26,166 bases of DNA from Leidyana gryllorum EB-2025a (taxonomy: Eukaryota > Protista > Apicomplexa), in the NCBI GenBank assembly GCA_048772705.1, contig JBLWGC010000096.1:1-26166 (forward strand). Direction: 5' to 3'. Position 1 is the first letter of the stretch. Every line of letters starts with the position of its first letter. Of this stretch, positions 1-26,166 are shown piece by piece. Made by a program: the position numbers and the translations under genes. The notes below the pieces were generated by a model. That model had not been told where the DNA came from. It made no database searches and saw only the letters and a program-made list of their open reading frames with translations.

Positions 1-93
1 CCAAACCTGCACAAACCTCCCAACACCTCCCAACACCTCCCAACACCTCCCAACACCTCCCACACCTCCCTCCCTCCCTCCCTCCCTCCCTAA
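1..93. repeat. C-rich simple repeat: (CAACACCTCC)x4 with degenerate flanking copies, then (TCCC)n ending in CCCTAA
   Basis: Exact 10-mers at 21-60, TCCC run at ~67-90, CCCTAA at 88-93. Abuts the truncated 5' LTR of element A. Confidence 0.85.
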
Positions 94-95
94 TC

Positions 96-269
96 GTTTG
101 GTCGGAACCAATGCACCAACGTGTCTGTGTCTCCGTCTCGGGCCGGCCGGCACGCGGGAGACACAGACAGGAAGATAGATCACGTGAACTTACCTTTTTG
201 TGTGTTGCCCGTTGTTGCGCAATGGACGCCAAGTGGTCGCCGCCGTAGCTAATCCACCGCCGGGTTACA
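96..269 (+). repeat. Element A 5' LTR (partial, with a 42-bp internal deletion)
   Basis: Matches 4815-5030 except for a 42-bp gap after ~211 and one substitution (GTGGTC vs GTGATC). Ends GTTACA. Confidence 0.95.
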
Positions 270-1330
270 TTGGTAGCAGTGCGTCGTTTGAACAGGCCGC
301 GACCGGCCAGGACCCCAACGAAGCACCTCTGGACGACGGACCCACCACGGAAGGGACCTACAACCGTGCTGCGGAAGTCCAGATGGTCATGAACGCCGCT
401 CAAGATCTTTTACGACAGATGGAAGTACTCGCCGAGGCACACCAGACCGGAATCCAGACCAACATCCCCACCAAGAGTGGAAAGGAAACCGCAGCGGTCA
501 CCGACGAGGCCCCGACAGCCCCAAGCCGTCTAGCCCAGGCCGCCCTGAAGAAACAATCAGACTTCACAGGCGAAGATAGCACCTCGGCCCGAGCCTGGCT
601 CGAGGCTTGTGAGGCCAAGTTCGCGGCCTTTGGAATAACAGATCACACAGACCGCATACGCTGCCTGGGGATAATCCTCGGGGGAAGTGCCGCCGAATGG
701 TTCGCGGATACGATTGAGGAAGGACTGCAAGGCACCTGGCAAACTTACCGGAAGCGGTTCCTCGCAGAATTTGAAACGCGAAGCGCAGCGGAGGATGACC
801 TGACCACTTGGGCCGATCTCCGTCGCACTGGGACGATGAGCCAGTATATTACTCAAAGCCGCACGCTCAAAAGACGGTGCGGAAAGGACGTTACCGAACG
901 AGGCGCCACCGCATTCTTTTTCAGAGGACTCCGATCCGAGGACCGCGTGGCTTTGGCTGCGCATGCGGGCAAACCCTTCGACGACTTGTGCCGGGCGGCG
1001 ATGCTATACGCCACGATCACGGACCAACAGATGCTGCAGCAACCGATCGGCTGCAGAGTCAACGCCATCACCAACAACAGCCGAATGGAGCATTCAAGAC
1101 CCCGCACTGTAGGCAAACGTTGTCCCTTCTCGCACGATCAGTGCACGAGCGAAGGACGATGCTACAATTGTGGCGAAGTGGGGCACCGCAACGCCCAATG
1201 CCCCTTACCGAGAGATCCTCGAAACCGAATGCAGCGACCCCGCACGTTCGCCAGCCAAGCCATGGAGGACCCGGATTTTCTGGATCGCCTGAACACCGAG
1301 GAGCCGGTATGTCAGGCAGCGATGCAATAG
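200..1330 (+). CDS. gag: Element A Gag (capsid-like region plus CCHC knuckle); the likely native ATG is lost in the 5' LTR deletion
   Basis: FTG..ARAWL..GSAAEWF capsid-like motifs and CYNCGEVGHRNAQC knuckle. The 3' LTR copy shows in-frame ATGs at 4946 and 4970. Confidence 0.92.
   Translation: MCCPLLRNGRQVVAAVANPPPGYIGSSASFEQAATGQDPNEAPLDDGPTTEGTYNRAAEVQMVMNAAQDLLRQMEVLAEAHQTGIQTNIPTKSGKETAAVTDEAPTAPSRLAQAALKKQSDFTGEDSTSARAWLEACEAKFAAFGITDHTDRIRCLGIILGGSAAEWFADTIEEGLQGTWQTYRKRFLAEFETRSAAEDDLTTWADLRRTGTMSQYITQSRTLKRRCGKDVTERGATAFFFRGLRSEDRVALAAHAGKPFDDLCRAAMLYATITDQQMLQQPIGCRVNAITNNSRMEHSRPRTVGKRCPFSHDQCTSEGRCYNCGEVGHRNAQCPLPRDPRNRMQRPRTFASQAMEDPDFLDRLNTEEPVCQAAMQ
271..282 (+). promoter_or_regulatory. 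Primer binding site TGGTAGCAGTGC (initiator tRNA-Met type)
   Basis: One nt after the LTR end. The identical 12-mer follows the 5' LTRs of B, C and E. Confidence 0.9.
1273..1323 (+). promoter_or_regulatory. Putative -1 ribosomal frameshift signal (G_GAT_TTT plus stem-loop)
   Basis: GGATTTT at 1273-1279 in gag register. GCCTGA..ACCG (1287-1298) pairs with CGGT..TCAGGC (1305-1317). pol is in the -1 frame. Confidence 0.85.
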
Positions 1331-4300
1331 GGCCGGAACCCACTCTGACGGTTCGCTGGACCCTCCGCAATCCCCGCTCCAACGAAGAAGAACTCGCAAC
1401 GGTATTGCTGGACACCGGCAGCAACACAAACTGTGTGGATGCCCGAATGGTACGCCGCTTGCGCCTACCCACAAAACCTTGCGCTGAACGAATTAGTACG
1501 CTTGCGACGACCGATACGCCATGCCGAGAAGAAACCGAACTTACGTTGAAAACCCGAGAACGCCAACAGCTGCCGATCCGCTGCCTCGTTGTTCCGAACC
1601 TACCATACGATTTAATAGTCTCCACATCGACCATCCTTGGACTCCGATTGCTACTAGGACGGAACGCCCAAGGCCACTTGACCGTCATGGAAGGACGAGA
1701 CCTACCGACACAAAAGATAGACCCCCTGTGGCTACGACAGGACAAACACCAAGGACCCACCTGTTGTCAGGTTCTGAGTACCTCGACTGACGCACTGGAC
1801 CTCCCGGATAGCGAAAGATGGATCCATACCGAGTTCCCTTCCGTCTTTCTCCACGACTTACCTATGCCGCCTCACCGAGAAGGGGTGGACCACGCCATCC
1901 AACCCCAAGATCCAACGGCCCTACCCTTCGTGCGGGCCCCATACAAGGTTCCTCAGCGATTCCTGGACGAGATGAGGAAACAAATCGCCGACCTGCGTCG
2001 ACAAGGAAAAATTAGACCAAGCTTCTCGACGTGGGCCTCCCCGTGCCTATTTGTACCCAAGAAGGACACGAGCGTCCCACGCCTCGTGTGCGACTACCGA
2101 AGATTGAACCAAGCAACGGTTCGGGTAGCGTCTCCGATGCCCTCGTTAGAGGAAGCACTTCAAGTACTGGCCGGCGCCACCATATTCTCCACACTTGACC
2201 TAAAAAGCGGATACCATCAAATACGGATGGCTCCGGAGAGCTGTGCCCTTACCGCGTTTTCCACACCATGGGGCCTCTTTGAGTGGACAGTCATGCCCAA
2301 CGGGCTGATGAACGCTTTGGCTACCTTCATGCTTCTAATGAGAATGGTGTTCCATGACCTGATAGGTATCTGCGTCTTCGTTTACCTTGACGACGTCCTG
2401 GTATTCTCGAAGTCCCGCGAAGAGCACCGTTCACACCTGCGACAAGTACTACAACGGCTGAAAGACTACGGATTGATAGCTCACCGGAGAAAGTCACACT
2501 TCTTCCGCACCGAAGTCGATTATATCGGCCATCGAATTTCGGTACAGGGCATAATGCCGCTCACGGACAGAGTAGCGGCCCTGCGGGCAATCCAACCACC
2601 GACGACACTCAAAGAGGCCCAAAGTTTTTTGGGATCCTTCAATTACTACAGGCGTTTTATACCCCACTTCTCCGATATAGCTAAACCTATTTACGATGGC
2701 ACCCATCAACTCAAGTCCCCCAACGCTCCACTGCCAAATAATCCGGCGATCTGGACCGCGGTAAGGAATCTAAAGGAGTCACTCTCCAATGCCACACATC
2801 TTTCCTTCCCACACCCACAATGCAAGGAGCTGTGGGTGACCACAGACGCAAGCGCACACGCATTGGGAGCGGTGCTGGAACAAGGAGAAGAAGGAGGGCG
2901 GGCTCCAATCGAATTCTTTTCAAGAACACTGACGGATGTGGAGAGAAGATATGCTACACACGAGAGGGAACTGCTCAGCATCGTCACCGCATGCAAGCAC
3001 TGGAGACATCTACTGCTCGGGAGAAAGGTTGTCATCCATACGGACCACAAGCCCCTTACGCACTTGCTCAATCAGGCCCACCTGACGGACCGACAACTGA
3101 GATGGATCATCGTCCTGTCTGAATTCGACTTAGAGATCCGCTACATACCCGGAGCAAACAACCTCATAGCGGACCTACTCAGCCGCCCACCCCTCCGCAA
3201 GAACAACGAGAGGATGGAGGCACCGGCACAACAAATAGAGGAAGAGATTGCGACGGTGCATGCTAGTCAAGCCGGGCCGGTGAACCTGGAAGAACGACTA
3301 AGACAAGCCTGGGCCGACCGACGGACATCCCTTGAAGACGCAGAAGAGATCGAGTGGATAGAAGGGCTACCGGTGGAGAAGGACGGCGTTATCCGAGTAC
3401 CACCAGACCCGGAGCTTATACGCCTTATCATCTCATACAACCATGATACCAAATTCGCTGGCCACTTGGGCCCGGACAAGACAGCTGCACGAATACGATC
3501 CCTCTTCAACTGGCGAGGCCTCCAAGCCGATACCGCACAATACTGTCACCAATGCGACGTTTGCCAGCGCGCGAAGAAACGAAACCACCATCCGGCGGGA
3601 TTACTCAACCCCATCAAGAGCCCAATGTTCCCCTGGGAGGATGTGGGTCTCGACTTCCTGGAATTGCCAGAAGACCCGGACACAAGACAAGATTACGTTA
3701 TGGTGGTGGTTGACCGCCTTACCCGGAGAATAAGACTCATCCCATGCATCAAGAATATTACCGCAGCTGAAACAGCCACGCTGTTTATCGAGAATATCGT
3801 TAAAATACATGGGATTCCCCGGCGTATCCTGAGTGACAGAGACCCACGCTTTACATCAACAATATGGAAGGAAATGATGACTCAGCTCGGCGCACAGGTA
3901 AACTTGACCACGGCTTACCACCCGCAGACGAACGGGCTCGTGGAGAGAGCCAACCGTTCGATTCTACAAATGCTCAGATGTACCTTGGAAGGGATCGGCC
4001 ACCGCTGGAGTCACCTCCTTGCTGCAATAGAAATTGCGTACAGCACAGCGAAACAAAGCTCCACAAGATGCTCTCCCTTCGAAATGGATACGGGCCGGAC
4101 GAGCCTACCATTCCGAATCTACGCCCAAAAGCTCCAAGAAGCTTCCGACCGCCTAGCACAGGTCCGCGAAGCACAAAAGCAACAAGCAGACAAACGCAGG
4201 ATGGAAGTCAAATTCGAACCAGGCGACCAAGTATTATTGTCCACTCGCCACCTCCACCACGTCCCGCCGAGCAAGCTGAACTTACCATACTATGGCCCCT

Positions 4301-4488
4301 TGACGGTGATTACGGCCCACGAAGGTGACACTTACACCCTACGCTGTCCAGAAAGTTGGCACATCCATCCCAAGTTCCATGTCTCCAGATTGGAGAAGTA
4401 CCACCAGCCAACGCACCACCGCGCCCCTACACCTGAGGAAAGGGAGACGCGGGCACCCCAGAACGCTAGCCACCGACTCTATACATGA
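1273..4488 (+). CDS. pol: Element A Pol: aspartic protease, RT, RNase H, integrase
   Basis: LLDTGS, LDLKSGYHQ, YLDD, TDAS/TDHKPL, HHCC zinc finger, DDE core and GPY/F module. In frame with ORF 808..4488. Confidence 0.96.
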   Translation, partial: GFSGSPEHRGAGMSGSDAIGPEPTLTVRWTLRNPRSNEEELATVLLDTGSNTNCVDARMVRRLRLPTKPCAERISTLATTDTPCREETELTLKTRERQQLPIRCLVVPNLPYDLIVSTSTILGLRLLLGRNAQGHLTVMEGRDLPTQKIDPLWLRQDKHQGPTCCQVLSTSTDALDLPDSERWIHTEFPSVFLHDLPMPPHREGVDHAIQPQDPTALPFVRAPYKVPQRFLDEMRKQIADLRRQGKIRPSFSTWASPCLFVPKKDTSVPRLVCDYRRLNQATVRVASPMPSLEEALQVLAGATIFSTLDLKSGYHQIRMAPESCALTAFSTPWGLFEWTVMPNGLMNALATFMLLMRMVFHDLIGICVFVYLDDVLVFSKSREEHRSHLRQVLQRLKDYGLIAHRRKSHFFRTEVDYIGHRISVQGIMPLTDRVAALRAIQPPTTLKEAQSFLGSFNYYRRFIPHFSDIAKPIYDGTHQLKSPNAPLPNNPAIWTAVRNLKESLSNATHLSFPHPQCKELWVTTDASAHALGAVLEQGEEGGRAPIEFFSRTLTDVERRYATHERELLSIVTACKHWRHLLLGRKVVIHTDHKPLTHLLNQAHLTDRQLRWIIVLSEFDLEIRYIPGANNLIADLLSRPPLRKNNERMEAPAQQIEEEIATVHASQAGPVNLEERLRQAWADRRTSLEDAEEIEWIEGLPVEKDGVIRVPPDPELIRLIISYNHDTKFAGHLGPDKTAARIRSLFNWRGLQADTAQYCHQCDVCQRAKKRNHHPAGLLNPIKSPMFPWEDVGLDFLELPEDPDTRQDYVMVVVDRLTRRIRLIPCIKNITAAETATLFIENIVKIHGIPRRILSDRDPRFTSTIWKEMMTQLGAQVNLTTAYHPQTNGLVERANRSILQMLRCTLEGIGHRWSHLLAAIEIAYSTAKQSSTRCSPFEMDTGRTSLPFRIYAQKLQEASDRLAQVREAQKQQADKRRMEVKFEPGDQVLLSTRHLHHVPPSKLNLPYYGPLTVITAHEGDTYTLRCPESWHIHPKFHVSRLEKYHQPTHHRAPTPEERETRAPQNASHRLYT

Positions 4489-4810
4489 TGGAGAAGATTA
4501 CAGGAGAACGAGTAACCACAACCGGCCAACTGGAGTACAAAGTGAAGTGGTTGGGATTCTCGGACTCGGCATCTACGTGGGAACCAGCGCAACATGTGCT
4601 CGAAGGAGAAGGCGCGGACCTCATTGCCCAATTCCGCAGAGACTGGAACCAGAGACATCCCGAGGCGCCGTACAACGAAGTGGATGGGGATGTAACACAC
4701 GGTTACCGAACCCCCCTCTGGAGCCCTTGTTGGACCGGCCTACACTACTCCGTCCGGACGAAGGGAGGGCCCTCGGAGGAAGGCTACTACGCCAAAGGCG
4801 GATAGATTGA
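4485..4810 (+). pseudogene. Element A chromodomain and LTR-encoded integrase tail, separated from pol by two small frameshifts
   Basis: YKVKWLGF..STWEP in ORF 4485..4805. The tail GCN..LLDRPTLL..GGRLLRQRRID is in the frame of ORF 4325..4810. Both parts are contiguous with pol in D and F. Confidence 0.88.
4677..4690 (+). promoter_or_regulatory. Element A polypurine tract (appears ~4 nt short)
   Basis: GAAGTGGATGGGGA directly before TGTAAC. Compare F: GAAGTGGCGGGGGAGGGG. Confidence 0.7.
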
Positions 4811-5030
4811 CGGTGTTTGGTCGGAACCAATGCACCAACGTGTCTGTGTCTCCGTCTCGGGCCGGCCGGCACGCGGGAGACACAGACAGGAAGATAGATC
4901 ACGTGAACTTACCTTTTTGTGTGTTGCCCGCTATCCGATAGACCAATGGACTCCTCGAGCGATGCTCCGATGTTGTTGCGCAATGGACGCCAAGTGATCG
5001 CCGCCGTAGCTAATCCACCGCCGGGTTACA
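4691..5030 (+). repeat. Element A 3' LTR, 340 bp
   Basis: TGTAAC...GTTACA termini, preceded by the PPT. Confidence 0.95.
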
Positions 5031-5766
5031 TTCTGTATGTGGAACATCTCCACCTCCATCGCTTGCTTCAGCTCTTCAATCTTCCTCTTGTGTCGATCCT
5101 TGAGCCTCTTAGCCTGCTGAACTGCGGGTTCACCCCAAATGGGCACGCCATGTGTGGCAATGGGTGCGTCAAGGGCTTGAGAGCGAGCCCGAGCGGAGCT
5201 CCCTTGAAGGGGGATGGGTTCCATGTATGCTTGGTGACCCGGTGGGTGGGAGAGAGGTGTTCGAAGAGGAACAGTGTGATTGTGGATGATATCCTCAACC
5301 AACCGTTCGTCTTTGAGTAGGGATGAGGGGGGAGAAGCTGCCGCAGGGGGAAGAAGGGGGGGGAGTTGGGAGGCGCCGGTGGTAGCCGTCGAGACGGTGG
5401 GTGGTCTCTGTCCAAGCCCGAGCGGCTGGGAGAGCGGAGGGCTTGCTGTCGAGGCGGCTTCGGTGAGGTAGGACCGCGTCGGAGCCCTCACAACCATTGT
5501 GGTTGTCGCTTCCACGGGGCTTCGGGCTCGGAGGGCTTTGGAGGGGGACTTACCTGTGTCAGAGAAGGGGGTGAACTTTCAGCGGGCTGGGTAGAGGGGG
5601 TAGCAGGGCTGTTGGGGGGCGACTCGGGAGGCGTGGCCTCGATGGTCTCTTCTTCGAGCTCAGTGTTGCTCGAGGCTTCCATGTTGAGCGTCGTTGGTAC
5701 GCTGGGAAGGGCCAGAGCCTCACCTTGAGCTTCAGTGGGTGCGTCACAAAGGGCTTTCTGTGCCAT
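5031..5766 (-). pseudogene. Repeat U ORF2: Pro/Ser/Thr-rich protein with a distal charged helix, interrupted by element A
   Basis: ATG at 5766 (MAQKALC) after an AT-rich leader. ORFs 5488..5913 and 4931..5515 join if one base is restored in the G4 run at 5516-5519. Confidence 0.55.
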
Positions 5767-5832
5767 GGTCAATCTTAAGCGATACAAAAAACTGGTGGCA
5801 ACTTTGTAATTACAAAAAAATTTGTAACGAGA

Positions 5833-5912
5833 TAAGGGTGACGACATTGGTAGAGTCGCGAAAATTTGCGTAAAAATTTCGATGAGACTTGAACGGGTTA
5901 AGGATGACGACA
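5833..5912. promoter_or_regulatory. Direct-repeat motif TAAGG(G/A)TGACGACA x2 upstream of ORF2
   Basis: Copies at 5833-5846 and 5899-5912, with a third at 10981-10994. Confidence 0.55.
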
Positions 5913-6068
5913 AGAAAAAACACGCAAAATATTTGCACTGGCAGCGGCAACTGTATGAGGCATTGAAGGTACATAAGGTAAGAGACTCACCTATTACATG
6001 TCTTGTTCTCGTACGTGATCACTTCGTGTATCTTATGCTACAACGCTGCCGTCTTACCATCTTTTGTT

Positions 6069-6761
6069 TTAGATGATGTTGCCCATCTCAACTTGGAACC
6101 CTTTCCCGCAAATCTGACACTTCATGTATCCCCGATGTACATGAGGAGGGGTAGGGGGAGCTAGTGGAGGGGTAGGGGCTGCCAGCCTTGGCAATGGCTT
6201 CAGGTCCACCGTCGAGGCCAGTGAGTCTCTGCGAGTGCTCAATAACTCTGTTTGCTCATCTTGAACAACCGTTGAGAGACACCCAATGACCTCAGTGGAC
6301 GAGACCGAAGCTGAGGGAGACTGAGAATCACTCAGTGGCATGCTAACTGGGGGGCCACTGCATGCTGGCTGGGGGAGGGAGCGAATGGGGGAGGGGTTAG
6401 CTGGCTGGGGAAAAAACCGAACAACCGGGGGTTCAGGCTCCATTGGCTGGAGCTCTACTCGCAATTGGGGTCGCGGGGCATCCCAGTTCCTCGCAAAGTG
6501 CCGAAGCTCTTCCTCGGCTATGTGAGATATGTGGGGATGAGGTGTGGGAACTGACTTGGTGTGGGAACGTGCCAGACCAGTCTGAGTGGCACGAGGTCTT
6601 GTCTTGGGAACATCTGGGGGGAAGAAAGCGAGCGCGAGCGAGAAGAGGGCTTTTTGGATCTGAGAACAAAAATAACAGTCCATGTAAGCGGTTCCCCCGC
6701 CAGTGGTGTCGGTAAGTGGTTGCCGGTGGGGGCGTTTGCTACTACGTAATTCCAGTGGCAT
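6069..6761 (-). CDS. Chimeric ORF: LTR-encoded Gag N-terminus of B fused in frame to the 3' part of repeat U ORF1 (Pro-rich, CxxC motifs)
   Basis: ATG at 6761 in the B 3' LTR. Reads MPLELRSSKR...TAY, then MDCYFCSQ...CQICGKGF to the stop at 6069. Confidence 0.55.
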   Translation of the reverse strand: MPLELRSSKRPHRQPLTDTTGGGTAYMDCYFCSQIQKALFSLALAFFPPDVPKTRPRATQTGLARSHTKSVPTPHPHISHIAEEELRHFARNWDAPRPQLRVELQPMEPEPPVVRFFPQPANPSPIRSLPQPACSGPPVSMPLSDSQSPSASVSSTEVIGCLSTVVQDEQTELLSTRRDSLASTVDLKPLPRLAAPTPPLAPPTPPHVHRGYMKCQICGKGFQVEMGNII

Positions 6762-6922
6762 CTGCAAGCGGTTCCAGACTTAATAAAAACGTGTTTGTAA
6801 GGTGCGCGTCTCCGTGTGTGCCGGTTTGCCGGTCATCGGAGACGTGATCTATTATACTGGACCAGCTCTGGCTGGCCAGGGACTAAGCAAAACAGGGCTA
6901 TGTAGTGTGACTGGGGTCTACA
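6683..6922 (-). repeat. Element B 3' LTR, 240 bp
   Basis: TGTAG...CTTACA on the minus strand. One mismatch seen vs 9256-9495. PPT GAAGGGGGAGGAG at 6923-6935. Confidence 0.96.
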
Positions 6923-9152
6923 CTCCTCCCCCTTCTAGCTGAAATGGGTTCTTGGGGAATCGTCTATTCCACTTCTTCATGAAGCTTTCTATCAGGTCTT
7001 GGCCATCGGCTTGAATGACATTGGTTGCCGGCTCCCAGGTTTCGTCTTGATAACCTACCCATTTAACCTTATACTCCAGTCCTCCGTCCGTTTCACGCCA
7101 ACCTATGATTTCCTGCATGATATAGAGCTGTTCATCATTTGATTTCCGTTGGTCATTTCCGCTGGAGCACGGGTCGTTCAATGCGTCTTCGGTGATTGTA
7201 ATTCTCTCTTCTAGATTTCGTTCATGGTAAGGTTCCAACCGGCTCGTGTGGAATTTAGGGTGTATCCCCCACGATTCTGGTAGGTCCAATAGATAAGTCT
7301 CGTCCCCGGTCCGCTGCAGTACCGTGAATGGTCCACAATACGGGGTGGTGAGCTTCGAAACTGGTACGTGTGACAGTCGGGCTGTCGCTAGAAGTACCTT
7401 TGGTCCGACCCGAAACTCTTGTTTCTGTCTATGTCGATCTGCGTTCTTCTTCTGCTGTGCCGCTGCCTGTCTCAATCTGTCCGAGGCCTCTTGCAGTTTC
7501 TGCAAATAGATCCTGCCGGTTAAACTTCTCTGTCCTGCTATATCCATCAGATTGTTCGGGAGGAAGGTCGTCCTGCCAGTGTCTAATTCCAGAGGTGAGA
7601 ACTTTGTCGAGGCTTGAGGGGCGGCGTTGCACGCCATCTCGGTCGCCATAACGTGTCCAGCCCAGTTCCCTCCATGTCCTAAGAGTGCACAGCGTATCAT
7701 CTGAACGATGGATCTATTCGCCCTTTCGACTAGCCCATTAGTTTCCGGGTGTCTGCTGGTGGATGGTGCCAATTGTACGCCGAGTGAGCGAGCCATTTCT
7801 TGCCATATGCCTGCCATGAATCTTCGATCTCTGTCCGAAACAATCTTCCTGGGTACCCCGTGAACTCTGACTATGTTCTCCATAAATAGTTGGGCTGTTT
7901 CGGCCGCTGTGATTGTCTTGTTGCAGGTTATCAAACGGACTCGGCGAGTCAACCTGTCCACGACTACCATGAGGTAGTCTTTTCCTGACTCCCTGTCTTT
8001 TGGTAACTCCAAGAAGTCAATCCCCACTTCTACCCATGGAAGTGTGGGATTACCGAGCGGGTGGAGAAGTCCATACGGCCGGTGGCTCCTCTTCTTCGCC
8101 TTTTGGCAGATTTCACATGTCCTGCAGTAGTTTATCACGTCGGCGAGTAGTCCTCGCCATGCAAACAGTGCCCTGATTCGTCCTGCAGTCTTGTCTGCTG
8201 CTAAATGGCCAGCCAATCTGCTGTCGTGGTTGTCTCGAATTATGCGGCGTATGATGTGTTCATCGGGAGGCACTTCTATACAGCCATCCTCCGTCACCGG
8301 TAGGTCACGAATCCATCGTATAGTACCACACCTACCCGCCTTGTCAACGTTCGTTCTCCAAGCTTCTCTCAGCTCCGATTCCAGGCAGCTTATCTCCGCG
8401 CTTTGCCTCTCATCCCCTTCGTCGATCTCTGCCGTCGGTTGTCGCTCTGTCGTTCCGTTCGTACTCTGTAGTCGTTCGTTCGTGTCGTAGGGGGCTCCCC
8501 CCCCGTCAATCGTCGCTGTTCCAGCTTCCGGCTCGTCGGCCCGGTCGCTTTCCGTGTTGAAACATTCGTGGAGTGTTTGTGTTCGCGCTTTCGGTCGCGG
8601 TCGGCTCAAAAGATCCGCCAAAATATTTTGCGTACCCGGAATGTATCCGATCTGTAAATCGAGCTCGGCCAAGGTCAACATCCACCTTGCCTGCCTGTCG
8701 GACAGGTGCGGTTGCTTTAGTAAGTGTATCAATGGCTTGTGGTCTGTCATGACCTTCACCGTTCTTCCCACCATCAGATGTCGCCAGTGCCGGCAGGCCT
8801 TCACGATAGCCAGCATATATCTCTCGTGGACCGGGTACCTCGTTTGTGCTGGAGAAAGTATCGATGACAGGTAATCGATGGGTTCTAGACCTTCTTCACC
8901 CTCCTGTTGTAGGACTGCTCCGATAGCGTACTGACTTGCATCGGTATGTAGAATGAGCGGCTCCGGGCCCGGTCGCGGAAACTTCAGCATTGGAGCGTTG
9001 CGTAAGCCGTCTTTCAGCAGCTCGATTGCTCGTTCGGCTTCCCCACAGTGAGTTATTGGATCATTGGGCTTCTTCAATCCCTTTCCAAGGGCGTACACTG
9101 GTCTCGCCAATTTGGCGAACTCGGGTATGTATCGCCGATAGTAATTGAGCAT
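6918..9152 (-). CDS. pol: Element B truncated Pol: RT thumb/connection, RNase H, integrase, chromodomain
   Basis: NYYRRYIP, TDAS, TDHKPL, HHCC, DDE, GPF and YKVKWVGY..TWEP. The stop codon lies in the first bases of the LTR. Confidence 0.93.
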   Translation of the reverse strand: MLNYYRRYIPEFAKLARPVYALGKGLKKPNDPITHCGEAERAIELLKDGLRNAPMLKFPRPGPEPLILHTDASQYAIGAVLQQEGEEGLEPIDYLSSILSPAQTRYPVHERYMLAIVKACRHWRHLMVGRTVKVMTDHKPLIHLLKQPHLSDRQARWMLTLAELDLQIGYIPGTQNILADLLSRPRPKARTQTLHECFNTESDRADEPEAGTATIDGGGAPYDTNERLQSTNGTTERQPTAEIDEGDERQSAEISCLESELREAWRTNVDKAGRCGTIRWIRDLPVTEDGCIEVPPDEHIIRRIIRDNHDSRLAGHLAADKTAGRIRALFAWRGLLADVINYCRTCEICQKAKKRSHRPYGLLHPLGNPTLPWVEVGIDFLELPKDRESGKDYLMVVVDRLTRRVRLITCNKTITAAETAQLFMENIVRVHGVPRKIVSDRDRRFMAGIWQEMARSLGVQLAPSTSRHPETNGLVERANRSIVQMIRCALLGHGGNWAGHVMATEMACNAAPQASTKFSPLELDTGRTTFLPNNLMDIAGQRSLTGRIYLQKLQEASDRLRQAAAQQKKNADRHRQKQEFRVGPKVLLATARLSHVPVSKLTTPYCGPFTVLQRTGDETYLLDLPESWGIHPKFHTSRLEPYHERNLEERITITEDALNDPCSSGNDQRKSNDEQLYIMQEIIGWRETDGGLEYKVKWVGYQDETWEPATNVIQADGQDLIESFMKKWNRRFPKNPFQLEGGGV

Positions 9153-9242
9153 GTAACTTCGTCTACTTCCGGATATGCGCCTGTAGCCTTCTTCGTTGAT
9201 CCTATGGCTTTGTTCCTCGATCTGCTGTGCTGTCGATCTGGA

Positions 9243-9254
9243 GCACTGCTACCA
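9243..9254 (-). promoter_or_regulatory. Element B PBS TGGTAGCAGTGC
   Basis: One nt after the 5' LTR end. Confidence 0.9.
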
Positions 9255-9255
9255 G

Positions 9256-9495
9256 TGTAAGCGGTTCCCCCGCCAGTGGTGTCGGTAAGTGGTTGCCGGT
9301 GGGGGCGTTTGCTACTACGTAATTCCAGTGGCATCTGCAAGCGGTTCCAGACTTAATAAAAACGTGTTTGTAAGTTGCGCGTCTCCGTGTGTGCCGGTTT
9401 GCCGGTCATCGGAGACGTGATCTATTATACTGGACCAGCTCTGGCTGGCCAGGGACTAAGCAAAACAGGGCTATGTAGTGTGACTGGGGTCTACA
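9256..9495 (-). repeat. Element B 5' LTR, 240 bp, containing the gag ATG (9334)
   Basis: Direct repeat of 6683-6922. Confidence 0.96.
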
Positions 9496-9901
9496 GTCCA
9501 AGTCCCACGTCTCGCACACCAAATCTTGGGAAAAGTGGCTCGTTTGGGCTGCTATCTGTTGCTTGCGAGCCGCACGAGAGCTAAATTAAGGAGTCTGACG
9601 ACCCTTACATCTCGATGGGAGGCTAGTTTGCTGTAGCGAACGAGCCAATTGAAGTTTGGGAAGTCTCATTTTTGCAAAAATCAGGCCTTCTCGTGTCTCA
9701 GAGAGCTCGAGAGAGTCGCCTATCTCCTATTCTAGCGGTGAGATTTCGCCTAAAATCTGGCTGCTAACTAATCAGGCCACTACTATTCCTAAGGTAAGCG
9801 AGAGAGCTAGTCTAGAGCTCCTAATCAAATTCCTATTTCACTAAAAGTTGTTTCTGGTACCCCCTAAGAACCCCCAAAAAACCTACGGTAATGGTCGGGC
9901 T
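9496..9901 (-). repeat. Repeat U copy 1, terminal segment (continuous with 5031-6682 once B is removed)
   Basis: Near-identical to 11392-11795. Similarity ends at ...GGTAATGGTCGGGCT in both copies. Confidence 0.92.
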
Positions 9902-10518
9902 CACCCTTGCGGGTTTCGCCGACCTGCACAACGTTGGTCGGGAGTGCCCTTCTGAGCACGTGGAGGATTTGTTGGTCATTCATGTTGGCAATGCCCCTTC
10001 TAAGTTCGCGGAAACGTTGTACGAAGGATGTGAGTGTTTCTGGTGTGGCCTGCAGGTCCATTAATTCGTCAAGGTCCGACCGCGTGGTGGTTCCAAATTC
10101 GCGGTTGAAGCAGGTCACTAATTCGCTCCATGTGTATTCCCGCAGGTCGGCTTTGCTGCTTGCCGTGTTCAGCCAGCGTGCAGCTGAATCTTTAAGCGTA
10201 CCGCACGCGATGCGAGTTCTTGATTCGTGGGTTATCAGTAGGGTGTCGAAGGCGGCCTCCAAGTTGTCAATGTGCGTTCTGGGGTTCTGCGTTCCATCGA
10301 AACTGCCGGTGAGTTGTGATACTAGTCTGATGTCCCTTGCCAGGTTCGTGTTGGTCCGATCGGTGTTTGCAGTGTCTGGGGGAGGTGAGCGGATCGCAAG
10401 CACTGCTACCAGTGTAAGTGTCGGGCTCTGGGGGGTCGAGGGTAGGCCGTCGGGCCTTCTGGGTGAGCGCCTTGGGGAGGATTGACGCCCTTCTGGTGCG
10501 TTTAACGGTAAGAGTCAT
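9902..10518 (-). pseudogene. gag: Element C gag fragment (ATG at 10518 in the LTR, frameshift shortly after the PBS, cut by repeat U)
   Basis: MTLTVKRTRR...DTYTGSSA in ORF 10267..10752. Capsid-like part in ORF 9864..10403. Confidence 0.85.
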
Positions 10519-10650
10519 ATTCGTGTGTTCGTTGTAGGTTCGCTCCCGTGTCTCCGTACCCGGTGCCGGCCGGCACTGGAGACACAGACACGCTCGCAGC
10601 CGGACTGATTCGTCAGCCGGTGACATGCAACTAAAAAGGGTACACAGAGG

Positions 10651-10918
10651 TGTAAGGATACACTTAATCACCCGCCACTGCATGAGTGGACGAGCCAGGT
10701 AAGAGTCTGTGTCTCCAGGCCGTGCCGGCCGGCACAAGGGAGACACAGACACGTGTGTGCTACTAGAGTTAGCGTTTTTTGGCGTTGTTGATCTGAACTA
10801 ACTAAGAACTGAATTCACTGGAACACGATGACTAATCGACGAACAACTACTACGAAACGAACTGTAGAGTCGGAGCCAACAACAGAGGCTCCCCCTCAGA
10901 ACGGAAGCGACTCTTACA
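10651..10918 (+). mobile_element. Solo LTR S (268 bp) of a further family, inserted in the C LTR
   Basis: TGTAAG...CTTACA termini flanked by GAGG/GAGG. Carries the central hairpin and an ATG at 10828 opening 30 codons that end TAC-A at the LTR edge, like the other LTRs. Confidence 0.88.
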
Positions 10919-10980
10919 GAGGGCTATGCTGATCGGGACCTGGATTCAGGGGGGTTCAGTGGTGTAAGTCACCTCTTACA

Positions 10981-11795
10981 TAAGGATGACGACATCAAAA
11001 AAATGTAATAAATTTCGCTTAGAGCCACCCAATAACCTCAGTAGACGAGAAAGACGGTAGGGGAGACTGAGAATGATAGGGGAGACTGAGAATGACTCAA
11101 TGAGATGTTAGCTGGGGCGTCACTGGATGCTGGTTGGGGCAGGTAGCGAATGGGGGTCAGTTGGCTGGGATAAAAAGTGCACAACGGGGAGGTGAGGCTC
11201 TGGTCGCAAAGTGGCGAAGCTCCTTGGGGGCGTTCTGGGATGTGTGGGGATGAGGTGTGGGAACTTACTTGGTGTGGGAACGTGCCAGACCAGTCTGAGT
11301 GGCACGAGGTCACGTCTTGGGAACATCTGGGGGGGAAGAAAGCGAGCGCGAGCGAGAAGAGGGCTTTTTGGATCTGAGAACAAAAATAACAGTCCAAGTC
11401 CCACGTCTCGCACACCAAATCTTGGGAAAAGTGGCTCGTTTGGGCTGCTATCTGTTGCTTGCGAGCCGCACGAGAGCTAAATTAAGGAGTCTGACGACCC
11501 TTACATCTCGATGGGAGGCTAGTTTGCTGTAGCGAACGAGCCAATTGAAGTTTGGGAAGTCTCATTTTTGCAAAAATCAGGCCTTCTCGTGTCTCAGAGC
11601 TCGAGAGAGTCGCCTATCTCCTATTCTAGCGGTGAGATTTCGCCTAAAATCTGGCTGCTAACTAATCAGGCCACTACTATTCCTAAGGTAAGCGAGAGAG
11701 CTAGTCTAGAGCTCCTAATCAAATTCCTATTTCACTAAAAGTCGTTTCTGGTACCCCCTAAGAACCCCCAAAAAACCTACGGTAATGGTCGGGCT
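10981..11795 (-). repeat. Repeat U copy 2
   Basis: ~11245-11795 is near-identical to copy 1. ~11027-11245 is a diverged, gapped match to ~6280-6540. Starts with the TAAGGATGACGACA motif. Confidence 0.9.
11038..11565 (-). pseudogene. Repeat U ORF1, copy 2 (in-frame TAA at codon 28, frameshifts downstream)
   Basis: ATG at 11565 (MRLPKLQ) is in frame with ORF 11038..11418 (VCETWDLDCYFC). Homologous to 6069-6682 plus 9501-9669. Confidence 0.5.
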
Positions 11796-12103
11796 TGTGA
11801 CGCGGTGAGTTTAGGTTGTCCCCAGCGGTGCTACCTAGGAGCACTTTACCGTTGCGCAGGATCGTCGAGTCGAGGTTCATGTTCACAAAGGTAAAAGCAC
11901 ACGTGTGTCCGTGTCTCCGCCCGGCCGGCCGGCCGGTCTCCGAGACACAAACAAGCAGGGCGGATTGACCGAGGTCAAGCGCCGTCAGAAATCCGCCTTT
12001 GGCGTAGGTGGTGTCCACCGCAGAGGACTCCGTCTGCTGGATCGAGGAGTGTGGGCCGATCCAGCAGAGCAAGGGGGGTTCGGGGAGGTGTCATTCCGTT
12101 ACA
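11796..12103 (-). repeat. Element D 3' LTR, 308 bp
   Basis: TGTAAC...GTCACA after the PPT GAGGGAGGGG. Has the central hairpin and an ATG at 11880 in the gag-type register. Confidence 0.88.
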
Positions 12104-12841
12104 CCCCTCCCTCACCAGTTCTTGGTAGGGAGCCCGGGGGTGGTGTCGGTTCCAATCTTGTTTGAAGGTCTCGATCAGGTCATCTCCAAGACCTTCCTGA
12201 ACGTGGTGGAGGGGTTCCCAAGTTGCCTCCTCCTCAGGGTAATTTAGCCACTTGACTCGATACCAGAGCTGGCCATCCGCGTCTCGTTTCTCTCCCAGAA
12301 TGCGTTCCATCATGTAGAGCTCTTGCGGTGGGGGTTCCATACGGGGTGAATCGGTACGGGGCATTGAGCGGTCGTGGTAGGGTTCCAGTCGGGATACGTG
12401 GAACTTTGGAAAGAGGTTCCAGGATGCGGGGCAGTCGAGCACGTAAGTGTCGTTAGGGCATACTTCGAGGATCTCCAAGGGGCCGAAGAAGGGTAGATTC
12501 AACTTGTTGGGAGGTACGTGTCGTAGGCCTCGCGTTGCCAGCAGCACCTTCTCGCCAACTGCAAAGCGTCGTACGACTCGATGCTTGTCGTATTGCTCCT
12601 TCTGTCTTTTGGAGGCCTCTTCCAAACGGTCGAGTGCGTCTTGGAGCCGTTGCATGTAGGACGAGAAGGCTCGGGAGTAGTGCGAGGGCAGTATCGTCCG
12701 CGGTGGTAGAAATGATGCACGTCCAGTGTCCAGCTCGAAGGGGGACGCTCTCGTGGACGCTTGACGTGAGGAGTTGTACGCAATCTCGATGAAGGGTAAG
12801 TGCTGATTCCATCTTGTTGTGAGTCCATGGAGAGTGCATCG
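11975..12841 (-). pseudogene. pol: Element D pol, 3' piece: end of integrase, GPY/F module, chromodomain, LTR-encoded tail
   Basis: Open from RCTLHG (12841) through YRVKWLNY..ATWEP to GGHHLRQRRISDGA. Confidence 0.92.
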
Positions 12842-12845
12842 GAGT

Positions 12846-13072
12846 TGTAAGGTACTACACCACCTCTTAAGTTATGTGAACCCTTTTTATTGTGCATGAA
12901 CATGAGCAGCGTGTCTCCCGAGGGAGACACCGGCATTACAAACACGTGCGATCTATAATGACGGTCACCACCAGAAGGGGATCTAAGCTGTCAGTCTTAC
13001 CTAGGTCCCTTACCCAGGGAACCAAGACCAAGACCGGCAAGGCACCGCCGGTGGACGAGCCACCAACTTACA
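12846..13072 (+). repeat. Element E 5' LTR
   Basis: TGTAAG...CTTACA, direct repeat of 17293-17519. Confidence 0.96.
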
Positions 13073-13908
13073 CTGGTAGCAGTGCTTTTGAAGAAGACCA
13101 GCCCAGAACCCAGAATTACATCTTGGACGCTCCCAGAACGGTTTCACAGGACACGATTGCCAAGGACATCAAGCTTGTCACCCAACTAACCAGCTTCTTC
13201 AATGGAAACCAGAACCCACGCACTCATCTAGACAACCTGGAGGCCGCGTTCGATACGCTCATGATACAGGCACAGCATCGAACGCGCATTGCCTGTGGCA
13301 CCCTTAAGGATTCGGCTGCCCGGTGGCTGAACGCCGCAAGCAGAATCATGCCTCTGAGGGAAGTTCCGTGGAACGTATTCGTGGACAGATTCATACAGGA
13401 GTTCGGTACCACTAGCAAAAGTGATTTAGAACAACTCATGGAATTGCGGGCCAACCCGAGAGACCTTACTGGATTTGTGCAGAAAGTGCGCGAACTACGC
13501 CGCGGACTATACAACATTGACGATGAACAGATGCTTCAGATCATCAAACGGGCTCTCGCGGGGTCCGATCGGGACCTCCTGATGACAAGAAACCCACACA
13601 CGCTCGAAGAGGCATTGGAATTTTTGGCGCAACTAGGGCGCGAGCACAGGGGACAACCAGATAGTTACCGGGCCCTGCCAGTGAGACCCAAGGGAGTGGG
13701 CTTCGCTAACCCACATACTCGTGAACATTGTCAGAAGAACCGGCTGTGCTATACTTGCGGTGGGGCAGATCACATAGCGCCAGCCTGCCCAAAACGCACT
13801 AAGCAGCCGGAAAGGAGCGCAAACAGACGAAGCAAAACCTTCCTTATAACCCAAGATTCAGAAACAGAGTTAAGTCCGGCACCGGAGGGATCCAACCAGG
13901 ATTTTTGA
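12958..13908 (+). CDS. gag: Element E Gag (316 aa, ATG inside the LTR)
   Basis: MTVTTRRG...PTYTGSSA, capsid-like region and CYTCGGADHIAPAC knuckle. Confidence 0.92.
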   Translation: MTVTTRRGSKLSVLPRSLTQGTKTKTGKAPPVDEPPTYTGSSAFEEDQPRTQNYILDAPRTVSQDTIAKDIKLVTQLTSFFNGNQNPRTHLDNLEAAFDTLMIQAQHRTRIACGTLKDSAARWLNAASRIMPLREVPWNVFVDRFIQEFGTTSKSDLEQLMELRANPRDLTGFVQKVRELRRGLYNIDDEQMLQIIKRALAGSDRDLLMTRNPHTLEEALEFLAQLGREHRGQPDSYRALPVRPKGVGFANPHTREHCQKNRLCYTCGGADHIAPACPKRTKQPERSANRRSKTFLITQDSETELSPAPEGSNQDF

Positions 13909-13945
13909 TACAGGCCCCGCTCCACACGTTGGGAGACAAGGGGCC
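13899..13945 (+). promoter_or_regulatory. Putative -1 frameshift signal of E
   Basis: G_GAT_TTT immediately before the gag TGA. GGCCCC (13913-13918) pairs with GGGGCC (13940-13945). Confidence 0.88.
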
Positions 13946-16900
13946 ACAAGAACAAGGAACGGAGCAGCCAACCCTAGTCTTTCGAGCAAGCACTCGAAAC
14001 CGCGCAACGGTACTATGGAATCTTGGGTATGGCCCCAACAGACAACAGGTTCTGTGCCTGATTGACTCGGGAGCGGATGTGAACATTCTGGATACTAGCA
14101 TGGCGACGAAGCTAGGAGTCAGGATGAACACCAACAAGACAGCTGTCCTGGAGGGCATAGGTGAACGCAGAAGCACCGCAGAAGCAACAGCAGACCTTTA
14201 CACCTCCAGCGGGAGGAAATGGAGAATGCGGTTTGTGGTCACTAACATAACCCCGTTTGATCTGATAGTGGGCGTCTCAGGCATTATGGAATTGGGGCTT
14301 GCGATCGGCACAGACTCAAGCGGACAACTGACGATTCTGGAGGAGAAAGTACTCACAAACAATGAAACAGAGAACCGATTGTTAGTCTCAATAGCAGCAG
14401 CGCAGACGGTGGAAGTTCCAGCCGAGGAAGAATGGATTGCTCAGGAATATGGTGAGATATTCAAGTCACCAACCGAACTACCTCCGTCTCGGGGGTTTCA
14501 CGATTTCGAGATTGACTTGCAACCGCACGCAGTTCCGTGTGCGGAGAGGGCCTATGGCGCCTCAAGCAGGAATAGGGCGGAGATGGACCAGCAGATAGCG
14601 GACCTACTTACCAAAGGATTCATCAGACCATCAAAATCGGCATGGGGGGCACCGTGCTTCCTGGTTCCGAAGAAGGACACGGCTACTCCACGTCTAGTGA
14701 TCAATTATAAGCAACTGAACGAACAAACAGTGGTATACGCTTACCCAATTCCACGACCTGACCTATCAGCAGCCGAGTTACGGCAGGCAACAGTCTTCTC
14801 AAAATTGGATCTCCGCTCCGGATACCATCAGATCCAAATCAGAGAACCCTTCCGTCATCTCACGGCCTTCACAGCGCCTGGTGGGAAATACGAGTGGAAC
14901 GTGCTACCGTTTGGCTTACGCAATGGCCCACCTGCCTTTGTAGCGTTCATTGAGGATATTCTGCGACCGTGGATCGGCAAATGCGCGATGGCATATGTCG
15001 ATGACATCCTAGTGTATAGCCCCACCAGGGAGAAACATCGGGAAGATGTCAGAAATATTTTAACAGCCCTGCGGGACCATCAATTGCGGGTACATCCGCA
15101 AAAATCAGCCTTTTTTATCACCGAGGTGGATTTCATTGGGCAACGACTGGACACCAATGGCATACATCCGGCAGAGAACAAGCGGAATGCCTTTGCGGAA
15201 GCAGAACCACCGGCCACGATGGCCGAGCTGAGGAGGGTGCTTGGCGGAATGACATTTTACTCGAAGTACATCAAAGGATTCGCGCAACTGGCACTCCCAT
15301 TCCATGACATGGTGGCCGAGTGCCGCTCAAAGGCGGAAAGGTTAAAGTGGAACAATGACTTGACTGACAGATGGAGGCGACTGACAGGGGCGTTTGGGGA
15401 CCCACTGACACTGGCCGTGGTGGATGATTCGCTACCCTTCCACGTGGCAACGGATGCGAGCAGCAAAGCGATTGGAGGAGTACTGGAACAGAGGAGAGGG
15501 GACGAGCGACGTATAATTGAATATTTTAGTGCCAAGCTGACCCCGACTCAACAGAATTGGGCAGTACATGAACGTGAACTATACGCGATCATGGCGGCCC
15601 TGAAACGATGGCGTCATTACCTTCTCAGCAGGGAATTCTTCGTCCACACTGATCACAAGCCCTTAACGGTGCTCAACAAAGCGGATTCAGCGCTCAGCCC
15701 CAAACTGGTAAGGTGGTTAGTGAAAATCTCGCAGTACCCAGCACGTATTGATTACGTCCCCGGAAGCCAGAACACGCTTGCGGATATCTTGAGCAGGGTG
15801 GGCACAACGTCAGCCAAACAAATGATATACATGGCAAGACAAGCGAACGGCACCGATTTCACGAGAGCATTGAAAGAGGCACATGACAGAGTCACGGTGG
15901 TACCGGACGGCTTCGAGCAAACGAATGGATGGATTCATGACGAGTTTGGACGACTGTTTGTGCCAGCCGAGAGCGACTTAAGACGGACGGTATTGACAGA
16001 GAGCCATGATTCGGCCATCAGTGGACATATGGCTCACGACCGCACCCTTTTCAGACTCCGCAGCCAATTTAACTGGCCTGGCATCACGGAAGACGTCAGG
16101 ACATACTGCCGACAGTGTCCGACTTGTCAGCGGAGCAAGGTCTTACCCAAACGCACGCTTGGATTACTCAACCCAATCCCACCGCCCGAACTGCCATGGC
16201 AGGAGATTTCAATTGACTTCCTGTCGATGCCAACCGACCCAGACTCCGGAGCTGACTCAATTATGACGATCATCGATCGCCTAACAAGACGTCTACTACT
16301 GGAACCCTTCACTCACCCTGCCACGGCCCGAGCAAGTGCCCAGACGCTGATGAATCGGGTAGTCAGGGAGCATGGTTTCCCTAAAGCCATAATCTGCGAC
16401 AGAGACAGTCGATGGCTTGGAGAAGTATGGAGCGAATTACTCACCATCACCGGAACGAAATTGAAACCCAGCACCAGAGGTCATCCTCAAACCAATGGCC
16501 TAGTCGAGAGAGCTCACCGTACACTCCTGCAGTCCTTAAGATGCCTCTGCGACTCTATTGGACCTCGATGGACAGCGAAATTAGCCTCAGTCGAGTTTGC
16601 CTTCAACTCAATGAGAAACGCCTCGACGCAGCTCTCACCGTTCGAGGCTGAGCGCGGTTACACCCCCGCGATACCACTGACTGCAGGACTGCCTACCACC
16701 AGCATGGGAGACGGATTACTACACTCTGAACTGATCACGATCCTTCAGGACAGAATCAGATCCGCGCAGGACAAGCAGAAGGTACAACACGACAAAGACG
16801 AGAGGAGGCGAGTCTCCAAGTGGGCGATTGGACGCTGGTAAAAACCAGTGGTGTCCGCGGCGCCCCAGGAGGAAAGCTAGCGAAGCCGTACATGGGACCC

Positions 16901-17297
16901 TTCAGGGTACGAACGGCGCAACCAGGAGATGTGTATGAGCTGAGCATGCCGACGAGATGGCAGGGATGCTCCAGGTTTCACATTTCACGGCTACGCAAGT
17001 ACGAAGGAACACCACCAGCAACCGAACAAGACACTCTGTACCAGATGGAAGAGAATCTTGGCAGAGAGCAAGGGCGCACGAGGAACTCGTTACCTCGTCA
17101 AGTGGCAGGGCTACCCGAGAAGTGAGGCAACATGGGAACCACTGACTACGATCATCAATGCCGACGCCACTGATCTAGTCATACAATACAGAGAACGATG
17201 GAACGAACGCAATCCGAGGAACCCATTCACTGAGAGTGAACTAAGGGGGACCGATTTAATTCCGCTTACGCAGCAGGCGATGGAGGGAGGAGTGTAA
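13899..17297 (+). CDS. pol: Element E Pol (PR, RT, RH, IN, chromodomain) with two single-base indels at ~16795 and ~17050
   Basis: LIDSGA, LDLRSGYHQ, YVDD, TDAS, HHCC and DDE. ORFs 13905..16841, 16820..17125 and 17058..17297 join as DKRREEASLQVGD and YQMERILAES..YLVKWQGY..TWEP. Confidence 0.93.
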
Positions 17298-17519
17298 GGT
17301 ACTACACCACCTCTTAAGTTATGTGAACCCTTTTTATTGTGCATGAACATGAGCAGCGTGTCTCCCGAGGGAGACACCGGCATTACAAACACGTGCGATC
17401 TATAATGACGGTCACCACCAGAAGGGGATCTAAGCTGTCAGTCTTACCTAGGTCCCTTACCCAGAGAACCAAGACCAAGACCGGCAAGGCACCGCCGGTG
17501 GACGAGCCACCAACTTACA
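17293..17519 (+). repeat. Element E 3' LTR
   Basis: Direct repeat of 12846-13072. Confidence 0.96.
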
Positions 17520-17523
17520 GAGT

Positions 17524-20154
17524 AGTTGAGTGATTGAGCGGTTCACCCTCTCTGTTAGTCCGTTCGTTTGTGGGTGATTGGCCGTGGACATGGCGAGATT
17601 GACTCCCAAGCTCTTCATCAGGCTTCGCCAAAACTCCGAGGTAAAGCGGGGATCACGATCGCTGATGATCCTGGTAGGAATCCCGTGTAACTTGGCGATA
17701 TTGTCCAGGAAGAGTTCTGCTGCCCCTTCCGCCGTGATCGTCTTGTTGCAAGCGAGTAGGCGGATGCGTCTTGTGAGCCGGTCGACCACTACCATGACGT
17801 AGTCTTTTCCGGTCTCGATGTCCATTGGCAATTCCATGAAGTCGATTCCCACCTCTTCCCAAGGGAAGAGAGGGTTTCGTAACGGATTCAGTAGACCGGC
17901 TGGGGCGTGGTTTCGCCTCTTAGCCCGTTGGCATATGTCGCAGGTGAGACAGTACCGTACCGCATCAGCATGTAGTCCACGCCAATTGAACATGGCTCGT
18001 ATTCTCGCCGCCGTCTTGTCCGGGCCGAGGTGGCCTGCCAAGCGCGTGTCATGGTTGTGTGAGATGATGTCTCGAATCAGGTGCGGGTCATTTGGTACTT
18101 CGATGGTACCGTCGTCTAGAATTGGCAAGCCTTCAATCCACTCCACTGGTCCGACTCGCCCGGCCTCGTCCTGTCGGGTAGCCCAAAGTGTGGTTAGGCG
18201 CTGTTCGATATTCTCCTCAGGCGGAGGGGCCTCCTCGGGACTCGATGTATCGATGACATTGCATGTGGGGCCTCGGCCCTGATGGGTCTTCCGGAGCAAC
18301 GGGCGACTTAACAAGTCGGCAATCAAATTGTTGACCCCTTTGATGTACTTGACGTCCAAATCAAATTCCGAGAGAACCATCATCCAGCGGACCTGACGGT
18401 CACTAAGGTGGGATTGTTTCAGGATATGTACCAATGGTTTATGGTCGGTTTGCACCACCGTTCGCCGTCCGAGTAGTAAGTGTCGCCAATGTCGGCATGC
18501 CTCGACGATGCTGAGGAGCTCTCGCTCGTGCGTGGCATATCGGCTTTCGGTCTCACTAAGGGTGCGGGAGAAGAACTCGATCGGTTTTGACCCTTCTGCG
18601 GTCGGCTGTTCCAGCACTGCCCCTATCGCGTAAGCACTAGCATCTGTGGAAACCCATAACTCTTCGCAAGATGCGGCGGGGTAGTGCAGCGTGGTGGCAT
18701 TGAGTAGCGCCTGTTTCAGATCGTCCAAGGCTCGTTCGGTTTCCGTTGTCCTCTGTATGGTCTCGCTCGGTTGCTTCAAACCTCTCGTGGCCGTGTATAG
18801 GGGTTGAGCTCGCTCTGCGAACCGTGGGATGAATCTTCTATAAAAGTTGAAGGCGCCCAAGATACTCTGAGTTTCCTTTAGGGTACTGGGGTGAGGTAAC
18901 GAGCGCAAGGTTTCCGTGTTCCGTGAGAGTGGTAGGATGCCATGTTCCGAGATCCGGTGGCCTATGTAATCCACTGTTTGTTGGAAAAAATGGGATTTGC
19001 GTTGGTGTACTACCAGCTGGTGTTGCTGCAGTCGGGTCAGGACGGCTCTGAGGTGTTCTTCATGTTCCCGGCGCGTTCTGGAGAAGACTAACACATCGTC
19101 GAGGTAAACAAATAAATATTCCCCTATCATCTCTCTGAACACCTGATGCATCAACTGCATGAAAGTGGCTGGTAAGGTGTTGAGACGCTCGTTCCATGCG
19201 GATTTGATGGTACCCGCTTTTCAGATCCAGGGTGCTGAACCAGGTAGAGCCCGCGAGTACTTGGAGCGCATCTTCCAGCGAGGGCATCGGGGATGCCACT
19301 CGGATGGAGGCTTGGTTCAACCGTCTGAAGTCGCAAACGAGGCGCGGTACTGAGGTATCCTTTTTTGGTACGAACAGGCATGGTGATGCCCATGTTGATG
19401 AGCTCGGTACGATCTTCCCGTTACGGAGCAGTTCGAGAATCTGGTTCTTCATCTCTCCAATGAATCGTTGTGGTATTCGGTACGGTGCCCGTACGAAGGG
19501 TTCACTCCGGGGGTCTCGCAACGTTATTTTATGATCCACGCCTTGTCTTCTCGGAGGAAATGGCAGTACGTCTACGAAGAGGTCCGCGAAGTCTTCCTCT
19601 ATCCATCTGGCGTATGTCGGGGCGTTTATTCGGCTTTCTAGGGCCATCAAGACCGTTGGGCCTACTTGTTCCCTTCCCTCCTCTAATCGGATCCACCCTC
19701 CGCCCGGTTTCGTGCGGGGGACTCTGAGCTTATGGTCCTCGAGAATGCATAGTTGTCCCTCTGCGTCCGCCGTGAGGGTAATGTTCAGTTGTGCGATGCT
19801 GCTTGTGGAAAGTATGAGGTCGTACGGTAGTGCCTTCAGGATCAGACAATTCACCAGTAAGCGTTGTCCGCGTTCTGTTTCGAGATAGATGGCGGTCTCC
19901 CCCATCGCTTGCGTTCGTGTGTCTCCGGCCGTGAGAATTCGTGCATTGTGAGGGTCAATCTGCAACCCCAGTTGCATCGTCGTCGTTAAGGAAACGCAAT
20001 TCGCGTTGCTTCCCGTATCAAGTAGGACGCAGGCTTCCATGGTTCGTCCCGAGTTGGGGTGGCTTATCAGCCACTTCGTCGTCACTGTTCGCGCTGGCCC
20101 TATTGCTGGTACACCTGGTCGTCGGGCCCCAACGCCAGCGTTTCCGGAAAATCC
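17524..20154 (-). pseudogene. pol: Element D pol, 5' piece (PR, RT with a ~65-bp frameshifting deletion at ~19172, RH, IN core)
   Basis: ORFs 19060..20085 and 17457..19160. The AFxTPWGLFEWxVMPNGLMNA segment present in A and F is missing. Confidence 0.92.
20090..20154 (-). promoter_or_regulatory. Putative -1 frameshift signal of D
   Basis: GGATTTT at 20154-20148 in gag register. Downstream GCTGG/CCAGC stem, and loop GGCCC complementary to a later GGGCC (possible pseudoknot). Confidence 0.82.
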
Positions 20155-21018
20155 TCCACTTCAGCTCCGTGTACGGTGAAGATTTGGGGTCCTTGCGGTC
20201 GTTGTGAGGATCGTTTCATCGTGTCCTTGGGGACCGGGCATTGGGCGTTTCGGTGCCCGGTGTTACCACAGTTATAGCATCGTCCTTCCGCAGTGCATTG
20301 GTCGTACGAGAATTGGTTTCGCTTTCCGACGAATTTCCCACGAGTCGGGGGATTCCGGCTCTGAATGGTGGCTATCATTGCGTGCTCTTGAATTGGATTA
20401 GTTGCCGCGTAAAGGAGAGCTCGTTGGCATATGTCCGCGAAGGATGCGTCGGCATGTGCTGCCAGGGCGACTCTTTCTTGTGTGGACAAGCCTCGGAAGA
20501 AGAATGCTACTGCTGTACTTTCCGTGACTGCCGGTCCACACCGGCGGCGTAGTGTGCGGTTTTGGGTCACATACTCCTTCATTGATCCTCGTTTGCGAAG
20601 GTCCGCCCATTTCGTGATATCGTTTTCGCCCGCATGTTCAGTAGCGAACTCCTTCAAGAATTCGTTTCGAAAGGTTGTCCAAGATGAATACTGGTTCGTA
20701 TCACTGCCGTTGACAAACCACTCTGCCGCAGATCCTGCGAGGTTTGCCCCGATTGCTGCTATTCTGTCCGTCGTTTCTTCGACTCCGTATGCCTTGAATT
20801 TTGCCTCACAAGACTCGATCCAGGAACGGGCGTCCGTAGCGTTGTCCCCCGTGAACTCCGTGGTCTTTTTCAAGGCTGTCATGGCCGTCTGGGAGGGGCT
20901 TGGCGATGCTGCGTGTTGCGTTGGTAAGTTTCGTTGTTCGTGCTCTGGGTTAACCTCTGATCTACTTGTCGTTGCCTGATCTATCCGTTCGCAGAGGCGG
21001 CTCATCATGTCCATCGTA
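20100..21018 (-). pseudogene. gag: Element D gag, 5'-truncated by the F insertion
   Basis: Clear homologue of A Gag (FTGD..ARSW, GSAAEWF, CYNCGNTGHRNAQC). Confidence 0.9.
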
Positions 21019-21377
21019 TGTAATGGCCATCGGTTCCGTGGGCGTTGTCGGTGAGTTCTCGGCCACTACGTAATTGCATCTTAGATACTTCGTTCGCAGG
21101 TTCAGTGGTCATGCCGGTCGGTTCGCACGTAATCAAAAAGGTGAGTTCACACGGTGATCTAACTGTGTGTCCCCCCCGTGTCTCCGGCCGGCCGGCCGGC
21201 GCGCCGGAGACACAGACACGATGAGGACGGACTGGCTTCGGTTGGACGTCGTCAAACGCCTCGGTGACGGAGTAGCCTTCCCCCGACGCTGGTGCCTTGG
21301 GTCGGTTCTAGCGTCGGGGCTCTATCGAGGAGGGGTGTTCGTTGCGACGATGTCGGCATTGGCTCTAAAGTGTTACA
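21019..21377 (-). repeat. Element F 3' LTR, 359 bp
   Basis: Terminal TGTAA/TTACA, PPT, central hairpin, and an ATG at 21112 opening a frame that ends TAC-A. Confidence 0.9.
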
Positions 21378-24300
21378 CCCCTCCCCCGCCACTTCCGTGT
21401 AGGGCGCGTTGGGGTGAGTCCGGTTCCAGTCGTGCTTGAACTGCTCGATGAGATCGTGTCCGTCACCGTCGAGGACCGCTCGGGCGGGTTCCCAGGTCGC
21501 ATCTCCTTCGGGGTAGCCCATCCACTTCACGAGATACTCGGCCTCCCCCGTGGTTGAGATGCGTTCGCCGAGGAGTCGCTCCATCATGAACAGCGGCGCC
21601 GATTCAGGTGGGGGCCGATTGGGGTCTGCGCTTGGTTGTTGGGAAGTCGTAGTAGGTCCATCCTGTGGATCTTGATGGAACGGTTCCAGCCGAGATACAT
21701 GGAACTTTGGATAGATGTTCCAGGTGGCCGGGCATTCGAGTGTGTAGGTGTCCCCACTATGGGCCGCGAGAACGGTGATGGGACCGAAGTACGGAAGGCG
21801 GAGTTTATGAGGAGGAAGATGGCGAAGGTTTTTTGTGGAAAGCAACACCTGGTCCCCCGGTTTGAATACCACAAGTCTGCGCCTCTTGTCGGCCTGTGCC
21901 TTCTGATGTAGTGAGGCTTGGTCAAGTCTGTCCCGAGCTTCTTGCAAGCGTTGTGCGAATAGTCTGAAGGTAAGCGAATGTTGGCTGGGAAGTACGTCAC
22001 GCGAGGGTAGGAAGTCGGGGCGTCCGGTATCTAGCTCAAAAGGGGAGGCCCTAGTGGAAGCGTGCCGTGCTGTGTTATATGCTATCTCAATCGTGGTCAA
22101 GTGTCGGCTCCAATGTTGTCCTATCCCTTGTAAGGTGCATCGCAGCAGTTGAAGTATCGCTCTATTGACACGTTCGACCATTCCATTCGTCTGGGGGTGG
22201 TACACTGTAGTCAAGGTCAGCCGAGCCCCCAGCTGTCTCATTAGAGAGGTCCACAATTCCGACGTGAATCGTGGGTCGCGGTCACTCAAGATCCGACGTG
22301 GTACTCCATGTAATTTCACGATGTTTTGGATGAAGAGTGAAGCAGCTTCCTCGGCGTTGATACTTTTGTGGCATGCCGTAAGACGAATGCGTCGGGTAAG
22401 TCGGTCTACGACAACCATGACGTAGTCTTGTGTGGTATCTGGATCCGCAGGTAATTCAAGGAAGTCTATCCCCACCTCCTCCCATGGGAATAGTGGGTTG
22501 CGGAGGGGGTTGAGCAGCCCGGCGGGGTGATGGTTCCGCCGTTTGGCCTTTTGACAGATTTCGCACAGATGGCAGTATTGGGAGACGTCTGCCTGGAGAC
22601 CTTTCCACTGGAAGAGCGTTCGTACCCGAGCGGCCGTTTTATCCGGCCCCAAGTGACCAGCTAATCGTGAGTCGTGGTTCATCGCTATAATGTCCTTAAT
22701 TAGGTCGGTTTCGGCGGGGACTAAGATTGTGCCGTCGGTGCCTATCGGTAAGCCGTCAATCCACTCTACGTCGGTCGGTAATGCAAGTTCGTCCTTTCGC
22801 TCTGCCCAGCTGCGTCTTAATCGTTGTTCGATTGGTTCTGGCTGGTTGATCGTGTATGTCTGAGCGCGGGCCGTCACGCTCCGTGGTGGTTGAGTGGTAA
22901 TAGGGCGGCTCAAAAGGTCCGCAATCAGATTGTTGACTCCTGGGATATATCGAATCTCTAGGTCTAGTTCAGCGAGAACTGTCATCCACCGAAGCTGTCG
23001 ATCGGAAAGGTGCGCTTGCTGTAACAGGTGGGTCAAGGGTTTGTGATCCGTCTGTATGATCACTTTTCGTCCGAGCAGTAAGTGTCTCCAATGGCGGCAG
23101 GCAGCTACGATCGCCAGCATTTCCCGTTCGTGGGTGGCGTATCGTGATTCGGTGTCCGTGAGGGTGCGGGAAAAGAACTCAATGGGTCGGCGTCCTTCTG
23201 GCTCCGGTTGCTCCAGCACCCCTCCCATCGCTACCGCACTGGCATCGGTGGTTACCCACAGCTCCTCGCAGTCTGCTCCAGGGAAGGCAAGGAGCGTGGC
23301 CTGGTGTAGTCCTTCGCGTAGTGCGTGAACGGCCGTGCTGATAGCTGGATCGTTCGGTAAGGGGGCGTTTGGTCCTTTTAAACCGTGGGTTGCGGCGTAG
23401 AGGGGGTGTGCGACGGTTGCAAAATTTGGGATGAATCTTCGATAGTAGTTGAAGGACCCGAGCAAACTTTGGGCTTCCCGCAGAGTGGTTGGTACGGATA
23501 TGGCCTTGATGGCTTCAATCCGTGTGGCCAACGGCATGATACCCGCTGCGGAAATCCTATGTCCTAAGTATTCCACTTCGTGTTGGAAGAAATGGGATTT
23601 GCGACGGTGAGCCACCAGTTGATGCTTCTTCAGTCGATCCAAAACTTTGCGCAGGTGACAGCGGTGATCTTCAAGCGTGCGTGAAAAGACCAGGACGTCA
23701 TCCAGGTAAATGAAGACGTATTCACCGACCATCTCGCTGAATACTTGGTGCATCAGTAGCATGAAAGTTGCGGGAGCGTTCATAAGGCCATTGGGCATAA
23801 CGGCCCACTCGAAGAGCCCCCATGGGGTCACAAACGCGGTAAGAGGACGGCTGTCCGGCGCCATGAGTACCTGGTGGTACCCACTCTTCAGATCCAAGGT
23901 GCTGAAAATGGTGGCTCCGGCGAGAACTTGCAACGCTTCATCCAAGGACGGCATCGGCGAGGCCACGCGGACGGTTGCCTGATTCAGTCTGCGGTAATCG
24001 CAAACAAGTCGGGGGACCGCTGTGTCCTTCTTGGGGACAAAAAGACATGGTGATGCCCACGAGGAGGAGCTGGGCACAATCTTCTCGGTTCGGACCAAGT
24101 CCAAAAGTTGGCCGCGCATCTCCTGTAAGTATCGCTGCGGAACCTTGTACGGCTGGCGTACATAGGGTGGCGCGTTGGGCTGATGGAGAGTGATCCGGTG
24201 ATCAATACCCGGACGTGTCGGGGGCATCGGTAAGTGGTCTCGGAATACCGATGGGAATTCCTCTTCGATCCATTTCTCATCTGGTGGTAGGTCAAGTGGT

Positions 24301-24821
24301 TGAGCGGGAACCGACGATTGAATGGCGTAGGTCACGGGTCGATCACCCGACTCCGGTCTAATCCAGCCTTCGTGAACAGCCGGCGGTGGTAAGTCCTGTC
24401 CTTCTACCACTCCGAGGGTGCCTTCCCTCGTACGTCCCAGTAGAAGCTTTAAGTTGAGAATCGTGGAAGTGGACACAATCAGGTCAAATTCCAGGTACGG
24501 GATCACAGCGCATGTGATCGGGAGTTGCTGTCCACGGACGGTTCGGATCGTGATTTCGGTTTCTCGGGAGCATTCGGTGTTGTCCGGGGATATCGTGCCT
24601 AGTTGCATTTGGCATCGGCGGGTGGTAAGTCGAAGTTTGTCCACGATTCGGGCGGCGAGGCAGTTGGTGTTACTGCCGGTATCCAATAGTACGTTTGCGG
24701 TGAGTTCGGTGTCGGAGCGCGGGTTGCGTATGGTCCATCGGACGGTGAGCGGCGGTGATGTCCCTACTGCAGTTCCTCCTGATCGGTCGACTCCTGGGCC
24801 GTCAGGGACTCGAGAAAATCC
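21252..24821 (-). CDS. pol: Element F Pol: PR, RT, RH, IN, chromodomain and LTR-encoded tail, uninterrupted
   Basis: ORF 21252..24686 is open upstream to the slippery site at 24821-24815. All catalytic motifs are present. Confidence 0.96.
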   Translation of the reverse strand, partial: GFSRVPDGPGVDRSGGTAVGTSPPLTVRWTIRNPRSDTELTANVLLDTGSNTNCLAARIVDKLRLTTRRCQMQLGTISPDNTECSRETEITIRTVRGQQLPITCAVIPYLEFDLIVSTSTILNLKLLLGRTREGTLGVVEGQDLPPPAVHEGWIRPESGDRPVTYAIQSSVPAQPLDLPPDEKWIEEEFPSVFRDHLPMPPTRPGIDHRITLHQPNAPPYVRQPYKVPQRYLQEMRGQLLDLVRTEKIVPSSSSWASPCLFVPKKDTAVPRLVCDYRRLNQATVRVASPMPSLDEALQVLAGATIFSTLDLKSGYHQVLMAPDSRPLTAFVTPWGLFEWAVMPNGLMNAPATFMLLMHQVFSEMVGEYVFIYLDDVLVFSRTLEDHRCHLRKVLDRLKKHQLVAHRRKSHFFQHEVEYLGHRISAAGIMPLATRIEAIKAISVPTTLREAQSLLGSFNYYRRFIPNFATVAHPLYAATHGLKGPNAPLPNDPAISTAVHALREGLHQATLLAFPGADCEELWVTTDASAVAMGGVLEQPEPEGRRPIEFFSRTLTDTESRYATHEREMLAIVAACRHWRHLLLGRKVIIQTDHKPLTHLLQQAHLSDRQLRWMTVLAELDLEIRYIPGVNNLIADLLSRPITTQPPRSVTARAQTYTINQPEPIEQRLRRSWAERKDELALPTDVEWIDGLPIGTDGTILVPAETDLIKDIIAMNHDSRLAGHLGPDKTAARVRTLFQWKGLQADVSQYCHLCEICQKAKRRNHHPAGLLNPLRNPLFPWEEVGIDFLELPADPDTTQDYVMVVVDRLTRRIRLTACHKSINAEEAASLFIQNIVKLHGVPRRILSDRDPRFTSELWTSLMRQLGARLTLTTVYHPQTNGMVERVNRAILQLLRCTLQGIGQHWSRHLTTIEIAYNTARHASTRASPFELDTGRPDFLPSRDVLPSQHSLTFRLFAQRLQEARDRLDQASLHQKAQADKRRRLVVFKPGDQVLLSTKNLRHLPPHKLRLPYFGPITVLAAHSGDTYTLECPATWNIYPKFHVSRLEPFHQDPQDGPTTTSQQPSADPNRPPPESAPLFMMERLLGERISTTGEAEYLVKWMGYPEGDATWEPARAVLDGDGHDLIEQFKHDWNRTHPNAPYTEVAGEGCNTLEPMPTSSQRTPLLDRAPTLEPTQGTSVGGRLLRHRGV

Positions 24822-25140
24822 GAGGAGTCGTGGGCCATAGTGGCGTACGTTCGTGGCTTGGCTCCCCGTGGTTTGGGGTCCTTCGGGTGCGGGCAGTCTG
24901 CGTTCCTGTGCGTCGTCTCTCCGCAGTTATAACATCTACCCTCGGCGGTACAGCGTTCGTGGGAGTACGGGCACTTGCGTCCCACGCTGCGAGGGGGTCG
25001 TTCCGGCCGGTTAGGCCCTGTGGTGTAGTTGACACGTGCAATGTTTCGTTGGTTTGGGTCATCGACCGTAGCGGCGTACATCATCGCTGCTTGGCAGATC
25101 TCATCGAAGCTTCGTTCGGCATGTGTGGCCAGCGCTTGAC
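24764..25140 (-). pseudogene. gag: Element F gag, 3' part
   Basis: QALATHAERSFDEICQAAMMY...CYNCGETTHRNADC, homologous to A and D. Confidence 0.88.
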
Positions 25141-26040
25141 TAGTTTGCCTGTAACCTTTGGTTCGGCGTTTCGGTCGGCTTCGATGGCTGTTGTGAGTGC
25201 TGTTTGCTTTTGGATTATGTGGTTTATGTGTGTTTATCGCTGCATTGTACTGTGTTTGCGTGTTTGCGAATGTTTAGCTTTCAATTCTCTACACGTTGCG
25301 GTTGCTGTAGCGTGCGCAAGTACGGTCTGATGTGGTGTGTATTGTGCTAATAAAAGACTGTGACGATATAGTTGTGTTGCTTAGTATGTTGACAGGTATC
25401 GTGCTTGTTATGTACTGATTTGTGAGACTATATGAGCTGGATATGCATGATTGTATGAGTGTATGGCGTGTATTTTGGTAACTGTGCTGTGATGTGGTGT
25501 GCTCAGTTTGCTAAAGTGAATATGGAGCAACTTGGAAGGTTATGTGTGAGTGATATTGGTTTAGATGGTTTGTCTGTTAGGGTGTGAGGGGTCTAGAGTG
25601 AGTTAGCGATTCGCTCGTTGATTGAGGGAGTATTTGTAGACGTATAAAAGCTTGTAATGCTAGATATAGGGGAATCAATGAGATTCAAGTTGAATTGAGA
25701 GTGTTGAGAAGAATGTCATGAGTCCAATGCGTATCGTGGACATTATGTATTGGAGTGAATGGGAATTTGTAAGAATATGCGGATGGAGTCAAGTTATGCA
25801 TAGGATTTGAGTGTTGATGCGGACGACATGAATTTGGCTAATGATAGGTAGGTTAATAGGAGTATATTGACAATTCTGATGTAGTTCGAGGTGTTGTAAG
25901 AGGGTGGTGGTCAGTTGTTTGCTATAAAACATTGAGAGAGTGTATATATGCTAAGAGTTATGAGTATTCGAATTGTTAGTGTACGAGCGGGATGTTAAGG
26001 CTGATATGTATGTTGAGTAATAGTGTGTGTGAAGAAGTAT
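25141..26040. other. C-poor, T/G/A-rich tract of unknown nature
   Basis: Loss of gag homology and strong C depletion on the + strand. No repeat unit or credible ORF. Confidence 0.6.
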
Positions 26041-26041
26041 T

Positions 26042-26161
26042 GATGGGGTGTGGGGAGCGCCCTTGTCGCTTCGCTCGGGCGCTTCCCCGTACCCATCTTT
26101 CTGCATTCAATGATTGAGCCACGGTGTAGTTGTCAACGCGTAATCATAGAAATGTAAAAGA
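26042..26161. other. Two adjacent imperfect inverted repeats
   Basis: GATGGG..GGGGAGCGCCC / GGGCGCTTCCCC..CCCATC (26042-26097), then TCTTTCTGCATTCAATGATT / AATCATAGAAATGTAAAAGA. Confidence 0.6.
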
Positions 26162-26166
26162 AGAGG

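What the first reader, a model, noticed from the sequence alone, without database searches (positions are those of the whole stretch)
4691..4810. Integrase tail encoded inside the 3' LTR, conserved as protein and ending in a foamy-Gag-like chromatin motif
Seen: in D and F pol runs through the PPT ~40 codons into U3, and A has the same frame after a small indel. Tails: A CN..PLLDRPTLLRPDEGRALGGRLLRQRRID; D CN..ALLDRPTLLDPADGVLCGGHHLRQRRISDGA (12103-11975); F CN..PLLDRAPTLEPTQGTSVGGRLLRHRGV (21377-21252). B and E instead stop at EGG(G)V using the LTR's first TGTAG/TGTAA. Established: plant CRM elements extend a putative targeting motif into the 3' LTR, and prototype foamy virus Gag binds the H2A-H2B acidic patch through GGYNLRPR. 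Inference: a bivalent targeting module made of a methyl-lysine chromodomain plus an arginine-anchor tail.
Basis: partly seen in the sequence, partly recalled or inferred. Interest (0 to 1): 0.82.

Follow-up and report, generated by a model that had tools for sequence, protein, structure and literature searches.

The report
Integrase tail encoded in the LTR
In many retrotransposon families of this small eukaryotic genome, the first 95-130 bases of the long terminal repeat encode a conserved, disordered tail of the integrase. The tail is kept by selection as protein, but its suggested role as a nucleosome-docking peptide is untested.

Summary
The window is a nest of Ty3/gypsy chromoviruses.

- **Reading frame.** In D (12103-11975, minus) and F (21377-21252, minus), pol reads through the polypurine tract and the TGTAAC start of the LTR for about 41-43 codons. 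In A (4691-4810) the same tail is present but out of frame in this damaged copy.
- **LTR boundary.** Identical solo or 5' LTR copies elsewhere begin exactly at TGTAAC. One complete element has a 5-bp target duplication.
- **Spread.** At least 12 families share an ungapped 25-codon block, PLLD[RQ]P..L.P..G...GG..LR.R. A tail profile matches 52 places in the genome, none with a stop.
- **Selection.** Synonymous sites are near saturation while residues are kept: omega 0.15, and 2dlnL is about 93 against omega = 1. pN/pS is 0.42, like the chromodomain (0.39), against 1.2-1.3 in the other two sense frames.
- **Structure.** The tail is predicted to be disordered.
- **Precedent.** An ORF running into the 3' LTR is known in plant CRM and Reina elements. 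I therefore file this as a new variant of a known kind.
- **Foamy Gag likeness.** It is only a pattern match (GG..LR.R). The tyrosine that is strictly conserved in foamy viruses is absent, and the complex prediction gave no verdict.

Other first-stage notes on other pieces of this genome describe the same tail.

The parts
4691..4810 (+). Element A: tail-coding start of the 3' LTR (TGT at 4691 to the TGA at 4808-4810). It is out of frame with the chromodomain in this copy.
   Evidence: A4 profile match at 4691-4807
4691..5032 (+). Element A 3' LTR (TGTAAC...GTTACA), with a 42-nt insertion at 4931-4972 relative to the 5' copy
4680..4690 (+). Element A polypurine tract, 4 nt shorter than in D, F and the C6 family
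96..271 (+). Element A 5' LTR remnant. The tail-coding part is missing: bases 1-95 are simple repeats at the contig start.
11975..12103 (-). Element D: tail codons plus stop, encoded by the first 129 nt of the 3' LTR
11796..12103 (-). Element D 3' LTR (308 nt), with 100% identical copies on contigs C170 and C43
11975..12655 (-). Element D integrase C-terminus ORF: SH3_Tf2-1, chromodomain, tail
21252..21377 (-). Element F: tail codons plus stop, encoded at the start of the 3' LTR
21023..21377 (-). Element F 3' LTR (TGTAAC...TTACA). It abuts the gag of D without a primer binding site.
21252..24686 (-). Element F pol ORF (RT, RNase H, integrase, SH3, chromodomain, tail), 1144 codons, open
6918..6922 (-). 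Element B (tail-less): pol stops at the TAG inside the LTR's first TGTAG
17293..17297 (+). Element E (tail-less): the chromodomain frame stops at the TAA inside the LTR's first TGTAA

Best explanation
Shown: in one clade of chromoviruses in this genome, the 5' end of the LTR (presumably U3) is protein-coding when it sits in the 3' LTR. Pol is read through the polypurine tract and the first 94-129 nt of the LTR. This adds 31-43 residues to the integrase after a canonical chromodomain with its three aromatic-cage residues. The addition has two parts. The first is a variable proline-rich linker whose length differs only by whole codons. The second is an ungapped 25-residue block with invariant L-L-D, L, G, G, L-R. 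The block evolves under purifying selection as strong as on the chromodomain, and it is predicted to be disordered. In form it is a short linear motif at the very C-terminus of integrase. Inferred: it works as a docking peptide that gives the integrase or intasome a second contact with chromatin or with a host factor, beside methyl-lysine reading by the chromodomain. Because the peptide is written in the LTR, it is copied to both ends at each cycle. My odds: real selected coding extension 0.9; a docking or tethering role of some kind about 0.5; within that, an arginine anchor on the H2A-H2B acidic patch about 0.2.
For: Continuous ORFs through the PPT into the LTR in D and F. The LTR start is fixed by identical LTR copies that begin at TGTAAC. 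It is also fixed by complete elements: L064 has LTRs 97.9% identical, TSD CTAAG, and pol ending 117 nt into the LTR; L065 has 100% identical LTRs and pol ending 94 nt into the LTR. Twelve or more families carry the block. The tail profile matches 52 places in the genome, none with a stop. Mean pairwise differences at codon positions 1, 2 and 3 are 0.33, 0.28 and 0.65; pN/pS is 0.41 in frame against 1.16 and 1.26 in the other sense frames. By region, pN/pS is 0.39 for the chromodomain and 0.42 for the tail block. Omega is 0.154, with lnL -710.5 against -757.1 for omega = 1. At the invariant residues pS is 0.81 and pN 0.09, and codons outside the search pattern still give 0.61. Two groups read the LTR start in different phases (TGT AAC = CN; gaT GTT AGC = DVS) yet keep the block in frame, across at least six linker lengths. 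Tailed families cluster in one starred clade. AF2 gives pLDDT about 90 for the chromodomain and 46-59 for the tail. An independent public contig (L063, 65-69% DNA identity to this genome's families) carries the tail.
Against: No functional evidence of any kind exists. The complex prediction gave no verdict, and no relative was found in the PDB or Pfam. Sister families without the tail are equally abundant and sit in the same nests: B and E lie in this window, and E is inserted in D. The tail is therefore dispensable for transposition and for landing in these clusters. Sequences were gathered by protein similarity, so some ascertainment bias enters the dN/dS figures, although it cannot create saturated synonymous sites. 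The transcription start is unmapped, so calling the segment 'U3' is an assumption.
Confidence: 0.55

Rival explanations
1. The tail is specifically an arginine-anchor peptide. Its invariant Leu-Arg inserts into the H2A-H2B acidic patch as in PFV Gag or LANA, making the integrase a bivalent nucleosome reader.
For: The GG..LR.[RH] pattern is present in 11 of 12 families, and one family reads GGRQLRPR. In PFV Gag, L539 and R540 are contact residues. The tail is disordered and terminal, like known anchors. The host H2A keeps the acidic-patch residues. The pattern did not occur in six-frame translations of 79 unrelated chromodomain loci.
Against: Y537, strictly conserved in foamy viruses, has no counterpart: the tail has Arg or His there. 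The equally invariant LLD...L...G half of the block is unexplained by this model. The comparator was chosen after the fact from many arginine-anchor peptides. No binding evidence exists (one search gave no answer).
Confidence: 0.2
2. The tail is a nuclear or nucleolar localisation signal that brings integrase or the pre-integration complex into the nucleus.
For: The tail ends in an arginine cluster (R..LR.RR). Arginine-rich boxes of PFV Gag act as nucleolar signals. C-terminal nuclear localisation signals in yeast Ty integrases are known (my own knowledge, not checked here).
Against: Invariant Leu, Asp and Gly residues 10-20 positions upstream are not needed for a basic import signal. Several families end after only LR.R or LRRH. 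Tail-less sister families manage without it.
Confidence: 0.15
3. The conservation reflects DNA or RNA function of the LTR end (integrase att site, promoter or enhancer, PPT context), and the open frame is incidental.
For: The LTRs do carry conserved non-coding blocks further downstream: CCAAT-like sequences and a GTCTC...CCGGCCGG...GAGAC inverted repeat. The PPT-encoded codons show lowered pS (0.48).
Against: In the tail block third positions are near saturation (0.65; pS 0.72-0.81) while residues are kept. The other two sense frames give pN/pS above 1 and contain stops. The one antisense frame with a low ratio shares wobble positions with the sense frame and has stops. Linker indels are all multiples of three.
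Confidence: 0.03
4. The tail binds a host protein other than histones (a tether in the manner of MLV integrase with BET proteins or Ty5 integrase with Sir4), or it acts within the intasome on target DNA.
For: The form is that of a conserved linear motif at the integrase C-terminus. A targeting peptide in an integrase C-terminal tail has precedent in MLV IN-BET (PMC4027182, listed; the rest is my own knowledge). The hydrophobic and acidic LLD.P..L half looks like a protein-docking element.
Against: No partner can be named. The alternating hydrophobic-basic pattern of BET ET-domain ligands is met in only two families.
Confidence: 0.3

Closest known systems
CRM group A centromeric chromoviruses of plants (CR motif encoded in the 3' LTR) and Reina-clade Bingo elements of Beta vulgaris
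   Same: The gag-pol or pol ORF runs past the polypurine tract into the 3' LTR, so a putative targeting peptide of integrase is written in the LTR (PMC3059260; PMC3605345).
   Different: In CRM the CR motif takes the place of the chromodomain and lies downstream of the PPT. Here a canonical chromodomain with its three aromatic-cage residues lies upstream of the PPT, and the LTR adds a further, separately conserved linear motif. Sequence likeness to the CR motif was not tested. For Bingo elements, the passages I read report no conserved tail motif.
Prototype foamy virus Gag chromatin-binding sequence (residues 534-546; R540 arginine anchor on the H2A-H2B acidic patch)
   Same: A glycine/arginine-rich, disordered context with a GG..LR.R pattern. 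Leu-Arg is invariant here and corresponds to the contact residues L539 and R540.
   Different: It lies in Gag, not integrase. The Tyr (Y537) strictly conserved in foamy viruses is Arg or His here. No binding data exist, and the upstream LLD.P..L.P..G half has no counterpart.
Type I chromodomain chromoviruses of fungi and other eukaryotes (MAGGY, Tf1 and Tcn1-like elements)
   Same: Ty3/gypsy order PR-RT-RH-IN, the SH3_Tf2-1 domain, and a chromodomain with the full aromatic cage at the integrase C-terminus.
   Different: As far as I know, those elements end pol at or before the PPT (my own knowledge, not checked here). The tail-less sister clade in this genome does the same, stopping in the LTR's first TGTAA or TGTAG.

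Membership tests
Chromovirus (Ty3/gypsy LTR retrotransposon with integrase chromodomain) | Pol domain order RT, RNase H, integrase, followed by a C-terminal chromodomain | tested here: met
   Pfam matches RVT_1, RT_RNaseH, Integrase_H2C2, rve, SH3_Tf2-1 and Chromo in F, with the same set spread over A and D
Chromovirus (Ty3/gypsy LTR retrotransposon with integrase chromodomain) | LTRs with terminal inverted repeats, a PBS after the 5' LTR, a PPT before the 3' LTR, and a target site duplication | tested here: met
   L064 has TGTAAC...GTTACA LTRs, TSD CTAAG, PBS TGGTAGCAGTG and a purine run before the LTR. The window's own copies are partly truncated.
Type I chromodomain | Three aromatic cage residues | tested here: met
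   Y/F, W and Y are present at the expected alignment positions in both tailed and tail-less families. Methyl-lysine binding itself was not tested.
CRM-type integrase targeting domain encoded in the LTR | The ORF continues past the PPT into the 3' LTR | tested here: met
CRM-type integrase targeting domain encoded in the LTR | A CR motif in place of a chromodomain, lying downstream of the PPT | tested here: not met
   A canonical chromodomain lies upstream of the PPT. Sequence likeness of the tail to the CR motif was not tested, because no CR sequence was at hand.
Foamy virus Gag chromatin-binding motif | Invariant anchor arginine preceded by a hydrophobic residue | tested here: met
   L-R is invariant in 10 of 10 aligned families
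Foamy virus Gag chromatin-binding motif | A strictly conserved tyrosine three residues before the anchor (Y537) | tested here: not met
   That position holds Arg or His in all families. For conservation of the Tyr in foamy viruses see PMC6042332.
Foamy virus Gag chromatin-binding motif | Binding to the H2A-H2B acidic patch | tested here: inconclusive
   The complex prediction with the host's H2A and H2B and the F tail returned 'no answer'. This needs a bench test.
Classical basic nuclear localisation signal | A cluster of four or more K/R residues, sufficient for import | not testable with these tools
   R..LR.RR is present in the CN group, but only LR.R or LRRH in some families. Import needs an experiment.

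The most novel reading that the evidence does not exclude
The integrase of these elements is a bivalent nucleosome reader. The chromodomain binds methylated H3, and the LTR-encoded tail places its invariant Leu-Arg in the H2A-H2B acidic patch. It would be the first retrotransposon integrase with an arginine-anchor tether, and its targeting peptide would be carried in the LTR.
Probability: 0.2. Interest if true: 0.8.

Novelty: new variant of a known kind. Interest (0 to 1): 0.55.

Why it matters
U3 is usually treated as fast-evolving regulatory DNA. Here its first 100 or so bases are held by selection on a peptide across families whose integrase C-termini are only 44-60% identical. This gives a compact, testable candidate for a second targeting determinant in chromoviruses, beside the chromodomain. 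Natural tail-less sister families in the same genome serve as controls. It also bears on annotation: pol ORFs of such elements should not be cut at the LTR boundary, and conservation at the LTR's 5' end should not be read as promoter conservation.

Tried and rejected
- **Complex prediction.** Host H2A (L059, residues 20-125), H2B (L058, residues 30-123) and the F tail scored 0.00. The verdict was 'no answer', and I take it as no evidence either way.
- **Word-index protein search.** F residues 1020-1144 gave no hit at E <= 0.001.
- **Exhaustive profile search.** Chromodomain plus tail against 1.84 billion representatives: among the best 150, only one protein (P0010) matches through the tail. 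The rest are chromodomain-only matches, most of them multi-chromodomain proteins. P0010 is a singleton from one Logan contig.
- **Metagenome scan.** It returned 80 chromodomain loci. The 79 that I scanned held no tail motif. L085, a contig labelled as human gut metagenome, was left out of the scan.
- **PDB and Pfam.** Searches with the tail profile found nothing.
- **Sequencing runs.** None was listed, so there is no expression evidence, and read laying was not used.
- **Host organism.** I tried to place it with the protein atlas, using the integrase C-terminus and an HSP70.
- **Loss in tail-less families.** I considered that they had lost the tail by a recent stop codon. Their LTRs hold no remnant of the block, except two lineages inside the tailed clade that are truncated.
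- **Other motif classes.** I considered PxVxL-type HP1-binding motifs and BET ET-domain-binding motifs. The invariant positions do not fit.

Full report
**What the window is.** The 26-kb window is contig C96 of a 15.5-Mb, 237-contig eukaryotic assembly. It is a nest of Ty3/gypsy chromoviruses.
- Element A (plus strand, 1-5032) has gag, pol and a 3' LTR at 4691-5032 with TGTAAC...GTTACA ends. Of its 5' LTR only 96-271 survives; bases 1-95 are simple repeats at the contig start.
- Element D (minus strand) is a single element split by the insertion of E (12841-17519). E is flanked by a GAGT duplication. D's integrase C-terminus is ORF 11975-12655, and its 3' LTR is 11796-12103.
- Element F (minus strand) has an open 1144-codon pol (21252-24686) and a 3' LTR from 21377 down to about 21023.
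- B and E belong to tail-less families.

**Checking the observation.** In A the purine run ends at 4690 and TGTAAC begins at 4691. The frame from 4691 reads the reported tail to the TGA at 4808-4810.
- That frame is not the chromodomain's frame in this copy. Pol is in phase 1 (808-4488), the chromodomain in phase 0 (open to the TAG at 4803-4805), and the tail in phase 2 (ORF 4325-4810).
- Against D, F and the nearest family, A is 4 nt shorter inside the polypurine tract. A is the only internal copy of its family in the genome. I describe where it is broken and nothing more.
- In D and F the frame is continuous from SH3_Tf2-1 and Chromo through the PPT into the LTR, with 60 residues after the Pfam chromodomain match.

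**Is it really inside the LTR?** Yes.
- The D tail DNA (12103-11975) recurs at 100% identity at three other places. The match starts exactly at the T of TGTAAC, and the flanks are unrelated. The whole 308-nt LTR is shared.
- A complete element on contig C6 (L064) has LTRs at 568-946 and 5412-5792 (97.9% identical), a CTAAG target duplication and a PBS. Its pol stops 117 nt inside the 3' LTR, and the 5' LTR carries the same tail-coding bases.
- A second element (L065) has 100% identical LTRs, and its pol stops 94 nt inside the LTR.
- Whether the segment is U3 in the strict sense depends on the unmapped transcription start.

**How widespread is it?** A six-frame search of the genome with the D C-terminus gave 143 matches.
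- At least 12 distinct families carry the tail.
- They share an ungapped 25-residue block, PLLD[RQ]P..L.P..G...GG..LR.R. L-L-D, L, G, G and L-R are invariant in ten aligned families.
- The block follows a proline-rich linker of 6 to 13 residues.
- One group reads the LTR start as TGT AAC (Cys-Asn). The other reads gaT GTT AGC (Asp-Val-Ser), a different phase relative to the first LTR base. Both keep the block in frame.
- A profile of the tail alone finds 52 places in the genome, none with a stop. About 14 are joined to long pol frames; the rest are solo or 5' LTRs.
- On a tree of the SH3-chromodomain region, tailed families fall in one well-supported clade (97/94) as two subclades. Two secondarily truncated lineages sit inside that clade, and the tail-less families form the sister clade. 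The label needs two changes, and 0 of 500 shuffles did as well.
- Tail-less LTRs hold no remnant of the block.
- Both classes keep the three aromatic cage residues of the chromodomain. The tail is therefore an addition and does not replace the chromodomain.

**Protein-level or DNA-level conservation?** Protein-level.
- Across 11 families, mean pairwise difference is 0.33, 0.28 and 0.65 at codon positions 1, 2 and 3.
- Uncorrected pN/pS is 0.41 in the tail frame, against 1.16 and 1.26 in the other two sense frames.
- By region, pN/pS is 0.39 for the chromodomain, 0.79 for the PPT-encoded codons (where pS is depressed, as expected for a cis element), 0.78 for the linker and 0.42 for the tail block.
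- One antisense frame shares wobble positions and so mimics the low ratio, but it has stops.
- A Goldman-Yang codon model gives omega 0.154. lnL is -710.48, against -757.14 for the best omega = 1 fit, so 2dlnL is about 93.
- The sequences were gathered by protein similarity, so I split the codons to check for ascertainment bias. Those fixed by my search pattern have pS 0.81 and pN 0.09: the synonymous sites are randomised, which similarity-based gathering cannot produce. The 16 codons outside the pattern still give 0.61, against 1.05 and 1.20 in the shifted frames.

**What kind of peptide is it?**
- AlphaFold2 on the ten-family alignment folds the chromodomain with pLDDT about 90 and leaves the tail at 46-59.
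- Neither Pfam nor the PDB sequence set matches the tail.
- It therefore looks like a short linear motif in a disordered C-terminal extension.
- Outside this genome I found it only once. It occurs in a 317-residue ORF on a 2.8-kb Logan contig (P0010, L063), whose DNA is only 65-69% identical to the families here.
- None of the 79 metagenome chromodomain loci I scanned has it. Retrotransposon ORFs are poorly represented in protein sets, so this absence is weak evidence.

**The foamy Gag comparison.**
- The review PMC9040877 confirms that PFV Gag contacts H2A-H2B through Y537, L539 and the anchor R540.
- PMC6042332 states that Y537 and R540 are the strictly conserved residues among foamy viruses, and that R542 is not.
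- The tail matches GG..LR.R, and its Leu-Arg is invariant. It has Arg or His at the Tyr position, and its equally invariant N-terminal half has no foamy counterpart.
- The host H2A keeps the acidic-patch residues, so the model is possible.
- A three-chain complex prediction with the host's own H2A, H2B and the F tail gave no verdict. I count it neither for nor against.
- I put the acidic-patch reading at about 0.2. A docking role of some kind, whether histone, host factor or intasome, I put at about 0.5. A nuclear import signal I put at about 0.15.
- One observation counts against any essential role. Tail-less families are as numerous and share the same nests: E is inserted in D, and B lies next to A.

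**Comparison with what is known.**
- An ORF running into the 3' LTR is established for plant CRM group A elements, where the LTR encodes the CR motif. It is also established for several Reina-clade Bingo elements.
- The present case differs. It keeps a canonical type I chromodomain upstream of the PPT and adds a separately conserved linear motif from the LTR.
- I therefore class it as a new variant of a known kind. It is not a member of the CR-motif group: that defining feature was tested and not met.
- Other first-stage notes on other pieces of this genome describe the same tail. They are unverified, and I did not use them as evidence.

**Limits.** The organism could not be named. No expression data were available. 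All functional statements are inference.

Noticed in passing
window 1-95: The contig starts with (CCAACACCTC)n and (CCCT)n simple repeats, which take the place of the first ~125 nt of A's 5' LTR. This may be a truncation, an assembly end or chromosome-end healing.
   Followed up: partly
window 4931-4972: A 42-nt insertion in A's 3' LTR relative to its 5' LTR. The LTR pair is otherwise almost identical (116 nt at 100%).
   Followed up: partly
window 21014-21030: The F-type LTR ends at TTACA and abuts the gag ATG of D with no primer binding site. D's own 3' LTR (11796-12103) is of a different type, roughly 60-65% alike by eye in the alignment. D therefore lacks its own 5' LTR, giving an F-LTR-D arrangement.
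   Followed up: partly
L064:809-946 and L065:998-1292: The open frame of gag begins inside the 5' LTR, so both ends of these LTRs may be coding. Another first-stage note says the same.
   Followed up: no
window 4836-4870, 12000-11960, 21215-21175: Just downstream of the tail's stop codon, a conserved GTCTC...CCGGCCGG...GAGAC inverted repeat is shared by otherwise dissimilar LTRs.
   Followed up: no
G000 contigs C104 (about 1.25 Mb), C230 (about 1.58 Mb) and C2 (about 0.2 Mb): Forty HSP70-family matches in a 15.5-Mb genome, many in tandem arrays. This is an unusual expansion.
   Followed up: no
L052 (G000:C230:313710-314075) and L051: Histone H3 has a divergent N-terminus (MTKTKHAARKST...) that still holds two ARKS sites. 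The H2A and H2B acidic-patch residues are kept.
   Followed up: partly
L012 (G000:C201:44722-45306): One family inside the tailed clade has a short, unrelated extension into the LTR (CN plus 10 residues). Another (L016) stops just before the PPT. These look like secondary losses.
   Followed up: partly
G000:C43:87000-205000: Many chromovirus and LTR hits cluster in about 120 kb of a 553-kb contig. This may be a centromere or a heterochromatin island.
   Followed up: no

Follow-up and report, generated by a model that had tools for sequence, protein, structure and literature searches.

Gag reading frames that appear to begin within the LTR in compact Ty3/gypsy chromoviruses

The window analysed here, a whole stretch of 26,166 nucleotides from a eukaryotic contig with a G+C content of about 55%, is a nest of Ty3/gypsy chromoviruses. 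A layout in which Gag has its start codon inside the long terminal repeat (LTR) is real, ordered and conserved in these elements, and its presence genome-wide is confirmed. The preferred reading, to which we give a probability of roughly 0.78, is that they are autonomous chromoviruses of 4.6-5.2 kb whose Gag would be initiated in the LTR and translated through the attachment (att) site and the primer-binding site (PBS).

Seven families are represented in the window. Element A occupies positions 1-5030 on the forward strand and has a damaged 5' LTR, element B (9495-6683, reverse strand) carries an internal deletion, and element C (10980 to about 9904, reverse strand) consists of a 5' LTR, a PBS and a Gag stub. 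The solo LTR S (10651-10918, forward strand) sits within the LTR of C. The body of element D (21018-17520 and 12845-11796, reverse strand) is interrupted by the full-length element E (12846-17519, forward strand), and F is a 5'-truncated element with its 3' LTR at 21377-21019 on the reverse strand; on its 5' side, the D-family element breaks off within Gag, precisely where the F 3' LTR ends. Pfam domains follow the order Ty3-type capsid, CCHC knuckle, protease, reverse transcriptase (RT), RNase H, integrase, Tf2-type SH3 and chromodomain. The Gag domains (PF19259, PF03732 and PF00098) represent a Ty3-type capsid and a CCHC knuckle, and Asp_protease, RVT_1, RT_RNaseH, Integrase_H2C2 and rve stand in that order in A, E and F, which is the PR-RT-RNase H-IN arrangement; the integrase-before-RT order of Ty1/copia elements (Pseudoviridae) was not found, since the integrase follows RT-RNase H in the Pfam annotation. 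A C-terminal chromodomain (PF00385) is present at residues 1036-1084 of F Pol, preceded by SH3_Tf2-1, and chromodomain-like K-W-x-G-(Y/F) stretches can be read from the translations of A and D. When Pol was searched against a protein cluster atlas, generic RT clusters only were returned.

Genome-wide, 20 full-length elements of 4.6-5.2 kb were delimited, with LTRs of 157-379 bp. Their LTR pairs are 97.6-100% identical (13 pairs are identical), and many of the elements have 5-bp target-site duplications; direct LTRs with TG..CA ends, the duplications, and a PBS and a purine run (PPT) adjoining the LTRs mark them as LTR retrotransposons. Tandem arrays with shared LTRs (LTR-body-LTR-body) were also seen at L052 (contig C230), L053 (C82) and L059 (C43), where the sequence upstream of a 5' LTR is a Pol terminus from that family.

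There is no non-coding nucleotide between the LTRs. Pol in most families ends ..G-G-V-stop, with the PPT purine run encoding its final Gly/Glu residues, LTR nt 1-2 providing the last two bases of the Val codon, and LTR nt 3-5 providing the stop (TG followed by TAA or TAG). TGT AAC is read as Cys-Asn in A, D, F, L064 and L066, where Pol goes 117-130 nt into U3 as a basic tail conserved at the protein level; the tail is continuous with the chromodomain in L064, F and D and one base out of frame with it in the A copy. The sequence-only reading had proposed that such a tail leaves only the hairpin core of the A, D and F LTRs non-coding; the long tail is confined to some families, and most stop at LTR nt 3-5. 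Its term "dual-coding" is loose, as Gag head and Pol tail have separate portions of the LTR to themselves and come into use in different LTR copies, and their frames do not overlap.

The non-coding part amounts to only 75-200 nt per LTR, with a conserved palindrome, a T-run and an A/C-rich leader. The palindrome has the form GTGTCTCC - GCCGGC-rich loop - GGAGACAC and is seen in most families of both clades, at 4839-4888, 10705-10760, 11905-11945, 12912-12935 and 21178-21220 in the window and in most LTRs of L054-L076, with traces in relatives outside the genome. The T-run comes after the palindrome in most families and before it in E, and the A/C-rich leader comes next. The palindrome is a candidate promoter element, R hairpin or terminator. 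The core of the A LTR folds with a clear 13-bp stem, while the stability of the whole 159 nt is not above that of shuffles (z = -0.71).

An LTR ATG with a frame open to the LTR end is present in all seven families, as had been claimed from the window, and the fixed (T/C)AC-A register was likewise borne out. The ATG stands at 4946 in A (forward strand, 85 nt to the terminal ACA), at 9334 in the 5' LTR and 6761 in the 3' LTR of B (reverse, 79 nt), at 10518 in C (reverse, 106 nt), at 10828 in S (forward, 91 nt), at 11880 in D (reverse, 85 nt), at 12958 in E with a 3' LTR copy at 17405 (forward, 115 nt), and at 21112 in F (reverse, 94 nt). All seven distances are 1 mod 3, so that the last LTR base opens a codon, and the junction reads ..TAC-A, or CAC-A in D.

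Element E displays the layout in full. Its 227-nt 5' LTR (12846-13072, forward strand) contains a T-run, a short hairpin (12912-12935) and the ATG, and the Gag ORF (12958-13908, forward) runs from this ATG through the PBS at 13074-13085; the next in-frame ATG comes only at about 13260, already within conserved Gag. The Pol stop TAA is nt 3-5 of the 3' LTR (17293-17519, forward; ..G-G-V-stop), and the purine run (PPT) ahead of it is coding. The A 3' LTR (4691-5030, forward; 340 nt, TGTAAC..GGTTACA) consists of a Pol tail (4691-4810), a non-coding core with a 13-bp hairpin (4811-4945) and a Gag head up to 5030. Similarly, the F 3' LTR (21019-21377, reverse; 359 nt) has a Pol tail at 21377-21252 and a hairpin core, and the D 3' LTR (11796-12103, reverse) has a Pol tail at 12103-11975 and the terminus GTCACA; the copy of the D family with a PBS is L040. 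A and F each have a second in-frame ATG at -61 (4970 and 21079) directly before the conserved L-R-(S/N)-G-R motif, where F reads M-Q-L-R-S-G-R. The position -61 agrees with the modal one in the other families, and 4970 and 21079 are likelier starts than 4946 and 21112.

The claim that the frame continues as Y-(T/I)-G-S-S-A through the PBS is supported in A, B, C and E, but the 5' LTR of A has no ATG and C is frameshifted. The A 5' LTR is a remnant (96-269, forward) without its first ~124 nt, in place of which positions 1-95 hold a low-complexity CCTCC / CCAACACCTCC repeat. Comparison with the 3' LTR (96-211 = 4815-4930, 100% identity; 211-271 = 4972-5032, 98%) reveals that a 42-nt piece, equivalent to 4931-4972, is also missing, so both ATGs are gone and this copy has no LTR start. 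Its frame is open from 200, and the PBS (271-282, forward, with 16 nt of tRNA-iMet complementarity, to 286) is read as G-S-S-A-S within the Gag frame at 200-1330, which contains Ty3_capsid, Retrotrans_gag and zf-CCHC. The C 5' LTR (10413-10980, reverse), split by the solo LTR S, is followed by a PBS at 10411-10400, and the frameshift of this copy falls between the PBS and conserved Gag; the other copy of the family, L033, is in frame. The B 5' LTR (9256-9495, reverse) has its PBS next to it at 9254-9243, while the frame from the ATG in the B 3' LTR (6683-6922, reverse) enters a flanking repeat, X. This frame (6761-6069, reverse) has 230 codons and the corresponding frame past the A 3' LTR (4946-5320, forward) has 124 codons, both far exceeding a typical random run; their products had no Pfam match.

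The PBS starts one base after the LTR, is translated as G-S-S-A, and is complementary to the 3' end, with CCA added, of the product of a tRNA-Met(CAT) gene ending ..GCACTGCTA. This gene has the initiator features A1:U72 and an AUCGAAA T-loop, and complementarity to tRNA-iMet spans 12-19 nt including CCA, depending on the family, which marks the elements as tRNA-primed; on the basis of this match, the self-priming of Tf1 and Tj1 is not what is found here. A search pattern for the initiator tRNA-Met gene had 221 matches in the 15.5-Mb assembly, and almost all of the matches listed read as copies of that gene, many slightly mutated, scattered across dozens of small contigs.

To test the register genome-wide, the assembly (15.5 Mb, 237 contigs) was searched for exact junctions made of the LTR-end ACA, one pyrimidine and the PBS, which gave 55 matches, with 0 for the reversed control. 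The ..TAC-A frame with an LTR ATG is open to the LTR end at 51 of the 55 junctions, upholding the register beyond the window, and it continues for at least 300 codons into Gag at 33. Frame 0 runs into Gag at none (0/55), and frame 2 always stops because the PBS reads TGG TAG, which leaves only two frames able to read through. The distance from the LTR ATG to the LTR end ranges over 28-133 nt (median 64). Clustering of the junction products at 80% identity yielded 34 families, 32 of which have the LTR ATG; the junctions without it are singletons or decayed copies of ATG-bearing families. A Gag-alignment profile search of the genome, compared with all 77 exact PBS sites, placed 15 more PBS sites inside Gag matches, and these matches start at profile positions 1-22; several C/E-clade Gag copies from the same search have no exact PBS nearby. 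The register is inherited and maintained by selection.

Conservation of the LTR-encoded residues is also seen in the protein. Main-clade Gag starts with M-x-L-R-(S/N)-G-(R/K) and C/E-clade Gag with an M-P-P-K-R-T-K-R-like stretch; although identity among the Gags is only 20-58%, little or no variation is seen at Met1, Arg4 and the PBS-encoded G-S-S-A. Among the 17 families with the main motif that were used for codon analysis, Leu3 is kept through 3 codons and Arg4 through 6, both CGN and AGR, and mean entropy is 1.01, 0.63 and 1.38 at the three codon positions, lowest at the second and highest at the third. In the same families, the 30 nt upstream of the ATG have near-maximal entropy except in the last few bases. 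Counting all frames, the 40 nt upstream hold 2 ATGs where 16 are expected, an 8-fold depletion; of the 32 families with the start, 19 have A at -3 and 18 have G at +4. Moreover, the frame stays open across 14-44 variable codons in 32 of the 34 families, and the C/E clade has no in-frame ATG between the LTR ATG and conserved Gag. On this pattern, protein-level selection begins exactly at the LTR ATG. The proposal of a compact chromovirus lineage with its Gag start in the LTR, read through the att site and PBS, and with Pol ending in the 3' LTR, has strong comparative support from the conserved motif with its synonymous turnover, from the upstream ATG depletion, and from the C/E clade without an alternative start before conserved Gag.

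We infer the following course of expression. The genomic RNA would start in the LTR core, upstream of the A/C-rich, ATG-free leader, and initiation would take place at the AUG 28-133 nt (median 64) before the LTR end. Ribosomes would then read the LTR end, including the integrase-bound terminus with ..TAC-A as Tyr, next the spacer base and the initiator tRNA-Met PBS as G-S-S-A, and then a variable, probably disordered stretch of ~100 residues before the capsid and zinc-knuckle domains. The LTR would supply the Gag N-terminus with its short basic motif. The Gag N-terminus of Tf1 carries a nuclear-import signal, and one might guess by analogy that the basic motif is a signal of this kind. At its other end, Pol would use the PPT as codons for its last Gly/Glu and stop at LTR nt 3-5, or run into the basic U3 tail in A, D, F and their relatives. 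Transcription could in principle start downstream of the LTR ATG.

Relatives outside the genome separate the Gag start from the other features. A word-index protein search with one Gag gave no match, and a Gag profile search of 1.84 billion representative proteins gave 16,825 relatives. Among the best 150 of the 16,825, only P0003 combines the N-terminal motif with Y-T-G-S-S-A, and its contig (L081), which is independent and public, has the same LTR/ATG/PBS layout. The next-best relatives, P0011 (L082), P0012 (L083), P0008 (L084) and P0015 (L085), have the Gag ATG 3-17 nt after the PBS, and in L082 the Gag frame meets the PBS TAG as a stop, so that read-through from the LTR is impossible there. 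These four share with the elements described here the same or a near-identical PBS, TGTA..ACA LTR ends, short LTRs, the LTR T-run motif and a basic Gag N-terminus; as relatives with the same PBS that differ only in the Gag start, they provide a clean contrast for the role of an LTR-encoded N-terminus. An LTR ORF in L085 (1357-1461) with the target-like motif M-A-K-R-V-L-R-S closes before the LTR end; it may have arisen by chance or be left over from an earlier LTR start. In a quick Gag tree three groups have support, namely the main clade (96), the C/E clade together with P0003 (98) and the outside group (99). The tree did not resolve their branching order, so that the LTR start may have been gained once, gained twice or lost in the outside group.

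Among known systems, Ty1 of S. cerevisiae (Ty1/copia, Pseudoviridae) has a 53-nt 5' UTR and a PBS at RNA nt ~95-104, inside GAG (PMC7969010), and these numbers would place its Gag AUG in the LTR. It shares with the elements described here an in-frame Gag AUG ahead of both LTR end and PBS, so that the LTR end and the PBS for tRNA-iMet fall within a frame continuous into Gag. However, Ty1 has its integrase before RT and no chromodomain, whereas these elements are PR-RT-RH-IN-chromodomain; the shared layout is convergent, not homologous, and a Ty1-type solution has arisen independently outside Ty1/copia. Ty3 of S. cerevisiae (Metaviridae) agrees with them in class, domain order, Ty3-type capsid and tRNA-iMet primer (PMC11381356), but it has a 193-nt 5' UTR holding the 5' PBS and a 214-nt 3' UTR (PMC11381356), and both UTRs are essentially absent from the internal region here. 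The contrast drawn earlier with the ordinary Ty3/gypsy leader is sustained by this 193-nt 5' UTR (PMC11381356) and by the four relatives that start Gag after the PBS. Tf1 (S. pombe) and Tj1 (S. japonicus) are likewise compact chromoviruses of ~5 kb with short LTRs, Tj1 being 5,003 bp with 244-bp LTRs, and retrotransposons and tRNA genes cluster in their genomes; both are self-primed (PMC4600332), unlike the present elements with 12-19 nt complementary to tRNA-iMet. An identity as Tj elements was rejected for the same reason, as Tj1 is self-primed (PMC4600332).

An LTR-internal Gag start is known from yeast Ty1, and a literature search found none in chromoviruses; within the partial coverage of that search the layout is not known from Ty3/gypsy chromoviruses, which is no proof of novelty. 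Coding within U3 has precedents in HIV nef and MMTV sag, retroviral genes inside U3 through which part of the 3' LTR is protein-coding. They are comparable with the Pol tail of A, D and F, but theirs are accessory genes, whereas the LTR here carries the Pol end and the Gag start themselves.

Several other interpretations have to be weighed. The idea of the sequence-only reading that every 3' or solo LTR is a portable promoter with start codon and peptide tag is unsupported here. It is unlikely that the LTRs serve as modules of promoter, leader, AUG and basic N-terminal peptide, closing exactly at the integration boundary, that tag host proteins and, likewise, that the LTR start is ancestral to a wider clade and was lost in the post-PBS relatives; if the former were true, solo and 3' LTRs would be translated into downstream sequence and yield N-terminally tagged chimeric host proteins. 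We also regard as improbable a scheme of two Gag isoforms, comparable to MLV glyco-Gag and Ty1 p22, in which the LTR AUG would give a long Gag on an upstream-start RNA and a shorter Gag, made from a downstream AUG or a shorter RNA, would be the main capsid protein. In many main-clade Gags another in-frame Met occurs 40-70 residues from the start, ahead of the capsid domain, so that a shorter product may exist in them, and A, F, L064 and others have two in-frame LTR ATGs, but the downstream Met positions are not conserved, the C/E clade has no Met before conserved Gag, and the depletion of upstream ATGs indicates that the first AUG is the one in the LTR.

There is very little room for the conserved LTR stretch being a nucleic-acid signal, such as a U5 element for tRNA contacts, packaging, integrase binding or polyadenylation, with Gag starting after the PBS. 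U5 and the PBS flanks are cis-acting in Ty1 and Ty3 (PMC7969010, PMC11381356) and the nearest outside relatives do begin Gag after the PBS; on the other hand, the 3 Leu and 6 Arg codons with their CGN/AGR switches, the third positions as the most variable, the absence of stops from the 14-44 variable codons of this frame in 32 of the 34 families and the lack of a conserved downstream ATG all speak for a protein. Least credible, at a chance close to nil, is that the open frame is chance or a composition effect in G+C-rich, stop-poor sequence. In its favour, when the last 150 nt are mononucleotide-shuffled, 13% of trials per family produce such an ORF, and long frames occur on both strands of the window; against it, the ORF is present in 32 of 34 families, frame 0 never runs into Gag at the 55 junctions, the motif is conserved and entropy steps sharply at the ATG. 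The initial argument that seven of seven families in one register is unlikely by chance is backed by the shuffles (13% per family vs 32/34), but it counted related families as independent, and because the 34 families share ancestry, these counts are not independent trials. Conservation of the motif with synonymous codon turnover, together with the upstream ATG depletion, is the ground on which both the nucleic-acid signal and chance are rejected.

With Gag initiated in the LTR, these elements would approach a limit of compaction, in which att ends, PBS and PPT all double as codons in an autonomous retroelement, and they offer a natural test case for the mutual constraint of replication signals and protein sequence. 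For annotation, callers that seek Gag after the PBS truncate these proteins, and LTR masks hide real coding sequence.

Two further features of the window were observed. The region at 25150-26166, beside the truncated Gag of F, is strongly strand-asymmetric, C-poor (12% C) and G/T-rich, and has no ORFs; a reduced-alphabet alignment, made to probe the idea of a strand-specifically hypermutated element copy, gave non-specific matches only. Repeat X, of at least about 800 bp, occurs at 11797-11021, 9903-9493 and 6682-6275, is not LTR-like, had no Pfam match, and may be a non-autonomous or recombinant element. It begins at the same base behind the D LTR end and behind the truncated Gag of C. The junction of Gag stub and X (..V-Q-V-G-E-T-R-K-G / E-P-D-H-Y-R-R-F-F..) is also present on contig C43 (L014 and L015), where the LTR and PBS ahead of it belong to a different family.
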